DNA of 64,000 nucleotides from Candidatus Kapaibacterium sp. (GTDB lineage: Bacteria; Patescibacteriota; Patescibacteriia; UBA9934). This document shows positions 1-64,000 of this stretch, in pieces. Both the position numbers and the translations under genes were made by a program. Every line of letters starts with the position of its first letter. Positions within the stretch are counted from its first letter, which is position 1. The stretch covers positions 242,295 to 306,294 of the forward strand of contig JBILHA010000002.1 of assembly GCA_044350705.1 (NCBI GenBank), written 5' to 3'. The notes beneath the pieces are model-generated. The model worked only from the letters and a program-made list of their open reading frames with translations. It searched no databases and had not been told where the DNA came from.

Positions 1-385
1 AAAAAGCAGCTGAATCGCGCCTTGTGGACATGGAGAAACCGTGTCATCGAAATGATGGAAAATATCACGCCACCACCAATCCAATACGCACCAAACCAGA
101 ACATTATCAAAGCAAGCATGACTACTGACGAAGAAAGTTCGCCTTCCATAGGTTATAGAATGGAGTACGCCAGATAAGACATGAGCCCCGTTCCCAATGC
201 CGCAATGACCAGCGCAAATGAGAGCATATACAATGCCTGGCTCTCTTCGTGGTGCGCGAGCCATGCAATAAAGCCCGCAAGCGCTAGACAAATCACTGGA
301 AGAAACATCATATAGGAAAGTATAGCAAGAAGAGCGCGAAGGGATTTTACGTGAAAACGTGGGGATCTCGGGGGAATAGTGATCT

Positions 386-509
386 GAAAACCTTTTTATT
401 TCGAGGGATTTTTTACTCCGAAGAGGGAGGATTACCGATGCGTACTTACCGGTACGACGAGGCAACCGGACCGATGAGGGCAAAAAAGCACCGAAATAAA
501 AAGGTTTCC
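386..509 (+). ncRNA. Unclassified structured RNA element, copy 1 of 3 (tRNA-associated); 124 nt
   Basis: Closing helix gaaaacctttttatttcg (386-403) pairs with cgaaataaaaaggttt (492-507). Internal conserved boxes GAAGAGGGAGGATT (421-434), GTAC-stem hairpin cgtac-ttaccg-gtacg, and GAGGCAACCGGACCGATGAGG. About 80% identical to the copy at 7368-7491, with compensatory changes in the helix. Abuts the 3-prime end of tRNA-Ile on the opposite strand. Confidence 0.5.
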
Positions 510-512
510 CTT

Positions 513-589
513 TGGTAGGCCTGCCTGGATTCGAACCAGGGACCGCCGAGGTATAAGCTCGGAGCTCTAACCAACTGAGCTACAGGCCC
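513..589 (-). tRNA. tRNA-Ile, anticodon UAU (genomically encoded TAT)
   Basis: Reverse complement reads GGGCCTGTAGCTCAGTTGGTTAGAGCTCCGAGCTTATACCTCGGCGGTCCCTGGTTCGAATCCAGGCAGGCCTACCA, which folds as a cloverleaf. Acceptor GGGCCTG/CAGGCCT, anticodon stem CCGAG/CTCGG, loop CTTATAC, T-loop TTCGAAT, CCA encoded. The 5-prime half and 3-prime end CAGGCCTACCA resemble bacterial tRNA-Ile. Confidence 0.88.
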
Positions 590-597
590 ATACATTT

Positions 598-712
598 GCC
601 ACCCAAGTTTGTCCCTGGCGGTGTCGTGGGTCCCGACTGACTTCGTCAACGTCCATATAGGGGACGTCTCCTTGTCAGTCACCCACTCCTAGCCAGGAAC
701 AAACTTAGTGGC
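598..712 (-). other. Long imperfect hairpin (about 115 nt) immediately 5-prime of tRNA-Ile on the minus strand; possible leader or processing structure
   Basis: gccacccaagtttgtccctggc (598-619) is the near-reverse-complement of gccaggaacaaacttagtggc (692-712). Inner nested pairs gactgac/gtcagtc and acgtcc/ggacgt. Mismatches resolve to G-U wobbles only if the minus strand is the transcript. Confidence 0.4.
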
Positions 713-760
713 AAATGCATCGCTTCTTCATCACACGTCTCGCTTTTTTCATTTTTTTTA

Positions 761-785
761 CAACTGAACGAACTTAGTACCAAAT
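761..785. repeat. Conserved intergenic module M2 (caactgaacgaacttagtaccaaat), second copy at 61367-61391
   Basis: Near-identical 25-nt module shared with the region upstream of tRNA-Gly/capA. Confidence 0.6.
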
Positions 786-815
786 CTGCTTATCACGTTG
801 TATCAGACGGGTCGA

Positions 816-872
816 GGTACGCCTTGACGACCTTCCTCGCCCTTCCTTGAAGCTGACTAAACTTCGTAGCAA
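816..872. repeat. Conserved intergenic module M1 (ggtacgccttgacgaccttcctcgcccttccttgaagctgactaaacttcgtagcaa), second copy at 61251-61309
   Basis: About 90% identical over about 55 nt to 61251-61309. Contains a TTGACG box and, in copy B, a perfect 8-2-8 palindrome ctgactaa-ac-ttagtcag. Confidence 0.6.
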
Positions 873-928
873 CTTCTCAAAACTCCCCCACTATAGCTCA
901 AAGCCGTTCTTTCTGCCATACTTGCCCC

Positions 929-1858
929 ATGAAAACCTTTCATCCCTCTCAACCCGAGCCTACTCGGCTCGACATTGTGCTTGCTGCCTTCTTAGCAGTG
1001 AGTCGGTCCCAAGCCCAAAAGCGTATCGCTCAAGGCGATATCCGTATCAATGGAACTCCCGCTTCTTCGGCGCATGCTTTGGTATCTTCGTCTGATACGA
1101 TCGAGGTTACAGAAGCCCCTTTGCCTTCCGCGGAACCGCTTCCCCTTCCTCCTCTTACTATTCTCTATGAGGATGCAGATGTCGTGGTGGCAGAAAAAGC
1201 AGCGGGCGTACTCGTCCATCCTACCGGCGCCCAAGGCGCTCAAGAGCCTACCCTCATGGATGCAGTTATGACTCACTTTCCTCCCTTAGCTGGGGTGGGC
1301 GGTGATGCGCTGCGCTCCGGAGTCGTTCATCGCCTGGACCGTGAGGCTTCAGGGGTGCTTATTTTCGCCAAACATGATAAGGCGCATGCTTTTTTGAAGG
1401 AGCAGTTTAAGCAGCGTCTCACTAAAAAACTTTACGACGTTCTCGTGCTTGGTCGCGTGAAAGATGCGCACGGGACCATTACTTTCCCGATTGCTCGTTC
1501 CGCTCATCGAGGACGCATGGCTGCCCGACCCCTTTCTCAAGAGGGCAAAGATGCCATTACCCATTACGATGTCGTGCAGCATTACTCCTCTTCCACTCTT
1601 CTGCGCGTACATATTGAAACCGGTCGTACGCATCAGATTCGTGCTCATTTTTTTGCGCTCGGCCATCCTGTCGCGGGCGACACGCTGTATGTACAGCGCA
1701 ATCTCAAGCAGCTGAATCTGGGAAGACTTTTCCTCCATGCCGCCGAATTGCATCTCACTCTCCCGAATGGACAAGAGGCCATCTTCGCCTCTCCTCTTCC
1801 TCCCGACTTGCGCCAATTTCTTGAAGGACTCAAGCCCATGCCTTTATCTGCCGTATGA
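929..1858 (+). CDS. rluD: RluA/RluD-family 23S rRNA pseudouridine synthase with N-terminal S4 domain
   Basis: 309-aa ORF. HRLDREASGVLIFAKH catalytic motif typical of the RluA family, S4-like N-terminus, ATG at 929. Confidence 0.85.
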   Translation: MKTFHPSQPEPTRLDIVLAAFLAVSRSQAQKRIAQGDIRINGTPASSAHALVSSSDTIEVTEAPLPSAEPLPLPPLTILYEDADVVVAEKAAGVLVHPTGAQGAQEPTLMDAVMTHFPPLAGVGGDALRSGVVHRLDREASGVLIFAKHDKAHAFLKEQFKQRLTKKLYDVLVLGRVKDAHGTITFPIARSAHRGRMAARPLSQEGKDAITHYDVVQHYSSSTLLRVHIETGRTHQIRAHFFALGHPVAGDTLYVQRNLKQLNLGRLFLHAAELHLTLPNGQEAIFASPLPPDLRQFLEGLKPMPLSAV

Positions 1859-2412
1859 TCATTACGCTTGCCGGCCTCTCTGGGGCTGGAAAATCTACCG
1901 TCAAAAAAATTCTTGCCGACCGATTAGGATGGAAATCTTATTCCATGGGTGACATGCGCGGTGCATACGCACAAGAGCACGGAATGACCATTGATGAACT
2001 CAATGCTCTGGGCATGGAAGATCCTCAAACCGATGCGCTTGTGGATGAATTCCAAAAAGAACTCGGTGCACGAGAGGATAACTTTATTCTTGACGGCTGG
2101 CTCTCTTGGTATTTTATTCCGCAAAGTATTAAGGTCTTTTTAGACATTGACCCTGTCGAAGGAGCTCGACGCCTTTTTCGTGAGCAGCAGGATCACCCTG
2201 ACCATCGTCAGGATGAGCGAAAATACCGCGATATTGCCGATGTTCAAGAAACGCTTGCCCAGCGCGTCACGCAGAATCAGCAACGATATCAAAAGTGGTA
2301 TGGGGTCGATTTTCTCGATCCTGCTCATTACGATTTGCGCATTGATACCACCCCCCTGACGCCCGAGGAGGTAGCGGACCGCATCATGACCTATATTTCC
2401 TCGCGCGCTTGA
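1855..2412 (+). CDS. cmk: Cytidylate (CMP) kinase, short archaeal-type
   Basis: 185 aa. P-loop LAGLSGAGKST. ATG overlaps the rluD stop (ATGA coupling). Confidence 0.65.
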   Translation: MIITLAGLSGAGKSTVKKILADRLGWKSYSMGDMRGAYAQEHGMTIDELNALGMEDPQTDALVDEFQKELGAREDNFILDGWLSWYFIPQSIKVFLDIDPVEGARRLFREQQDHPDHRQDERKYRDIADVQETLAQRVTQNQQRYQKWYGVDFLDPAHYDLRIDTTPLTPEEVADRIMTYISSRA

Positions 2413-2472
2413 CGGTTTTTTGGTTTTTGGCTACCATTGGCGCATTCTTTTTTGGGAAATTCCCTCTTCAAT

Positions 2473-2820
2473 ATGGCACAAGTAAAAGACTACGCAGCAC
2501 TTGAACCTTCCGCTATTACTCCTGGGCAGGTTCTTCGCATTCATGAAAAGATCGTTGATATTGGCGCAAAAGGCGAAAAGCGTGAACGCGTCCAGATTTT
2601 CGAAGGCCTTGTTCTTGCTGTTCGCGGCGCAGGCCTTTCCAAGACCTTCACGATTCGCAAGGAAAGCAACGGATATGGGGTTGAGAAAATCTTCCCGGTC
2701 ACCACGCCTTCCATTGCAAAGATCGAATTGGTTAAGGCTTACCGCACCCGTCGTGCGCGTCTCACCTTCATCAAGGACTTTGCTCGTAAGTTGAAGGAAA
2801 TTGTTGTTGCAAAGGCGTAA
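2473..2820 (+). CDS. rplS: 50S ribosomal protein L19
   Basis: RVQIFEGLVLAVRGAGLSKTFTIRKESNGYGVEKIFPVTTP aligns with the conserved L19 core. The ORF track starts at a TTG (2437); the in-frame ATG at 2473 is preferred. Confidence 0.9.
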   Translation: MAQVKDYAALEPSAITPGQVLRIHEKIVDIGAKGEKRERVQIFEGLVLAVRGAGLSKTFTIRKESNGYGVEKIFPVTTPSIAKIELVKAYRTRRARLTFIKDFARKLKEIVVAKA

Positions 2821-2827
2821 TAAAAAA

Positions 2828-2860
2828 CTTCCTCGGGAAACCGAGGAAGTTTTTTATTTT
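2828..2860. terminator. Bidirectional rho-independent terminator between rplS (+) and the Cys-rich protein gene (-)
   Basis: cttcctcgg-gaaa-ccgaggaag perfect 9-bp stem with GAAA loop, followed by ttttttatttt. The reverse complement also ends in a U-tract. Confidence 0.8.
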
Positions 2861-4397
2861 ATGGCGTTAGGGTTACCGATCCTGAACATGCATAGTCATC
2901 AAATACATCGAATGCACCAAATCCTGTAAAGTTATCAAACACATCTTGTACCCAATTTGAGTCTACAAATCTACAGCTTCCTTGCTTCACCTCTCCTTTA
3001 TCGGCCAATTTACATGCGTCTTGCTCACACATCGAACCAAACACGTTCTTAAAGTCTTCAATTTGATCAGCAGATCCATAGTTGAGAATGTCCGCGATTC
3101 CGCCGCTTAAATCAACTCCATATGAATCAGCTTCGACATATTCATATGCTCCGCATCCATCTTCTAAGTCTGAAGCGACATCCTCGAGGAAGTAGCAATC
3201 AATATAGGTCCTTCCTTCCGTATAGAGAGCTACGCATTCATCTGCTCCTACTCCGTCTGCTCCAGAAAATTCAGAGAAGTCATCATCAAAATAGCAACTA
3301 TATACATGCTTGTCATTCGTCGCTCTCTTTTGCGCTTGTGAAGCTATTTGCGAACATACTGACGATGACGCCGTGAGACCGGTAGCAGAATTTAATGCTG
3401 ATACCTCTGCACATGAAACACACGTCCCCCCACTATTATCTCCTTTGATCACGCAGGATTTGCTCTTATCGTCACAGCCGCTATACATACAATCATCTCC
3501 CACTTCGGGAGGATTTGCGATGTTGAGGTTAATTTCATCATCTCCGCTTATCGTTCCCTTCTGCCCACACGTGCCGCTGATTTTCCCGTCGCTTGGGCAT
3601 GTACCGTCAATGCAAAATCCATATCCAAACAACGCCTCACACGTTGTGGCGTCATCAACCATCACCGCCTTTTTTACCAATGGGGGTCTGAGTTCATTAA
3701 ATCGAGTAAGGCGAGGATCTATAAGGTACGCGATGGCATATACCGACATGAGCAAAATGATCGCCGTGGCGGTATTGGCCATGCGGCCCTTTGCCTTTGC
3801 TACCGCGTTCTTATTCCCTCCTGCGGTCATGTACTGGAATCCCGCGATCGTAAACATGAGCGCACCAAAAATCCCCGCGACAGGGATCGCATAGGTGTAA
3901 ACAAGGTTTACATACGTTCCCAGGTTTGAAACCTGAGTTACCCCAAGAATAGGAACATTGAGCGTTACTGGCAGAAGTGGCCCATAGCAGTATCCCATCT
4001 CCGCCCCGGTTACCGATTGCTTGCTGCAATAGGGATTCTGATCACTCCACGTGCCTTTATACGTATCCCCCCCTATCTTTATCGGATAATCATTACACTC
4101 CTTTTCCGTCCAGCAGAGATTGCTATTCTCTGGATATGACGCTTCGTCCGCGAAGCATCCCACGTACGTCGCACCCCCATCTGCACATTCCGCAGCACAG
4201 GTGCTCGCGTCTTCTCTTCCTCCGATAGATCCTGCTCCTTGCTTCACGTCTCCACAAAAGCATTCACAGCTCGCTGCAATTGCTTGCGGAGCAAAAGATA
4301 TTCCCCAAAAAAACATCGCAACGACGAGTGCTATTCCTTTACTGAGCCAACGATTGTGCCGCTTCATACAAAATGCCATACGGGACTGCCCCTTCAA
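2859..4397 (-). CDS. Cysteine-rich (about 35 Cys) membrane protein; N-terminal signal/anchor plus a central two-TM hairpin reminiscent of VirB2/TrbC-type pilins; hypothetical
   Basis: 512-aa ORF. N-terminal hydrophobic segment LSKGIALVVAMFFWGISFAPQAIAAS. Two Cys-rich acidic domains (CECFCGD..., many CxxC, CxC, GTC motifs) separated by IPVAGIFGALMFTIAGFQYM - basic loop AGGNKNAVAKAKGRMANT - ATAIILLMSVYAIAYLI. Start overlaps the upstream dsbA-like gene. Confidence 0.6.
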   Translation of the reverse strand: MKGQSRMAFCMKRHNRWLSKGIALVVAMFFWGISFAPQAIAASCECFCGDVKQGAGSIGGREDASTCAAECADGGATYVGCFADEASYPENSNLCWTEKECNDYPIKIGGDTYKGTWSDQNPYCSKQSVTGAEMGYCYGPLLPVTLNVPILGVTQVSNLGTYVNLVYTYAIPVAGIFGALMFTIAGFQYMTAGGNKNAVAKAKGRMANTATAIILLMSVYAIAYLIDPRLTRFNELRPPLVKKAVMVDDATTCEALFGYGFCIDGTCPSDGKISGTCGQKGTISGDDEINLNIANPPEVGDDCMYSGCDDKSKSCVIKGDNSGGTCVSCAEVSALNSATGLTASSSVCSQIASQAQKRATNDKHVYSCYFDDDFSEFSGADGVGADECVALYTEGRTYIDCYFLEDVASDLEDGCGAYEYVEADSYGVDLSGGIADILNYGSADQIEDFKNVFGSMCEQDACKLADKGEVKQGSCRFVDSNWVQDVFDNFTGFGAFDVFDDYACSGSVTLTP

Positions 4398-5085
4398 TTT
4401 TTACTCCGTTTACGAACAATGTAGGGGTGGAAGTTACTCCCGCCGCAACACCGTCAGCGATGTCACCTGCGACCTCATTCTCGTAAAAATCTGATTCCAT
4501 GCATTGGATATATGTCCGTTTCTCCAAACCTGCCGAGAGGGCATACTGCAACAGATTTTCTTCCGTAAATTCCCCCGAGCTTTTATTGAGGAGCCTATAC
4601 ATTTCCTCATACTTTCCCTGCTCAGACGCGCATTCCGCTGCCATTGCTGCCTTATCTGCCCCTGGATGGAGGTCGGTGAGGGGAAAATCTCGCATGATCA
4701 CCCTTACTTTATCGCCCATATTACGTGCGATCGCTTCTAGCGCGTAACTTTCTTCTTGGGAATAGGGGCAGCCGAAGTCCGAGAAGGCAACGATCGTGAT
4801 GGGAGCATCCGCGGGGCCAAGCACCGGATCGTCCTCGGTTGCGAGCTCTCCACTCCCCTCGCTTTGTCTTGCCAACGCCGCAAGACGAGTTGCCGTAGCC
4901 TGGGTCGCATCGTATTTTTCCATGGGCAATAACTCTCCCGAGCGGAAATCCCGATAATAGGCAAAAATTTTCCAGGCAAACCCCCCCACCCCCACAAACA
5001 CCAATACAAATACGAAGGTTACAAGTGCTTTTACATAAGAAAATGCATGCCTGGGCCCTCCTTCCATATAGAAAAAGTATACCAT
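4339..5085 (-). CDS. DsbA-like thioredoxin-fold protein with monothiol CPYS active site, N-terminal membrane anchor
   Basis: 248 aa. FSDFGCPYSQ at the position of the DsbA CxxC; DNA tgc ccc tat tcc verified. C-terminal VTSTPTLFVNG is typical of the DsbA cis-Pro region. Hydrophobic N-terminus VTFVFVLVFVGVGGFAW. Confidence 0.7.
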   Translation of the reverse strand: MVYFFYMEGGPRHAFSYVKALVTFVFVLVFVGVGGFAWKIFAYYRDFRSGELLPMEKYDATQATATRLAALARQSEGSGELATEDDPVLGPADAPITIVAFSDFGCPYSQEESYALEAIARNMGDKVRVIMRDFPLTDLHPGADKAAMAAECASEQGKYEEMYRLLNKSSGEFTEENLLQYALSAGLEKRTYIQCMESDFYENEVAGDIADGVAAGVTSTPTLFVNGVKIEGAVPYGILYEAAQSLAQ

Positions 5086-5142
5086 CCCCTAAAATTCGTT
5101 CATCTTTACGCCCCCTCTCAGATTTGGTACACTCTCTTCGAT

Positions 5143-5358
5143 ATGATTTTGGATGTTATCCTTCTTATTCTCAGCGTACTTCTTTGTGGCGCTATCCTTC
5201 TTCAAGCTCGCGGTACCGACGCAGGGCTCGCATTTGGCGGAGATGGCAGCATGTATCGCACTCGCCGCGGCATTGAGAAATCTCTCCATGTAGGCACCAT
5301 TGTCCTTGCGGTACTCTTCTTTGTTACCGCGCTCTTGAACATGTTGTTTACTTGGTAA
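5143..5358 (+). CDS. secG: Preprotein translocase subunit SecG
   Basis: MILDVILLILSVLLCGAILLQARGTDAGLAFGG matches the SecG LLQxGKG..G..FG signature. The ORF track TTG start at 5047 gives an implausible extension. Confidence 0.8.
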   Translation: MILDVILLILSVLLCGAILLQARGTDAGLAFGGDGSMYRTRRGIEKSLHVGTIVLAVLFFVTALLNMLFTW

Positions 5359-5459
5359 ACGCACGTTCTCTGCTTCGCTCTCTTTTTTCACGCCTGGTTT
5401 CTCGAAAAAACGCCGGATCTCAATCGGGCGAACATTTGTCTCTTCGGCAGGTCAGCGCC

Positions 5460-7145
5460 ATGAAAGGCGGTAGGTACCTTCCTCGTTTTTCTCAAATTCA
5501 ACAGTTCCCTCGCATTCTTTCTTCCCTTGAGAAGCGCCTTTTCACCGCTGGGCTCGCGCTTTTCATATTAGGATCCGTCTTTCTCCTCATTGGAGGTTTT
5601 TCTCATTTTTTTGTTACCGTCCCTCAGCGCGGAGGCACGCTTACGGAAGGCATGCTCGGATATCCCCAGCTCATCAATCCCCTCTATGCCGATGCGAATA
5701 CCGTTGATCGTGAGCTGACCTCGCTTATTTATAGTGGCCTTCTTATTTACAATCCCACCTCCGATGCTCTTGAGCCTCATTTAGCGGAATCCTGGTCTTT
5801 AAGCGAAGATGAGAAAATGTACACTTTTACTCTCCGACAAGACGTTACTTGGCATGACGGAGAACCTTTTAGCGCATACGATGTCATTTTCACTTATTCT
5901 GCGCTCCAAAATGCCGCATACGGCAGTCCACTCTTTGATGCTTATCAAAATATTATTATTTCCCAGGTAGATGATCGTACGCTTACCTTTACGCTTGCCG
6001 AGCCTTACGCAGCATTTCCCGAACTTCTCACGGTAGGCATCCTTCCCGCCCACCTCTGGGAAGAAATAGCGCCTGCAAATGCTCGTCTCGTTGCGCTCAA
6101 CCTCAAGCCGGTTGGCACTGGTCCTTATCTTCTCGAAAAAACAAGCAAAGATTCTCGGGGTATTATTCGCAGCATCACTCTTCAAACTTTCGATGAGTAT
6201 CTCGGCATCCGCCCTTACCTCGATGAGATTATCGTTAAGTTCTTCTCAAACACCACGGACATCATGCAGGCGCTCCAGACAAAGCGCATCGATGCCACCG
6301 CTACTCTTTCTCTTACCGAAGCCCTCACCTTACAGGATGACAACGCACTTCGCATCACCCCCCTCCCGCTCTCTCAATACGTAGGGGCATTCTTCAATAC
6401 ACAAAAGGATCCGCTTAAGTCACTTGAAATCCGCAAGGCCCTCACCCTCTCACTTGATATTCCCGCCATCACCGCAGATGCAACAGGAAATCTGGGGCAG
6501 CCCACGGGATTCGCCCTGCCAGGCTTTCCTGCTACCGCCGCGAGCGTTCAGGATACTCAAACTGCCAGCCTCATCTTAGAAGAAGCTGGGTGGTCTCTCA
6601 ACGAGAACGGCAAGCGTACTCAAGGAAACAATGAGCTCACCCTTACTATCACCACCGCAGAACGCCCCGAGCTTCTGCGCGCCGCGGAAAAGGTAGCGGA
6701 AAACTGGAGATCTTTAGGCATTACCGTCACGGTCTCCCCCCTCTCCTACGCTGGCATTGCCACCGCTCTTCAAGAAAAGACCTACGATGTTCTTCTTGCC
6801 GCGGAGCAATATGGCATTATTGCCGATCCTTATCCATTCTGGCACTCCACAGGAAAGAATGCCGGCGGTCTCAATATGAGCCTCTTCTCGACTTCAGCAG
6901 CGGATACGGCGGTCAGTACTCTTCGAACTTCTGCAAATACTGAGAAGCGTCAAGAAGCGTTCAATACGCTCAATCAAGAACTTCTTGAGCACATGCCGGT
7001 CGTTTTCCTTTTCCAAAACGCCCTTCCGCTTGTCCATACCGTGGATATCATGGGGATAACTCCTGATGCCATCCCCCATACTTCTGCGCGCTGGCTCCTG
7101 GAATCTTCATGGTATCGCCGGACGGGCCTTTCTTGGAAGTTTTGA
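5460..7145 (+). CDS. ABC transporter substrate-binding protein, family 5 (OppA/DppA-like), membrane-anchored
   Basis: SBP_bac_5-like architecture in a 597-aa ORF; N-terminal TM LFTAGLALFILGSVFLLIGGF. ATG at 5460 preferred over the TTG at 5352. Confidence 0.75.
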   Translation: MKGGRYLPRFSQIQQFPRILSSLEKRLFTAGLALFILGSVFLLIGGFSHFFVTVPQRGGTLTEGMLGYPQLINPLYADANTVDRELTSLIYSGLLIYNPTSDALEPHLAESWSLSEDEKMYTFTLRQDVTWHDGEPFSAYDVIFTYSALQNAAYGSPLFDAYQNIIISQVDDRTLTFTLAEPYAAFPELLTVGILPAHLWEEIAPANARLVALNLKPVGTGPYLLEKTSKDSRGIIRSITLQTFDEYLGIRPYLDEIIVKFFSNTTDIMQALQTKRIDATATLSLTEALTLQDDNALRITPLPLSQYVGAFFNTQKDPLKSLEIRKALTLSLDIPAITADATGNLGQPTGFALPGFPATAASVQDTQTASLILEEAGWSLNENGKRTQGNNELTLTITTAERPELLRAAEKVAENWRSLGITVTVSPLSYAGIATALQEKTYDVLLAAEQYGIIADPYPFWHSTGKNAGGLNMSLFSTSAADTAVSTLRTSANTEKRQEAFNTLNQELLEHMPVVFLFQNALPLVHTVDIMGITPDAIPHTSARWLLESSWYRRTGLSWKF

Positions 7146-7210
7146 CCTTCCTCTCTTTTCATGATACGCTTTCTCGTGATTTTGCCGCGCTCTTACGCCG
7201 GCGTTTAGCG

Positions 7211-7250
7211 AAAAGGGATTTCGCATGGGTGCGTAGGGATTACGCTTGAG
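7211..7250. repeat. Direct repeat R1 (aaaagggatttcgcatgggtgcgtagggattacgcttg); partner R2 at 7592-7630
   Basis: About 75-80% identity over about 40 nt. The two copies flank the structured element plus tRNA-Leu(CAG). Confidence 0.5.
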
Positions 7251-7367
7251 GACATGGGTATTTCTCTTGAAAAACGGATGAATTGAGGGAGGAAAGGATT
7301 TCACCTGAAAGGAAATTTTTTCCTCAATAAAGAACGTATTTTTTCACTGATAATAAGCTCACTTCTG

Positions 7368-7491
7368 GAGAACGGCTTTATTTCGAGGCAGTTTTTGTTC
7401 CGAAGAGGGAGGATTGCCGAGAGGTACTCATGCGTACGGCGAGGCAACCGAACCGATGAAGACAAAAAATGACCGAGATAAAGCCGTTCTC
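7368..7491 (+). ncRNA. Unclassified structured RNA element, copy 2 of 3; 124 nt, ends 7 nt upstream of tRNA-Leu(CAG)
   Basis: Closing helix gagaacggctttatttcg (7368-7385) / cgagataaagccgttctc (7474-7491), 18 bp with one G-U. Internal boxes identical to copy 1. A G-U wobble supports the + strand being the RNA strand. Confidence 0.55.
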
Positions 7492-7498
7492 CCAACGG

Positions 7499-7585
7499 GC
7501 GGATGTGGCGGAATTGGCATACGCGCAGGTCTCAGAAGCCTGTCCTTTCACGAGGTTGAGGGTTCAAGTCCCTCCATCCGCACCA
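7499..7585 (+). tRNA. tRNA-Leu, anticodon CAG
   Basis: GCGGATG...CATCCGC-A-CCA acceptor. Anticodon stem CAGGT/GCCTG with loop CTCAGAA. Long variable arm (class II). T-loop GGTTCAAGTCC. CCA encoded. Confidence 0.9.
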
Positions 7586-7591
7586 AATGTA

Positions 7592-7630
7592 AAAAGGGAT
7601 TTCATATGGGAGTACGGGGATTACGCCTGG
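7592..7630. repeat. Direct repeat R2 (aaaagggatttcatatgggagtacggggattacgcctgg)
   Basis: Partner of R1 at 7211-7250. Begins 7 nt after the tRNA-Leu(CAG) CCA. Confidence 0.5.
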
Positions 7631-7741
7631 AAACGTAGGGAGTATGTATGGAAGCACGGTGAGTGAGGCGGTGGGAATGGGTTTAGTGTTTTTGTAAGTG
7701 TAGTTTCTTGAAAACTCGACTCACAAAAGTACTAAAACTTA

Positions 7742-9628
7742 ATGATTACTTTTATTATGGGAAATTTTAAACCATTCTCACCTTCTCCTCGCGCACCGCA
7801 GGGTGGAGGAAAACCCACTGGACGCAGCAGTGGTGGACGTCCCCCTTTTAAGCGAGGCGGCTTCCGTAAAGATATGCGCCGAGGACCTGCGGCTCCCCTT
7901 ACCCCTGCAGAAGTCGGGCAATCGGCTCCTCTTTTTGCGACTCCTACTGATGATAAAGTACGCGTCATTGTTCTGGGTGGTCTCGAGGAAGTCGGGATCA
8001 ACTGTACGCTGATTGAGTACAAAGATGACATTATCTTGGTAGACATGGGTCTCATGTTCCCTACCGAAGAGATGCCCGGCGTTGACTATCTTATCCCAAA
8101 CATGTCGTATGTTCGCGGAAAAGAAAAGAACATTCGGGGTGTTATTATCACCCACGGTCACTACGATCACATCGGTGCTATTCCTCATGTTGTACCAAAA
8201 ATTGGCAACCCTACCGTGTATGCACTTCCGGTTGCTGCGGGAATTATCAATAAGCGCCAGACTGACTTTCCAGAATCGAAAGTGAATGTAAAAACACTTG
8301 GCGTAGATTCCACCATTCAGCTCGGTGTCTTTAAAGTGCACTTCTTCCACATTAACCACAACATTCCTGATTCTGTAGGTATTGTTATTGAAACGCCCAA
8401 CGGCATCATCTGTCATACGGGCGACTGGAAGTACGACTTCCATCCCGTAGGCGCTCCTCCTGCAGACTTTCATAAGATGGCTCGTCTTGGCGAACAGGGA
8501 GTTACGCTTCTCATGGGCGACTCGACAAATGCTGATCGTGCCGGACACCAGAAATCAGAGAAGATTATCGGAGAAGAGCTTGAGAGCATTATTCAAAAGG
8601 CACGAGGCCGCGTTATTGTAGGCACCTTTGCCTCCCTCCTTTCACGCGTGAAGCAGATCATGGAGATCTCTGAACGTCATGGTCGCAAGATCGCGCTTGA
8701 TGGCTATTCCATGAAAACAAACGTGGAAATCGCGAAGGAACTTGGCTACATCAAAGTAGCGCAACGCAGCATTATCCCTATTGAGCAAGCAAACGAACTG
8801 CCTCCTGATAAGGTTACGATTATCTGTACGGGAGCACAGGGAGAAAAAAATGCAGCCCTTTCTCGTATCGCAAACGACGAGCACCGCTTCATCAAAATCG
8901 ATCGCGAAGACACCCTTATCTTCTCAAGCTCGGTGATTCCAGGAAATGAAGCGTCCGTCCAGCGCCTCAAAGATCTTCTCTACCGCAAGCGTGCACGCGT
9001 GATTCATAAAGATCTTATGGACGTTCACGCGGGTGGACACGCCATGAAGGAAGATATCAAGCTCATGCTTTCGCTCTTTAAACCCAAGTATTACATGCCT
9101 ATTGAAGGAAACCACTTCCTTCTTCGGGAGAATGCTGAAGTTGCCTATTCTATGGGCTGGAGCGAAGAAAACGTCTTCGTTGCAGACAACGGACAGATCA
9201 TCGAAATCTATCCTTCTGCAAAACCGGGCGTTTTGCCTGAGGCAAAGATCACCAAGGAAAAAGTTCCTACGGATCACGTCTATGTTGATGGACTTGGCGT
9301 GGGAGATATTTCCCAAGTCGTTCTGCGCGATCGTCAGGCGATGGCCGAAGACGGTATGCTCGTGGTTATCGCACAGTTCGAGCAACACACCGGTCGCCTT
9401 ATTACTGAGCCTGATATTGTCAGCCGAGGTTTTATCCAGATGAAGGAGAACAAGGAATTCGTGACGAGCATGCGCCAGCACCTCGCAAAGGCACTTCATG
9501 ACGTAAACCCTGCAACTCCCCTTGATCCTGAACAGGCAAAGAGCATTATCCGCGAAGAACTTGGCAAGTTCCTCTTCCAAAAGACGGAACGTCGCCCAAT
9601 GATTCTTCCGGTGATTATTGAGGTATAA
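7742..9628 (+). CDS. rnj: Ribonuclease J (metallo-beta-lactamase / beta-CASP) with a 70-aa Arg/Gly-rich N-terminal extension
   Basis: ITHGHYDHIGAIPH (HxHxDH) motif and RNase J domain order across a 628-aa ORF. N-terminus PRAPQGGGKPTGRSSGGRPPFKRGGFRKDMRRGP. Confidence 0.85.
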   Translation: MITFIMGNFKPFSPSPRAPQGGGKPTGRSSGGRPPFKRGGFRKDMRRGPAAPLTPAEVGQSAPLFATPTDDKVRVIVLGGLEEVGINCTLIEYKDDIILVDMGLMFPTEEMPGVDYLIPNMSYVRGKEKNIRGVIITHGHYDHIGAIPHVVPKIGNPTVYALPVAAGIINKRQTDFPESKVNVKTLGVDSTIQLGVFKVHFFHINHNIPDSVGIVIETPNGIICHTGDWKYDFHPVGAPPADFHKMARLGEQGVTLLMGDSTNADRAGHQKSEKIIGEELESIIQKARGRVIVGTFASLLSRVKQIMEISERHGRKIALDGYSMKTNVEIAKELGYIKVAQRSIIPIEQANELPPDKVTIICTGAQGEKNAALSRIANDEHRFIKIDREDTLIFSSSVIPGNEASVQRLKDLLYRKRARVIHKDLMDVHAGGHAMKEDIKLMLSLFKPKYYMPIEGNHFLLRENAEVAYSMGWSEENVFVADNGQIIEIYPSAKPGVLPEAKITKEKVPTDHVYVDGLGVGDISQVVLRDRQAMAEDGMLVVIAQFEQHTGRLITEPDIVSRGFIQMKENKEFVTSMRQHLAKALHDVNPATPLDPEQAKSIIREELGKFLFQKTERRPMILPVIIEV

Positions 9629-9670
9629 GGAAAAGATAGCAACAGATGAAGGCGGATTTGACAGATGCAA

Positions 9671-9702
9671 AGAGCTCTCTGAGATTTCAGAGAGCTCTTT
9701 TG
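9671..9702 (+). terminator. Hairpin terminator after rnj
   Basis: agagctctct-gagatttc-agagagctct perfect 10-bp stem followed by a short T-run. Confidence 0.5.
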
Positions 9703-9715
9703 CTATGATGTTCTT

Positions 9716-10147
9716 GTGCTTGAACAAGAACTCAGCCATAAGCTGATCGGAATCGCGATGCAGGTCCAGAATTTATACGGAAGTGCTCATCAAGAAATTA
9801 TCTACCAAAGAGCTTTGGAAGAAATCCTTCGCAAAGAACAGATTTCCTTTCTCGCGCAACCTCGTCTCCCTGTACGATCTCCGATCTCACAAAAAATTCT
9901 TGGCTTTTATAAGCCTGATTTTTTAGTTTCTTCAAAAATTATTGTAGAAATTAAAGCGGTACCGTACCCTATAGCTAGGTTTGAACAGCAAATATCTAGC
10001 TACCTTAAAAATTCTCCTTACGAAATCGGATATCTGATTAACTTCGGGATCCACCCCCTTTATTACCGAAGATTGTTTCATACGAAGGATCGTAAGATTT
10101 CCCCGCATCCTCCCCATCCGCCATCATCTGTCTTATCTCATCTATGA
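9716..10147 (+). CDS. GxxExxY-family protein (PD-(D/E)xK nuclease-like fold)
   Basis: LIGIAMQV...GSAHQEIIYQRALEEEL...LPV...GFYKPDFLVSSKIIVEIKAV...YLK...GYLINFG matches the conserved GxxExxY/TIGR04256 pattern. Stop overlaps the trpS start. Confidence 0.7.
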   Translation: MLEQELSHKLIGIAMQVQNLYGSAHQEIIYQRALEEILRKEQISFLAQPRLPVRSPISQKILGFYKPDFLVSSKIIVEIKAVPYPIARFEQQISSYLKNSPYEIGYLINFGIHPLYYRRLFHTKDRKISPHPPHPPSSVLSHL

Positions 10148-11124
10148 AAGCACTCACCGGCATTAAGCCTACGAATCTTCTTCACCTTGGAAATTATTTT
10201 GGTGCTCTTCTTCCCGCTGTAGAAATGCAGAGGGAATACGAACTTTCCATGATGATTGCGGATTTACATGCGATTACCGTTCCACAGGATCCGCAGAAGC
10301 TTTCAGAACACATTACCTTTGTTACCGCCACCTACCTTGCTGCAGGAATCGACCCCAAAAAGACGCTTCTTTTTCAGCAATCGCAAGTACCTGCGCATGC
10401 AGAGCTTGCATGGCTTTTACAGTGCGTTGCCCGCATGGGTGAAGCTGAACGCATGACGCAGTACAAAGACAAAACTACCAAAGGCGAAATTGTTTCTGTA
10501 GGGCTTCTCACCTACCCCATTCTCATGGCTGCTGATATTTTGCTCTATGATTCTGACGTGGTTCCCGTGGGAGCTGACCAAAAGCAACACGTTGAACTTG
10601 CACGCGATCTTGCAGAGCGATTCAATCGCGATTTTGGACAAACGTTCGTGGTACCCAAGCCGGTCATGAAAAAAGAGGGTGCCAAAATTCTTGGTCTTGA
10701 CGACCCGTCGAAGAAAATGAGCAAGAGTGCACCGAGTGAGAAAAACTATATTTCACTTCTCGATGACGCAGATGCTATTCGCAAGAAAATTAAATCTGCA
10801 GTGACCGATTCCACCCTGGGCATTACCTACGACGAACAACGACCGGGGCTTCACAATTTGCTCACGCTTTTTGCCCTTGCAACGGGCCAAGATGCTGAAC
10901 GCATTACCCTTATCTACGCAGACAAAGGCATGAAGGATTTGAAGGAAGATGTTTCCGAAGCGATTATCGCTATGCTTTTGCCTCTTCAAGAAAAGATTCG
11001 CATACTTATGGATGACCGAGCGTACCTTGCATCGGTTGTGGCAGAAGGTAATGCGCGTGCGCATGAAATTACCGCAAGCAAAGTACAGCAGGCGAAGCAA
11101 GCGATGGGGCTTGCCCTTCAATAG
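10144..11124 (+). CDS. trpS: Tryptophanyl-tRNA synthetase
   Basis: TGIKPTNLLHLGNYFGAL (HIGH-like) and KMSKS motifs; 326 aa. Confidence 0.9.
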   Translation: MKALTGIKPTNLLHLGNYFGALLPAVEMQREYELSMMIADLHAITVPQDPQKLSEHITFVTATYLAAGIDPKKTLLFQQSQVPAHAELAWLLQCVARMGEAERMTQYKDKTTKGEIVSVGLLTYPILMAADILLYDSDVVPVGADQKQHVELARDLAERFNRDFGQTFVVPKPVMKKEGAKILGLDDPSKKMSKSAPSEKNYISLLDDADAIRKKIKSAVTDSTLGITYDEQRPGLHNLLTLFALATGQDAERITLIYADKGMKDLKEDVSEAIIAMLLPLQEKIRILMDDRAYLASVVAEGNARAHEITASKVQQAKQAMGLALQ

Positions 11125-11327
11125 GGTCAAAAAGCACATCTTTTCTCTGGAAAAACAGTCCTTTGTGGCTGTTTTTTCTTTCTTTTTCAACGATCGCTTC
11201 TCTCTCATCGAGGCTCATCCTTGATTTTTTCACCTTTTTCTGGCATAGTCATGTCACTCAAAAGCCGCTCGGGTCACTCCGACCTCTGCGCTGATGAGCG
11301 ACCACCGAAGGAAAAGGACCAGCGACG

Positions 11328-11846
11328 TTGCAGCTCCATCACACCCCCCTCTTCCGTCGTCGCATCCCCCGCGGCAAGACCGGGAATACCGACCCGGTCA
11401 ACCGCCTCCGCCGAATGGCGGAGGCGGATGCCCGCCGCATCCGCGGCATGCTCTCCAAGACCCTCTCCAGCCGAGAGCGCGATGATCTGCAGGCGCTGCG
11501 CCGCCGGCTCGTCGATCTCCTCGCGCAGATGACCGAGCGCCCGTGGGATACCCCGGTGGGAGCCCACGAGGAGATCACCGGTACGATGGCCAAGGCGCGG
11601 CGGATCTACGCCCGCGCGCCCAAGCCCGACGGTCGCCGCCGGGCCAAGCGCCCGTCGGAGCAGAAGGGCGTCCGCGCCAAGAACCGGCCTATCGAGGATG
11701 GCCCGGAGGACCACCCCGATGAAGAGAACGAGAACGATCTCGACCGAAAGATCGCAGAGATCGTCCGGCGTTCTCGAGAGCCCCGCGCGGATCCCCGAGC
11801 CGAGGCCTTCTGGGCGGCCCAAGCGGCGGCGGCCACCAACAAGTAG
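11328..11846 (+). CDS. Hypothetical Arg-rich protein encoded in a high-GC island (about 65-70% GC versus 45-50% backbone)
   Basis: 172-aa ORF, charged and helical in character (LRRMAEADARRIRGMLSKTLSSRERDDLQALRRRLVDLLAQM...). Abrupt compositional shift 11270-11950. Own terminator downstream. ORFs on all frames here are GC artefacts; this is the longest sense-like one. Confidence 0.45.
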   Translation: MQLHHTPLFRRRIPRGKTGNTDPVNRLRRMAEADARRIRGMLSKTLSSRERDDLQALRRRLVDLLAQMTERPWDTPVGAHEEITGTMAKARRIYARAPKPDGRRRAKRPSEQKGVRAKNRPIEDGPEDHPDEENENDLDRKIAEIVRRSREPRADPRAEAFWAAQAAAATNK

Positions 11847-11914
11847 CCCCCCCGCGGGGGGAACCGCAACAGGCGGTCGGAGCGCACCGCGTTCCGACCG
11901 CCTCACGAACCCGT

Positions 11915-11957
11915 CCAGGGACTCGGCCGCAGCCGATGTCCCTGGATTTCGTTTTTA
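11915..11957 (+). terminator. Rho-independent terminator after the GC-island gene
   Basis: ccaggga-ctcggccgcagccgatg-tccctgg stem followed by atttcgtttttatt. Confidence 0.6.
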
Positions 11958-11979
11958 TTGAAAAAAATCCCTTACGGGA

Positions 11980-12312
11980 TTATTCTTCAGTTTCTTTTTT
12001 GCCGTATTCCGGATCATTTTCCCGCAGCCACCGATCAGCTTCGTCATGCTCATCAAGATCGGCGAACGGCTTTCTCGTCACCGTGAGGCGATCCATCTGC
12101 ACTGCAGTTACCTCTGTTGGATTTACTGCTTTTCCCGTTGCTTCATCTCTTTTTTGTCCGTAAAGGTCTTCACCTTCATCAAAGAGATTGGAGTTATGGA
12201 GCTCTAGGCTATCAACCACTCTGTGCTCTTCGACCATACGGGGTGCACCGTCGGGATATCTTCTTTTCTTCATACTTCTTCTTACAATACGTTTATCTCC
12301 CCGGCTCTTCAA
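11980..12312 (-). CDS. Hypothetical small acidic protein (110 aa), backbone-like GC
   Basis: Highly charged ORF ending in ...ENDPEYGKKETEE. Hairpin aatcccgtaagggatt plus U-tract immediately downstream on the minus strand (11962-11985). Confidence 0.4.
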   Translation of the reverse strand: MKSRGDKRIVRRSMKKRRYPDGAPRMVEEHRVVDSLELHNSNLFDEGEDLYGQKRDEATGKAVNPTEVTAVQMDRLTVTRKPFADLDEHDEADRWLRENDPEYGKKETEE

Positions 12313-12349
12313 GACACTTCTTCACACCCTTTTCCCTATCCCCGATCTC

Positions 12350-12377
12350 TTTACAATTTCTCGATTTTGCGTATACT
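12350..12377 (+). promoter_or_regulatory. Candidate sigma70-like promoter TTTACA-16-TATACT
   Basis: tttaca (12350-12355), 16-nt spacer, tatact (12372-12377). Precedes the GC-rich structured region. Confidence 0.4.
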
Positions 12378-12383
12378 CTTGCC

Positions 12384-12840
12384 GCCTCATCGAGGCAAAC
12401 CCCCCACTCCGGCGCCTTGACGCCGGACTGCGAGAGAACCGTGCCCCTTCCTGACATCTTCGAGGTTCTTGAGGAGGAACTGCCTCCCCCGTGGCACCCA
12501 CAGCTGCGAAGCCTAAAGCTCCGCATCGGGCAGAGACCGGACAAGAGGGTGTCCGACCTGGTTCGAGAGGCTTTCTTTTACGAGCCGCGGAGGAACAAGC
12601 AACTGAGTCCATTTTTCAATGCCCGGGAAACCCGGGGGGTTCCCCTCCCCGAATACCTCGGCATGGATCCTGAAGTCCCCGAGGCAATTGCGAAAAGAGT
12701 ATGGGAGCGACTCATCTCGAATTCCTCCATCGTTGGTCCGCGGAACATGAGCGCTATCGTGAAACAAGGACTCGGGCTATAAAGCCCTTCCACATCCGGG
12801 CCGCTCCTCGCAAGGAGTCGGCCCGGATCGTTGTTTTTTT
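12384..12840 (+). ncRNA. Candidate GC-rich structured ncRNA or unknown transcript (about 450 nt) between a promoter and a terminator-like hairpin
   Basis: About 60% GC with many perfect local hairpins (ccggcg-ccttga-cgccgg, cccggg-aaa-cccggg, cctcgg...ccgagg). Terminal hairpin ccgggccgctcctcgcaaggagtcggcccgg (12796-12826) followed by a T-run 12834-12840. No convincing ORF on either strand. Confidence 0.3.
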
Positions 12841-12853
12841 AGAAAGTTCTTTA

Positions 12854-12882
12854 TTTACTTTCCATCATTTTTTTGATACTAT
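12854..12882 (+). promoter_or_regulatory. Candidate promoter TTTACT-17-TACTAT for RNase P RNA
   Basis: tttact (12854-12859), 17-nt spacer, tactat (12877-12882). Same -10 hexamer as the rRNA promoter. Predicted TSS coincides with the P1 5-prime strand. Confidence 0.5.
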
Positions 12883-12889
12883 TTCTCGA

Positions 12890-13463
12890 CCTGGCCAGCA
12901 AGACGATTGCCCCAAGAACTCAATCATAAGAAAGAGTGGGAGAACGTTCTTATTTTGGACTAGTTTCGGCGCGCGACGCTGCTTGGGTCGTCAAGACGTA
13001 CAAAATAGTACGTCGTCGACACAAGCAAGGAGCAAGCTGAAAATAGACGAAATAAGAACGTTCTCTTGGGGAGGAAAGTCCGAACACCCTTTATGCAGCA
13101 ATGCATATCGCAGAAAAGGCGTTGCTAACAGCAACCGCGCGTAAGCGTAGGGAAAGTCTCGTGCAAACGAAAGAATGCGCGGGGTCAGAACCTGCTGGAA
13201 ACGGCAGGCAATGACGCAACAGAGACATTCAAGCCCGCCCTGATTCGTTCGAGCGGGCAAAAGGTGAAACGTGTGGGGTGCGCAAGCTTCCCCACTCCCT
13301 GCATGGTGACATGCAGCGGTGGCAAACCCGCCTTGGTGCAAGAGCAAATTTGGTAGCTCGCGCTGAGCATGCTGGCGACAGCATGCCAAGAGAGATGATC
13401 GTCTCCCACTTCGCTCCTTCGGAGCTTCGTCGGGAACAGAATTCGGCTTATCAGTTGACCAGG
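12890..13463 (+). ncRNA. rnpB: RNase P RNA (bacterial type) with an unusually expanded 5-prime (P1-P3) region
   Basis: GGGGAGGAAAGTCCGAACACC (13068-13088; P4 5-prime strand) and ACAGAATTCGGCTTATCAG (13436-13454; P4 3-prime strand). GTGAAACG motif. P1 candidates cctggccag (12890-12898) / ttgaccagg (13455-13463). Core 13055-13463 is confident; the 5-prime boundary is less so. Confidence 0.7.
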
Positions 13464-13481
13464 TATGAAAAAATCCGTCGA

Positions 13482-14945
13482 ATGACGGATTTTTTCATTT
13501 CGGGCTTCCTTTTCCTGCTATACTTTCTTTATATGCGCCGCGCAGATTTAGCATTTGCTGCTCTCCTCGTTCCCCTTGATTACCTCGCGCTCCTCGCCGC
13601 CGCATCTTTTGCATACAGCTTACGTTTTGCGCCGTGGCTTACTACGTATATTCCCGTTCAATTTGCGCTTACCTATCGGGAATATATTCTCACTGCGATG
13701 GGTGTTGGCCTTATCTATCTCCTCACATTCGCTTTCTCTGGCCTGTATGCCGTACGACCAAAGGGGGGAATTCTTTCCGAGGCACTTCGCGTAGGTATTT
13801 CTTCTTCAGCGGCGATGGCGGTTGTTCTGGCGATCGCCTTCTTCTCTCGCGAACTTTTTGATTCTCGCTTTATCATGCTCGCTGCATGGGGTTTTGCTAT
13901 TCTTTTTGTTTCTACAGCCCGGATTGGCGTGCGTTATATTCAAAAAGCTGTCCGTCTTTTTGGCATTGATGTCACTTCGCTTGTCGTCATTGGCAAAACA
14001 AAGACCAGTCAGAATCTTCTTCATACCCTTGCCGCGCATCCGAGTTGGGGCTATCGCGTGGCGCTCAATCTTCCTCATTTTTCTTCGGACATTGAAAAGA
14101 AATTGCGCACTCTTCGTCGTGAAGGACGCATTGACGGTATTCTTCTCGCTAATCCAAATGCCTCACGCGAAGAAATTCTTGCGGCGAAAACTTTTTCCGA
14201 CAATGAGCATCTCACCTTTCTCTATAGTGCGGATATTTTTGCGGGAAGCACGCTTCGCCCTATTACCCACTCCTTCGGAGATTCTCCGGTCATTGAAGTA
14301 CCAAAGACACCTTTGGATGGATGGGGAGCTATTTATAAAAGAATGTTCGATATCGTCGGCTCGCTTCTGCTCATTATCCTGACCCTTCCTCTTCAGCTTC
14401 TCATCGCCCTCCTGATTGTGATCGATTCTCCTGGAGGTATTTTCTTTTCACGTCTTCCGGGCGGAGGAAAAGCGATGCGCGTCGGTCAGTACGGCAAGCT
14501 CTTTCATTACTTTAAGTTCCGAAGCATGTATCGCGATCGTCACTTTGAGCGCTACAACGAGCTTGCTGCACACAATACTCGTTCGGGGCCTTTGGTTAAA
14601 ATCAATAATGATCCCCGTATCACTCGCATAGGAAGATTTATCCGGAAGACTTCCCTCGATGAGCTCCCCGAGTTTTGGCTTGTGCTTATGGGCCGCATGA
14701 GCCTTGTGGGGCCCCGCCCGCACCTTCCTGAAGAAGTAGATAAATATCGCCCTGAACACCGACGCGTCCTTACCATTAAGCCTGGAATTACCGGCCTTCC
14801 GCAGATCAGCGGCCGTGCCGCGCTTGACTTTGACGACGAAGTTCGCCTAGATATGCACTATATTGAGAACTGGACGCCTTGGCTGGATATTACTATTCTC
14901 CTTAAAACCCCCTTTGTTGTTCTCCTTCGCAAAGGAGCTTCTTAA
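13482..14945 (+). CDS. Undecaprenyl-phosphate sugar phosphotransferase (WbaP / exopolysaccharide polyprenyl glycosylphosphotransferase family)
   Basis: C-terminal bacterial sugar transferase domain DELPEFWLVLMGRMSLVGPRPHLPEE; N-terminal TM helices. Start moved to the ATG at 13482 because 13278-13463 is RNase P RNA. Confidence 0.8.
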   Translation: MTDFFISGFLFLLYFLYMRRADLAFAALLVPLDYLALLAAASFAYSLRFAPWLTTYIPVQFALTYREYILTAMGVGLIYLLTFAFSGLYAVRPKGGILSEALRVGISSSAAMAVVLAIAFFSRELFDSRFIMLAAWGFAILFVSTARIGVRYIQKAVRLFGIDVTSLVVIGKTKTSQNLLHTLAAHPSWGYRVALNLPHFSSDIEKKLRTLRREGRIDGILLANPNASREEILAAKTFSDNEHLTFLYSADIFAGSTLRPITHSFGDSPVIEVPKTPLDGWGAIYKRMFDIVGSLLLIILTLPLQLLIALLIVIDSPGGIFFSRLPGGGKAMRVGQYGKLFHYFKFRSMYRDRHFERYNELAAHNTRSGPLVKINNDPRITRIGRFIRKTSLDELPEFWLVLMGRMSLVGPRPHLPEEVDKYRPEHRRVLTIKPGITGLPQISGRAALDFDDEVRLDMHYIENWTPWLDITILLKTPFVVLLRKGAS

Positions 14946-14954
14946 TTCCCTTGT

Positions 14955-16070
14955 ATGCGCGTTGCCCTTGTCCATGACCATTTACTCCAACAAGGAGGAG
15001 CAGAACGCGTTTTAGAAGCTTTCGCGGCCCTTTGGCCCCAGGCCCCTCTCTATACCCTCGCAATGGATCGGGTCCAATTTTCTCATTTTGGTCATCGTGA
15101 AATTTATACCTCTTTTTTGGACCGCCTTCCCCTTGGACGTACGTTCTTCCGCTGGCTTCTCCCGCTCATGCCCACTGCCATCGAGAGCTTTGATTTGCGG
15201 AATGCCGATGTCGTCGTTTCGAGCGTGAGCGCTCTTGCAAAAGGCGTCATTACCCATCCGCACACCATCCACATTTGCTACTGTCACACCCCTACTCGCT
15301 ACCTCTGGTCTGAAACCCAGGAGTACATTGAAGAGCTGGATGCTCCTCGCTTTGTCAAACGTACTCTTCCTCCAATGCTTTCTTGGCTGCGCACTTGGGA
15401 TCGCATTGCCGCAGAACGAGTGGACGTTTTTATTGCAAATTCAGAAACGGTTCGCAAACGCATTAAAAAATACTACGGGAAAGAAAGTATCGTCATTCAC
15501 CCGCCTGTTGATATCGATCGCTTTTCCGTAAGCGATACTCCAGAAAAGAAATACTTTCTTGCAGGAGGACGTCTCGTTGCCTACAAGCGCTTCGACATTA
15601 TTGTTGATGCTTTTACTAAACTTGGAAAACCGCTCGTCATCTTCGGTACCGGTCCTGCAGAGGGGGATCTTCGTCGACGCGCAGGAAAAAATATTACGTT
15701 CGTTGGGCGCGTGAGTGACGAGGAACGTTCTCGGCTTTTTTCTGAAGCGATTGCCTTCATTCATCCGCAAGAGGAGGACTTTGGCATCACGGCTGTCGAA
15801 AGTATGGCCTCAGGGCGCCCAGTTATTGCCTATGCAAAGGGGGGCGCATCAGAAACGGTTATCGAAGGCCTCACGGGCACGCTCTTTTACGAACAGTCCG
15901 CTGAGGAACTCATGGATACCATTCTCCACTTTTCTCCCGAAGCTTTTTCTCCGACAAAGATCCGTGCATTTGCAGATAAATTTTCTCCACATGCATTCCG
16001 GGAACGGATGCTTGCCTTAGTCAGAGAACATTACACTCGGCATAAACAAGATACTCTCGGAGACCGCTAG
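14955..16070 (+). CDS. Glycosyltransferase family 4 (GT-B)
   Basis: EEDFGITAVESMASGRPVIA EX7E-type motif; 371 aa. Confidence 0.8.
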   Translation: MRVALVHDHLLQQGGAERVLEAFAALWPQAPLYTLAMDRVQFSHFGHREIYTSFLDRLPLGRTFFRWLLPLMPTAIESFDLRNADVVVSSVSALAKGVITHPHTIHICYCHTPTRYLWSETQEYIEELDAPRFVKRTLPPMLSWLRTWDRIAAERVDVFIANSETVRKRIKKYYGKESIVIHPPVDIDRFSVSDTPEKKYFLAGGRLVAYKRFDIIVDAFTKLGKPLVIFGTGPAEGDLRRRAGKNITFVGRVSDEERSRLFSEAIAFIHPQEEDFGITAVESMASGRPVIAYAKGGASETVIEGLTGTLFYEQSAEELMDTILHFSPEAFSPTKIRAFADKFSPHAFRERMLALVREHYTRHKQDTLGDR

Positions 16071-16073
16071 TCC

Positions 16074-17192
16074 ATGTCGCGCATTGCTATTGATATTCGA
16101 CCGCTCGTTGATCGCCACATGACTGGCGTGGGTTTTGCCCTCCTTGAAGCGCTTCGCATACTCCTTCCGCACGCCTCTCCTGCTCGTGAATATCTTCTTT
16201 TTGTCTCAGGAAGCGATGAAACTCTTTCCCGACTCCCTGAGCTTCCCCGAAATCCTCATGTCACCCTTATTAAAAAAAACATCCCCAATAAACTCGTTAC
16301 TCTTTGGTCGCTCTTTCAAAACGATGCGCTGGATAACCTCATTGGTGAGCCTTTTGATGCCTGGTGGTTCCCAAATTGGACGGTCATCTCCACGCAAAAG
16401 CCCTTCGCTCTCACCGTGCATGATGCAAGCTTCGTTCATACTCCCCACTTCTATACGCGTCTTGATCGTGCCCTTGTTCGCCTTGCTCAGCCTCATCGTG
16501 CCGCAGAACGCGCCATCCACTGCATCACCGTCTCTCCCCATACCGCGGCGGATATTCAAGATCTTTGGTGTCTTTCCCCCGCGAAAATTCACATTGCCCC
16601 CCTCGGTGTTGATCCTTCTTTTTTTGGCATTCGAGAGCAGCCGTCAGATCGGTCTTATCGAGCGAGCTACGACTTAAATCGCCCGTATCTTTTATCACTT
16701 GCAACGCACGAACCGAGAAAAAATATCATTGGCATTCTTGAGGGGTATCAAGAGGCTCGGCGCATTTCCCCTCACGCTCTTCCTCCCCTTGTTCTTGCCG
16801 GAGTCCATCGTCAACATCTCCCCCCTCACCTTCTTGAGCACGTACACATTCTCGGATATATCCCCAGCAAACACCGCGCCGCACTTTTGCGAGGTGCATA
16901 TGCGCTTCTTTTTCCCTCATTTAACGAAGGTTTCGGCCTCCCCGTTGCTGAAGCGCTCTCCTGTGGAACCCCCGTTGTTACCAGCGTCGCCACCCCCCCA
17001 AGCTCTCTTTTTTCCTCCGGAGTTTTTCCTGCCGACCCTTACAATATCGCCGACATTGCAAGCGCCCTCCTGTCCTGCTTACGCTACGGAAAGGATTCTG
17101 AAAAGCAGCTTCTCATGCACGAACAAACACGCCCTTTCACATGGAAAAGGCATGTCGATGTTTTAGAGCATGTTTTTCAACGTCTTTGTTAG
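16074..17192 (+). CDS. Glycosyltransferase (GT-B, GT4/GT1-like)
   Basis: FNEGFGLPVAEALSCGTPVV motif; 372 aa. Confidence 0.75.
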   Translation: MSRIAIDIRPLVDRHMTGVGFALLEALRILLPHASPAREYLLFVSGSDETLSRLPELPRNPHVTLIKKNIPNKLVTLWSLFQNDALDNLIGEPFDAWWFPNWTVISTQKPFALTVHDASFVHTPHFYTRLDRALVRLAQPHRAAERAIHCITVSPHTAADIQDLWCLSPAKIHIAPLGVDPSFFGIREQPSDRSYRASYDLNRPYLLSLATHEPRKNIIGILEGYQEARRISPHALPPLVLAGVHRQHLPPHLLEHVHILGYIPSKHRAALLRGAYALLFPSFNEGFGLPVAEALSCGTPVVTSVATPPSSLFSSGVFPADPYNIADIASALLSCLRYGKDSEKQLLMHEQTRPFTWKRHVDVLEHVFQRLC

Positions 17193-19078
17193 TCCGTTAC
17201 TATTCCCTTTCCTCCGGCAACTCCATCGCTCGGCATCTCCGTCGTTATCTCTCCGCTTTGCGCAGTAATAATTGCACCCGTTTGTGCATCAACTGCCCTG
17301 AGCACGGTACTTGAGAGAAGCTTCCCGTACGTATCTACGTCTTCTTCTCCGGGAGTGTATACAACCTCAATTTGGGCGCTGCCCGCGGCTACGTCTTCTG
17401 CGACTTCTGCAATGCTCCACGTCAGCACCCGTGAACTACTCTCGTAGGAAACTCCTCCTAGCGTTGTATTTCTCACTGCCTGAAAACGGACGTCAGGAGG
17501 GAGTGTTGCGGTAACGGTTACGTCCTGCAGCGCATGGAGCGTTCTTGCAAATGACCATGAAAGGAGAAACATCGTCTCTTGGCCCACCTTAGGAGGAAAT
17601 GCACCTGAGCCCAAGGGAGCCCCGCTTTCATTGTAATACCGAGCCTCCGAGGAAATAGAAGCATTCGCATTCATCTCTACGGTGAGCGGCAAACTCTGCA
17701 CGCGTACTCCTCCGCTGGTAACATATGCCGTTACCGTGAATGATGACTGCTGTCCTGCGGCTATCTCCTCTTTGAGCGGAAAGATGAACGAATACGTTTT
17801 CCGTTCGTTGGGCGCTAAGGTTCCTACATCTCCGGACGCCAGCACTACCCCCTGTGCGGTAATCTTTGCTTTTCCTATCGTTGCCTGACTCCATACGATT
17901 GGCACTCCTGTTTCGGGCTGGAAATCGAGGAGGATTTGCGCATCACTTACGGCTGCCTCTGAAATGTTCGCTAACTGTACGCTTAAACGAATTTGATCTC
18001 CCGGAGCAACGGAAGCTTGTGAAGTTGCTCCATTTCCGGCTAAAACAATGCTCAGCGATCCACCCTGGACATCCGTAAACCATGTTGCCTCTGTTTGCTT
18101 ATATGCATCTCCTTTTTGATTTTTCAGAAAACTGATCAGTTTTATCTCTTGCAGATCATCTACCTCGCTCGCAAATGAACCTTGAACACTTTGCGTTACT
18201 GAGGCGCCCGGCTGCAACGTGCCAAGCGACCATACGGTTCCCTGCCCGCCTGGAATTTCTGGAGCCCAGGTCTGTGCAACAAAACCTTCAGGAAAGACAA
18301 ATTCTCCCTCTCCTTCTACGGGGAAGCTTCCGGTGTTTGTAAATGTTGCGGTATAGGTTACCTGCTCTCCTGCCGTTGCCTTCTCAGGTCCAGACAAGGT
18401 TGCACTCAGCATGCTCTCATGGAGGGCAACGTCTGCGGTAGTGATATGGGAGAAGTCCGCGTTGAAGTTGGCGGGACGATATGTCGTTACTACCTGGATG
18501 CGATCATCTTGAGGAACATCCGCATACCATCGTCCGGTCAGGGCAATCTTTCCATCTGAATGTTGGCCAAGTGTCCCCACATTCCATACTAGCTGCTCCC
18601 TATTCGTAGGAGCGGGTTGAAATGATGTCGGTTCAAATCCTTGAGGGATATTTATATCGAGTGCCAGCTGTGCCAGGGCAACGCTCCGTGGGTTTGCGTA
18701 CACAATCTCGATCGTCACCTCTTCTCCACTTTTAATTGTCTGGGGGGTATGAATAGCAATACTTACCGCATCCTCTGTTCCATCTGCGCTCTTCCACCAC
18801 GTCCAACCTACAAACGCACTTCCTCCTCCGAACAGCAAAAGAATGAGGGCTAGCACGATCCTCCCGAGGATTCTCGTCAGTCCTCCGGGCGCCTTTGTCA
18901 CCACGCTTAAATCCGTGTCATCGCCTTTGTAGATCGCACGGAGTCCCTTTTCGATATCATCTGCATTGTGCGCAACTTGCTTTTCGACCGCCTCATCCGC
19001 AATCATGCCTTCTTCACGCATGTGCACATGCGTGAAGTCTTTCTTCTTTTTTGCATGCCCCTCCTTTTTTGGTCGCAT
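17189..19078 (-). CDS. Membrane-anchored surface protein with repeated beta-rich (DUF11/CARDB-like) domains; hypothetical
   Basis: 629 aa. N-terminal TM RILGRIVLALILLLFGGGSAFVGW, then long Thr/Ser/Val-rich repeated segments. Confidence 0.55.
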   Translation of the reverse strand: MRPKKEGHAKKKKDFTHVHMREEGMIADEAVEKQVAHNADDIEKGLRAIYKGDDTDLSVVTKAPGGLTRILGRIVLALILLLFGGGSAFVGWTWWKSADGTEDAVSIAIHTPQTIKSGEEVTIEIVYANPRSVALAQLALDINIPQGFEPTSFQPAPTNREQLVWNVGTLGQHSDGKIALTGRWYADVPQDDRIQVVTTYRPANFNADFSHITTADVALHESMLSATLSGPEKATAGEQVTYTATFTNTGSFPVEGEGEFVFPEGFVAQTWAPEIPGGQGTVWSLGTLQPGASVTQSVQGSFASEVDDLQEIKLISFLKNQKGDAYKQTEATWFTDVQGGSLSIVLAGNGATSQASVAPGDQIRLSVQLANISEAAVSDAQILLDFQPETGVPIVWSQATIGKAKITAQGVVLASGDVGTLAPNERKTYSFIFPLKEEIAAGQQSSFTVTAYVTSGGVRVQSLPLTVEMNANASISSEARYYNESGAPLGSGAFPPKVGQETMFLLSWSFARTLHALQDVTVTATLPPDVRFQAVRNTTLGGVSYESSSRVLTWSIAEVAEDVAAGSAQIEVVYTPGEEDVDTYGKLLSSTVLRAVDAQTGAIITAQSGEITTEMPSDGVAGGKGIVTD

Positions 19079-19080
19079 AT

Positions 19081-21747
19081 TTAGCGCTCAAAAATCCACC
19101 CCGCAAAAAGGTCATTTTGCTGGGATTCTATAAATACTTCCCGATCTTCATCTTGATCCGAGGACCATAGCTGAGAAAACGATGCGGGGGCATGAACTCG
19201 CACAAGTACGTTTTGCGCTACTCCTGATTGCTTTTGCACGACCATTGCGTATGACAACGCTTCTCGAGCTCCAAATACTTGCTTCGCCACCTCCCATGCA
19301 CCCTCTTCTGGGGTTCGCATTGCACGCCAAGGCAAACGATAGGTAAACGTTACTATCTGCGTTTCCCCTGGTGCAGTTTGTATCCAATTTCCAAATACTG
19401 TCTTTCCTTGCTCGTTCCAAATATCTGTTTGCGTAATTGGATCTTTATCAATATTTTGCATTGCAAGCTCAAGATCCTCATCTATCACCAATGGATACTC
19501 TGCGGTCTGGAATAACTCTCCGGGGGGAACTTCAAATCCTGTTCCCGTAATATACGTGCTTCCTTGGGGAACATAGATGCGTAAATAATTGACATTATTT
19601 ATTCCCGTAAACAGCGCATTCACCATGCCGCGGTGTGTTTGCGTAATCGTTACAGTGTTTTCAATCGTTCCATCTTCAGCGATATACGCGTCCACCGTTA
19701 CGTCGCGCGCAATTACCGCATCCGTCTTTCCTCCCCCTACATTCGTATTTACTACCATGAGGTAATCATCTGCAGTTGCACGCACCTCTCCGGTCCACCC
19801 TAATTCTTTCATGGTTGCCTGCATGGTGTTATCTGAAAAATACACCTGCATATCCTTTGTATTCAGTGCATCGACAAACGCACTCGCTACCTTCATGAGT
19901 GTTTGCGCATCAGCGGTTTCTAACTTCTTGAAAATAAGTTCCGTCAGCTCTCCCACCGCTGCTTTTGGTGCATTCTGCGCCTTGTCATAGTCAATTTCTA
20001 CCTCTTTTTGGAGCTCAAAAAGTACATTTTCCGCATTGAGCTCCGTGCCATCTGCAAGCGTCAACGGACCCACTACCGTCAGCATTTTTTCTAACACCGA
20101 TGCATTGATCGCGAGCACGCCATCTACCGAAGGTCCTCCTGCCGACTGGTAAAACCATAACATTTTTCTTGCCGAGGTCGGGAAATCGGGGAACCAATTT
20201 GCATCCTGGAATTCCCAGCGAGGACGCAATAATTGGAGCGGTCCGGGTGCCGCCACAAATGCCCTTAATTGTCCTTGAACGTCATACGTCCCTCCTCCGG
20301 GAATGATCATTTCTTCAATTGCACCGTCTTCAAACGCTACCTCCGCAAAAGACCCCATAAATCCTCCCGTTGGACGGAGTTCGGTGTTATTTTGAAATAC
20401 CACCATATAACGCCGCTTGTCCTGTCCTCCTAAAATTGCTCCCAAAGCATCTGCATGGACGATTACCTCTTCAAAGCTTTGCGCAAGCACGGGAACAAGC
20501 CTAACCATACGCGCCACTTTTTCCCTTGTTTCTTCAGGAATGACTTCAAGGTCCACGTGCTCTGCAGCAGATGCTGCACGCTTCATTTCTGGAAGTGCCT
20601 CTTCGGTATATGCCACCATGACCGCCAAGCGATCAGTCACGCTTAGTGCTTGAGCAGCTGATACCTCTTCTATGCCTCGCGCAAGTAGGGCCGAGGCTCG
20701 CGAAACACTCTCGCCAATATCTAAGAGCGCCTCGGCTGTAGAGGCAGTTTTTTCCGTAGAAGGAATAAGCGAAACCGCAGCAGCAACTACACCGTGCACC
20801 TCCTCAAGAGAAGCGGAGGCGGAGGCGAAAGCTCCTGATGCATTTCCAAATAATGCACTTGCCGCTGAAAAGTTTTGTTCTTGCAATGCATCTGCCCCTC
20901 GTAAAAACTGACTCAGTCCTGCTGAGCCCTGGGCCTCTACTGCATGCTTTGTCGAAAGCGCATCAGCGAATACGAATGACGCCTGCAGAGGAAGAAGTAC
21001 TATTGCCGCCAACGTTGCAAATGCAAGCGATGCCTTTGCGTGAACCTTCCACTGTTTTTTTGGAAGCGTCATCACCTGTAAACCTTTCGCTTCTTCTCCT
21101 ACCACCCTCTCCTCCTGTCCGTTTGCATAGGAGATCACATACGCTTCCCTTTCCTCTTCCGATATTTTCTCCTCTTTTTCTTCTTCTTGCGTATGCTCTT
21201 TCTCTGGAAGCACTAACTGATCTAGCACTTCCTCAAGCACCACCTCTTGTTTCTTTTCTTCCTGCTCATCGGCAAGAAGATCAGCAAAGATGTCTCGTGG
21301 CTCTCCTCTGAGAACCTCTATCGCAGGGACTGCGAGATCATATCCGCGTTCCGCAGGATATGGAGCAATTATTGGCAACTCATCTTTTCCGTTTTCTTCT
21401 ATGATCTGTGCGATTGCATGATCTTCTGCAAAGTGCAGCTTTCCTTCATGGTATTCAACAAGCGGGGCCTCATCGGGAAAAATATCCGCATCCTCAATGA
21501 TAAAACTTTCTCCAAGAGGTTCTCCTTTTTTGTGAGAAAGCTTCACGATATAGGGCGAGAGCATTTCCGGAGTTCCTTTATGCATTTTTATGCCCCTCCC
21601 CTCTTCACCTGATTCTCCATGACGAATCAGGCGCTCGGGGAGCGCATCATCAAAGGGCTGCAGTGGCTTCTTTTGTTCATCGCTCACAGACGAGGGAATG
21701 CATGTGTTAAGTACACTTCTTTCATTTCTTTCGCGCACTCTTCCCAA
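19081..21747 (-). CDS. DUF4012-domain membrane protein (commonly paired with glycosyltransferases in Patescibacteria)
   Basis: C-terminal YMVVFQNNTELRPTGGFMGSFAEV...FQDANWFPDFP...GVLAINASVLEKML pattern. N-terminal TM. The start may be the later ATG near 21585, which would avoid a 64-nt overlap with the upstream GT4. Confidence 0.6.
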   Translation of the reverse strand: MGRVRERNERSVLNTCIPSSVSDEQKKPLQPFDDALPERLIRHGESGEEGRGIKMHKGTPEMLSPYIVKLSHKKGEPLGESFIIEDADIFPDEAPLVEYHEGKLHFAEDHAIAQIIEENGKDELPIIAPYPAERGYDLAVPAIEVLRGEPRDIFADLLADEQEEKKQEVVLEEVLDQLVLPEKEHTQEEEKEEKISEEEREAYVISYANGQEERVVGEEAKGLQVMTLPKKQWKVHAKASLAFATLAAIVLLPLQASFVFADALSTKHAVEAQGSAGLSQFLRGADALQEQNFSAASALFGNASGAFASASASLEEVHGVVAAAVSLIPSTEKTASTAEALLDIGESVSRASALLARGIEEVSAAQALSVTDRLAVMVAYTEEALPEMKRAASAAEHVDLEVIPEETREKVARMVRLVPVLAQSFEEVIVHADALGAILGGQDKRRYMVVFQNNTELRPTGGFMGSFAEVAFEDGAIEEMIIPGGGTYDVQGQLRAFVAAPGPLQLLRPRWEFQDANWFPDFPTSARKMLWFYQSAGGPSVDGVLAINASVLEKMLTVVGPLTLADGTELNAENVLFELQKEVEIDYDKAQNAPKAAVGELTELIFKKLETADAQTLMKVASAFVDALNTKDMQVYFSDNTMQATMKELGWTGEVRATADDYLMVVNTNVGGGKTDAVIARDVTVDAYIAEDGTIENTVTITQTHRGMVNALFTGINNVNYLRIYVPQGSTYITGTGFEVPPGELFQTAEYPLVIDEDLELAMQNIDKDPITQTDIWNEQGKTVFGNWIQTAPGETQIVTFTYRLPWRAMRTPEEGAWEVAKQVFGAREALSYAMVVQKQSGVAQNVLVRVHAPASFSQLWSSDQDEDREVFIESQQNDLFAGWIFER

Positions 21748-22814
21748 TTATACCTCTTCGCTTGACGCGCCGCGGAAGCAATCAAGGTTTTCCATGTTTC
21801 TGGAGATTCAACCGCATGCTTCATAACGGCCGCCCATGCTGAGGGATCTTCTGCGGGAACAAACTGCGCACTCTCCTTGAGGGTTTCGTGGAAGATTGGA
21901 ATATCACTTACGGCGATAGGCGTCTTGAGGAGCGCAGCCTCAAGGGGAGGGATGCCAAACCCTTCAATACGAGCGGGATGGGCGACGAGTGATGCGTGCG
22001 TAATTAGTTCATGTATTTCACCATCGGTGGGGGCATGGATAAAGCGCACCCGTTCACTTACCCCGAGACGCTCAGCGGTCTTTTTTACTTTTTCTCCAAA
22101 GGCGTCATATCTCCCTGCGAATACAAGCTGCAACTGCGGTATATCTTCGCATTCCTTCAGCGCTTCAAGAAGTACCCCTTGATTTTTATGAGGGTACATA
22201 TTCCCCAACGCTAATACATAGGGCTTGTTCACCCCCATTCCCTCGATACTTGCTTGTTTATCGTACGCGGGTGGCTTTACCCCCTGATATACTACAGAGA
22301 TTTTTTGAGGTTTCACTCGAAAATGCGAAAGGATACTCCTCTTCGTGTAGCCAGAGACCGCTACAATATGACGCGATGCATGCACGGCATGCTCAAGTAC
22401 GTGTCGAAATGCCGCGTATTTCACTCCATGCACAATCGCATTTCTTGTTGTTGCATGTGCGGCCTGCCTGTCCTCAAGAGGGATCAGGTCATGCAGCGTC
22501 ACGATAAAAGGTACGCGGGACCAAAGAGGAACATTCCAATGCGGGTAATGCATTGCCTGTACCTTGGATAACAAAATTTCCTTTGGAAATGCGAACTGTT
22601 CCTTCGCTGAATACCAGGGAATATCTACTAAGCGTTTTGAAAAATTTTTTCGTTTGATGACAAAATCATGGAAGTTCTCTTTTTTGAGAAAAACCACATA
22701 TTCTGTTTCTTTATCGATCTCCTGCAGATGCATCACTAACTCAGCGATGTAGCGGCCAATACCGCCACCGCCAACGCGTGGTCCAAACATGCGGGCATCA
22801 ATACCCAACCTCAT
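21684..22814 (-). CDS. Glycosyltransferase family 4
   Basis: 376 aa with GT-B fold motifs (HDLIPLE..., EGFGIPPLEA). Confidence 0.8.
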   Translation of the reverse strand: MRLGIDARMFGPRVGGGGIGRYIAELVMHLQEIDKETEYVVFLKKENFHDFVIKRKNFSKRLVDIPWYSAKEQFAFPKEILLSKVQAMHYPHWNVPLWSRVPFIVTLHDLIPLEDRQAAHATTRNAIVHGVKYAAFRHVLEHAVHASRHIVAVSGYTKRSILSHFRVKPQKISVVYQGVKPPAYDKQASIEGMGVNKPYVLALGNMYPHKNQGVLLEALKECEDIPQLQLVFAGRYDAFGEKVKKTAERLGVSERVRFIHAPTDGEIHELITHASLVAHPARIEGFGIPPLEAALLKTPIAVSDIPIFHETLKESAQFVPAEDPSAWAAVMKHAVESPETWKTLIASAARQAKRYNWEECAKEMKEVYLTHAFPRL

Positions 22815-22853
22815 GCAGGTATTTTATCATGCCGTGTACAAAAAATGTGCACA

Positions 22854-23279
22854 CTACTCCTCCCCACTCGATCGTCTTGTTGCCTTCTTTTGTCCGAGTT
22901 TCTTTTTTTGTGTGATACGACGCTCTCGAGAACTTCTCGTCGGTCTTGTAGGAATGCGAACTTCAGGGACATGGAGTGCGTCTCGAATAAGTTCTTCAAG
23001 TCTGGCTTTTGCGAGGTGTTTATTCTCGAGTTGTGAACGTGTCGTTTGGCTCTTTGCGGTAAGCTCTCCCTCTTGCGTCAGTTGATGGCGTAATTTCTCC
23101 CCCAATCTCCGACGCTCTTCGTAGGTCAACATCGTTAAACGCCAAATATTTACCCGCGCACGTACTGCTGAGTCTGTGGTATTTACTCCCTGCCCTCCTT
23201 TTCCTCCTGACCGCATCGTTTCGTAGGAAATGAGGTGATCAGGAAGTATGAAATTTCGATAGAGACTCCCCCGCGTCAT
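22854..23279 (-). CDS. arfB: Peptidyl-tRNA hydrolase ArfB (alternative ribosome-rescue factor, RF-1 domain with GGQ)
   Basis: 141 aa. GGKGGQGVNTTDSAV GGQ motif plus basic C-terminal tail. Confidence 0.75.
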   Translation of the reverse strand: MTRGSLYRNFILPDHLISYETMRSGGKGGQGVNTTDSAVRARVNIWRLTMLTYEERRRLGEKLRHQLTQEGELTAKSQTTRSQLENKHLAKARLEELIRDALHVPEVRIPTRPTRSSRERRITQKKKLGQKKATRRSSGEE

Positions 23280-23281
23280 AC

Positions 23282-24229
23282 CTAAGACCGTCCTCGCACT
23301 TTTCTTGCTAAGCGGTACATCTTATATGCAAGCGGACGGATAGGAATATCAAAGGTTCCCGGCATGTGCACACGCTCTCCTCCGAATCCTGCTTTAAAGC
23401 GCGTGATTCCTGCCCATGCGTGAGTTGCATCAGCCCCCTCTGGAGCCACGCCCCAAAAGTCATATTGCTCCATTCCTTTCTTTATCGCTTCTTCCATCAG
23501 TGTGGCATGAAGCGCATACGGCGCCATGACTTCCCTGTCGGTATTTGCCGATGCCCCATGCAAATACGTGCGGTTTTTTTCCGCATCAATCATGATATTT
23601 GCCGCGAGATCTTTCCCATCATAGGTTGCAAATGCGAAAAAAGCGGAGCAGGTTGGTCCTTGAAACCTTTCTACAATCGCTCGATATCGATCTGGAGCGT
23701 GTGCATGAAACCCATCTCGCTCTGCAGTTTGCCGCATCAGTGCCATGAATCGAGAAAGTCCTTCGACGCCTGCATATTCAACTTGCACTCCCTTTTTCTG
23801 AGCCAAACGAATATTGTACCGCGTTTTCGGCTTCATTCGTGCGTACATCTCTTCAATATCCTTGGGAAGATTAACAATCATGGTGTGCGCAGGGTGGCGC
23901 TCGGTCGCAAAGATGCTTTCTTCCGACACTTGATCAGGTTCAATTTTGACAAAAGCACTTCCTTCGCACGCCTTTTTGAGCACCTCAAGGCGGGTCTTCA
24001 AGGGCGCATTCCCTAAAGGCGCTTTCGGAAAGAGCCAATACGAAGCCTTCAGGGGAAGGGGCTGCCAAATGCCCTGCGCAAGCACCACGCCTTCCGGCGT
24101 CTTTTCATATATCCGTTTTATGGGAGCACCTAATGACATTTGCACTTCTCCCCATTCCCACATCTGCAAAAAAGCTCCGAAAGGAGGAGCGTATTTTTCT
24201 ACTTCTTTGTTCCAATCTTGGGGAGACAT
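23282..24229 (-). CDS. FemAB-family aminoacyltransferase (peptidoglycan interpeptide bridge formation), putative
   Basis: 315 aa; overall FemAB-like pattern. Family assignment is from sequence feel only. Confidence 0.5.
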   Translation of the reverse strand: MSPQDWNKEVEKYAPPFGAFLQMWEWGEVQMSLGAPIKRIYEKTPEGVVLAQGIWQPLPLKASYWLFPKAPLGNAPLKTRLEVLKKACEGSAFVKIEPDQVSEESIFATERHPAHTMIVNLPKDIEEMYARMKPKTRYNIRLAQKKGVQVEYAGVEGLSRFMALMRQTAERDGFHAHAPDRYRAIVERFQGPTCSAFFAFATYDGKDLAANIMIDAEKNRTYLHGASANTDREVMAPYALHATLMEEAIKKGMEQYDFWGVAPEGADATHAWAGITRFKAGFGGERVHMPGTFDIPIRPLAYKMYRLARKVRGRS

Positions 24230-24231
24230 AT

Positions 24232-24774
24232 TTATTTCTTTCCGAGCATACGGAGAGCTGCTTTGATGCGTTCTTCTGATGACTCTCCCTGTACGTGAGG
24301 TAACACTGCCGCAATATCTTCTTTTGAATATCCAAGTCCTGCAAGCGCATCTGCCGCGTCATCTTGCAGTGCAGGCCCTCCCACCTCAACCAAAATTCCT
24401 TTCAAATCTAAGATGATTTTTTGTGCCGTCTTTTTTCCTACTCCTGAAATACCTGTAAGAAATGCAACATCTCCATTGAGAATGGTGCGGCGGATTGTAT
24501 CGGGCGAACCGGCGGACATAATCTTCATGCCTACCTTTGGTCCCACTCCTTGCACGCCAATGAGCGCCTCAAAAAGCACCAGGGCATCTGGCGAAATAAA
24601 GCCGTATAAGTCATGTCGATCTTCACGAATGACTTCTGAAAGATGGAGCGTAACCGCTTTCCCTATTTCTCCTACATCTTCCGAGATTCCTACTCGGTAC
24701 CCCACTCCATGCACATCGAGCACGATCGCGTCTCCTGTTTTTATCGCCACTGTCCCCGTCAAATATGCGAGCAT
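24232..24774 (-). CDS. ruvA: Holliday junction DNA helicase subunit RuvA
   Basis: MLAYLTGTV...DVHGVGYRV N-terminal OB domain; HhH motifs GVGPKVGMKI and ISGVGKKTAQKI. Confidence 0.85.
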   Translation of the reverse strand: MLAYLTGTVAIKTGDAIVLDVHGVGYRVGISEDVGEIGKAVTLHLSEVIREDRHDLYGFISPDALVLFEALIGVQGVGPKVGMKIMSAGSPDTIRRTILNGDVAFLTGISGVGKKTAQKIILDLKGILVEVGGPALQDDAADALAGLGYSKEDIAAVLPHVQGESSEERIKAALRMLGKK

Positions 24775-24780
24775 ATGTTC

Positions 24781-25788
24781 TCACGATTTCGTTTCTTCTT
24801 TTTCTCTCAAGCCTGCACTCCGCATGCGAAGCTCATGTGCGTGCTCCTCCCCTACATACCGCACGTCTTCCCCGTCTTCGATCCCTTTTATGAATCGATC
24901 GAGTATTTTTACTACCTTTCCTCGTTCTTTTCCATGAGGCGTATTCAGTCGCACGAACCATTCTTCTGGCCCCAGTCCCCATTTCTCTCGCAGAGTTTTA
25001 TATGCCTCTTTTTTCTTCCGCTGAGCTCTTAATTCATCTTCCTCTTTTCTCTGCGGAAAAGCTTCATACTCGCGCTCTGCGTATCTGATGAGGAACTGCG
25101 CTTTCTCGAATCCTGTCACCCGTTCATCCAGGCTCCCCCCTATGGCATCGAGCAAAAATGCAGCAGGAAGAAGCGCGAGCATCCGATTGGTGTTTATCCC
25201 TTGGCGGTCTGCGATCGCCGCAGCAGAAGAAAGTACCCTTGATTCTTTCTTGTGCGACATTTCGGTAATTATTTGCATGTGTATGCGCACGAGCTCCCGT
25301 AACAGCTTCCCTTCTGAGGGTGAACAATGTGAAAAATTTAATACCTTCTCTCTAAAATCCGCGTACTTCATATCTGCGCCCTGATGCGCGTGCATGGGGT
25401 AGTGCCAGCCCGTTTCATCGGAGTGCGCCGTATCTTTTTTTCCTATATCGTGCGCGAGAATATACGCGAGCAGAAATTTTTTTTCTTGTACGCATGTTTC
25501 TTGGAGGCGCTCGAAAAATCCTCCCAGATGCTTTGCCGAATGCCACTCATCTACCTTTCCCAAGGAACACTCTTCGTATTGAAGCGCAAAAAGAAACGTG
25601 AGTGCGCGCAGAATATGATCTCGCACCTCAGGACCCTCCGCGTGATGAGGTGCGCTTTGCTTCGTTTGGCACATTGCTAAAAAATCCGCATTTACTTTTG
25701 CGAATTCATGCACGATACTTCGTGCCTTTTCTTGCGCTTCCTTATGCGCCAGACAGCGTTCTTGCCAGAGAGAAAAATGCTCTTCCAT
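24781..25788 (-). CDS. HD-domain phosphohydrolase-like protein, hypothetical
   Basis: LAHDIGK HD motif. The 350-aa ORF overlaps the trmB-like stop; the shorter start is preferred. Confidence 0.45.
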   Translation of the reverse strand: MEEHFSLWQERCLAHKEAQEKARSIVHEFAKVNADFLAMCQTKQSAPHHAEGPEVRDHILRALTFLFALQYEECSLGKVDEWHSAKHLGGFFERLQETCVQEKKFLLAYILAHDIGKKDTAHSDETGWHYPMHAHQGADMKYADFREKVLNFSHCSPSEGKLLRELVRIHMQIITEMSHKKESRVLSSAAAIADRQGINTNRMLALLPAAFLLDAIGGSLDERVTGFEKAQFLIRYAEREYEAFPQRKEEDELRAQRKKKEAYKTLREKWGLGPEEWFVRLNTPHGKERGKVVKILDRFIKGIEDGEDVRYVGEEHAHELRMRSAGLREKEETKS

Positions 25789-25792
25789 ACAT

Positions 25793-26551
25793 TTATGCAG
25801 GAATTTCCACGGGAGTTGCACCCTCCCAGGCAAGGAGAAAGAGTACTCTCATGGTCTCTGCAAAAACATGATGATCAATGACCACAATTTCAATATTTTG
25901 CTGATAATTTAAAAATACCACTCGATTCGCATAAATCCAAAAATTGCCTCTGAACGATTCTCCTCCCATCATCTTTCTATGCGTTACGTGGTGAAATTTC
26001 GGTACAAATGACTCCCCACGATAGAGAAATTTTACTTTTGTACGCTCGTAGTTCACTACTTTTCTCGCTTGATGCACTTTTTCTTTATCTACAGCCATCT
26101 GCATCTGTTCAGTATCCATGAACTCGAGAATCTCTGCAGAGGCTACGCGTTCCACATCTTCAAAGAGCGAGGCCAATCCTTCATATCCGCTTAAAAAACG
26201 TACACGAGGTCGAGTATCCTGTCCTCCCTGCTGTACGCGAAGCTCGGGAGTCATACGCTTCAACGTCTCAAGCTCAGTGGTAAAAAGGGAAAGTCGCTGA
26301 GCAAAATATGCTTCCAACTTCTCTGGATCTTCTGCCAGAAAATTCCACTTTGCTCCTTCTGTCTTCTTCACAACAAGTCCTCGCTTTTCAAGCGATTCGA
26401 GTACTTCATATGCGGCTGTCCTGGAAATCTTTGATTCACGCGCAAGTACTTGCACTGGCTGCGCTCCATATGCAAGCAGCGTAAGATACATTGTTGCTTC
26501 ACATTCAGTTAACCCAAGACGCGTGAGCGTCAAACGAGGATCTGTCGGCAT
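25793..26551 (-). CDS. TrmB-family transcriptional regulator (N-terminal winged-helix)
   Basis: N-terminal TMYLTLLAYGAQPVQVLARESKISRTAAYEVLESLEKRGLV is typical of the TrmB HTH. Confidence 0.65.
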   Translation of the reverse strand: MPTDPRLTLTRLGLTECEATMYLTLLAYGAQPVQVLARESKISRTAAYEVLESLEKRGLVVKKTEGAKWNFLAEDPEKLEAYFAQRLSLFTTELETLKRMTPELRVQQGGQDTRPRVRFLSGYEGLASLFEDVERVASAEILEFMDTEQMQMAVDKEKVHQARKVVNYERTKVKFLYRGESFVPKFHHVTHRKMMGGESFRGNFWIYANRVVFLNYQQNIEIVVIDHHVFAETMRVLFLLAWEGATPVEIPA

Positions 26552-26570
26552 ACTTGCGACACATCTTACC

Positions 26571-27395
26571 CTATTCGCAAAGGTTGGCGATAATTTCGTC
26601 TACAGTAGGTGGACGATCTTTTGCGAGCATGCCCCAGCACATCTTTTTCCCAAAAAGAAATCCTCCAAATTTTTTAAAGAGCTTTTCTGCTTGCAGCGTT
26701 TCCTGCACGGATACTCGTCCGTCTCCTTCAACGATAATATTTACCGGAGGGTCTACTTGGTAGGCATCTGCAATGAAAAATGAAAGCGCTTCTCGCAAAT
26801 GGTGCTTACTTTGTGAGCGAATGACGAGGATGCCATCATGCATCTGCGCGGTAGCCCATGCCCGTCGAGCCTCCTCTTCCATCTCTTCATACCGCGGATT
26901 GATTTCGCGTTTTCGCGAAAGATAGTATGCCCGCGCAGCTCGTTTCTTTTCCTCGGGAAGGTTGCTTGCGGCCAGTTCCCATAAAAATCCCTGATCGATC
27001 AAAGCAACTCCTCGGATAATTTCTGGATCAAACGATGCACTCTTGAGGTCGTCATCCGTTATCTCGAAGAGCCGTAAAAATTGCGTCAACGACGCTTCTT
27101 CCTGCATGCGGTCAAGCTCCGGGTAGGTATGGTGATCGATAATATGGATTCTTATCCCCTGCTCCTGCAATTTTTGCTCTTCATGGGGCCCGGGAATTTC
27201 CACAATAGCGAGATCCTTCATTTCCCCCATCTCTTTTACTCGTTCAAAAAGACTGGGCTCACGTGAGAGCGTGGCGCCGTGCATCTGGCCCGATTGAAGA
27301 AGCGGAATCCCTAATGATTGTGCTATACGTACAATGGTTAGGGATTCCGGATCATTCGTCGTGCAAAGGAGAACCCAGCCGGTGATATCACGCAT
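26571..27395 (-). CDS. Hypothetical protein with a DHH-like motif (phosphoesterase-like), uncertain
   Basis: IRIHIIDHHTY motif. The longer upstream extension of the ORF is low-complexity. Confidence 0.35.
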   Translation of the reverse strand: MRDITGWVLLCTTNDPESLTIVRIAQSLGIPLLQSGQMHGATLSREPSLFERVKEMGEMKDLAIVEIPGPHEEQKLQEQGIRIHIIDHHTYPELDRMQEEASLTQFLRLFEITDDDLKSASFDPEIIRGVALIDQGFLWELAASNLPEEKKRAARAYYLSRKREINPRYEEMEEEARRAWATAQMHDGILVIRSQSKHHLREALSFFIADAYQVDPPVNIIVEGDGRVSVQETLQAEKLFKKFGGFLFGKKMCWGMLAKDRPPTVDEIIANLCE

Positions 27396-27511
27396 AAGAG
27401 AACATGAGAGGGGTGAACAGTTTGCCGTTGAGAACGAAAGGAACTGAGCGACTTTGCGTAACGTGTCATTTCGAGGGATCCGACGTCTCCAGATCGGACG
27501 ACGAGAGATCT

Positions 27512-30421
27512 TCAAGTTTTCTCTTCTACCTTAAACCCAATGACCATATCTCGCTCATGTACACGAAGCGGCTGTTCTTGCACTACGTCACTTCCTTTTC
27601 CAAACATCAGGAAAGCTGCTTGCGTATCCAACTTTAATGACTCTCCGTGCTCATCGAGCATCTTTGACACATCTTCATGTTCTGAGCTCACAAAGAGCGT
27701 GATGCGATCTTGAATCGTTAGCCCTGCTTCTTTTCGCATCGCGTTTACTTTGCGCGTGACTTCACGTGCCATTCCTTCGCGGATAAGCTCGGGAGTGAGC
27801 TCTGCATTTAAGGCTACCGCACGCTCCCCCTTGGTGACGGTTACCTTCTTTACGTTTACTTCATCTGCAAAGACCTGTGCGTATTGCTCAGGAAGTTCTC
27901 CCGATGGAAGAGTCACCATTGCTTCGCCTAATGCTTGTTTTACCGGAATACCCACCTGTTCGCGTACTTCAAGCGCACGAGAAACAAGTGCGCGGACGTC
28001 GGACATTTGCTCGAGGACGTTGGGTGTTGGGTGTTGGGTGTTGGGTTTTGGCCACATTTCCAAATGCACGGATGAGCGTTTTTCTCCTAAGAATTTGCCG
28101 TCGAGTTCTTGATATACCATCTCTGCTAAAAATGGCATGAATGGCGCGAGCATCTTAGCGAAGGTATCGAGAACTGTGCGCAAGGTTGCGAGCGCATCCT
28201 TTTGCACCTCTTCCCCTTCTTTTCCCGACATACGGTCGCGTGAACGACGGACATACCAGGTCGAGAGGTCGGTTACAAATGACTGTAAGGTTCGTGCGGC
28301 CCGGTCAAGCTCGTATGACTCCATCGCAGCAGTCTCTTCCTTCAAGGTCTCGTTAAGGCGCGCGAAGATCCATGCATCAAGGACGTGTGCTCCTTTTGCG
28401 CTGCGACCATCGTCATGTTCGCGATACAGCGAATAGAATGCGACAACGTTGCGCAAAATAGTAATGAATTTCTTGGATACTTCATCTACTTCCTTTTCCG
28501 CAAAACGAAGATTTTCTGCGGCGACTACCGGAGTAGACATGAGGTAGTAGCGCACCGCATCTGCGCCATACTTTTCCATCACCTCCATGGGATCAGGATA
28601 GTTTTTGAGCTTCTTGCTCATTTTCTTTCCATCTTCCGCAAGCACGATGCCGTTTACGATCACGTTCTTGAATGCAGGTTTTTCAAACAAAGCATCTGCA
28701 AGAACATGGAGGGTATAGAACCACCCCCGCGTTTGATCTTGCCCTTCTGCGATAAAGTCTGCAGGGAATTTTTGCGTAAAGCTTTGCGCGTTCTCGAACG
28801 GATAGTGAAGCTGCGCGTACGGCATGGAACCGCTTTCAAACCAGCAGTCGAGCACTTCAGGAATGCGTCGGAAGGTTTTTCCGTTTTTTACAATTTCCAA
28901 AGAATCCACCACATGTTTGTGCAGGTTCTTTACATCGTGCCCCACGTATTGCTCTAACTCAGCCACACTTCCAAGCACCAACACTTCCCCATCTTCTGCT
29001 TTCCATACCGGAAGCGGGGTACCCCAGTAGCGTGAGCGTGAGATTGCCCAATCACGTGCGCCTTCGAGCCACTTTCCAAAGCGGCCTTCTTTCATGTTTT
29101 CAGGTACCCAACGAATCTCCTGATTGTTCTTGAGGAGTCGGTCGGTCATTGAGGATACGCGCACAAACCACGACGTGGTTGCGTAGTTGAGGAGTGGCGT
29201 ATCACAACGCCAGCAGTGGGGGTAACTGTGAGAAAGTTTTTCCTTGGAAAAAAGCTTTCCATGATGCGCAAGCCATTTGATAATTTGAATATCAACCGCG
29301 CTGTACTCCCCCTTTGTTTTCATGGGAACACCTGCAACGGCATAACCTTCTTCGCTCATGGGCTTTGCCACTTCATCGACAAATTCGCCGTTTGTTTTTA
29401 CATGCATGAGCGGCTTCACGTTCTCCGCTTCTCCAAGCGCCATGTCATCAGCGCCGTAGCCAGGAGCAATGTGCACGATTCCGGTTCCGTCGGTATCGGA
29501 AACGAAATCTGCAGAAACCACACGGAAAGCATTTGCATGCGTGCGGAAATACGGAAAGAGTGGATCGTACGTTGATTGCGCCAGCGTCGAACCTGAGAAT
29601 TTCTCACCTATCGTGTATTCCTTGCCTTTGAAGACTCGTTCAATACAGGAAGTTGCGAGGATATATTTCTTGTCTTCACTTGTTACTTCTGCGTATTCCA
29701 TGTCCGCACCTACCGCGAGAAGTACGTTTCCGGGGAGGGTCCACGGCGTCGTCGTCCAGGCAAGAATGTGCGCACCCTTGCGAGGACCGCTCGTGAGTTC
29801 GAATGCTGCGGTTGCGGAGATGTCGGCCACATCCAAATAGCCTTGCGCAACTTCAAAGTTTGAAAGCGTGGTTTCGCAACGAGGGCAGAGGTGCATGGAC
29901 TTGTAGCCTTCGTAGATGTAGCCCTTTTTCCAAAGCGTCTGGAATACCCACCAGATTGACTCCATGAAGGGAAGGTCCATGGTGCGATAGGCATTTTCCA
30001 TGTCGACCCAGCGACCAAGGCGGCGAATGACCTTCTTCCATTCTGCAGCGTACTCCATCACTTTTCCTTCACAGCGATCGTTAAATGCACCGACGCCATA
30101 GGCTTCGATGTCCTTTCGACTCTTGAGATCAAATTCTTTCTCAACGATGTTTTCGATAGGCAGTCCATGGCAATCCCATCCCCACACGCGATCCACCCGA
30201 TAGCCACGCATCGTCCAAAAACGAGGGATGACGTCCTTCATCACACTTGCCACGATATGACCGTAATGCGGCAGTCCGGTTGCAAATGGCGGACCATCGT
30301 AAAAGGTATACGGCTTATTTTCCGGACGTTCTCGTACGGAGCGGCCAAAAATATCGTGTTTCTCCCAGTATTCCAGGACCTCTTTTTCTCGTTCGCTTTG
30401 CGTTTTATGCATATCAGGCAT
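27512..30421 (-). CDS. ileS: Isoleucyl-tRNA synthetase
   Basis: 969 aa. PPFATGLPHYGH (HIGH), GWDCHGLP, KMSKKL. Contains an in-frame low-complexity insertion PKPNTQHPTPN encoded by a (TGTTGGG)x4 tandem repeat at 28019-28046. Confidence 0.9.
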   Translation of the reverse strand: MPDMHKTQSEREKEVLEYWEKHDIFGRSVRERPENKPYTFYDGPPFATGLPHYGHIVASVMKDVIPRFWTMRGYRVDRVWGWDCHGLPIENIVEKEFDLKSRKDIEAYGVGAFNDRCEGKVMEYAAEWKKVIRRLGRWVDMENAYRTMDLPFMESIWWVFQTLWKKGYIYEGYKSMHLCPRCETTLSNFEVAQGYLDVADISATAAFELTSGPRKGAHILAWTTTPWTLPGNVLLAVGADMEYAEVTSEDKKYILATSCIERVFKGKEYTIGEKFSGSTLAQSTYDPLFPYFRTHANAFRVVSADFVSDTDGTGIVHIAPGYGADDMALGEAENVKPLMHVKTNGEFVDEVAKPMSEEGYAVAGVPMKTKGEYSAVDIQIIKWLAHHGKLFSKEKLSHSYPHCWRCDTPLLNYATTSWFVRVSSMTDRLLKNNQEIRWVPENMKEGRFGKWLEGARDWAISRSRYWGTPLPVWKAEDGEVLVLGSVAELEQYVGHDVKNLHKHVVDSLEIVKNGKTFRRIPEVLDCWFESGSMPYAQLHYPFENAQSFTQKFPADFIAEGQDQTRGWFYTLHVLADALFEKPAFKNVIVNGIVLAEDGKKMSKKLKNYPDPMEVMEKYGADAVRYYLMSTPVVAAENLRFAEKEVDEVSKKFITILRNVVAFYSLYREHDDGRSAKGAHVLDAWIFARLNETLKEETAAMESYELDRAARTLQSFVTDLSTWYVRRSRDRMSGKEGEEVQKDALATLRTVLDTFAKMLAPFMPFLAEMVYQELDGKFLGEKRSSVHLEMWPKPNTQHPTPNVLEQMSDVRALVSRALEVREQVGIPVKQALGEAMVTLPSGELPEQYAQVFADEVNVKKVTVTKGERAVALNAELTPELIREGMAREVTRKVNAMRKEAGLTIQDRITLFVSSEHEDVSKMLDEHGESLKLDTQAAFLMFGKGSDVVQEQPLRVHERDMVIGFKVEEKT

Positions 30422-30520
30422 ATGGGAGAAGATTAGCAGAGGGTGGAGTGCGTGGGAAGGGTGCAGAAATATCTCTCAGCCCATTGAAGTCGGCGTTCAC
30501 CTTCTGTTGCGTTATACTTT

Positions 30521-30979
30521 TTGTATATGTCGACGGTTTTTTTGGGAGCGGACCATGCGGGATTTCTGTTAAAGAATACTTTGAAAGATGCCCTGCATTT
30601 GGCGGGATACACCATTGAGGATTTGGGCGCGTATGAACTCGTACCTGATGATGACTATCCGGAGTATGCGGCGCGCGTGGCCCATGCGGTCATGACGCAT
30701 CCAAGGAGTAAGGGCGTGCTCTTGTGTGGAAGCGCTGAAGGCATGTGTATTGCAGCGAACAAGTTTGATGATATTCGCGCGGGTATTGGGTTTTCTAAAG
30801 AGGCTGCGCGAATGATGCGTCAGGATGATGACGCGAATATTATTTGTGTGCCAACACGTATTGAGCTCGTTGACGATCGTGTAGAAATTGTGAAAATGTT
30901 TCTTGAGACGCCGTTTTCAGGTGCAGAACGTCATGTGAGGAGAGTTGGGAAGATCGATAAGATTGAGGAGGAGAATTGA
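30521..30979 (+). CDS. rpiB: Ribose-5-phosphate isomerase B (RpiB/LacAB family)
   Basis: 152 aa; VFLGADHAGF...LLCGSAEGMCIAANKF. Confidence 0.85.
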   Translation: MYMSTVFLGADHAGFLLKNTLKDALHLAGYTIEDLGAYELVPDDDYPEYAARVAHAVMTHPRSKGVLLCGSAEGMCIAANKFDDIRAGIGFSKEAARMMRQDDDANIICVPTRIELVDDRVEIVKMFLETPFSGAERHVRRVGKIDKIEEEN

Positions 30980-31149
30980 GTATAGATGTGTCTCATGACG
31001 AGAAATCTTCGAAAATCTCGCCAAGGAGATCCCTCCCTTCCTATCGTCAGGGCAATACCTACCGTCGGGATGACACAACACCACCCCCTTCATCTCCTTT
31101 CTCACTTCCAACTTCATACTTCTTAGTCTCACCCCCTTCCACGTCTCCT

Positions 31150-31800
31150 ATGATCATCACTCCCGCGATTCTCGCGAAAGACGAGCAGGACTTTCGGCAT
31201 TACATGCAATACGCCCATCAGCTCCCCTCAGGACGCTGGCATATTGATATTTTGGATGGAACCATGCACGATCGTACCTGCTGGCACGATGAGGCGATCA
31301 TTGGTGATATGCCGGATTTACCTGAACTTGAAATCCATCTCATGGTGCAAAATCCTTCGCTTCATATTCTTTCCTGGTATCGCGCTGTTCCGTTCTTGCG
31401 GAGAGTTCTCGTCAATGCAGATACACATCGGCTGGATAAGGTCATTGCGCAGGTGCAGGCACTCAAACTTGACCTTACGCTTACGCTCAATCCTGATGCT
31501 ATTCCGGATATCTGCACACCTTTCATTGGCGCTACGGACGAAATTCTCATTATGGGCGTTCATCCCGGATCTTCGGGGCAGAAATTTCTTGGCGAAGAGA
31601 TTTTCGCAAAGATCCAGCGCACTCGAGCACTCTTTCCTGTCGTGGACATCGCCCTTGATGGAGGGGTGCATGAAAAGAATCTGAGCGCGCTCGCAAAACA
31701 CGGCGTTACTCGAGCTATTGCTTCATCCGCACTTTGGAAGGCCGCTTCCCCTATTGATGCACACCTTGCCTTGGAAGAAGCTGCCCGAATCGTGCTATAA
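31150..31800 (+). CDS. rpe: Ribulose-phosphate 3-epimerase
   Basis: IDILDG, HLMV, GVHPGSSGQKF, DGGV motifs. The ATG at 31150 is preferred; the 58-aa Pro/Ser-rich extension from 30976 is probably not translated. Confidence 0.8.
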   Translation: MIITPAILAKDEQDFRHYMQYAHQLPSGRWHIDILDGTMHDRTCWHDEAIIGDMPDLPELEIHLMVQNPSLHILSWYRAVPFLRRVLVNADTHRLDKVIAQVQALKLDLTLTLNPDAIPDICTPFIGATDEILIMGVHPGSSGQKFLGEEIFAKIQRTRALFPVVDIALDGGVHEKNLSALAKHGVTRAIASSALWKAASPIDAHLALEEAARIVL

Positions 31801-31806
31801 TATCTG

Positions 31807-32631
31807 TTGAACACTTCTTTTATGATCAAATCTTTCTTTGGCTCCGCTGTCATGGCAGCATTTCTCGTCGGAAATTTCGGCGCGTTTGTTTCTCCTGCGC
31901 AGGCGGTTACTATTTCATCCGGCGATCTTATCCGCGGTACCACGTTCTCTGCCGTGTATTACATGGGTATTGACGGTATGCGCTACGTTTTTCCTAATGA
32001 AAAAACGTATAAGACTTGGTACATGGACGCAAGCGGCAACTCAGACTTCTCTGATGTCGTCATGATTTCCGATGCTGAGCTTGCTGATATCCAGCTTGGC
32101 GGAAACGTTACCTATAAGCCGGGTGTTCGCATGGTAAAGATCAACTCTGATGCAAAGGTATATTTTGTAACCGACGGTGGCGTTCTTCGCCCTGTCGCTA
32201 GTGAAGCAGCCGCAAAGGCAATGTACGGAACCGATTGGAATAAGAAAATTGATGATGTTCCGGATGCTTTCTTTGGTAGCTATACCTTGAGTACCAACGA
32301 TGTCAGCGAAAGTGAAACCAGCCTCATCGACTCTGACTTCGCAGATACCATCAACGAAGACAAATCACTCCTTACCCCTGAAGATATCAGCATTACTGAT
32401 AGCGGATACAATCCTCTGGATGTCACCATCTGTATCGGTCAAAATGTTCGCTTCACGAACAGTGGCACCACGAAGCACACTGCAACTTCCGATGATCTCA
32501 CCTGGGGATCGGGTACTCTCCAAGTAGGTGATACCTTTATCCGCAAGTTTAACGAGGAGGGAACCATTACCTTCTACGATGGCTACGACAGCACCAACAC
32601 GGGAGCAATCTTCGTTGAAGACTGCGAGTAG
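31807..32631 (+). CDS. Secreted hypothetical protein with signal peptide; C-terminal cupredoxin-like beta domain (no obvious Cu ligands)
   Basis: Signal peptide MIKSFFGSAVMAAFLVGNFGAFVSPAQA; 274 aa. Confidence 0.5.
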   Translation: MNTSFMIKSFFGSAVMAAFLVGNFGAFVSPAQAVTISSGDLIRGTTFSAVYYMGIDGMRYVFPNEKTYKTWYMDASGNSDFSDVVMISDAELADIQLGGNVTYKPGVRMVKINSDAKVYFVTDGGVLRPVASEAAAKAMYGTDWNKKIDDVPDAFFGSYTLSTNDVSESETSLIDSDFADTINEDKSLLTPEDISITDSGYNPLDVTICIGQNVRFTNSGTTKHTATSDDLTWGSGTLQVGDTFIRKFNEEGTITFYDGYDSTNTGAIFVEDCE

Positions 32632-32704
32632 TCACACGCTCCTTCCTGTTCTCAAAAGACGGCCCACCGGGCCGTCTTTATGTTTTGCTATACTTTCTCT
32701 TACT

Positions 32705-33580
32705 ATGTCTCGCCAATCCATTGCCCTGCTCTCCGAACGCAAGCTTCGAGATTTAGAGTTGCGCGCAATGGAACTTCGCAAGGATACGCTGGCCATGCTC
32801 ACCAAGGCGGGGAGCGGTCATAGCGCAGGTCCTCTTGGTATGGCGGATATTTTTTCTGCATTGTATTTTCACATCCTTTCCCATCAGCCAAAAAAGCCTC
32901 ACTGGGAAGAGCGCGATCGTCTCTTCCTTTCCAATGGCCACATCGTTCCTATTCGATACACTGCAATGGCCCATGCAGGCTATTTTTCAAAAGATGAACT
33001 CGGTACTCTCCGACAGTTTGGATCCCGCCTTCAGGGACATCCTGAATATCGCTTTCTTCCTGGCATTGAACACACTTCTGGTCCCCTGGGTGATGGCTCA
33101 TCTCAGGCTGCAGGCACCGCGTACGCAGGAAAAATGGATAAAGCATCTTGGCGAGTGTATTGCGTCATGAGTGATGGTGAGCTTGCTGCAGGGATTACCT
33201 GGGAGGCTGCACTTTTTGCAGGAAAATATCGCCTTGATAATCTCACGTGGATTATTGACCGTAATAATATTCAGATCGATGGAACAACCGAGGAGATCAT
33301 GCCGCTTGATCCGCTTCATGAAAAATTCTCTTCCTTCAATTGGAATGTTTTGGAAATCGACGGCCACAACATCCGTGAATTTATTACCGCATGCGACCAC
33401 GCTCAAGCTACCCACGATCAGCCTACGGTCATCATTGCACACACGATCCCCGGAAAAGGCGTTGATTTTATGGAAAATGATTATCGGTGGCACGGCATTC
33501 CACCCAAGCCCGAAGAATTAAAAAAAGCACTTCGAGAAATCCGCACCTTAGAAGGAAAAATTAAATCTGAGGCCGAATAG
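32705..33580 (+). CDS. Transketolase, N-terminal (TPP-binding) subunit of a split transketolase
   Basis: GSGHSAGPLGMADIF, SNGH, GPLGDG motifs. Start at the ATG 32705. Confidence 0.85.
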   Translation: MSRQSIALLSERKLRDLELRAMELRKDTLAMLTKAGSGHSAGPLGMADIFSALYFHILSHQPKKPHWEERDRLFLSNGHIVPIRYTAMAHAGYFSKDELGTLRQFGSRLQGHPEYRFLPGIEHTSGPLGDGSSQAAGTAYAGKMDKASWRVYCVMSDGELAAGITWEAALFAGKYRLDNLTWIIDRNNIQIDGTTEEIMPLDPLHEKFSSFNWNVLEIDGHNIREFITACDHAQATHDQPTVIIAHTIPGKGVDFMENDYRWHGIPPKPEELKKALREIRTLEGKIKSEAE

Positions 33581-33612
33581 CAATGCACTAGCTTTCATCC
33601 TCTCTTTCTCCT

Positions 33613-34605
33613 ATGGCTCTCTCAAAACAATATCCTACCCTTTCCCCTCATCTCTTTAGCGAGAAAATCCCATCCATTCCGACGCGAAATGGTTTTGGGG
33701 AAGGCTTGGTGATTGCCGGGGAACACGATGAGCGCATTGTCGTATTATGCGCAGATCTTACCGAATCTACGCGCGTTGATGCTTTTAAAAAGAGGTTTCC
33801 CGAACGCTTTGTTCAATTTGGCGTGTCAGAGCAATCTCTCGCGGCTATTGCTGCAGGATTTGCGCTTGCCGGAAAAATTCCGGTCATTGCAAGTTACGCC
33901 GCGTTTTCTCCTGGTCGGAACTGGGAGCAAATCCGTACCACCGCATGCCTGCAGGAGATGCCCGTAAAAATTGCAGGAGCGCATGCCGGGGTATCCGTGG
34001 GACCAGACGGAGGAACGCATCAAATGACTGAAGATATTGCCATCATGCGGGTACTGCCGAATATGACGGTTCTTGCACCTTGTGATGCCCTTGAAACACG
34101 TAAGGCAACAATCGCTGCACTTGCGCACCCTGGACCCGTGTATATTCGCTTTACCCGTGAAGCAAGCCCGGTTTTTACGAGCGAAAAGACTCCGTTTACC
34201 ATCGGAAAAGCGGAGATCTTCCGCCATGGTGACGACATTGCTCTTGTGGCGTGCGGACCTCTGGTCTACGAGGCGCTTCTTGCAGCTAAAATGCTCGCAG
34301 AGAAAGGCATTGAGGCTCGTGTCATCAATGCTGCGAGCATTAAGCCACTCGATGAGCACGCGCTTCTTGATGCCGCCCACACCTGTGGCGCAATGGTAAC
34401 CGTTGAGGAAGCGCAGGCTGCAGGAGGCCTGGGTGGAGCGGTCGCCGAACTTCTCTGCAGGCACCTCCCTATTCCCGTTGAGCGCGTAGGACTTGAGGAC
34501 GTCTTTGGACAATCGGGCAAACCCACAGAACTTCTTGAACATTATCGCCTTACCGCTCCCCACATCGTCAAAGCAGCACTTCGTGCACTTAAAATGAAGA
34601 AATAA
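33613..34605 (+). CDS. Transketolase, C-terminal (pyrimidine-binding / transketolase C) subunit
   Basis: 330 aa with Transket_pyr-like FGVSEQS and a C-terminal domain. Confidence 0.85.
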   Translation: MALSKQYPTLSPHLFSEKIPSIPTRNGFGEGLVIAGEHDERIVVLCADLTESTRVDAFKKRFPERFVQFGVSEQSLAAIAAGFALAGKIPVIASYAAFSPGRNWEQIRTTACLQEMPVKIAGAHAGVSVGPDGGTHQMTEDIAIMRVLPNMTVLAPCDALETRKATIAALAHPGPVYIRFTREASPVFTSEKTPFTIGKAEIFRHGDDIALVACGPLVYEALLAAKMLAEKGIEARVINAASIKPLDEHALLDAAHTCGAMVTVEEAQAAGGLGGAVAELLCRHLPIPVERVGLEDVFGQSGKPTELLEHYRLTAPHIVKAALRALKMKK

Positions 34606-34612
34606 TCTTTCT

Positions 34613-35143
34613 ATGCAGCGACCTCTCTTTTTTCTTTCTTTATTCGCTGCAATCGGCATTCTTTTCTGGCTTCTCTTTGGCTTCTTTGGCGTACAAGCTC
34701 TTTTTATAAACACCGCTGTACAGGAAGAACTTCCCGAGATTCCTTCTTCCGGAAGCGCCCTTTCTGACACTTCTTCTCCAACCCTTCTTGCCTCAGGAGG
34801 CTTCGTGCAAGGCGATAGCACATACACTATTTCGGGAAGCGCCTTCCTCACTCAAGAAAGCGAAACGCGCACACTTTCTTTCGAGAATTTTTCAGTGACC
34901 AATGGTCCTGATCTTTTCGTGTATCTTGTTGACACTTCTTCTGCGGATAATACGTCGGTTAAAGATGCGGTTCGTGAAGGAAATTTTATTAATTTAGGCC
35001 AACTCAAGGGAAATTTGGGGAATCAAAACTATCTTCTCCCTGAAGGTGAGCTTCCAGCTCGCATGGTCATCAGTATTTGGTGCAAACGATTTTCTCGTAA
35101 CTTTGGCGCCGCAGCGCTTGTCTCCCCCATTCAGACCGAGTAA
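34613..35143 (+). CDS. DM13-domain secreted protein
   Basis: N-terminal TM/signal; FENFSVTNGPDLFVYL ... ISIWC pattern characteristic of DM13. Confidence 0.55.
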   Translation: MQRPLFFLSLFAAIGILFWLLFGFFGVQALFINTAVQEELPEIPSSGSALSDTSSPTLLASGGFVQGDSTYTISGSAFLTQESETRTLSFENFSVTNGPDLFVYLVDTSSADNTSVKDAVREGNFINLGQLKGNLGNQNYLLPEGELPARMVISIWCKRFSRNFGAAALVSPIQTE

Positions 35144-35156
35144 CATATGCTTTTCT

Positions 35157-35858
35157 ATGTCCGTACGCCTCAATAAACACCTCGTAGATATTGGCGCTTG
35201 TTCGCGCCGCGAAGCTGACCGTCTCATGGCAGAAGGTCGTATTTTTGTAAATGGTGCTCCTGCAACCGTAGGCATCAAAGTTGAGGGAAGTGAGCGCATT
35301 GAAATTGATGGAAAAGAGGTAAAGCCTATCACCAAAAAAGTGTATATCGCGTATCACAAACCTGTGGGCATTATTTGCACCAGCGATCCGAATGCCACGG
35401 ATAATATCATTGATGCCATTGGATACCCTGAGCGCCTTTTTCACATTGGCCGTCTTGACGTCGCCTCATCTGGGCTCATTCTTCTTACTAATGACGGCGA
35501 TATCGTAAATCGCATTCTTCGCGCAGAGACGAAACACGAAAAAGAATATCGGGTCATGGTTGATAAACGCCTTTCTCATGATGCACTCCAACGCATGCGT
35601 TCAGGCATGTACATTGAAGGCGATGATCGTAAAACGCTTCCCGCAGATGTAGAGCAGGTGGATGATCGTACGTTCTTTATCACGCTTATCGAAGGCCGTA
35701 ATCGCCAAATCCGTCGCATGTGTGAAGCGGAAGGCTATAACGTTCTCCAGCTCCGCCGTGAACGAATCATGCATATTTATTTGCATGATATTCCTGTTGG
35801 TCACTGGAGACACCTGACCCCCGAAGAAGAGCGAGAGCTTCTTCATGCGACACGATAA
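35157..35858 (+). CDS. RsuA/RluB-family rRNA pseudouridine synthase with S4 domain
   Basis: S4 N-terminus (RLNKHLVDIGACSRREADRLMAEGRIFVNG) and catalytic GRLDVASSGLILLTNDGD. Confidence 0.75.
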   Translation: MSVRLNKHLVDIGACSRREADRLMAEGRIFVNGAPATVGIKVEGSERIEIDGKEVKPITKKVYIAYHKPVGIICTSDPNATDNIIDAIGYPERLFHIGRLDVASSGLILLTNDGDIVNRILRAETKHEKEYRVMVDKRLSHDALQRMRSGMYIEGDDRKTLPADVEQVDDRTFFITLIEGRNRQIRRMCEAEGYNVLQLRRERIMHIYLHDIPVGHWRHLTPEEERELLHATR

Positions 35859-36396
35859 TTTTCTTATGGCTTTTTTGTACCTGCTTCTTTTTCTCTTTCT
35901 TTTTACCGCAGCCTACGCAGGATACAAAGGAGCGCCTTGGGTACCTACGCGTTCAGCAGATATTTCTCAGGCACTCGCTTTCGTTGAAGGAAGATCCTTC
36001 CGTACCGCAATTGATCTTGGGTGTGGAACAGGCTCCCTTCTTTTTGCATTGGCACAAAGGAGATCAGATCTTATTCTGCATGGCTACGAAGTCTCACTTG
36101 CACCTCTGCTCTTTGCCTGGATACGAAAATATTTCTCACCAAAGCGCTACAAAAATATTCATTTACATTGGAAAAATCTTTACTCGGTTGACGTTTCTTC
36201 TGCTGATCTCATTTTTGTATTCATGATGCCTGAACCGCATACGCGTATTGCAAAGACGATTCTTCACCGAGCTAAAAAGGATGCGCTCATTCTTTTTGAA
36301 GCCTGGGCTCCCACCGGCTTCCCTCCCGACCGAACTCTTCAAAACCCCGGGTGCCTTCCCCTTCATATTTACTCTGGTTCTCAATTCCGTACGTAA
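35845..36396 (+). CDS. Class I SAM-dependent methyltransferase with N-terminal TM segment
   Basis: AIDLGCGTGSL motif I; 183 aa. Confidence 0.5.
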   Translation: MRHDNFLMAFLYLLLFLFLFTAAYAGYKGAPWVPTRSADISQALAFVEGRSFRTAIDLGCGTGSLLFALAQRRSDLILHGYEVSLAPLLFAWIRKYFSPKRYKNIHLHWKNLYSVDVSSADLIFVFMMPEPHTRIAKTILHRAKKDALILFEAWAPTGFPPDRTLQNPGCLPLHIYSGSQFRT

Positions 36397-36424
36397 GCCG
36401 CACTTCCCCTGTTATACTAGGATC

Positions 36425-37396
36425 ATGCGCGTTTTTACATTGGGGGATATTAAGCGCGATACGTTTGTCGCCTTGCCTGATGCAAGTCTGTTTTGTAAAA
36501 AGCAAGATCCTTCTTGCTCACTTTGTTTTTCTTACGGAGAAAAGATACCTGTAGGCGCATTTTTTTCTCAAATTGCCGGCACCGCTCCGAATGTTGCGAT
36601 TGGATTGAAGAAACTGAACTTTGCAGCGGGAGTTATTAGCAGCATTGGTACTGATCAGGATGCACAAGATGCGCTCACCTTTTTAGCACATGCAGGCATT
36701 GATACTTCATATATTTCCCAAATTCATACTTCGCACATGACGCATGCGGTTGTGCTCAATTTTAAAGGAGAATCCACCCAGCTTGTTGCAGAAAATAATA
36801 CTCTTCATGTTTTTCCTCACAAGCTTCCCGCCGCTGATCTTCTCCATATTTCTGAGATTGGAAAAGGGTACAAAAAAATCTTTCGAGACATTCTTGCATA
36901 CCATAAAAAAACAAAAACACCGTTGAGCATCAATCCGGGTGCTATCCAAATTCGTGATCGATCGCGAGAGCTTCTTGCACTCATTCAAGCGAGCAGCATC
37001 CTTTTTGTAAACAGAAAAGAAGCCACACTTCTCACGAAGCTCCCCTCCTCCGCATCTCCCAAAAAGCTTCTCTCAGCACTTCTTGCACTCGGGCCTCACA
37101 CGGTCATCATGACCGATGGCATGCAAGGTGCGTACGCGGCAAATACACAACAGCGCTTTTTTGCGCCTCTTTTTCCCGGAGAACGAAAGGAAGCGACCGG
37201 TGCGGGTGACGCTTTCTCTGCGGGCGTTCTTGGAGCCCTGTTAGCAAAGAAGCCTCTTTCTGAAGCGCTTGCATGGGGCTCCGTCAATGCAACTTCAGTC
37301 ATTGCGTACATCGGACCCACTGCTGGCCTTCTTCATGCGAAAGAAATCACCAAGCGTTTACGACAAGAAGAGGGTTACCGGGTACAATCTCTTTAA
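36425..37396 (+). CDS. PfkB-family carbohydrate kinase (ribokinase-like)
   Basis: GAGDAFSAGVLGALL C-terminal PfkB signature. Confidence 0.75.
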   Translation: MRVFTLGDIKRDTFVALPDASLFCKKQDPSCSLCFSYGEKIPVGAFFSQIAGTAPNVAIGLKKLNFAAGVISSIGTDQDAQDALTFLAHAGIDTSYISQIHTSHMTHAVVLNFKGESTQLVAENNTLHVFPHKLPAADLLHISEIGKGYKKIFRDILAYHKKTKTPLSINPGAIQIRDRSRELLALIQASSILFVNRKEATLLTKLPSSASPKKLLSALLALGPHTVIMTDGMQGAYAANTQQRFFAPLFPGERKEATGAGDAFSAGVLGALLAKKPLSEALAWGSVNATSVIAYIGPTAGLLHAKEITKRLRQEEGYRVQSL

Positions 37397-37401
37397 CTTC
37401 T

Positions 37402-38241
37402 ATGGCAACGTTCATCCTTCCTTTTGATCATCGCTCAGGTCTTGCAAAAGAAATCATGGAGACGACCTATCCTTTTTCTCCCGCAGATCGTCAGCGAGCG
37501 CAGGAACTAAAACGCGTTATTTATGATGCATTTCTCGAAGTGCGCCATGCGTATGACGGAAATGATGTACTTGGGATTCTTATCGACGAAGAAACGGGAT
37601 CTCAGATTCTTCATGACGCTCATCATCACGGTATTTTTAACATCCTTACTCTTGAAGCGAGTGGCGAACCTACCTTCCGCCTTCAGTATGGAGACCAATC
37701 CTCTCAGCGCATTCGCATGATTGGCGCGTCGATGGGAAAAGTGCTTCTTCGCTTTCCGGGACTTCCCGAAAAGCATGATCGTCAGCTGCAGGTTCTTCAG
37801 GCCATCCATGCACAGCTCACCAAAGCCGGGCAACGTCTTCTCATTGAGCTTCTTTCTACCGGAAGCGAAGATGAAAGAGAGGACTTCCTTGTTCATACGA
37901 TACGTATTGCAACCGAAATGGGCATTATCCCTGAATTTTGGAAAGTAGAAAGCCTTCCTACCGAACAAGCTTGGAAAAAGGTAAAAAGCGTCTGCCATGA
38001 TTCATCCGGTATTCTTCTTTTGGGAAGAGGTGAAGATCGGGCACACGTGGAAGAGGCGGTAAAGACCGCCGTACGATGCAAAGAACAAGGAAAGAATCTT
38101 GTTGATGGATTCGCTATTGGGCGTACGCTTTTTGCCGATGAACTTCGTAAACTTGTAGCAGGGAAAATGAAGCGAAAAGATGCAGTTCATGCCATTGCAG
38201 AGAATTTTCATTCCATGATTCGTCTTTGGAAATCCGTATGA
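37402..38241 (+). CDS. Hypothetical TIM-barrel/aldolase-like protein (DUF2090-like), uncertain
   Basis: 280 aa, located between two PfkB kinases. Assignment is by context and overall pattern only. Confidence 0.35.
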   Translation: MATFILPFDHRSGLAKEIMETTYPFSPADRQRAQELKRVIYDAFLEVRHAYDGNDVLGILIDEETGSQILHDAHHHGIFNILTLEASGEPTFRLQYGDQSSQRIRMIGASMGKVLLRFPGLPEKHDRQLQVLQAIHAQLTKAGQRLLIELLSTGSEDEREDFLVHTIRIATEMGIIPEFWKVESLPTEQAWKKVKSVCHDSSGILLLGRGEDRAHVEEAVKTAVRCKEQGKNLVDGFAIGRTLFADELRKLVAGKMKRKDAVHAIAENFHSMIRLWKSV

Positions 38242-39218
38242 GTTCTGGCGGCATTCTTACCGTAGGTGCGGCAGTGCGAGATGTATTTCTTACCTCTCCT
38301 GAATTTCGTGTCCTTCGCTCTCCTCAGTTTTCTACGGGGTATGCAGAATGTGTAACTCTCGGTGCAAAAATTGATATCGAAGATTGTGTCTTTGCTACGG
38401 GAGGGGGAGCCACGAATGCTGCAGCGACCTTCGCGCATCTTGGATTTTCCTCCAGCGTTCTTGCAAAAATTGGCGATGATGAACCTGGGCAAGCTATTCT
38501 TCGCGATCTTCATGCGCATGGCGTCTCATCTTCTTTCGTCAAAAAGGAACGAAAAGGAAGAACGGGCTACAGCACGCTTCTTACCACCATCGATGGCGAG
38601 CGCACCGTCCTCGTGTTTCGCGGCGTCAGCGCGGAATGGAAGGCAAGCGATATTCCTCAACTTCCCGATTCTCTTCAAGCGCTTTATATTACCTCTTTGG
38701 GCGGGAACATGGAGGCTTTAGCAAAAATTCTTGATCGTGCACAAAAAAAGAAGCTTCGCGTTGCCCTTAATCCTGGATCTGCAGAACTCAAGCAAGGATC
38801 TGCGCTTTTGCGTCTTCTTTCGGGCGTTTCTGTTCTCATTCTCAATAAAGAAGAAGCTCAACTTCTCACCGCAAAGGCAAAAGCAGATGTTCCCACCCTT
38901 GCAGCAACCTTGCATCGTCATTGCCCGCTTGTCGTTCTTACCGATGGAACTCAAGGAAGCTACGCACACGACGCACACCATTTATGGTTCGCGCGAACTT
39001 CAAAAGTAAAATCCATTTCTCGCACGGGCGCCGGCGATGCGTTTGGATCCGGTTTTTTTGCCGCGTATCTTCATGGACTTGATACTGCCACCGCATTGCA
39101 AGTGGGTACGCTCAATGCAGAGGGTGTCATCCAGCATGTCGGCGCGAAGGCTGGTATACTACGTGCATGGCCAAGCAAGGCAATGCGCATGCGAATTCAC
39201 GTGACCTCGCGGTCGTAA
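38238..39218 (+). CDS. PfkB-family carbohydrate kinase (second copy)
   Basis: TGAGDAFGSGFFAAYLHGL signature. Confidence 0.75.
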   Translation: MSSGGILTVGAAVRDVFLTSPEFRVLRSPQFSTGYAECVTLGAKIDIEDCVFATGGGATNAAATFAHLGFSSSVLAKIGDDEPGQAILRDLHAHGVSSSFVKKERKGRTGYSTLLTTIDGERTVLVFRGVSAEWKASDIPQLPDSLQALYITSLGGNMEALAKILDRAQKKKLRVALNPGSAELKQGSALLRLLSGVSVLILNKEEAQLLTAKAKADVPTLAATLHRHCPLVVLTDGTQGSYAHDAHHLWFARTSKVKSISRTGAGDAFGSGFFAAYLHGLDTATALQVGTLNAEGVIQHVGAKAGILRAWPSKAMRMRIHVTSRS

Positions 39219-39244
39219 GCAATCGACCACAGAGTCACAAAGTC

Positions 39245-39895
39245 ATGGAGGGGCTTTTGTTGTTAAGTGCTCTGGGTATTTTGGTTATTATCTTTTCGTT
39301 TTTTGCTCTTGAGCTTCATTCACTCTCGGAGAATGCTATCGCGCGAAGCCGATCCACTCCCCCGTCTTCCTCTTCCTCTCTTACTCCCCCTCGCGTAGAA
39401 GCTCGCGTCATCGGCTCAGAGCTTCTTCTTATGGAAATTGATGGGGTTGGAAACCCACTTCGCACCCTCTACGCTTCTGATCTTTCCGATGAGATTGCTG
39501 ATTTTACCCTCTTTGCCGTTCCTCAAACCGGATATCAGGGATTTATCTACGTTCGTCCCATCGTTGATGGAAATCTCCCCAATCTCAAAGTCTATCCTCT
39601 CGATGTAGAAAGTGGCACCTTAAAGGCTGCAACGCTCAGCGTACCTGCTGATGAATACCTCGTCTCAGCAGATGAAACCCTGGTAGGCGTCAGGGATGGG
39701 AACACTCTTTTTCTCTACGCTCTTGAAGACGGAGCACTTGTTGCCGAAGGAGAAATCTCAGCCGATTGGAGGGATCAACTTACTGTAGGAAACGCTACTC
39801 TTGTTCTGAACGCAGACTCTTGTCTTTCTCTCACTCTTCAGACTCCTCTCGCTGAAGAACAAGCGATCGATCCTTTCGAAAGCGTCTGTCCTTAA
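39245..39895 (+). CDS. Hypothetical membrane-anchored secreted protein
   Basis: N-terminal TM MEGLLLLSALGILVIIFSFFAL. Confidence 0.4.
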   Translation: MEGLLLLSALGILVIIFSFFALELHSLSENAIARSRSTPPSSSSSLTPPRVEARVIGSELLLMEIDGVGNPLRTLYASDLSDEIADFTLFAVPQTGYQGFIYVRPIVDGNLPNLKVYPLDVESGTLKAATLSVPADEYLVSADETLVGVRDGNTLFLYALEDGALVAEGEISADWRDQLTVGNATLVLNADSCLSLTLQTPLAEEQAIDPFESVCP

Positions 39896-39899
39896 TTCT

Positions 39900-40088
39900 A
39901 TGGCGAAATCTTCTCAAGCACTTCCTGCTAAGCTCTCCACTTGGATCATCATGCTTCTCGTGTGGAATATCGCTCTTTTAAGCATTGCCATTTTTTATCT
40001 CCTCAAAATGACCCAGACCCCTCTTTCTTCTGCCGATCTTGCACGCGAATGCAGCGAGGCTATCCTCTCTATCTCTCCCTCTCTATGA
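39900..40088 (+). CDS. Small hydrophobic protein (62 aa), translationally coupled to the next gene (ATGA overlap)
   Basis: TM segment WIIMLLVWNIALLSIAIFYLL. Stop overlaps the ATG at 40085. Confidence 0.35.
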   Translation: MAKSSQALPAKLSTWIIMLLVWNIALLSIAIFYLLKMTQTPLSSADLARECSEAILSISPSL

Positions 40089-40741
40089 TCACCTCTCGCG
40101 CATTTATTCCGTTTATTCTCTGTACACTCGCGCTTTCTTTGGCAGCGGTAGCTCTCATTGTCAATGGCGCTCTTCGTACCCCTCAGGCAGAAGAGATTGC
40201 CGCTCTCTGCGGAGAGCGTTTTGCTGCCGCACTTCAGCCGGCAGACTGCCCTGAGCCTGCAGCGCCCGCACAAGAAATAAGCACTGTCGCTCCCAGCGCT
40301 TCGCATCCAGGATTTTCTTATCCTTATGGCTGGAATGCGATTGCAACAACGACTCCTCTTCTTGCCGGAGAAGAGAGAACGGATATCCGTCTTACGTTTG
40401 GCGGTCTTTTCTTTCTCTGTGATACCTGCACAGAAGGCGTCATCATTACGCTTTCTCAAGAGCCTTTTGTCCTCGATGCAACGCAAACGCTGGATACCTA
40501 TATCTCTTCTCTCTACACCTCTGTTCCCGGTGCAGATATCCAAAAAGAAACCTTCGGAGGAAATAAAACGAAGTACACCATCAACGGCATTTCCCCTACT
40601 GACGGCCCCTTTACCCATATTATCGCCTTTGGAGCAACGTCAAAAGCTGAGGTTCTTCTTCCTGCATCCGACCTTCTTCCTCAGGGTGTTGCGGAACGAG
40701 CGGCATTCATTTCCTCTCTCGACTTTTCTCTCCTTCCCTAA
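40085..40741 (+). CDS. Hypothetical membrane-anchored protein
   Basis: N-terminal TM FIPFILCTLALSLAAVALIV. Confidence 0.4.
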   Translation: MITSRAFIPFILCTLALSLAAVALIVNGALRTPQAEEIAALCGERFAAALQPADCPEPAAPAQEISTVAPSASHPGFSYPYGWNAIATTTPLLAGEERTDIRLTFGGLFFLCDTCTEGVIITLSQEPFVLDATQTLDTYISSLYTSVPGADIQKETFGGNKTKYTINGISPTDGPFTHIIAFGATSKAEVLLPASDLLPQGVAERAAFISSLDFSLLP

Positions 40742-40749
40742 CACTTTCT

Positions 40750-41739
40750 ATGTCCGCCCTCCGTGTTTTCGTGACTCGTCGTATTCCCGATGCAGGACTC
40801 AAGCTTCTTAAAAAGAACCGCTCTCTTGCTCTTGATATCTACGAAGAGGACCGTGCAATTCCTCGAAAGGAGCTCTTGAAGCGCGTAAAGCATGCGGATA
40901 TTCTTCTTTCTCTTCTTACTGACCGTATTGATGAGGAGGTCATGGATACGGCACCCCACCTGCAAATGATCGCAAATTATGCAGTAGGTTTTGATAATAT
41001 CGATCTTCGTGCTGCGGCAAGACGCGACATTACCGTCACTAATACCCCTGTCCCCGAGGTCTCCGAAACGGTTGCGGAGCATGCCATCGCTCTCATCTTC
41101 GGCCTTGCGCATCGTGTTGTCGAAAGCGATGCTTTTACTCGCGCAGGAAAATATCATGGATGGGGACCGCAAATGCTCCTCGGAACAGATGTTGCCGGAA
41201 AAACATTAGGCATTGTTGGTGGAGGCGCCATTGGCAGCGCCCTTGCGCGTCGCATGCATGACGGTTTTGATGTGCGCATTCTTTATCACGATCTCAAACG
41301 TAACAGCCTTTTAGAGACCGCCTATGATGCTACGTCCGTTTCTCTTTCCAAGCTTTTACAAGAGAGTGACTTTGTCAGTCTCCATGTTCCCCTTCTGCCT
41401 TCTACCCGACACCTTATTAGCACGTCGGAGCTCAGACTCATGAAAAAAACCGCTTTTCTCATCAATACTTCACGCGGGCCAATCGTAGATGAGAAAGCAC
41501 TCACCCGCGCCCTTCTCAAGGGCACCATTGGTGGCGCAGGGCTCGACGTCTTTGAATGCGAGCCTCTTATTGATTGTGACCCTACGGATACGCTTGAACT
41601 CAGAAAGCTTCCCAATGTAATTCTTACTCCGCATACGGCAAGCGCTACCCATGAATCTCGTGATGCCATGAGTATCTGCGCAGCAAAGAATATTTTGGCT
41701 TATATTTCCGGAAAAAGACCGGAAAACTTGGTCCACTAG
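40750..41739 (+). CDS. D-isomer-specific 2-hydroxyacid dehydrogenase (glyoxylate/hydroxypyruvate reductase or PGDH-like)
   Basis: GIVGGGAIGSALARRM Rossmann motif; catalytic His/Glu region; 329 aa. Confidence 0.8.
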   Translation: MSALRVFVTRRIPDAGLKLLKKNRSLALDIYEEDRAIPRKELLKRVKHADILLSLLTDRIDEEVMDTAPHLQMIANYAVGFDNIDLRAAARRDITVTNTPVPEVSETVAEHAIALIFGLAHRVVESDAFTRAGKYHGWGPQMLLGTDVAGKTLGIVGGGAIGSALARRMHDGFDVRILYHDLKRNSLLETAYDATSVSLSKLLQESDFVSLHVPLLPSTRHLISTSELRLMKKTAFLINTSRGPIVDEKALTRALLKGTIGGAGLDVFECEPLIDCDPTDTLELRKLPNVILTPHTASATHESRDAMSICAAKNILAYISGKRPENLVH

Positions 41740-41785
41740 GGTTCTTGCCAGATTTTTTTCTGTCGTGTATAGTTTCTGCGCTTGA

Positions 41786-41861
41786 GGGCCTTTAGCTCAG
41801 TTGGTAGAGCGCCACATTTGCAATGTGGATGTCATCGGTTCGAATCCGATAAGGTCCACCA
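41786..41861 (+). tRNA. tRNA-Ala, anticodon UGC
   Basis: GGGCCTTTAGCTCAGTTGGTAGAGCGCCACATTTGCAATGTGG...GGTTCGAATCCGATAAGGTCCACCA. G3-U70 identity pair; anticodon loop TTTGCAA; CCA encoded. Confidence 0.9.
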
Positions 41862-41863
41862 AA

Positions 41864-41912
41864 AAATCCCCCACTTCGCTCATTCCTGAGCTTTGCTAGG
41901 GGATTTTTTATT
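41864..41912. terminator. Terminator hairpin after tRNA-Ala; also 3-prime of the convergent vanW-like gene
   Basis: aaaaatcccc ... ggggatttttta stem flanked by A/T runs. Confidence 0.5.
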
Positions 41913-42736
41913 TAGGGTAGTCGAATCACCGGAATATCAGGGTTAGGGATGTACTTTACTTCGCTGTGATTTTTGTAGAGAAGGCGTTCGTCAACGTATT
42001 TTCCGGTTTTACGATCGATGCGTGCTTGGTAAAGCGCGTTTTCTCGGTAGTACTTTTTTTCGTGCGCAACGTAGGTGAATTTATGATCGCGTTCAATAAC
42101 CTTGTACGAATACGGGAGCGGTTCTGTGGTGCGGAGTTCGCCCTGAAGATGCGTATCATCGAGCCACACGCAGATTTGGATGGGTTGGTTTGTGGGGTTG
42201 TAAAATTTGAGGTCGATATAGTTATAAAAGATGGTGGCTCCGCTTCCAAACGGGAGCACGCGACCTGAATCGGGAAAGGCGTCGAAGCTGTGATGATAGC
42301 GTTCGCTTACCACAAGTGGAGAGTGGAGCGCCATCCAATGCAACAGGTTTGCGAGCTGGCACAGTCCCCCGCCCACTCCTTCGATAACTTCGCCTTGAGA
42401 AAGGAGCATGCCGGGAACATATCCCCGGAGGCGTGAGGCGCGCCCCACGGATCGCCACAGCGAAAATGTTTCACCGGGAGCCATCACGATATGCGTCATC
42501 CGGTTCGAGGCGATGCGAAGGTTTTTTACTTTGTTGTACTGCAGTCGCATGTCAGCGTTTCCGAGCCTGCGCAAGAGCAGAGATTCGTGGCGCGTGATGA
42601 CCACGGGGAGTTTTTCTTTTTTTCTTCGTGTTGCCAACCGAACGTTGCCAAACCACCACGAAAACATGCGCCGCATCCGATGTGTTTCAACGGCTATAAA
42701 GTATAAAAAGGGGTGTTTTTTACGTGAAATTGGCAC
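41912..42736 (-). CDS. VanW-family protein
   Basis: GGGLCQLANLLHW matches the VanW GGGVCQ signature. Confidence 0.65.
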   Translation of the reverse strand: MPISRKKHPFLYFIAVETHRMRRMFSWWFGNVRLATRRKKEKLPVVITRHESLLLRRLGNADMRLQYNKVKNLRIASNRMTHIVMAPGETFSLWRSVGRASRLRGYVPGMLLSQGEVIEGVGGGLCQLANLLHWMALHSPLVVSERYHHSFDAFPDSGRVLPFGSGATIFYNYIDLKFYNPTNQPIQICVWLDDTHLQGELRTTEPLPYSYKVIERDHKFTYVAHEKKYYRENALYQARIDRKTGKYVDERLLYKNHSEVKYIPNPDIPVIRLP

Positions 42737-42927
42737 AAATCATTGACAAAAATGGTCTTTTTTGGTATAGTATTCGGTTCGTTTCCTGGAGATATCCTGC
42801 ATGCGAATCCTTGCCTCATGTCTTGCGCAGTCCTGTACATGATGTGTAAGCCGCGTGAAGAGGACTTTCTGGGGAAGAACGCTGACGAAACGCCGCAAGG
42901 CGCTTTTTTCATTTATACTACCTGTAT

Positions 42928-44208
42928 ATGCAATGGCGCCTTGCCCTTTCTTTCAGTGTTCTTTTCCTTTTCTGTTCAGCTATTCCTTACTTTGCACAGG
43001 CTGCCTCCTCACCACTTCTTACTCTTGAAAAAGATGGCACGGTTATTGGCATGTTCTCTCCAGAAATTTCTTCCGTCAGCTCCTTAGCCTTGGCAGATTT
43101 AGGTACTGATGGAATTAGCGAGATGGTTGTTGCTACCGGATATGGTACACCAACAAAAATATATGCCCTCAGAAAAGATGGAACGATTATCGGGTCCTTC
43201 TCTCCTTATCAAGAAAACTTTGCAGGAGGTGCATCGGTGAGCGTGTGCGATCTTGATCACGACGGAGTCAATGAAATCATTACCGGAGCAGGCTTCTCAG
43301 GAGGACCTCATGTGCGTATTTTTCATCATGATGGTACTCCGACTGGAACGCACTTTTTTGCTTATGACGAAGCGTTCCGCGGTGGAGTGAACATCCTTTG
43401 TACGGACATTACCGGGGATGGAAATGCCGACATCATTACGACACCTGGGCCAACAGGAGGACCTCACGTAAAAGTTTTTTCTTCTACAGGTACCCTCGTT
43501 GACGAGCTTTCTCTCGATGGTTTTCCAAGAAATTCCGGTCTCACTCCTTATGCCCTTCCTCACGATCCAAAAACGATATACGTCGTGCCTTCGGCGTACT
43601 CGACCCCTCTTGTAGGAACTCTCGGCTTTGCTCACGATACTCTTTCACTCTTTTCTTCTGAACAGAAAGGTGAAGAAATGACACCCCCTCTTTCTCTTAC
43701 GAGCTATGACGGCTCTACGCTCTCTGTATCGCATTCAACGGTCAGTGCAGCTGCATGGAGTGAGGGGTCTTTTTATCGATTGAGTGCGGTCCCAACAACC
43801 GCCCTCGCATCTGATACTTCTCCCAAATATATTCATGTCGATATTTCTACTCAAACCCTGACGGCATACGAGTACGGCATTCCTGCATTCTCATTTCTTG
43901 TTTCAACAGGAGTTGCGACGCATCCTACTCCCCTTGGAAAAACGGAGGTCATCGCAAAACTTCCTTCTCATGATTACGTCTGGTACTACGGCGCGAACAA
44001 TCCTTCGAACTACAATATTCCTAACGTCCTTTGGAATCTGCGCTTCAGAAAGCATTACTACATTCACTCTGCATACTGGCATAACAACTTTGGACATCGC
44101 ATGAGTCATGGATGTGTAAATGTCAGCATCCCTAACGCAGAAAAAATCTTCCATTGGGCAGAGGTGGGAACGCCCGTAGAAATTACAGATTCAACATTCG
44201 CGTTATAA
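42928..44208 (+). CDS. Secreted FG-GAP/VCBS-repeat protein with C-terminal L,D-transpeptidase (YkuD) domain
   Basis: Repeats DLGTDGISEMVV, CDLDHDGVNEIITGAGFSGGPHVRIF, TDITGDGNADIITTPGPTGGPHVKVF. C-terminal HSAYWHNNFGHRMSHGCVNV catalytic His/Cys. Confidence 0.75.
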   Translation: MQWRLALSFSVLFLFCSAIPYFAQAASSPLLTLEKDGTVIGMFSPEISSVSSLALADLGTDGISEMVVATGYGTPTKIYALRKDGTIIGSFSPYQENFAGGASVSVCDLDHDGVNEIITGAGFSGGPHVRIFHHDGTPTGTHFFAYDEAFRGGVNILCTDITGDGNADIITTPGPTGGPHVKVFSSTGTLVDELSLDGFPRNSGLTPYALPHDPKTIYVVPSAYSTPLVGTLGFAHDTLSLFSSEQKGEEMTPPLSLTSYDGSTLSVSHSTVSAAAWSEGSFYRLSAVPTTALASDTSPKYIHVDISTQTLTAYEYGIPAFSFLVSTGVATHPTPLGKTEVIAKLPSHDYVWYYGANNPSNYNIPNVLWNLRFRKHYYIHSAYWHNNFGHRMSHGCVNVSIPNAEKIFHWAEVGTPVEITDSTFAL

Positions 44209-44218
44209 GAAATAAAAA

Positions 44219-44245
44219 ACAACTGACGAAAGTCAGTTGTTTTTT
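44219..44245. terminator. Bidirectional rho-independent terminator
   Basis: acaactgac-gaaa-gtcagttgt perfect stem with GAAA loop, then ttttt. Confidence 0.75.
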
Positions 44246-44299
44246 ATGATAAGCATCTCCTTCTCGTGTTTTCACGACACATGCTCATCGAGTAAGTAC

Positions 44300-44443
44300 C
44301 TAGCGTCGCTTTGCAACTTTCTTTGCAACTTTCTTTGCTGCAACTTTACGCTTAGGTGCGGCCTTCTTAGCTGCCTTGCGAACTACTTTCTTCGCTGGCT
44401 TGCGTGCCGCCACCTTCTTTGCTGCTTTCTTGGCCATGGCCAT
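44300..44443 (-). CDS. Small Lys/Ala-rich basic protein (47 aa), histone H1-like or DNA/RNA-binding tail
   Basis: Not in the ORF track (under 60 aa). The reverse complement translates to MAMAKKAAKKVAARKPAKKVVRKAAKKAAPKRKVAAKKVAKKVAKRR followed by TAG. Confidence 0.45.
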   Translation of the reverse strand: MAMAKKAAKKVAARKPAKKVVRKAAKKAAPKRKVAAKKVAKKVAKRR

Positions 44444-44524
44444 ATGATCAAGTGGCGTTACTCGCGATAATTTTCGCGACTAGTAAATAGTATAAAGTGT
44501 TTTTTGCATTTTCTTTATTTTGTA

Positions 44525-44863
44525 TCACTCATACTGTGCATAACTTACAACAATTTTTCTTGCACATGCATTGTTTTTTTCAAATTGTGGCACGCCATAT
44601 ACACCATCGTATCCTGCACGCCATGAAATCTTTTCTTCTCGCATGCGCACCACTGCATCTGCAACGCGCTCATCACTGAGCGAAAGGAGATCTTTCGCGC
44701 TTGCATCAAGAAGCAGATGAAATTCATTTCCTCCTTGTGCAATCATGTATTCGTATATTTCCTGTACCTTCTTTGCTTGCGGTTTTTTTCCTGTTGCGAG
44801 CGCAATTATTTCGGGAAGATGAATTATCTTCCAATATGACACGTATCGCTTGATGAATTCCAA
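44525..44863 (-). CDS. Hypothetical protein (112 aa)
   Basis: ORF with balanced composition; no recognisable motif. Confidence 0.4.
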   Translation of the reverse strand: MEFIKRYVSYWKIIHLPEIIALATGKKPQAKKVQEIYEYMIAQGGNEFHLLLDASAKDLLSLSDERVADAVVRMREEKISWRAGYDGVYGVPQFEKNNACARKIVVSYAQYE

Positions 44864-44881
44864 GTTTTTTTATGGTCACTC

Positions 44882-45496
44882 CTATTTCTCCTCAAAAAGT
44901 GGTCTCGTAACCGCGCAGAAAAAAAGCGTGGTAAGTGCCAATAAACTCACCATGTATCCTATCGTACTTACTCGCAGCGCAACGTCTGTTGCAAGCACAA
45001 AAAACATCCATGCTAAACCAAGAAACCACACCACCGCGATTCCTCCGCGTACTCTTTTTTGCGGGAATACCCTCCACGCAAAAATGAGCAATGCATGAAC
45101 GATAAATACACTCGTCGCACTCGTGCTTAATACGAGCAGCGCAACTATCTCGCAAATGTATGCAAGCGTCGTGAATACCTCATGCATTTTTCCTTGGAGC
45201 CGGGTGAGTAAAAGATTCGATCCAAAGAATATCGCTATGGCTACAATCATCATCCACATCCCTCGGGTAAGCTCACTCGTGAGCACCCCAACACCTCTCG
45301 CTCCCAGAAGAGCATTCACTACATCCCCACTTTTCCATGCAAGGAAAGGAAGGGCAATTCCCATGAGACATGCTGCGCAGAAAAAAAGTGGTGCATACAT
45401 TCCCCCTAAAAGATCAAACGCTTTTTTGAGCGCGAATTGAAAAGCTTGCGCTTGTTCCTTTTCTCGGTCAAGAAATTGTTTGACGAAGGGATGCAT
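44882..45496 (-). CDS. Hypothetical polytopic membrane protein (204 aa)
   Basis: Four to five hydrophobic helices. Confidence 0.45.
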   Translation of the reverse strand: MHPFVKQFLDREKEQAQAFQFALKKAFDLLGGMYAPLFFCAACLMGIALPFLAWKSGDVVNALLGARGVGVLTSELTRGMWMMIVAIAIFFGSNLLLTRLQGKMHEVFTTLAYICEIVALLVLSTSATSVFIVHALLIFAWRVFPQKRVRGGIAVVWFLGLAWMFFVLATDVALRVSTIGYMVSLLALTTLFFCAVTRPLFEEK

Positions 45497-45501
45497 AGAT
45501 A

Positions 45502-46272
45502 TTAGGTCATGGCTTTGTACCGCTCTGCGATCGCCAACTCTTCCGGCGTATTCACGCCAATCACTGAAAGTGCGTCAGTGGTTGTCGTAAGAAGTTTTAA
45601 GCCTTCTTCAAAAGCAATGTGCACGACATCAGTAAGATAATACTCACCACTGGCATTTTTATTTGTGAGCTTTTCAAGTGCCTCTGCAAGCCACGTCGCA
45701 GGAAAGATATACATTGCGGGATTTATTTCTTGGATAGCAAGCTCTTCAGGAGATGCATCTTTCGCTTCTCTAATGTCACTCACCCTTCCTTCCTTGTCTC
45801 GCAATATTCTTCCCCAACTTCTAAACCCTTGATATTCCCCCTCGTATGAAGGAACTCTCGCGGTAAGCATGTGTACTGCAGTTGGTTCAATTCTAAACGC
45901 CTCTATCAGCTCTTGGAGCACTTGCTTCGGAAGAAAAGGATGATCCGCATTCAATACCATGATGCCATCCGCATCTTCCCAAAGGTTACGAGATGCCTTT
46001 ACGGCATCTCCCGTTCCTAATGCTTCTTGTTGAAGCGCATACTCCACTCTCTCCCCTAGCACCTCTCTAAAAAGCACTTCTCCTGAAGGAGATACTACCA
46101 CTATCGGCTTTTTCTGCTCTGAGAGATCTGTGATCGTTTCCACTAGATGCTGCACCATGGGCTTGCCTGCAATAGGGACAAGTGGTTTAGGCACTGATAA
46201 CCCCATCCGCTTTCCTTTTCCTGCTGCGAGGATAACTGTTTTTACCAGAGACATATGGAAAAATCCTATCAT
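45502..46272 (-). CDS. Sugar-phosphate nucleotidyltransferase (GlmU N-terminal-like)
   Basis: VILAAGKGKRM nucleotide-binding motif. Stop overlaps the ddl-like start. Confidence 0.7.
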   Translation of the reverse strand: MIGFFHMSLVKTVILAAGKGKRMGLSVPKPLVPIAGKPMVQHLVETITDLSEQKKPIVVVSPSGEVLFREVLGERVEYALQQEALGTGDAVKASRNLWEDADGIMVLNADHPFLPKQVLQELIEAFRIEPTAVHMLTARVPSYEGEYQGFRSWGRILRDKEGRVSDIREAKDASPEELAIQEINPAMYIFPATWLAEALEKLTNKNASGEYYLTDVVHIAFEEGLKLLTTTTDALSVIGVNTPEELAIAERYKAMT

Positions 46273-47174
46273 TTCCGCAAGGATTCTTCAATCCATTCTT
46301 GGAAGAGATTTTCCTCAGAAATACCAGCAGTTTTCAGCATTTTTGGCATGAGTGAAGTAGCGGTATATCCGGGAATGGTATTTATTTCTAAAAACCATAA
46401 CCCCCCTTCCTCATCCATCATGATGTCCGTACGCGTCATATGAGTACATCCAATTGCTTTATGCGCCTTCAAAGCAATCTCTTGAAGGCGTGCGGCAAGC
46501 TCCCCATCAATCCGCGCAGGACATACTTCTTCTGCGAGATTTTCTGCACTGTATTTTTGCTCATAGTCAAAGAATGACTTGGCAACAATCTCTACAACAG
46601 GGAGCGCAATTGTTCCTTTTTTTCCCTCAATAACCCCCACGGTAAATTCCCTTCCCACAATACGCCGCTCAACGATAATTTTTTCTGTTACTTCCGCCGC
46701 TCTCTTTATCGCCTCCTGGTACTCCTCCTCAGATGCAGCGATGCAGGTTGCAACCGAACTCCCTCCATCGCCCGGCTTTACCACCACGGGATAGCCTGGA
46801 TATTTGCTCTCTCCTCCTTTTTGCACTACATATCCTTCCGGAGAAGCAACGCCCACCTGGTGTACCCTCTCTTTTGCGCGATCTTTTTGGAGCGCAATCT
46901 CATGTGCTTCGCTCGGAGAAAAAATAAAAGGGATATCCATTTTTTTCAACCACCTTTGTATCTCTCCATCTTCGCCTCCTTTTCCGTGCATTACGGGGAC
47001 AGCAAGATCTATCGTCTCTTTCTCTCGAATAAATACATCCATTGCTTCCGGAAAAATAAATGTTTTTACGGGATAGTGGATTCCGATAATCCGCGCGATA
47101 TTTTCCGCTGATCGTAATGAGATTACTCTTTCAGTGCTTTCGCCTCCCGTTATCACCGCAATTGTATGGGTCAT
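46269..47174 (-). CDS. ddl: D-alanine--D-alanine ligase family (ATP-grasp)
   Basis: N-terminal IAVITGGESTERVISLRSA and the ATP-grasp C-terminus are typical of Ddl. Substrate not provable from sequence. Confidence 0.75.
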   Translation of the reverse strand: MTHTIAVITGGESTERVISLRSAENIARIIGIHYPVKTFIFPEAMDVFIREKETIDLAVPVMHGKGGEDGEIQRWLKKMDIPFIFSPSEAHEIALQKDRAKERVHQVGVASPEGYVVQKGGESKYPGYPVVVKPGDGGSSVATCIAASEEEYQEAIKRAAEVTEKIIVERRIVGREFTVGVIEGKKGTIALPVVEIVAKSFFDYEQKYSAENLAEEVCPARIDGELAARLQEIALKAHKAIGCTHMTRTDIMMDEEGGLWFLEINTIPGYTATSLMPKMLKTAGISEENLFQEWIEESLRK

Positions 47175-48988
47175 ATGTATGAATTTATTTTTACCTCCCC
47201 CGTGGATCCATTTATTTCTACTTCTTGTCCTTCTTTTAGCGTGTAGATGGGATAATTTACAATTACGGGAAGCTTCATTTCTCTCGCAATAATCGCAAAG
47301 TGTGATAAAAGGCCTCCGTGATCCGCAATCACCCCCTCGAGCATCGATGCGTGCTCTGCAATATCTGGAGTAAGCGCGGATACTACCAGGATTCCCCCCG
47401 GCGTAGGAATGCGCGTGACCTCACCTCTGCCTTTTCCTCCAGACACCCCCAAAGGCCCTTCTGACGGCATTGCAAAAGGCGTATCCGTCAGTACTGAGGG
47501 CGCAAGCTCTCCTTCGTTTTCTTCCTTTTCTGTAGGAACAAAATTTCTCAGTTTCGTTACGTAACGCAATGCCGTCCATCTCCCGTACTCTCTCAAACGA
47601 AGCATTTCCTGCGCATGCTTGAGCTCCTTTCTCGGTATTCCTTCAAGAATTTTTCCTGTAGCTTGCTGTTGGAGATGCGTCATGAAAGAGGAAGTGTCAC
47701 AAAAGTCCAATGTATTTCCTACAATATCTTCAGGTGGCTGCCATGCTTTTCCCATATCTTCAGGGAAGATGCTCAGGGCCTCTGTGAGCGAGGTACCTCC
47801 AGGCAGCTTTTCTTGCAGATCTCGTATCGCTTTTTCTGCGAGAAGATTCACGGTAAAAATTCTTTCATACTCCTTCATAAACTGCTGCATAATCTCTTCG
47901 GGAAAGGGGCTGTTGAGATCTTTCTGAAGAGAGCTTCGAAGTTGAAGAGCGATTTCTTCGTAATTCCCCTCAATCTTCTTTAGTGCACGACTATTTTTCA
48001 ATGAAGTCAAAAACCCCTTCATCTGAACAGGACGAGGGGCATATTCTTTTCTCAGAAAATAACTATATGCGGGAAATAAACTCTGCAATTCCTTTTCTTT
48101 ATCTACGTAGAGCTCTCCTGCGATCACCTTAAGAAAATTCATCTCTTGATATGCAACTCCGTATGCTCGGTATGCCCTGTCTACCGGGCCATCCTGCTCA
48201 TATAGGCGCTCCAGAAGGGCAAACGTCTCTCGCGAAGGTCGAGGCGCAACATCACACACGGAAGTTTTTGCGAAATAGTACTTCCCCTCTTTCGGCAGCT
48301 CCTCTTCTATGCGGAGAAGAAATTCATGACGCTCTTGTGTCAATGAAGTAATAGGACGAGCTTGAAGAATGTACCACTCGTCTTCTTGAATACACCATTC
48401 GATATCTTGAGGAAATTCAAAGAGCTTTTCTATTTCTAGAAAGAGCGTTTTTCCCTTTAAAATATTGGGCAATTTCGACGTGACCTCTTTTTGTGTTCGA
48501 TAAAATATTTCGCGCTCTGGAGTAATCATTCCCCCTACCACCTCATCACCTTGTCCCTCGTGAAATTCTATTATCATCTCCCGCTCTCCATTTGGATTTC
48601 TTGTAAAGGTAACTCCAGAAAATGTTGCGGGAATATATTTTTGGATAATGAGAGAAAATTCAGAGAGGCTTCCTAGCTTTTTCTCTGCATCATGCCGCAC
48701 TTCTTCGATTGCCACTGCTAGATCCTCAGGAGCAATATCAAGCTTCGTGAGGAATTTTCCTGCCATAGACTCCTCCTGGGCATCTTCTATCAGCGCACTT
48801 GAACGTACCGCGTAACTTACGGCACTCATCTTTGTATGAGCGTATGTCGCTATTTCTTCTCCAGAATCCTGAGCGGTTCTCTCGGTATCAATGAGCACAA
48901 ATTCAGGAACAGGAAGTCCCGCTCGTTGCATGATCTCTAATCTTCTTCCTTTTTCTCCATTCATATTAGTATTCCCAGGGAGTGGCAT
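47171..48988 (-). CDS. PEP-utilising enzyme family protein (PPDK N-terminal ATP-grasp plus swivel phosphohistidine domain; PpsA/rifampin-phosphotransferase-like, lacks TIM-barrel)
   Basis: C-terminal GGLLSHFAIIAREMKLPVIV mobile His domain. N-terminal pyruvate-phosphate-dikinase-like nucleotide-binding domain. Confidence 0.6.
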   Translation of the reverse strand: MPLPGNTNMNGEKGRRLEIMQRAGLPVPEFVLIDTERTAQDSGEEIATYAHTKMSAVSYAVRSSALIEDAQEESMAGKFLTKLDIAPEDLAVAIEEVRHDAEKKLGSLSEFSLIIQKYIPATFSGVTFTRNPNGEREMIIEFHEGQGDEVVGGMITPEREIFYRTQKEVTSKLPNILKGKTLFLEIEKLFEFPQDIEWCIQEDEWYILQARPITSLTQERHEFLLRIEEELPKEGKYYFAKTSVCDVAPRPSRETFALLERLYEQDGPVDRAYRAYGVAYQEMNFLKVIAGELYVDKEKELQSLFPAYSYFLRKEYAPRPVQMKGFLTSLKNSRALKKIEGNYEEIALQLRSSLQKDLNSPFPEEIMQQFMKEYERIFTVNLLAEKAIRDLQEKLPGGTSLTEALSIFPEDMGKAWQPPEDIVGNTLDFCDTSSFMTHLQQQATGKILEGIPRKELKHAQEMLRLREYGRWTALRYVTKLRNFVPTEKEENEGELAPSVLTDTPFAMPSEGPLGVSGGKGRGEVTRIPTPGGILVVSALTPDIAEHASMLEGVIADHGGLLSHFAIIAREMKLPVIVNYPIYTLKEGQEVEINGSTGEVKINSYI

Positions 48989-50072
48989 ACCTGCCCAGGA
49001 AGATATTTCCTCGTTTCTCCAACTTTATTCCGATAATTTTCGCGTCAAAACAAGTTACAAAATCTTCGCATATGGTAACTATTCTCGCACTCGATGGCAC
49101 GCGACTCAATTCACTCTCTAGCTCCTCGGTCGGAGTATATATCGCCGAAATAGCCACACTTCCTAATATCGGATGAGGCTTGCTCGCGCTTTCTTGTCGC
49201 GTATCCACTGTCAGCACATTTTGCTGTTGGAGTTCTTTTATTTCATCGGTAGAAAATATCTTCGTATATTGTGGATCACTGTATACCGCAGAGAATGCAA
49301 TCTCTCCTTCAAATATTCCTCCCGCTTCAACCCATCCGCTTACCCCATTTTCCAGTGCTTGTGCCATAATCCCCCTTTCTCGCAAGTAAGCCGAGATCTC
49401 ACTTCCACGAATACCCGACCAGCAAATTACAAATACCAGTCGATCCCTGGGAAGCACTTCCCATTTGCCTGCAAGAAGGTCTGCAAAACGTATGTGCGTA
49501 CTTCCTGGATAGTGTCCTATCTCGTACTCCTCGTCTTCACGGGCATCTAGTATAAAAGCATCTTCAGCCTGTTGTTCAAAATCACTATTTGTTACAAGCA
49601 GAGGAAGATTTTCATGCGCCTTAAAGAAATCGCTTCGTGTATCTTCCGCTTCTTCTGCATCCTTCCTCGCAATCTCTTCATGCAATTTCTCTGCAACTTG
49701 CTTCCCATACTCTTCCTGAGCATACAGCCTTCTTACTTCAACGACCGTGTACGCCGTCGATAGTGCAACTCCGAGCGTACTTATCGCCACCAGTAAAATG
49801 ATGATGGGTTTCCGACGTACAAACATCCCTATTCTTTTGAAATACTGGAGTACAAAAGAGAATGCCAGTGAAAGAAACACGGCGAGTAAACTAAAGATCT
49901 GAACAAATGAAGATCCGATATTTGAAAGTATTTCGGGGGGAGGAATGGCGTGCGACTCTCGCGGCCATACTGCCGTAGCAAGGAGAAAAACAAGAAACGC
50001 AGCTCGCGGATTTCTCTCCTCCTTTTCTTTGCCCCCACTTCCCACGTCTTTTGCTCCTGAAGGCCGCTTCAT
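48966..50072 (-). CDS. Membrane-anchored rhodanese-domain protein (two rhodanese-like modules)
   Basis: Two TM helices near the N-terminus; FVICWSGIRGSEIS active-site Cys loop. Confidence 0.55.
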   Translation of the reverse strand: MKRPSGAKDVGSGGKEKEERNPRAAFLVFLLATAVWPRESHAIPPPEILSNIGSSFVQIFSLLAVFLSLAFSFVLQYFKRIGMFVRRKPIIILLVAISTLGVALSTAYTVVEVRRLYAQEEYGKQVAEKLHEEIARKDAEEAEDTRSDFFKAHENLPLLVTNSDFEQQAEDAFILDAREDEEYEIGHYPGSTHIRFADLLAGKWEVLPRDRLVFVICWSGIRGSEISAYLRERGIMAQALENGVSGWVEAGGIFEGEIAFSAVYSDPQYTKIFSTDEIKELQQQNVLTVDTRQESASKPHPILGSVAISAIYTPTEELESELSRVPSSARIVTICEDFVTCFDAKIIGIKLEKRGNIFLGRYATPWEY

Positions 50073-50139
50073 ATCTCTCCTATCATACCGCTTTTATAAA
50101 CAAAAAACAGCTCTTTCGAGCTGTCTTCTGTATAAAATC

Positions 50140-50261
50140 GCACGGTTCTGGCGGCAACCTACTCTCGCCAACCTTGACTACCATCGGCTCACAAAGGCTT
50201 AACGGCCGTGTTCGGAATGGGAACGGGTGTGACCCTTTGGAAAGAACCACCAGAACCGTGC
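50140..50261 (-). rRNA. rrf: 5S ribosomal RNA
   Basis: Reverse complement contains CCCATTCCGAACACGGCCGTTAAGCC and GGTAGT motifs. About 120 nt. Terminator acagctcgaaagagctgt plus U-tract downstream (50108-50135). Confidence 0.85.
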
Positions 50262-50337
50262 GATCTTATGTGCTTCTCGCACAAGAATACTGATTGAAGA
50301 AATGCTTTTGCATTCGTCAGCCACCACGCGTTTTGCG

Positions 50338-53378
<3,041 letters not shown>

Positions 53379-53474
53379 GCACAACAGCAGTGTTGCGGTC
53401 TTTTTCGAAGTGGGATGGCGAATTGCAAATATGCATCATCTTCATCAGTATTCAGTTGTGAAAGTGCGGCAGAA

Positions 53475-53503
53475 TAGTATCTCTTCCCTGTGGTATTGTC
53501 AAG
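53475..53503 (-). promoter_or_regulatory. Candidate rRNA promoter TTGACA-17-TACTAT (minus strand) about 90 nt upstream of 23S
   Basis: Reverse complement of 53475-53503 reads cTTGACAataccacagggaagagaTACTAT. Confidence 0.55.
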
Positions 53504-53567
53504 AAGTCATCCACGGCACGAGAACACTCTTCTTCCTGCCTTTGTTTTTTGGCTAATATTCCTTTGT

Positions 53568-53993
53568 ATGCTGAAGACTCTCCTTCTTTCGGTTGGCGAT
53601 CTGCCTTCGGGAGGCTTTCGAGAAATTGGGGATAACTTTCTCCTTTTTTTAAAGAAATACGCGAGCATCGAAACTCGTTCTTATAAGTCGTCAAAACTCC
53701 TCCTCGAAAAAGCTCCGAGAGACGCTTTTCTTTTGGATGAGCGCGGCAAGAGCTATACCTCCCATTCCTTTGCCGCCCTTCTTTCCCAATTTGAAGATCG
53801 CGGAGATACCTTTACTCTTCTCTTGGGAGGCCCGGATGGCTTTACCGCCCAGGAAAAAGCGCCGTTTCAAAAAATCTCCCTTTCTCCCATGACCACAACG
53901 CACGATATCGCGCATCTTTTTCTTCTTGAGCAGCTGTTTCGCGGCCTCAGTATTGTGCATGGATCGAGTTATCATCGCGATGAGCCAAAATAA
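53568..53993 (+). CDS. rlmH: 23S rRNA (pseudouridine1915-N3)-methyltransferase RlmH (SPOUT)
   Basis: MLKTLLLSVGDL N-terminus; C-terminal SLSPMTTTHDIAHLFLLEQLFRGLSI is typical of RlmH. About 140 aa. Confidence 0.8.
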   Translation: MLKTLLLSVGDLPSGGFREIGDNFLLFLKKYASIETRSYKSSKLLLEKAPRDAFLLDERGKSYTSHSFAALLSQFEDRGDTFTLLLGGPDGFTAQEKAPFQKISLSPMTTTHDIAHLFLLEQLFRGLSIVHGSSYHRDEPK

Positions 53994-54028
53994 AACTCCC
54001 GCCGAGATCTGGCGGGAGTTTTATTTCC
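53994..54028. terminator. Bidirectional terminator
   Basis: aactcccgcc-gagatct-ggcgggagtt followed by ttatttcc. Confidence 0.7.
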
Positions 54029-54350
54029 AGGTGCGCTTTTTGTTTATTTCCTCTTTTTCACGAATAGCCTCTTCAATATTTATTGAGAAGCTATTTGCGA
54101 GGTCGAGCAGATACATAGTGACATCGGCGAATTCTTCTTTGAGATTATGAAGCTTTTCTTCGTCGGTATGCGTTCCTTCTACGTGCATGCCTTCCATTTT
54201 CCGGATGGCTTTTGCGAGCTCACCAATTTCTTCACTAAAGAGAAGGAACTTCTCAAGGGGTGTGTTCTTATCAAATCCTCGCTCTTTACACATGTGTTCG
54301 ATCCATTTTTGTGCATCTGGCAAAGAGACGTTTTTGGGAAAATCTTGCAT
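54021..54350 (-). CDS. MazG-like nucleotide pyrophosphohydrolase
   Basis: 109 aa; EExGELAKAIRK and EEFADVTMYLLDLA EExxE/D motifs. Confidence 0.7.
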   Translation of the reverse strand: MQDFPKNVSLPDAQKWIEHMCKERGFDKNTPLEKFLLFSEEIGELAKAIRKMEGMHVEGTHTDEEKLHNLKEEFADVTMYLLDLANSFSINIEEAIREKEEINKKRTWK

Positions 54351-54356
54351 ATCTTT

Positions 54357-54749
54357 TTATTCTTTTTCTTGGAGTTCTTGGAGAAATGCTTTCGTGGCAG
54401 GATATGCCGGCAACTCTTTTGTTTCGGATAAGTAAAACCATCTTCCTTCTGCAATCTCATCCTGATCGATTTGTAATTTCTCTCCTGGTTTTACCTTGGT
54501 GGTAAAGCAATAAACCGTTCCCTCTCCAAAATCAAATGGGATTTGCATGATTTCTTTGACATCTTCGTACGCCAACTCTATTCCCGCCTCTTCTCTCACC
54601 TCACGTATTCCCGCCGCGCGAGGATCTTCATCTTCGTCATCGACTCCCCCTCCAAGAGGCTGCCATTTATCCGGATAACTATGCGTTCTTACTAAAAAGA
54701 TTTCTCCTTTTTCGCTTACCAGCGCGACTATCGCTACATCTCTTTTCAT
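54357..54749 (-). CDS. NUDIX hydrolase
   Basis: Nudix box GGGVDDEDEDPRAAGIREVREEAGIE. Confidence 0.75.
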   Translation of the reverse strand: MKRDVAIVALVSEKGEIFLVRTHSYPDKWQPLGGGVDDEDEDPRAAGIREVREEAGIELAYEDVKEIMQIPFDFGEGTVYCFTTKVKPGEKLQIDQDEIAEGRWFYLSETKELPAYPATKAFLQELQEKE

Positions 54750-54752
54750 ACT

Positions 54753-55352
54753 TTATAAAAGCAAATCTGCGTACGCGTCTGGGAGGGATTTTCCTGGGGC
54801 GTAAACAATAGGTTCAGCGATTGCTTTCTCGATAGTTTCGAGAATGATTGGATACTGAGATTGCTCGTTAAAATGTCCGCCGGTTTCTGGAGTAAAAAGA
54901 TGGCCGTGGAAAACGGTTGCGTATTTTTGTGCATGATCGACGGGAATGACTTTGTCGTTTTTTGCATGGACGATGTAAAAACGGGAGGCGCGCCACATGA
55001 GGACGTCATGGTCGAGGTCGGATAAGAAGAAGCCGCGGAAGCGCTCGTCTTTAATGAACCAGGGGGCAGAAATCAGTACGCATGCTTTTGGCGTCGTGCG
55101 TGCTTCGGCGGCTTCGAGAAAACGAAGCGCGGCAGCACCTCCTAAGCTGTGGCCGACGATAATATCCTCTTCGGTAAGAGTACGTGCAGCTTCAACAAGC
55201 GCCTTTGTCCAGGTTTCGGGATCAGGATTTTCGGGGTCAGGAAGGTCGGGAATGAGGACTTCGTGGCCGCGCTTCTTGAGCTCATCTTCAAGCCAGGGCC
55301 AGAAGTGGAGGCTAGAAGATGAGCGATAGCCGTGAATGCCGATGATGCGCAT
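54753..55352 (-). CDS. Alpha/beta-hydrolase (esterase/lipase-like)
   Basis: GHSLGG nucleophile elbow; 199 aa. Confidence 0.6.
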   Translation of the reverse strand: MRIIGIHGYRSSSSLHFWPWLEDELKKRGHEVLIPDLPDPENPDPETWTKALVEAARTLTEEDIIVGHSLGGAAALRFLEAAEARTTPKACVLISAPWFIKDERFRGFFLSDLDHDVLMWRASRFYIVHAKNDKVIPVDHAQKYATVFHGHLFTPETGGHFNEQSQYPIILETIEKAIAEPIVYAPGKSLPDAYADLLL

Positions 55353-55452
55353 AGGGTGGGAGCTGAGAAAGGGAGTATACGTGGGAGCTTAGGGAGTAAG
55401 GGGAGTATGGGGAGTGTTTTTTTTATTTAGAGTACGGGAAAGTGAGGAAACT

Positions 55453-55478
55453 GAAAACCGCCCGAGGTTGGGCGGCTT
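55453..55478 (-). terminator. Rho-independent terminator after the membrane protein gene
   Basis: ccgccc-gaggtt-gggcgg stem; U-tract on the minus strand. Confidence 0.65.
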
Positions 55479-55482
55479 TCTT

Positions 55483-56610
55483 TTACTTGCTTGCTTTTGC
55501 TGGGGTTGTTTTTTGCTTTGCACGAAGGAACATGAGTCCGCCAATTGCTATGCCTGCAACAATGACTAGCGCAAAAATGTTTTGCACAATTGCCGATACC
55601 ACAATAGTGATGAGTGAAAGTACGAGTGCAACGATGAGTGTTACCCCTCCAATCACCGCGCGACTTGCTCCTCCCAAAAATGGCAAGATATCGAGCAATG
55701 TTGAGAAAGGACCGGTGACTGCCATCATTCCTGCCCACATGAGCAAGAATCCTACGAGACGGAAAATCCAGAGCATCATTTTATATTCACCATGCATGGT
55801 TGCGAGCGCTTCATCGCGTCCACCTTCGAAAACACGAAATACGCCGTTGCCTTTTTTATCTGTGAATTTTGTTACTTCCGAACCACTCACTTCTCCAAAA
55901 ATTGTTCCGAGCATTCCTTCTTTGAGCACCGAAAATGAAACGCGCTCGTCGCCTACTTTTGGCGCGGCTGGATCTGCACCCTTGAGATAGATATATCTTC
56001 CTTGAATGACTGCGTCTTTTGGTAGCTCTACCATTGCGGGCGTGAGCGAAATTTCATCGCCGCCGCCAATGGATACTTCTTGGCCGTTGAAGCTATACGC
56101 ACCGACTGTCATGGTTTCGGGATTGTATGATCCGTATTCCTGCGTTGGTGCTGGGTTTTCGTGACCCTCTGGATATTCGAACGTTGATGAATCGCTTGGC
56201 GACGCGGTCCATGCTTTTTGATAATTGTACGTGGTTGTTGTGGTTTCTGATCCTCCGAGATTTGTTTGGCTTTGTGACTCACTCTCTTGTTCCCATGCGT
56301 ACATTTCCGCGGTTCTTGTCACGATAAGATAAGGGCCTGGCTTGAGGTACATTCCGTCACCGATATCTTCGCTTCCCATGATTTTTCCTGTCATGGATAC
56401 GAATGCGCCGTCTTTACCGGCATCTACCGTTTCTGCGGAAATTGCTTCGGATTTTTTTGCAATATCGGAAATGTCGACTCGACCCTCATTCCAATACAAC
56501 ACACCGAATGAACCAAAAAACATTGCAACTCCCATGACTACTCCACTGATAGAATTCATGATGCGTTTTCCGAATCCTACGGTCGTTGTTTGTGTATATG
56601 TATCAGGCAT
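55483..56610 (-). CDS. Hypothetical membrane protein (N-terminal TM, large extracytoplasmic domain, C-terminal multi-TM; TMEM43/DUF1625-like)
   Basis: 375 aa with hydrophobic termini. Confidence 0.45.
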   Translation of the reverse strand: MPDTYTQTTTVGFGKRIMNSISGVVMGVAMFFGSFGVLYWNEGRVDISDIAKKSEAISAETVDAGKDGAFVSMTGKIMGSEDIGDGMYLKPGPYLIVTRTAEMYAWEQESESQSQTNLGGSETTTTTYNYQKAWTASPSDSSTFEYPEGHENPAPTQEYGSYNPETMTVGAYSFNGQEVSIGGGDEISLTPAMVELPKDAVIQGRYIYLKGADPAAPKVGDERVSFSVLKEGMLGTIFGEVSGSEVTKFTDKKGNGVFRVFEGGRDEALATMHGEYKMMLWIFRLVGFLLMWAGMMAVTGPFSTLLDILPFLGGASRAVIGGVTLIVALVLSLITIVVSAIVQNIFALVIVAGIAIGGLMFLRAKQKTTPAKASK

Positions 56611-56656
56611 AGTTTAAGTTAATTGCGCTCATCATACCGGATTTTTCCTTTTTTCT

Positions 56657-57307
56657 TTATTCCTTGGGGATAGGTGTGAAACGCGACTGTTGTCCTTCTG
56701 GCGTTTCAACATGACCATAAAACTCTTCCTTGGGACGCACCCACCATTCTCCATTACGCAAAGATTCGTATACCACATGCTCACGCTCGTCGTTCGTATG
56801 CAGCGCCTCACCCACAATGCGATAGAAACCTCCTTTGAAATGTTTTACGATCTTTTTCTCTGGGAAAAATGCGTTGAATACTTTTTTAAAATCTGGGAGC
56901 GTTTTCAACTTTCTTACTTCGTCGATTGCTAACCACACGTAGTCTTGCGATTCCCGATCACGTGTTACGTTTTCTGCGGTGACTTCTACAAGTACCGCAT
57001 GCACGATCCACGTCTTTTTATTTTCCTCATCTTCTTGCGTGAAGATAGGACCGCGACGAATGTGTACTACATGATCAGATGGAATTCCTCCTTCTTCTTG
57101 CAATTCTTCAAGCACCTTTTCTTCAATCGTTTTTTCGTCATCAAGAAAGCCAGAAATGCCATTCCAGTGGTGCGGATGCAAATCCATTTTTACACCCCGC
57201 TGAATCATCAAGATTTTTCCTTCGCGATGCACGACACAATTCACCACCGGTGCGTAACGAATATTCGTATAATCAACTCTCCCTGATTTTGGAATAAATT
57301 CCGACAT
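56657..57307 (-). CDS. NUDIX hydrolase fused to a C-terminal DUF1653-like domain
   Basis: Nudix box GISGFLDDEKTIEEKVLEELQEEGGI. C-terminal FKGGFYRIVGEALHTNDEREHVVYESL. Start at the ATG 57307 avoids overlap with the structured element; the longer ORF to 57496 is rejected. Confidence 0.55.
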   Translation of the reverse strand: MSEFIPKSGRVDYTNIRYAPVVNCVVHREGKILMIQRGVKMDLHPHHWNGISGFLDDEKTIEEKVLEELQEEGGIPSDHVVHIRRGPIFTQEDEENKKTWIVHAVLVEVTAENVTRDRESQDYVWLAIDEVRKLKTLPDFKKVFNAFFPEKKIVKHFKGGFYRIVGEALHTNDEREHVVYESLRNGEWWVRPKEEFYGHVETPEGQQSRFTPIPKE

Positions 57308-57391
57308 ATCTTCCTTTCTGCTTGTATAAAACTTCCTGATTCTGTACCATTTTATCCGATTCAGTAAAAAGCTGAATGGTTTGGGAGAAAT

Positions 57392-57635
57392 GGAAAACGG
57401 TTTTATTTGGAGACAGTTTGGACCTGAAGAGGGAGGATTCACGAGCCGTACCAAAAATGTACGGTGAGCGAACAGGACCGATGAGCGTAAGGTCATAAGG
57501 CAAGAATTAAAAACATTTTTATTTTAGGCTAGTTTTGGCTCGCGACGCAGAAGGCGTCGTCAAGGCCTACTCAAATGTAGGCCGTCGACGCTTTCAAGGA
57601 GCATGACAAAAATAGACAAAATAAAAATGTTTTCC
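57392..57635 (+). ncRNA. Unclassified structured RNA element, copy 3 of 3 (about 244 nt; carries an extra multi-hairpin insertion), ends 3 nt before tRNA-Leu(UAG)
   Basis: 5-prime ggaaaacggttttatttgg (57392-57410) pairs with caaaataaaaatgttttcc (57617-57635). Shares the boxes GAAGAGGGAGGATT, ccgtac-caaaaat-gtacgg hairpin and GAGCGAACAGGACCGATGAG. Inserted hairpins gacgc-agaag-gcgtc and ggcctac-tcaaat-gtaggcc. Confidence 0.45.
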
Positions 57636-57638
57636 CGA

Positions 57639-57722
57639 GGGCGAGTGGTGGAATTGGTATACACGCATGTCTTAGGAACATGTGCTTCGTGCATGAGGGT
57701 TCGAGTCCCTCCTCGCCCACCA
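57639..57722 (+). tRNA. tRNA-Leu, anticodon UAG
   Basis: GGGCGAG...CTCGCCC-A-CCA acceptor. Anticodon stem CATGT/ACATG with loop CTTAGGA. Long variable arm. T-loop GGTTCGAGTCC. Confidence 0.88.
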
Positions 57723-57773
57723 ATGGATAGAAAAGAAGGGAGTGAGGGGAGTGAGGGGAGTTGGATGTGGCAA

Positions 57774-57798
57774 GGCGCTGAAAGGCGCTGTTTTTTTT
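57774..57798 (+). terminator. Terminator after tRNA-Leu(UAG)
   Basis: ggcgct-GAAA-ggcgc stem plus tttttttt. Confidence 0.55.
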
Positions 57799-57823
57799 AT
57801 TTTATCTTGCTTGGCGACAAAAC

Positions 57824-57852
57824 TTGCAAAAGTGCTCATTTTTTGCTATACT
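57824..57852 (+). promoter_or_regulatory. Candidate sigma70-like promoter TTGCAA-17-TATACT for the receiver-domain gene
   Basis: ttgcaa (57824-57829), 17-nt spacer, tatact (57847-57852). Confidence 0.5.
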
Positions 57853-57920
57853 TTCATGTCTCTCGATGGATCATTTCGATCTGTTGAGAACAAAGGACTG
57901 CCAAGTCCCTTGGAGGGAAT

Positions 57921-58292
57921 ATGGCAAATGTCATCTTTGTGGACGACGAGCCGCCCATTCGTAGGACGCTCGTTCGGCGCGCAACGAGGGGGCATGGCCT
58001 CGTGGCCCATGCCCCCTCCAGCCTCAGCGAGCTCCTCGAGCTCGCTGAGCAAAACCCCAGCGCGGTCGTCGTTTTCGACGGCAACTGCGCCGGGGCGTTC
58101 GAGGGCCTGAACGGGTGGGATCTGGTCCCCCTCCTTCGTGCCCGCGGCTGGACCGGTGAGGGCGTCGTCTTCACCGGCGCGCGGGATGAAAATATCCCGG
58201 CCTTCAGGAATGCCGGCCTTCCGGCCGAGCGGGTTTTTGACAAGCCCGAACTTAGCGATCTCTTTCAGCTCCTCGTGGAGCTCGCCAAGTAA
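57921..58292 (+). CDS. Single-domain response-regulator receiver (CheY-like) protein, orphan, encoded in a high-GC island
   Basis: 123 aa. DD (FVDDEP), phospho-acceptor Asp (VVFDGN), Thr (VVFTGA), Lys-Pro (FDKP). About 65% GC versus the backbone. Confidence 0.65.
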   Translation: MANVIFVDDEPPIRRTLVRRATRGHGLVAHAPSSLSELLELAEQNPSAVVVFDGNCAGAFEGLNGWDLVPLLRARGWTGEGVVFTGARDENIPAFRNAGLPAERVFDKPELSDLFQLLVELAK

Positions 58293-58510
58293 TTCCTTCC
58301 CGTGAGCACACCGCTGTGTGTCTCGCGGGTCGCTTCAACATGAGAACTCGCCTTCTCGTATTGAAACGACTTTTCCACAAGAACTTCTTTCCTCTGCTTC
58401 GCCCGTGATAAGGTGGTTTTGCAGACATCACTCCCCCGTCTCTTTGTTGAGATGTGTGGGAGTTTTGTTTTGTACGACGTCGTTCCTCTCATTCATTTAA
58501 CGTACTGCAC

Positions 58511-60766
58511 ATGCAACATCGCTATGTCGCACTCACCCTCCTTGCGTGCACATTCGCAACAGTGTCTCCTCTACGGACAACTGCGACCACTCTTCCCCCG
58601 GTCATCCTCTCGGAAATTAACTGGGGAGGATCTCCTCTTTCCACGGCAGACGAGTGGATTGAGCTTGCGAACACCACCACGCAAAATCTAGATATCAGCG
58701 CCTGGCGCATTGTCGGCGCTTCATCGCCGGAATCCCCTATTGTGATTCCTGCATCTACGATGCTTTCTCCGGGAGAAACGTATGTCATTGCAAACTATGC
58801 AGATACCGATGTGAAGTCGGTGCTCAACTTTGCTCCCGATCTTGTCAGTTCATCCGTGAGCATCCCCAATACTTCGCTTGCGATTACTTTGTATGACCCT
58901 GCCGGAGTAATCGTCGATACGTATATCGACACGGGAACTCCGGAATTTGGTAGCTCTTCTCTTCATGCGAGCATGGAAAGGAGTCTCGTGACCGGAGCCT
59001 GGGAAAGCGCGCAATATGCACTTCATGTAGATAGCGCTGAAATGCTCGGATCACCTGGCGCTCTCTCTGCCTCTTCCGCGACTCATGAAGCTCAGCCTTC
59101 CCCTGAAAGCTATCCACCTCTTCCGCCATGCTCACCTCTTCCCTCATCGCCGCAAGAGATACCTGAAACAACATCCACTGATGCACAAAGCATATCCGAG
59201 GAGGAGCATGCGGAACCTCCTCAGGAAAGTTCAGATTCTGAGACATCTCCTGAGATTACGCTCATTGCACTAGTTACCCAGGAGTCAGTTACTGATGCGC
59301 AGGATTCTTCTCCATCGTCTCCGGTATCTGAAGTCCTCACCGACGTCGAAACTCCGCATACCAAGACGGAAGCAGAAGACTCTGAAGATGAAGCGGATAC
59401 ACAAACAGAAGCTCCTCTTCGCACCGTTGATTACCACTCGCTTCGTATTACCGAGTTTGTCAGCGATCCGCTCGATGGAAAAGAGTTTATTGAACTCTTC
59501 AATGCGGGAAGAGAAGCCCTTCCCTTGGAAGGCGTACATATTGCAGATGCTTCTGGCAAACGCACATCTCTCTCTGGAGAAATCGCTGCCGGCGCTTACC
59601 TTGTCATAGAAAATCCCCTTGGAAAGCTCAACAACGATGGAGATGCTCTTGTCCTTCTTCTTCCGGATGACCAAACGCTCTTTACGCTTTCGTATGGTAC
59701 TAACACCTTCCCTGCTCCCAAAAAAGGCTTCTCCGCAGGAGTTTGTGCGGATCTTTGGATGACCACCCTCTCTCCTTCTCCTGGACAAGAAAATATTTGC
59801 TCTTCACCTTCTCTTTCTTATGAAACATCAGAAACGTCAACGCCCGCAATCGACCGCGGCAGTACCTCTTCGGGAACTTCTTCATCCGTTCAAGGAAATG
59901 TTTCTTCTGCGAAAACAGAAAGCACAGATGTCACCGATGTTGCGCCTGCGCAATCCGTAGTGGTTACTCACGCAGCATACACCGCACCTGGTTCATCTCA
60001 CATGGATAGCCAATCTGGATCTTCTTCTGCAAAAAAGAAAACTTCCAAAAGCACTCCCGTAGAAACGACTCTTGATGCGCTTGAAACCCTTTCCTCAGGT
60101 CAGGTCGTTGAAGTTACCGGCACGCTTATTGCTACTCCTGGCATGCTTGGAAAACGTGTTGCGTATCTTGATGGCGTGCAACTCTACTTCCATAAAGCCA
60201 CATGGCCAGATCTGTCACTTGGAGATCAGGTGCGCATTACCGGAACATGGGACTACCAGGAAGGTGTACGGAGAATAAAAATTTCCGATGCAGAAAACAT
60301 TACCGTTCTTGGGAATGCACCTCTCACGCCACGTGCTTGGGAAGATATTCCTCAAGATGAGCGAGGGGACATTCTTGCTTCCGCGAACGGTACGCTTCTG
60401 AGAAAAGATGGAGATGCATTTATCTTCTCCTTGCAAAGCACTCAAGCAGAAATTGTCGTTGTTGATTTGGGGAAGACTGGTGCTCTCTCTTTACTGCGCA
60501 CGGGAGATGCTGTTTCTCTGACTGGCATTCGTTTGCCGCATGATGGGAGAATTGTCCTCGTTCCTCGAAGCGCTGATGACGTGGTCAAGGCATCCTCTCC
60601 TTCACTTCATGAGGAAGGATCGGAACATGCGTCGGGTATACTCACTTCTTCGACGCCCCCTTCCCCTGCACCTCTTATTGGCGGAGGCATTCTCATGAGT
60701 AGCATGGGTGCACTTAGTTATTGGTTTATTCGTTCGAAAAAATATTCATTCTTATTCTCATCATAA
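58511..60766 (+). CDS. Lamin-tail-domain (LTD) surface protein with Ser/Thr/Glu-rich linker and C-terminal TM anchor
   Basis: Signal peptide; ILSEINWGGSPLSTADEWIELANTT LTD signature; second LTD-like ITEFVSDPLDGKEFIELFN; C-terminal LIGGGILMSSMGALSYWFI. Confidence 0.6.
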   Translation: MQHRYVALTLLACTFATVSPLRTTATTLPPVILSEINWGGSPLSTADEWIELANTTTQNLDISAWRIVGASSPESPIVIPASTMLSPGETYVIANYADTDVKSVLNFAPDLVSSSVSIPNTSLAITLYDPAGVIVDTYIDTGTPEFGSSSLHASMERSLVTGAWESAQYALHVDSAEMLGSPGALSASSATHEAQPSPESYPPLPPCSPLPSSPQEIPETTSTDAQSISEEEHAEPPQESSDSETSPEITLIALVTQESVTDAQDSSPSSPVSEVLTDVETPHTKTEAEDSEDEADTQTEAPLRTVDYHSLRITEFVSDPLDGKEFIELFNAGREALPLEGVHIADASGKRTSLSGEIAAGAYLVIENPLGKLNNDGDALVLLLPDDQTLFTLSYGTNTFPAPKKGFSAGVCADLWMTTLSPSPGQENICSSPSLSYETSETSTPAIDRGSTSSGTSSSVQGNVSSAKTESTDVTDVAPAQSVVVTHAAYTAPGSSHMDSQSGSSSAKKKTSKSTPVETTLDALETLSSGQVVEVTGTLIATPGMLGKRVAYLDGVQLYFHKATWPDLSLGDQVRITGTWDYQEGVRRIKISDAENITVLGNAPLTPRAWEDIPQDERGDILASANGTLLRKDGDAFIFSLQSTQAEIVVVDLGKTGALSLLRTGDAVSLTGIRLPHDGRIVLVPRSADDVVKASSPSLHEEGSEHASGILTSSTPPSPAPLIGGGILMSSMGALSYWFIRSKKYSFLFSS

Positions 60767-60776
60767 TGTAGATTCT

Positions 60777-60998
60777 ATGGAAAACGCTAAGCAGTCTTGG
60801 TACAGCAAACTCTCTGATTCGTTCGATGCGCTCATGCGCAAGTTTGATATGCCTGAAGATATGGAAATTGAACTTCGCGAATTTGTTTTTACGGTGGCAA
60901 AAGAACAATTCCGCGTGGGCAATAAATCGGGTATTAGCTGGGTCTATCGCAAGATGCGCGAAGAACAAGGCGCGCCCGCAACACCCGTTGCCGCATAA
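60777..60998 (+). CDS. Hypothetical small protein (73 aa)
   Basis: ORF MENAKQSWYSKLSDSFDALMRKFDMPEDMEIELREFVF... followed by two tandem hairpins. Confidence 0.3.
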   Translation: MENAKQSWYSKLSDSFDALMRKFDMPEDMEIELREFVFTVAKEQFRVGNKSGISWVYRKMREEQGAPATPVAA

Positions 60999-61075
60999 TC
61001 ATATCGATCTTCATTGATATATATATGGAGAGACGCGAGGAATCGCGTCTCTCCAGTTTACCGTTTGTGAAAAAG

Positions 61076-61106
61076 AAAAACCCCTCACAAAAGTGAGAGG
61101 ATTTTC
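61076..61106. terminator. Bidirectional terminator between the small ORF (+) and tRNA-Gly (-)
   Basis: ccctcac-aaaa-gtgagagg with a T-run on both strands. Preceded by a perfect 12-bp hairpin ggagagacgcga-ggaa-tcgcgtctctcc at 61027-61054. Confidence 0.65.
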
Positions 61107-61181
<75 letters not shown>

Positions 61182-61250
61182 TCAAATTTCTGACCCAAGT
61201 TTAGCAATCTTCTGTGTCAGAGCTCCGGGCGGTCGACGACGTACCGTTTA

Positions 61251-61309
61251 GGTACGCCTTGACGACCGTCCTCGCTCTTCCTTGAAGCTGACTAAACTTA
61301 GTCAGAAAT
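61251..61309. repeat. Module M1 copy B (ggtacgccttgacgaccgtcctcgctcttccttgaagctgactaaacttagtcagaaa)
   Basis: About 90% identical to 816-872. Contains the perfect palindrome ctgactaa-ac-ttagtcag. Confidence 0.6.
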
Positions 61310-61366
61310 TTTACTCTTCTTTGATTTGTTTTAACATAGGTTCGTCCAAGCCTCGAAATCTCCTAG

Positions 61367-61391
61367 CAACTGAACGAACTTAGCAACGAAT
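61367..61391. repeat. Module M2 copy B (caactgaacgaacttagcaacgaat)
   Basis: Matches 761-785. Confidence 0.6.
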
Positions 61392-61457
61392 TTCACTCTT
61401 CTGGTTCCTTTGCGAGAAAGGAATAAGATGGGATGAAATTCGTGGGATACTATACTT

Positions 61458-62540
61458 ATGGAACCAGAAAACGTCAATAAAGGAAAGTGGGCATACTTTT
61501 TGGTGAGCATTCTCGGAATGACCGTCTTTTTTGGAATGTTTGCTTTTCTTCCCGAGACCGTCGTCGCTCCTCTTTCTTCAGATACCGATCTTTCTTCGCA
61601 ACTCCCTGATTTCGGCAAGCCCCTTGATCGCTCGCCTTCCCATGAACCCGTCCCTTCCGAACCCTCATCCGTTCGTCTCGTTTTCACAGGAGACATTATG
61701 CTTGCTCGCGCAGTTGAATGGGCGATACGCGCAGAGGGTCCTGAATATCCGTTTTTACGCTGGGAGAGCGGGGAGTTTTTAGATGCTGACGCGGTAATTG
61801 GGAATTTTGAAGGGACGATTCGCGCGACGGAAAACATTGAGCAAACAAATGTGATGGCATTTGATACCTTGCCTACCTCTATTCCTGCACTCAAAAATGC
61901 AGGATTCACTCATCTTTCCCTTTCCAATAATCACTCCGATGATTTTGGAGAAGAAGTTGCTGAGTTCACGAGATCGACCATTTTTGAAAGCGGCATGATT
62001 CCTTTTGGAGATCCATTTGCAAGTGAGAAATTTGTTACTCGTATTGAAGGCGGTATTCCTGTTTCGATCATTGGATTTCACGCATTTAATGAAACGGCGG
62101 AAAGCATTTTTCAGGCGATTCAAGAAGAGGATGCGGCTGGAAACTTTGTCATCGTCTATCCGCACTGGGGAAACGAGTATGAGCATTCCCCTTCCCCTGC
62201 ACAAACTTCTGCAGCGCAATTGTGGATTGAGGCGGGCGCAGATCTCATTGTTGGCGCGCATCCGCATGTAGTACAAAGCGTAGATACGATCGATGGCGTT
62301 CCGGTAATTTATTCCTTGGGCAATTTCCTATTTGATCAGGATTTTTCACGCGCTACACAGGTAGGAGCCTTTGCAGATGTAGTGATTTCCGATGACGAAA
62401 TTTCTTTGTCGTTTTCTCCGGTAGAGATTCGTTCACGACAAATGTTTATCAACCACGAAGAAAACGAACAACTTCTTTCGTGGCTTGGGCTTTCGGATCT
62501 TACTTGGAACGTTCCACGAGAAGAAGTCCAAACGCCTTAA
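61458..62540 (+). CDS. CapA-family metallophosphatase-like protein (poly-gamma-glutamate capsule synthesis family)
   Basis: N-terminal TM; metallophosphoesterase-like motifs (GDIML, GNHS-like NNHSDDFG, GAHPHV). Confidence 0.6.
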   Translation: MEPENVNKGKWAYFLVSILGMTVFFGMFAFLPETVVAPLSSDTDLSSQLPDFGKPLDRSPSHEPVPSEPSSVRLVFTGDIMLARAVEWAIRAEGPEYPFLRWESGEFLDADAVIGNFEGTIRATENIEQTNVMAFDTLPTSIPALKNAGFTHLSLSNNHSDDFGEEVAEFTRSTIFESGMIPFGDPFASEKFVTRIEGGIPVSIIGFHAFNETAESIFQAIQEEDAAGNFVIVYPHWGNEYEHSPSPAQTSAAQLWIEAGADLIVGAHPHVVQSVDTIDGVPVIYSLGNFLFDQDFSRATQVGAFADVVISDDEISLSFSPVEIRSRQMFINHEENEQLLSWLGLSDLTWNVPREEVQTP

Positions 62541-62994
62541 GTGCCGCTTCAGTTCCTGGACGCTTGGGTGCCCACATGCCTTCAAGGAGTTCATACGGGC
62601 TTCCCCAACGCACGGCGTCGAATTCTCGATGATGTGCGTCGAGATTGAATTCGACCGCGCCGGAAAACATGGCGAGAAAGAAATGTTGTTCTTGGCCGAT
62701 ATATGTTTCGTTTGGATACTGTGCGCGAGATTGTTCGAGATATTCTTTTGGCCACTCGTAACAAAAGGTTTGATCAAGTTGATCGATAATTTCAAAATCT
62801 TCTTTTGCAACTCCGAGCTCTTCCATCATTTCGCGCTCTGCGGCCTCGCGGGGAGTTTCTCCCGGATCTATTCCTCCTTGGACGGTTTGCACTGTTTTAT
62901 CTGCGTATCCTGGAAACCCTCTTTCACATAACAAGACTTCGCCCTTTTCGTTTGTCACAATAACTGCCGCATTTGGTCGGAAAAGATTTTGCAT
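62500..62994 (-). CDS. NUDIX hydrolase (RppH-like)
   Basis: Nudix box GGIDPGETPREAAEREMMEELGV. Confidence 0.7.
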   Translation of the reverse strand: MQNLFRPNAAVIVTNEKGEVLLCERGFPGYADKTVQTVQGGIDPGETPREAAEREMMEELGVAKEDFEIIDQLDQTFCYEWPKEYLEQSRAQYPNETYIGQEQHFFLAMFSGAVEFNLDAHHREFDAVRWGSPYELLEGMWAPKRPGTEAALKAFGLLLVERSK

Positions 62995-63208
62995 ACTTTT
63001 TCTAGCTTAGCAAAGAAAAAGATTTGCGAATATATTTGACAGAAAATCTTTTTTAATTATGATGAGAAAAGATATGAGTCTTCATGTAACAAAAAAGTTT
63101 TTTGCTTGGCGCAATGCTTCCCACGCGGGGTGAGCTTTTGCGTTATTTTTGTAAAATGAAGCAAAGGCCCACCCGATTCCGGGTGGGTTTTTTTCTTTTG
63201 GAGGAAAC

Positions 63209-63994
63209 GTGACGAACGATACCCTTGCTCGAGTTCAGACTGCGCTCACGCAGGAAGCGCGAAAGTTTCCTGAACGAACTACTGCCATGACCGTTTCTGA
63301 CGTCATGACATTCCTTGCTCGCATCATCGATCAGGACAGGCACGCATTGTATTCGCGTGCTCGGCTTGTTCATCTGGGCAAGTACCTTATGCGCCACGGG
63401 CTTTGCGTTCTCGCCCCCGCCTGTCCGGACTATGCGCATCACGAGGGTGTCTACACCTTCCGCGATGTTTCTGGGGGAACGTCGCTTCTTGCGCAATTGC
63501 AGATCGAGTTTTTGCAGCAGCTCGGTTTGCAAAACGTAACGCTCATGTACGCCGACGTGGAGCGGTTCGATAGCGCTATCCGTGCTACGTTGCGCATTGA
63601 CGAAGCTGACTTCTTCAAGCTCATTCAACAATCGTGTGCGGATTCGAAGTGTCGCGTTCCTTCTACGTGGAACGTTGTACTCATGTCGGATTTTGTACCA
63701 AAGCTTTATGAGCGTTCTGAAGCACGCATGCAACTCATGCTTGCCGATGAACACAAGCGTCAGCGTCTTGTGAGGGAAACTCATGAACGCTCACGGATGT
63801 ATGCGAAGATCGTCCCCCGCGCAAGCTTCGACGAGCTCCTTGAGCGCACGACGCGCACGGCGGCGCAATATTGCGAGCTTGGCGAATTCGCCCTGCGGCA
63901 TGGCTTCGTGATTTCGAATCACGTTACCACGAACCTTGCCTGGTACGACGAAGTTCGCGCTCCTGTTCTTTTGAATCCGGTGCGCATTTACTAG
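63209..63994 (+). CDS. Hypothetical protein (261 aa), moderately elevated GC
   Basis: GTG start 14 nt after a GGAGG and a terminator hairpin gcccacccgattccgggtgggttttttt (63166-63195). No recognisable motif. Confidence 0.45.
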   Translation: MTNDTLARVQTALTQEARKFPERTTAMTVSDVMTFLARIIDQDRHALYSRARLVHLGKYLMRHGLCVLAPACPDYAHHEGVYTFRDVSGGTSLLAQLQIEFLQQLGLQNVTLMYADVERFDSAIRATLRIDEADFFKLIQQSCADSKCRVPSTWNVVLMSDFVPKLYERSEARMQLMLADEHKRQRLVRETHERSRMYAKIVPRASFDELLERTTRTAAQYCELGEFALRHGFVISNHVTTNLAWYDEVRAPVLLNPVRIY

Positions 63995-64000
63995 GTGACG

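Follow-up and report, generated by a model that had tools for sequence, protein, structure and literature searches.

Chromosomal hotspots and islets of accessory genes between conserved core genes are known from comparative bacterial genomics, and the enrichment of GC at third codon positions (GC3) in recombining bacterial genes has reportedly been attributed to GC-biased gene conversion. Classical high-GC acquired islands stand out sharply from the host in GC and GC3 and carry a promoter and terminator of their own, as does the locus described here, a short GC-rich island between trpS and rnpB in a 64-kb stretch of DNA (the window). The evidence assembled below probably describes one monocistronic GC-rich gene (gene B) of a protein family restricted to Candidatus Uhrbacteria, located in a slot of gene turnover, and neither an assembly chimera nor an import from a distant donor. 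The features of the slot are as follows.

11149-11190, plus strand: trpS intrinsic terminator (11149-11178 as placed by the scan), a 12-bp stem plus T-run; left edge of the intergenic slot
11221-11249, plus strand: predicted promoter of gene B, -35 TTGATT (11221-11226), 17-nt spacer, extended -10 TGG-CATAGT (11241-11249)
11256-11327, plus strand: putative 5'UTR, in which the GC rise begins, counted from a presumed transcription start
11274-11906, minus strand: antisense ORF of 210 aa, judged not to be a gene
11328-11846, plus strand: coding sequence of island gene B, 172 aa, TTG start, recognized by codon-position GC and homologues
11395-11434, plus strand: hairpin inside the coding sequence, 11-bp perfect G+C stem, -32 kcal/mol, z = -4.4, with the mis-called ATG in its loop
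11847-11903, plus strand: two 3'UTR hairpins, 11847-11861 (C6/G6 stem) and 11871-11903 (15-bp stem)
11905-11957, plus strand: predicted intrinsic terminator of gene B, a long G+C stem (11905-11952) flanked by ACGAAC...GTTTCGT, then TTTTTATT
11958-11986, plus strand: promoter-like site TTGAAA-17-TATTCT, at the same position as the TTGAC box of gene C in relatives
13043-13466, plus strand: rnpB (RNase P RNA gene), conserved right-hand anchor of the variable slot

The jump in composition that a preliminary description of this DNA had reported after the trpS terminator is real. Positions 11262-11950 are 68-73% GC, compared with 48.7% for the 64-kb window. GC in 200-nt windows is 0.465 at 11100-11299, reaches 0.675-0.725 over 11300-11899, and falls back through 0.515 (11900-12099) to 0.49, and 50-nt windows place the island edges at ~11250-11262 and ~11925-11950. 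The sliding-window profile is non-uniform, as expected from that description: among 300-nt windows (mean 0.487, SD 0.042), the island peaks at 0.73, ~5.8 SD above the window mean, and GC exceeds 0.62 at one further place in the 64 kb (57843-58389). Both the GC of the island (0.70 vs. 0.487) and the GC3 of its gene (0.84 vs. 0.49 +/- 0.07 in 17 backbone genes) are atypical for the host, and the extra GC is concentrated at third codon positions. Expression-linked codon bias was ruled out as the source of the high GC3, because ribosomal protein L19 in the window has a GC3 of only 0.49. The GC boundaries of the island fall at the presumed transcript ends.

In raw tetranucleotide distance, no other part of the window deviates as much as the island, which takes ranks 1-3 of 633 windows. 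After GC normalization, its tetranucleotides correlate with those of the genome at r = 0.61, where all 700-nt windows have a mean of 0.57 and an SD of 0.13, a statistic that is noisy at 700 nt. Beyond GC content, the oligonucleotide signature of the island is host-like, as for an average window; the tetranucleotide profile that had been proposed as a check shows an anomaly in the raw distance, which disappears with GC correction.

ORFs occur in all six frames across the island, an effect that had rightly been put down to composition. The ORF at 11328-11846 on the plus strand, which had been singled out as the only plausible one, has codon-position GC values of 0.73/0.52/0.84 (GC1/2/3), and nearly all 90-nt blocks show this pattern. 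The antisense ORF of 210 aa mirrors it (0.82/0.56/0.72), is without homologues or family matches, and was rejected as a real gene. From the plus-strand pattern and its antisense mirror image, it follows that the plus-strand ORF is the gene, while the other frames are by-products of composition. Gene B is a real, monocistronic, and self-contained gene.

The public gene call gives gene B 143 aa with an ATG start at 11415. Upstream of this ATG lies the conserved RRIPRG motif (residues 11-16), and homologue matches start at query residues 5-13 of the 172-aa protein, which means that the true start is TTG 11328 and that the public call is 29 codons too short. Of four relatives whose upstream sequence could be used, three likewise have a TTG start after GGAGTGCnn, with N-termini reading L(Q/N)(L/I)Q, similar to LQLH in the window. 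The public call is thereby corrected to TTG 11328 in place of ATG 11415.

Directly upstream of the island, the low-GC promoter-like sequence mentioned earlier was recovered as an AT-rich region (11205-11255). The predicted promoter falls under the 9/12 threshold of the consensus scanner and was called from conservation, as TTGAyn-N14-TGn-CAnnnT upstream of B is common to the window and the four compared relatives (L083, L086, L088, and L090). The 5'UTR motif GCTCGGGTCACTCCGACC (11266-11283) is common with homologues in the form GCTCGnGnCAyyCCG, and a likely Shine-Dalgarno sequence, AAGGA (11314-11318), lies 9 nt ahead of the TTG.

The 3' end consists of three strong consecutive hairpins, and this 123-nt segment has an MFE of -74.7 kcal/mol (z = -7.8). 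The claim that the gene has a strong terminator of its own is in keeping with this; judged from sequence, the stem at 11905-11952 followed by TTTCGTTTTTATT, with a T-run ending at 11957, makes an intrinsic terminator, which is missing from the list of the consensus scanner because the stem is long and bulged. Its position and flanks (ACGAAC...TTTCGT) are kept in four homologous loci. In relatives, a TTGAC -35 box comes after the B terminator and ahead of gene C. There is no gene C in the window, and the TTGAAA-17-TATTCT site at 11958-11986 may be a remnant of its promoter. This site overlaps the terminator hairpin (11966-11981) of a convergent 97-aa gene on the minus strand. The promoter, 5'UTR, TTG start, and terminator of B are conserved among relatives, and from the layout of promoter, 5'UTR, coding sequence, and terminator, the GC-rich stretch would coincide with one mRNA of ~700 nt.

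A word-indexed search of 5.8 billion proteins returned a single match, which was gene B itself. With an exhaustive HMMER search of 1.84 billion representative proteins, about 14 homologues of 139-236 aa were found (E 1e-9 to 4e-24). The scan gave 13 proteins at E < 1e-10 besides gene B and two weaker members, and a profile rerun brought in one extra family member. Lengths in this set run from 120 to 236 aa, and identity to the window protein is 31-51%. A 1399-aa candidate (P0015) was rejected as a spurious match to a WD40 repeat protein. The family has an N-terminal block, RRIPRG...SDP..RL.R.A.A..KRIRGM, followed by P..V..GT...I..M.EAR.IY..A.K, a basic KG.RAKN linker, an acidic RYTGEE patch, and a C-terminal DP.AEAFQ..D...NK. 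A search with the profile of A1 recovers the window ORF at E = 5e-55, and the window protein has every family motif except RYTGEE, which has diverged. Pfam, NCBIfam, PHROGs, PADLOC, and PDB sequences gave no family for the window protein and scattered matches at E > 0.003 for other members. B represents a previously undescribed protein family, which is restricted to one subclade of Candidatus Uhrbacteria (Patescibacteria/CPR).

The window protein has a pI of ~11 and contains 18% Arg. AlphaFold2, run with a 17-sequence alignment, gave a mean pLDDT of 77.6 (> 90 for residues 21-100) and a model with long helices at 23-44, 48-70, and 79-96, a disordered basic linker at ~100-134, and two C-terminal helices. 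B is thus predicted to be a three-helix bundle with an Arg-rich N-terminal arm and a Lys/Arg-rich disordered linker, which agrees with the initial impression of an Arg-rich helical protein with no recognisable domain. Foldseek against PDB yielded generic helical bundles only, none at E < 0.001. The best guess, from the pI, the Arg content, the Arg-rich arm, and the basic disordered linker, is a putative nucleic-acid-binding protein, and B would most likely be a cytoplasmic protein that binds nucleic acid or a protein partner. The fold of RnpA is alpha/beta. A link between B, as a basic protein near rnpB, and RNase P was considered and rejected for want of any support, the predicted fold of B being all-helical and unlike that of RnpA. 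A literature search returned nothing on the trpS-rnpB locus or on such a GC-rich gene phenomenon in Uhrbacteria.

The genomes of relatives were found with TrpS as the query. Every B homologue with readable context belongs to Candidatus Uhrbacteria and occupies the same trpS-rnpB position, within the order L19, T4SS-pilin, DsbA, SecG, SBP_bac_5, trpS, A, B, C, rnpB, Bac_transf, glycosyltransferases, and DUF4012. B adjoins trpS in four genomes (L083, which is NCBI GCA_040960315.1, L086, L088, and L090), where 0.3-1.0 kb separate it from the upstream trpS and rnpB/Bac_transf follow downstream, and the A-B-C order is also seen on three short contigs (L173, L174, and L176). Gene A encodes a membrane protein with a Gly/His tail at its end in most loci, and gene C encodes a poorly conserved protein that is Pro/Gly/Ser-rich in several loci.

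In a neighbour-joining tree of TrpS, the window pairs with L093, and the sister group of the two consists of L086, L003, L083, L088, and L090. The window and four of the five members of this sister clade carry B, but near trpS it is absent from L003 and from L093, the closest TrpS relative of the window, an absence that requires losses or transfers. Among relatives in which TrpS is 75-82% identical, B is 30-55% identical, and due to this fast evolution the B tree is uninformative on vertical versus horizontal descent. GC3 values of the backbone and of genes A, B, and C compare as follows.

Window: backbone 0.49; A absent; B 0.84; C absent
L083: backbone 0.61; A 0.75; B 0.82; C 0.74
L086: backbone 0.60; A 0.82; B 0.79; C 0.76
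L088: backbone 0.60; A 0.89; B 0.80; C 0.82
L090: backbone 0.38; A 0.74; B 0.62; C beyond the contig end
L173: A 0.93; B 0.95; C 0.93 (short contig, no backbone value)
L176: Bac_transf gene 0.51; A 0.84; B 0.79; C 0.83

Across homologues, B has a GC3 of 0.62-0.95 compared with 0.38-0.61 for the respective backbones, and A and C range over 0.74-0.93. In total GC, the homologues are elevated over backbones of 44-54% GC, with window B standing 21 GC points above its backbone, compared with about 10-12 points in relatives. High GC is mainly a synonymous-site (GC3) trait of the module and is present in every host examined, whatever the host GC. This indicates that the history or constraints of the locus lie behind the GC3 excess, and that it was not brought in recently from a distant phylum of high GC.

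The origin initially favored for the island was a distant donor of high GC, either actinobacterial or phage-like, from which a single-gene cassette would recently have been acquired. Such a donor would account for the sharp GC step of > 20 points, the raw tetranucleotide outlier, a gene with its own promoter and terminator, and the lack of B at the slot in L093, but not for the finding that all meaningful homologues among the 1.84 billion proteins, where context is known, come from Uhrbacteria at trpS-rnpB. No B homologue outside Uhrbacteria contexts was found by HMMER among these representatives where context was readable, and B relatives were likewise sought without success in phages, plasmids, and viral contigs, with no matches in these collections. 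The regulatory sequences are conserved with relatives, and no integrase or transposase ORFs and no flanking direct repeats were found at the island. With GC-elevated homologues in related genomes of lower GC, an outcome that had been named beforehand as refuting, a recent distant import is contradicted, and we consider it very unlikely. What survives of the proposed cassette is a stand-alone transcription unit in a gain/loss slot; the recent actinobacterial or phage-like donor does not survive, the homologues all being at the same site in Uhrbacteria. An assembly chimera, in which a fragment of a high-GC organism was joined into a CPR contig, had been suggested as well, and the abrupt composition boundaries and the metagenomic source would be compatible with it. 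The window belongs to JGI contig Ga0453917_0000001 (462 kb). However, contig Ga0453949_0009321 (L002), from another sample (3300042359), is 100% identical over 4383 bp (window 11098-15480) and contains the island with both junctions, protein B is recorded on three contigs, and homologues lie at the same junctions in assemblies of other groups (NCBI GCA_040960315.1, ENA, and Logan), so that a chimera is hardly conceivable. It is also highly improbable that the island is primarily a structured non-coding or dual-function RNA with the ORF as a by-product of composition. The whole island does fold far better than shuffles (z = -8.2), with z = -3.7 for the coding sequence alone in the window and strong hairpins at 11395-11434 and 11847-11952, yet the 3' terminator region accounts for most of the additional stability. 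The internal hairpin has z values of -0.4 to +1.6 in three of four homologues, i.e., it is not conserved, and while the coding sequence of the L173 homologue folds as that of the window does (z = -3.7), that of the L083 homologue folds like shuffles (z = -0.4). Conservation at the protein level, GC3 periodicity, and a confident predicted fold speak against the RNA as well. Over 11100-13100, no Rfam covariance model reached the gathering score, and relaxing E to 10 brought up nothing relevant. A viroid-like or ribozyme idea arising from the fold z-score of -8.2 and from CTGATGAG at 11291-11298 was discarded, this sequence not being part of any hammerhead match in Rfam. The island is a protein-coding gene whose 3' end is strongly structured.

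A closer rival holds that the locus is ancestral and that the B allele of the window is a recent replacement, acquired from a GC-richer Uhrbacterium through homologous recombination, with the conserved trpS/promoter and terminator/rnpB flanks as anchors. Window B, with 70% GC and a GC3 of 0.84 in a 49% genome, has twice the excess of its relatives, and its best homologues, P0002 (L173, 70% GC, GC3 0.95) and P0003, are on unplaced short contigs and not in the TrpS sister clade. Uhrbacteria of 60-64% GC do exist (L095, L102, and L013, each at 0.64), and cargo turnover in the slot is frequent. On the other hand, even the best homologue is only 47-51% identical, hence no recent donor is in hand, and the B tree is poorly resolved. 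The GC-normalized tetranucleotide signature is host-like, and GC boundaries that coincide with transcript ends would equally fit constraints acting on the transcribed region alone. We regard such a recent replacement as possible, though on balance unlikely. Plain vertical inheritance, for its part, does not explain the +21-point excess of window B.

Across Uhrbacteria, the gap between trpS and rnpB is a hotspot in which genes are gained and lost. The slot is effectively empty in two genomes (42 nt in L010 and 83 nt in L100), and elsewhere it is occupied by a ParE toxin gene with a small upstream ORF (L006), a HepT/MNT pair (L018), a gene with sigma-70 region 4 (L009), a methyltransferase (L015), or a MoxR ATPase (L012). 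Unrelated orphan ORFs, mostly GC3-rich, were seen in the slots of L008, L011, L013, and L015, and rnpB is inverted in L093. In the window, A and C are missing, and three unrelated orphan ORFs of ordinary composition are found in their stead. No target-site duplication was detected at the island. A mobile element with terminal repeats was also considered and dismissed, the best candidate being a weak 15-nt inverted match of 80% (11270-11284 and 11875-11889).

We therefore return to a GC-rich gene of an Uhrbacteria-restricted family in a turnover slot. In the four relatives with readable trpS context, B is the middle gene of a three-gene A-B-C module between trpS and rnpB, and the window genome, which either lost A and C or never had them, keeps B alone. 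There it would form one unit, with a promoter at ~11221-11249, the 5'UTR, the TTG-started coding sequence at 11328-11846, and a terminator at 11905-11957. Most likely, the GC excess was generated by repeated recombinational exchange of cargo among Uhrbacteria, including GC-richer ones, and/or by GC-biased gene conversion at a recombination-prone slot. A more speculative extension, which we find rather doubtful as a whole, is that the synonymous sites of the A-B-C module are held 20-35 GC3 points over every host examined (44% or 54% GC) and mark either a localized GC-biased recombination hotspot or a pool of cassettes, distinct in composition, that circulates among CPR bacteria. On this view, B would work together with A and C as a new adaptor or nucleic-acid-binding protein.

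The island is a cautionary case, in which a textbook "foreign-looking" GC island turned out to be a lineage-restricted gene whose odd composition is kept at one locus in relatives. Judged from composition alone, its origin was misassigned. The analysis further defines a small new protein family in candidate-phyla-radiation bacteria and shows that, in Uhrbacteria, gene turnover is concentrated in the gap between trpS and rnpB. Should recombination prove to drive the persistent GC3 excess, GC-biased gene conversion in reduced genomes could be studied at this slot as a small natural test case.

The generic antiparallel three-helix bundles ranked highest by Foldseek, among them designed bundles, the lid of DnaK/Hsp70, the tail of vinculin, and SCIN, resemble the B core at residues 21-100 in having three long helices. 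The best probabilities were obtained with de novo designed bundles. None of these proteins is related to B in sequence, and the Arg-rich arm, the basic linker, and the C-terminal DP.AEAFQ helices are without counterpart in these structures.

Unlike in a classical acquired island, the homologues of B in related hosts show an excess at the same site and the signature is host-like after GC normalization; B is also without mobility genes and without homologues in a donor lineage. What is known of GC-biased gene conversion fits in that the excess is centered on GC3, the locus has a high turnover, and the effect is independent of expression class (L19 0.49). This is a resemblance only, and the effect here (+0.2 to +0.35 GC3 over a 0.5-2 kb patch) exceeds the genome-wide effect that is reportedly seen.

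The trpS-rnpB slot is similar to known accessory-gene hotspots in that conserved anchors (trpS and rnpB) flank a gap that ranges from empty (42-83 nt) to ~2.5 kb, with unrelated cargo in each lineage, including toxin-antitoxin pairs. It differs from them in having no integrase, recombinase, tRNA attachment site, or flanking repeats, and in that its hosts are small-genome Patescibacteria. B itself, in contrast to the cargo of known hotspots, is clade-restricted and position-stable across genomes in which TrpS is 63-67% identical to that of the window.

The public JGI gene call places the start of gene B, the single gene of the high-GC island, at an ATG at 11415, giving a product of 143 aa. Judged by sequence comparison, the conserved N-terminal RRIPRG motif of the family and the fact that homologues begin with TTG show that gene B begins instead at TTG 11328 and encodes 172 aa. 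The ends of the island transcript contain a weak inverted match of 15 nt (80% identity) between the 5'UTR (11270-11284) and the second 3'UTR hairpin (11875-11889), which could reflect pairing of the mRNA ends or chance in G+C-rich sequence.

In Candidatus Uhrbacteria relatives, gene B lies between trpS and rnpB in a three-gene module, A-B-C. Gene A, which is absent from the window, was located in the following loci of relatives:

L083, 6970-7551; L086, 7097-7786; L090, 7249-7824
L173, 102-581; L174, 1-297; L176, 2-328

Its product is a multi-pass membrane protein with, in most loci, a poly-Gly/His tail at its end, e.g., GGGGGGGGHSKGGGGGHH, and its GC3 is very high (0.74-0.93). The one member scanned against Pfam, from L083, had no match. 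The position of gene C in relatives is occupied in the window by orphan ORFs of ordinary composition:

11980-12782, three orphan ORFs: 97 aa (minus strand), 54 aa (minus strand) and 113 aa (plus strand)

Homologues of these three ORFs were absent from every fetched locus, and the two scanned against Pfam (97 and 113 aa) had no match. The slot between trpS and rnpB is empty in L010 (1087-1129) and L100 (3525-3608), where rnpB follows trpS almost directly, and in L093, the closest TrpS relative of the window, rnpB (9006-9503, minus strand) is inverted relative to trpS. The rnpB of the window (13043-13466) has an Rfam score of 103.7, barely above the gathering score of 100; scores in relatives range from 101 to 182 bits. 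At its longest (13278-14945), the Bac_transf ORF overlaps rnpB with its 5' part, an overlap that disappears with the JGI-called start at 13482.

Upstream of trpS lies a further gene:

9716-10147, plus strand, PD-(D/E)XK nuclease-family gene (PF13366, E = 1.4e-23)

RNase J and trpS flank this gene, which shares 4 nt with the start of trpS. In the trpS loci of relatives retrieved from metagenomes (L003-L082), tblastn detected no counterpart, and the gene seems to be a further lineage-specific insertion.

The rRNA genes of the window comprise one pair:

50146-53370, minus strand, 23S and 5S rRNA genes

No 16S rRNA gene was found within the 64 kb, which suggests that the rRNA operon is unlinked, and the 23S match is 3028 nt long, compared with 2925 nt for the model, possibly owing to an insertion in the gene.

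The window contains a second GC peak:

57843-58389, up to 0.69 GC, with an ORF at 57921-58292 (plus strand, 123 aa)

A tRNA-Leu (57639-57722) lies approximately 200 nt upstream of this ORF, whose match to Response_reg is sub-threshold (24.8 bits; cut-off 30.2). GC by codon position in the ORF is 0.72/0.44/0.77, and the ORF may, like gene B of the island, be a GC3-rich accessory gene.

Follow-up and report, generated by a model that had tools for sequence, protein, structure and literature searches.

The 64,000-nucleotide stretch of DNA analysed here (the window) carries, between a tRNA gene and a gene for a surface protein, a short module containing a single GC-rich open reading frame on the forward strand. 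The left landmark is tRNA-Leu(UAG) (57639-57722, +), which was identified by both ARAGORN and Rfam, is identical in the related contigs L010 and L014 and is conserved in all relatives. It is followed (57738-57798, +) by a purine-rich tandem repeat, (GGGAGTGAGG)n, at 57738-57761, and then by the tRNA terminator, with a stem at 57774-57789 and a T run. The repeat differs in copy number and sequence among strains, with contigs L006 and L012 starting within it, and a similar purine-rich repeat and terminator follow the tRNA in relatives that lack the module. The left arm of the module (57799-57852, +) is composed of a T-rich stretch and a sigma-70-type promoter with a -35 element TTGCAA (57824-57829), a 17-nt spacer, a TGn motif and a -10 element TATACT (57847-57852), so that the promoter that an earlier note on this DNA had placed just downstream of the tRNA (TTGCAA-17-TATACT) is indeed present. 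A promoter scan taken alone performs at chance level (1 site against 0.9 expected); the -35 element, the 17-nt spacing and the extended -10 element recur in all seven modules that we found in this slot. We designate these modules A-G after the receiver version that each carries, the window having version A. The -35 element and spacing are unchanged across A-E, the -10 element reads TATACT in A and B, TATGAT in C and TAAGAT in D and E, and the promoters of L019 and L022 are analogous (TTGnnn-17-TGnTAnACT).

The predicted transcript begins with a 5′-terminal stem-loop (57858-57891, +) that is near-invariant in A-E, where both of the two changes seen are wobble-compatible, and the whole 5′UTR stretch that includes it (57858-57930) folds with a z of -4.3. 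In the predicted fold a second hairpin (57899-57926, +) pairs an anti-SD sequence (UCCCU) with the Shine-Dalgarno (SD) sequence (GGAGGG, 57912-57917) and UGCCA with the start-codon region. As read by eye, wobble pairs or changed bases maintain this sequestering pairing in four versions (A, B, C and E), and it is degenerate in D. An upstream in-frame ATG, the gene-caller choice of start in C, D and E, was rejected, as its frame does not match in A and B and no SD sequence precedes it. The open reading frame itself (57921-58292, +; 123 aa) is the swappable segment of the module, with blastn homology to other strains ending at 57926 and restarting at 58295. The right arm (58300-58370, +) consists of two adjacent hairpins, the GC-rich HP1 (58300-58328) and HP2 (58329-58370), the latter followed by CUUUUCC and probably acting as a terminator; together they fold at -35.6 kcal/mol (z -5.85). 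The stems of HP1 and HP2 are invariant in A-E, the HP2 loop being variable, and the two-hairpin architecture recurs with a different sequence in L019 (z -8.4) and L022 (z -4.4). The right landmark (58372-58510, +) is a conserved regulatory box (TTTTCCACAAGAAC) with the leader of the downstream gene, which has 82% mean column identity over seven loci and whose conservation extends to genera in which the downstream protein is only about 45-50% identical. That gene (58511-60766, +) encodes a 751-residue surface protein with a lamin tail domain (LTD; Pfam PF00932). A search for known RNA families in Rfam gave no match for the UTR, either hairpin or the LTD leader; neither the ORF sequence nor the module flanks have a second copy in the window, and the flanks are also absent from viral contigs. 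The gene is probably expressed.

The ORF is strongly atypical in composition. Its GC content of 64.5% (GC1 0.72, GC2 0.44, GC3 0.77) compares with 48.7% in the window, as the earlier note had estimated (about 65% in about 48% GC DNA). The 59 window ORFs of at least 100 aa have a mean GC of 0.487 (sd 0.043) and a mean GC3 of 0.463 (sd 0.073), from which the receiver ORF deviates by about +3.7 sd and +4.3 sd, respectively. The GC content steps up at about 57940 and down at about 58330, and the codon usage fits the window more poorly than that of every one of 52 reference genes (z -3.1). The window has only one other GC outlier, at 11.2-11.96 kb; L009, the sole other contig covering that region, is identical to the window there. 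Five independent assemblies contain version A with 100% identical DNA, and three share an identical version C. An assembly chimera or contamination is thus ruled out, and on this point the earlier note was borne out.

The product is a diverged stand-alone receiver of the CheY type. Version A has the full set of signature residues that had been recognised in it from the start, namely the acidic pair D8/D9, the phospho-acceptor D53, T85 and K108-P109. Version B is equivalent, C has D8-D10, D49, S80 and K103-P104, and E has E8, D9, D10, D51, S78 and K100. The pocket of F is mostly kept, and D and G are without most pocket residues. The Pfam Response_reg model (PF00072) scores version A at 24.8 bits (E 2.5e-5), under its gathering cut-off of 30.2; B (22.6) and E (18.1) are likewise below, C (36.2) is the sole version above, and D, F and G gave no match to this model. 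A profile built from five versions matched 52 PDB sequences, all receiver domains except one de novo designed protein. AlphaFold models of version A, made with an alignment (pLDDT 84, pTM 0.81) or from the single sequence (pLDDT 77.6, pTM 0.73), contain the same five strands and five helices in a (βα)5 arrangement. For both models, the 50 Foldseek matches listed against the PDB are all receiver domains (TM 0.54-0.78), including CheY, Spo0F, DivK and KdpE. As modelled, then, the protein is a receiver with the (βα)5 flavodoxin-like fold. Intact ORFs across the versions span 114-140 codons, and versions F and G start with CTG. The score of A below the Pfam cut-off, the pocket losses in D and G, the CTG starts of F and G and an omega of 0.69 between A and B indicate that parts of this receiver family may be decaying.

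Comparison of a small sample of about a dozen contigs revealed seven receiver versions that are only 13-56% identical and all occupy the same slot. All seven are GC-rich (55-64.5% GC, GC3 0.60-0.77) within loci of 44-50% GC. Flanks of 97-99% identity surround different receivers in different strains. In L006, which has version B, the flanks are about 98% identical to the window and the ORF DNA only 59-73%. Between A and B, dS is 0.53 and dN 0.37, against 0.041 and 0.016 in the adjacent LTD gene; the differences involve all base types and indels, with adenines conserved. Version C, which shares 21% identity with A, is present in contigs L010, L011 and L012, where the LTD dS is 0.046. Within the window's species the LTD protein is about 96-97% identical among strains (724-732 of 751 residues). 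Between species its body is hypervariable without any GC excess, being 52% identical to that of L014 while TMEM43 is 97% identical. In L014 a D module and an E module stand in tandem, each complete with promoter, UTR and hairpins. The modules are mosaic in that both L014 promoters share one -10 variant, and C and E share a variable 5′UTR. Version F is found in L019 and L020 and version G in L022, a contig that starts inside an HP1-like hairpin. Within each version the sequence is stable from sample to sample, so there is no ongoing hypermutation.

Other relatives show the slot empty. L015, L016 and L018 have the same synteny without the module, the TTTTCCACAAGAAC box and leader following the tRNA directly in L018, and L021 retains a deletion scar only. 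Because L015, L016 and L018 share the synteny without the gene, the gene is an insertion relative to their arrangement. The proposal in the earlier note of an insertion beside the tRNA therefore stands as to the insertion itself, but the slot is an old one. Its view of the promoter as native local context does not hold: the AT-rich promoter and 5′UTR are missing where the gene is missing and are duplicated with the ORF in L014, and so are not a pre-existing context.

The note's main reading, the recent transfer of a foreign ORF from a high-GC donor to a tRNA-linked site under a native promoter, accords with the atypical composition and codon usage, with the position directly 3′ of a tRNA and with the absence of the module from three syntenic relatives. 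The closest relatives of the receiver, however, are not in high-GC taxa as that reading had anticipated. The closest homologue of version A is version B, at 56% identity, GC-rich (60%) and located in the same slot of a sibling strain, the very finding that the note had named as counting against it. No donor was found among about 15 billion proteins searched. A word-indexed search over 5.8 billion proteins yielded nothing beyond the versions themselves and generic receivers, and an exhaustive HMMER run against 1.84 billion representatives found, besides version B, receivers and other proteins of 29-39% identity at E 9e-6 or worse. A profile search with five versions brought up only these versions or generic receivers and revealed neither a donor nor a wider family, version C has no outside relative closer than 32% identity, and tblastn against phages and plasmids and a scan of viral contigs were without a match. 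Histidine kinase, Hpt, integrase, transposase and reverse transcriptase genes are absent from the window ORFs of at least 100 aa and from about 4 kb beyond the right end, in line with the earlier observation that the window contains no kinase or Hpt partner. There is also no direct repeat of the tRNA-Leu 3′ end (best matches 10-14 nt at 79-90% identity), as had been noted, and island borders with an att site were rejected on this ground. Moreover, a GC-rich receiver occupies the slot even where the TMEM43 neighbour is only 68% identical, indicating that high GC is a long-maintained property of the gene rather than the mark of an unameliorated import. With sibling strains holding GC-rich receivers in the same slot and the promoter and UTR belonging to the module, the reading of a recent transfer is for the most part refuted and very unlikely.

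The coding sequence is unusually rich in RNA structure. RNA folding of version A predicts a chain of local hairpins on the + strand (57986-58018, 58023-58049, 58059-58090, 58153-58177, 58182-58199, 58230-58248 and 58267-58282). Relative to dinucleotide shuffles the folding z is -6.5 for A, -9.1 for B, -5.1 for C and -6.5 for E, and relative to synonymous-codon shuffles it ranges from -4.0 (version A) to -7.0 in these four; 16 control gene segments average +0.21, with a minimum of -0.68. Versions F and G show no excess folding (z -0.8 and -0.1) despite a GC3 of about 0.73. Structure is thus not the whole cause of the GC excess, but hairpin packing probably accounts for part of it in A, B, C and E. 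GC-biased gene conversion (PMC4450053), which may act here, is weakened as a sole cause by the body of the LTD gene, which is hypervariable yet not GC-rich. Version B has six of the seven hairpins in the same places, and the consensus structure of A and B contains 19 one-sided wobble-compatible changes and 4 double changes, the pairs common to both versions changing only in pairing-compatible ways. Part of this conservation is trivial, because the shared hairpins coincide with conserved protein motifs, and the hairpin beside the most variable segment differs in position between A and B. In each of the four versions tested, folding favours the sense over the antisense strand. The margin is small in A and B; in C and E it is large and G-U pairs are used, which indicates selection at the RNA level. 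Many of the stems are perfect Watson-Crick palindromes of 11-14 bp with 3-nt loops, and these, with the near-equal antisense folding in A and B, make a DNA-level origin by template switching possible.

This last feature bears on the suggestion that the gene is diversified in place by local mutation, through template switching at quasi-palindromes or a DGR-like retroelement, with the hairpins and the divergence as its footprints. Template switching is known to generate, in a single event, perfect hairpins and changes of several bases (PMC8794818), and the dS and dN between A and B, 10-20 times the flank values, would also fit such a process. The ORF is followed closely on its 3′ side by a GC-rich hairpin, much as the variable segment is at DGR targets. 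Yet A is identical in five samples and C in three, the A/B changes affect all bases and include indels with adenines conserved, and the sense-strand folding and G-U pairs of C and E point to the RNA level. A DGR was rejected specifically, there being no reverse transcriptase and no template copy in the window and no adenine bias. We regard local mutation as unlikely. A main product that is a structured or dual-function RNA, with the receiver ORF secondary, is very unlikely, although the extreme folding scores of A, B, C and E, the strong promoter, the 5′ stem-loop, the double 3′ hairpin and the sequestered SD are all features that it would explain. The absence of any Rfam match, the hairpin that moves between A and B and the lack of excess structure in F and G count against it, as does a receiver-like ORF with a mostly intact pocket in five of the seven versions (the fold being shown for A only), which an RNA-only role would not need.

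The receiver might, alternatively, be a decaying orphan whose kinase was lost in genome reduction, so that it drifts and the strain differences are short imports by homologous recombination. The omega of 0.69, the weak Pfam scores of A, B and E and the lack of a match for D, F and G, the missing pocket residues of D and G, the CTG starts of F and G and the deletion scar of L021 are all in keeping with this reading, as are other diverged patches between the window and L006 (for example 62320-62620) and the small number of two-component proteins in Patescibacteria (PMC7137472). Decay would nevertheless leave unexplained why intact ORFs of 114-140 codons with the pocket residues persist in A, B, C and E, and mostly in F, despite saturated divergence, and why promoter, SD hairpin and terminator are kept in every module (the SD hairpin degenerate in D). 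Furthermore, the arrangement of synonymous sites favours mRNA structure, contrary to what neutral decay would produce, and a GC3 far above the genomic value should have been erased under drift. Decay as the general explanation is therefore unlikely.

We propose instead, as reasonably probable, that the feature is a swappable receiver-cassette locus, in which a diverged stand-alone receiver is carried in a module of about 580 bp and maintained by recombination. The module comprises the T-rich stretch, the sigma-70-type promoter, the 5′ stem-loop, the SD-sequestering hairpin, the ORF and the two 3′ hairpins, and its slot between tRNA-Leu(UAG) and the LTD leader is a fixed one in one clade of Patescibacteria. 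The assignment to Patescibacteria is based on how LTD homologues are named, and a scan of GTDB genomes with the NUDIX-DUF1653 neighbour yielded no close relative. The slot is both old and dynamic, with modules present, absent, scarred or doubled and with nearly the ORF alone differing between strains. The versions would then represent long-lived cassette lineages, and may be either ancient alleles exchanged by recombination or paralogs of small ancestral tandem arrays that were lost differentially; the shared flanks would be where homologous or unequal recombination sorts or exchanges them. In most versions selection would preserve the fold together with the phospho-acceptor pocket and leave the remainder of the protein free to diverge, and in the window's clade the coding sequence would have been shaped into stable sense-strand hairpins that contribute to GC and GC3. 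The receiver would likely be a free phospho-acceptor, acting as a connector or phosphate sink or else in protein binding, with a partner or kinase encoded elsewhere. A bolder version of this proposal, which we consider unlikely, is that the slot is a dedicated diversity locus of a CPR clade at which interchangeable, hairpin-armoured receivers are swapped within invariant flanks under frequency-dependent selection, as decoy phospho-acceptors or specificity modules against phages, hosts or siblings. The hairpin chain could then serve mRNA stability or translation control, or be the substrate of palindrome-driven diversification by template switching.

Receiver domains usually rank with the best-conserved and most readily recognised signalling modules of bacteria, whereas this one varies in the manner of a surface antigen or specificity locus. 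The persistence of the GC excess across lineages with TMEM43 only 68% identical, accompanied by the hairpin arrangement of synonymous sites, means that DNA of deviating composition beside a tRNA is not necessarily foreign and that composition-based detection of horizontal transfer would misread genes of this kind. If the diversity is adaptive, it would imply an unrecognised role for orphan receivers in organisms that are poor in two-component proteins. At about 580 bp, the module is also a natural system for the interplay of coding sequence, mRNA structure and recombination.

Like CheY, Spo0F, DivK and DtcB, the protein is a single REC domain of some 120 aa that lacks an output domain and combines an acidic pair with a phospho-Asp, a Thr/Ser and a Lys-Pro. 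To our knowledge, strain hypervariability, GC-richness and a hairpin load have no precedent in these families. The DtcB receiver of the Detocs system can act purely as a phosphate sink (10.1101/2023.01.24.525353), and Patescibacteria are without flagellar and chemotaxis genes (PMC7137472). The present gene has no adjacent kinase, Hpt or effector gene. DtcB is encoded in an operon with the DtcA kinase and the DtcC effector, whereas the neighbours here are the tRNA and the LTD gene, and a PADLOC defence-system search with five versions gave no match. The locus resembles tRNA-linked islands in its position 3′ of a tRNA, its atypical composition and its presence in some relatives (L006, L010, L014, L019 and L022) and absence from others (L015, L016 and L018, with the scar in L021). 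It differs from them in being about 0.58 kb with one gene and its own promoter and terminator, in lacking an integrase and attL/attR repeats in the window, and in being occupied by many versions across lineages as distant as those with TMEM43 68% identical.

Integron arrays likewise consist of short tandem single-ORF units that end in imperfect inverted repeats and vary in content among strains. Here, however, no IntI is found in the window, every module brings a promoter of its own, which integron cassettes typically do not, the encoded proteins are all of one kind, and HP2 is only partly attC-like (6/7 and 5/7 matches to the attC core motifs, by eye). DGRs are frequent in CPR bacteria, and their variable regions share with this locus a hypervariable coding segment followed by a GC-rich hairpin; in our case there is no reverse transcriptase or template repeat in the window, the whole ORF varies with indels and without adenine preference, and the versions are stable. 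The staphylococcal agr groups and pneumococcal comCD pherotypes comprise few, deeply diverged and stable versions within one species, with conserved flanks and recombinational exchange, and the slot described here is similar in having discrete, stable and diverged versions of a signalling gene within conserved flanks. In agr and comCD, what varies is the peptide signal together with the sensor domain of the kinase, and neither system is known for a GC anomaly, tandem copy-number variation or hairpin-rich coding sequence, whereas here it is the receiver that varies, together with a GC anomaly, tandem copies and a hairpin-rich coding sequence.

The ORF between tRNA-Leu(UAG) (57639-57722) and the lamin-tail-domain (LTD) surface-protein gene (58511-60766, plus strand) encodes a receiver, though a diverged one. 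This ORF (57921-58292, plus strand, 123 aa) is version A of the seven versions, A to G, that occupy the same slot in related strains and lineages. It matches Pfam Response_reg over residues 4-113 with E 2.5e-5 and 24.8 bits, under the 30.2-bit cut-off, and its signature residues (D8/D9, D53, T85 and K108-P109) lie at the canonical positions. AlphaFold predicted five strands and five helices in the same topology from an 18-sequence alignment (pLDDT 84) and from the single sequence (pLDDT 77.6), and among the 50 PDB structural matches listed, all, with both models, are receiver domains. The receiver call of an earlier note on this DNA is thus borne out, as is its description of a GC-rich ORF behind TTGCAA-17-TATACT, downstream of tRNA-Leu(UAG). 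GC is 64.5% (GC1 0.72, GC2 0.44, GC3 0.77) in a window of 48.7%, codon-usage fit to the window is poorer than in any of the 52 reference genes (z -3.1), and in the set of 59 window ORFs with 100 aa or more (mean GC 0.487, sd 0.043; mean GC3 0.463, sd 0.073) the sole composition outliers are this ORF and another at 11.3-11.9 kb. Kinase, Hpt, integrase, transposase and reverse-transcriptase domains were found neither in window ORFs of at least 100 aa, in keeping with the note's statement that the window holds no kinase or Hpt partner, nor in the called genes of the ~4 kb past its right end.

Among close strains, the slot carries different receivers. Version B (protein P0002; 121 aa with the correct GTG start) lies on L006, a contig with the synteny of the window, and is 54-56% identical to A; over 5.4 kb the flanks are ~98% identical and the ORF only 59-73%, with dS 0.53 and dN 0.37 between A and B as against dS 0.041 and dN 0.016 for the adjoining LTD gene. 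A third receiver, version C, with 21% identity to A, is present on three contigs (L010, L011 and L012) whose LTD genes are 97% identical. In a sister species (L014, recovered by a DNA-anchor scan of metagenomes), in which TMEM43, 2 kb upstream of the LTD gene, is 97% identical (dS 0.31), the tRNA is followed by two complete tandem modules carrying versions D and E, receivers that share 16-32% identity with A, B and C. In blastn of the window against the other-version loci, homology stops at 57926 and restarts at 58295; the swapped segment coincides almost precisely with the ORF. The versions have in common the -35 element and spacer, the 5' stem-loop and SD region, the two 3' hairpins and the LTD leader; the -10 hexamer occurs in three variants, one of them common to both L014 copies, and a variable 5'UTR is common to C and E, a mosaic pattern indicative of recombination and of concerted evolution in the flanks. 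Elsewhere, the alignment of the window with L006 is 90-100% identical apart from low-identity patches (22-80%) at 61320-61420 and 62320-62620, which suggests that short diverged fragments are often imported by recombination in this population.

The slot itself is old. Version F (114 aa, 60.9% GC, hhalign probability 94% to the five-version profile) occupies it in L019 and L020, where TMEM43 is 68% identical, and L022, a contig that starts inside an HP1-like hairpin, carries a degenerate version G of 57% GC; both F and G have CTG exactly at the position of the ATG of A, 3 nt past the SD. At L015, L016 and L018 (LTD protein 42-47% identical) the LTD leader comes after the tRNA and the receiver is absent, and at L021 the left T-rich part of the module is fused to half of HP1 plus HP2, a junction that looks like a deletion scar.

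The version A protein is identical on eight contigs, and an assembly artefact is rejected because the window's DNA recurs at 99.97-100% identity in five loci that were assembled independently (JGI, ENA and Logan). The earlier note had proposed that a foreign ORF was integrated behind a native-looking promoter and expected relatives in high-GC taxa. HMMER, run exhaustively against 1.84 billion cluster representatives, returned one real relative, P0002 (E 7e-25) from the same slot, the other matches being receivers and further proteins at E 9e-6 or worse. Word-indexed searches with the version A protein and the five-version profile gave nothing beyond the versions themselves, and searches in phages, plasmids and viral contigs were empty. 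All seven versions are GC-rich (55-64.5%, GC3 0.60-0.77) in loci of 44-50% GC, so high GC is a persistent trait of any occupant of the slot, which is hard to reconcile with a recent, unameliorated import. With no donor and with GC-rich receivers in the slot across lineages, a recent foreign insertion into a native promoter is mostly refuted as an interpretation.

The regulatory parts belong to the module. Downstream of a terminator-like stem and T run (57774-57798), the promoter TTGCAA-17-TATACT with a TGn extension (57824-57852) is as a match at chance level (1 site found, 0.9 expected), and the call is strengthened by the conservation of this promoter in all related modules; its sequence and spacing stand, its reading as a native, pre-existing context does not. 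From predicted folds and conservation, transcription would begin near 57859, with a putative 5' stem-loop (57858-57891) followed by a predicted hairpin (57899-57926) in which an anti-SD pairs with the SD, and UGCCA with the start region, a pairing kept in A, B, C and E and degenerate in D. Past the stop codon, two further hairpins are predicted, HP1 (58300-58328) and HP2 (58329-58370), the latter followed by a short U tract and probably the terminator; L019 and L022 show the same two-hairpin layout, there in a different sequence.

The coding sequences are themselves rich in predicted hairpins, chained stems of 8-14 bp with 3-5-nt loops. Minimum folding energies lie far below those of dinucleotide shuffles (z -6.5 for A, -9.1 for B, -5.1 for C, -6.5 for E and -2.0 for D) and of shuffles preserving protein and codon usage (z -4.0, -7.0, -3.9, -5.3 and -2.4, respectively), compared with a mean z of +0.21 (sd 0.67, minimum -0.68) in 16 segments taken from window genes as controls. 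In A, B, C and E, folding is stronger for the sense strand than for the antisense (z -6.5 versus -2.9 in E), G-U pairs are present in the stems, and the predicted structures of A and B have 90 pairs in common, with 19 altered on one side in a wobble-compatible way and 4 on both sides. These predictions point to selection on mRNA structure, which would favour G and C at synonymous positions and could explain part of the GC island without a foreign origin. However, excess structure is absent from F and G, which are also GC-rich, the hairpins common to A and B overlap conserved protein motifs, and many stems are perfect palindromes, the antisense of A and B folding almost equally well. Given these caveats, a DNA-level origin of the hairpins by template switching (PMC8794818) is possible, as is a contribution of biased gene conversion (PMC4450053).

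Whatever generated the diversity, ongoing hypermutation is rejected, since A is base-for-base identical in five samples and C in three. Because of this identity, because A and B differ by every substitution type plus indels, and because no further copy of the ORF sequence that might act as a template lies in the window, the versions behave as discrete, stable lineages. Their depth (dS 0.53 for A versus B, other pairs at or near saturation) exceeds the divergence of strains (dS 0.04-0.07) and of sister species (dS 0.31). We propose that they are long-lived alleles or paralogs, which may be sorted by unequal crossing-over between the repeated flanks and exchanged by homologous recombination, routes between which we draw no choice.

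The surroundings of the slot also vary. The LTD gene is a second hypervariable gene at this locus, without GC excess: its body is only 52% identical to L014 3338-5639 (dS about 1.5), and its signal-peptide region and leader are ~91% identical. The leader (58372-58510) is 82% conserved over seven loci, some of them from genera with LTD proteins just ~45-50% identical, and contains an invariant TTTTCCACA box, a TGnTAAGGT element and a hairpin, ACTCCCCCGTCTC...GAGATGTGTGGGAGT, with one compensatory change in L016, that together with the U run behind it looks like a leader terminator or attenuator; Rfam assigned no family to it. Just upstream of the tRNA lies a 124-nt hairpin (57510-57633; dG -52.9 kcal/mol, z -7.7) whose terminal inverted repeats (AAAACATTTTTATTTT) are perfect over 16 nt. 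The window and L014 carry it, L021 has a diverged form, and L010, L015, L016, L018 and L019 lack it; possible readings are a MITE-like insertion or a structured leader. Past the tRNA, a purine-rich tandem repeat, (GGGAGTGAGG)n (window 57738-57761; L006 1-30; L010 about 1995-2020), differs by strain in copy number and unit sequence and is a likely assembly breakpoint, as two contigs start inside it. To the left, the NUDIX-DUF1653 fusion gene (56657-57307, minus strand) has undergone rearrangement in relatives: in L010, window 56817-57059 is missing and a 189-aa NUDIX gene is present, in L014 most of the fusion gene is absent, and DUF1653 is a separate small gene in L015, L019 and L021.

Elsewhere in the window, a first high-GC island (11221-11960, 70% GC) contains a plus-strand ORF (11328/11415-11846) whose GC3 of 0.845 suggests that it is the true frame. 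Gene calls conflict (143 aa, plus strand, on one JGI-record contig; 210 aa, minus strand, in a JGI and NCBI record and a Logan contig), Pfam and phage searches gave no match, and three GC-rich hairpins and a terminator follow the ORF. Folding z is -6.2 for the complete region and -1.9 for just the ORF; the single other contig available is identical to the window. The 23S and 5S rRNA genes (50146-53370, minus strand) have no adjacent 16S and are followed on the opposite strand by a SPOUT methyltransferase gene, which makes this an unlinked rRNA operon. The window also has a tRNA-Ile whose anticodon is UAU (513-589, minus strand), an uncommon bacterial means of reading AUA. The class A RNase P RNA (13043-13466, plus strand; 103.7 bits, just over the cut-off) is overlapped by a called ORF (12701-13144) and by the long start of the Bac_transf gene, calls that are probably partly wrong.

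Because two-component proteins are very few in Patescibacteria and chemotaxis genes are lacking (PMC7137472), a label of CheY-like chemotaxis is unlikely to be literal for the slot receivers. The most economical guess is that they serve as free phospho-acceptors, in the manner of a sink or connector, a role for which DtcB of Detocs is a precedent (10.1101/2023.01.24.525353); PADLOC gave no defence-system link for five versions. The preserved pocket with free divergence elsewhere, the discrete coexisting versions and the change in copy number would be expected of a specificity or conflict locus, a hypothesis for the role of the slot. Our results are best read as a receiver cassette, swappable, rich in GC and laden with hairpins, that occupies an old tRNA-Leu/LTD slot in a CPR clade and is a new form of two known things, stand-alone receivers and allelic cassette loci.
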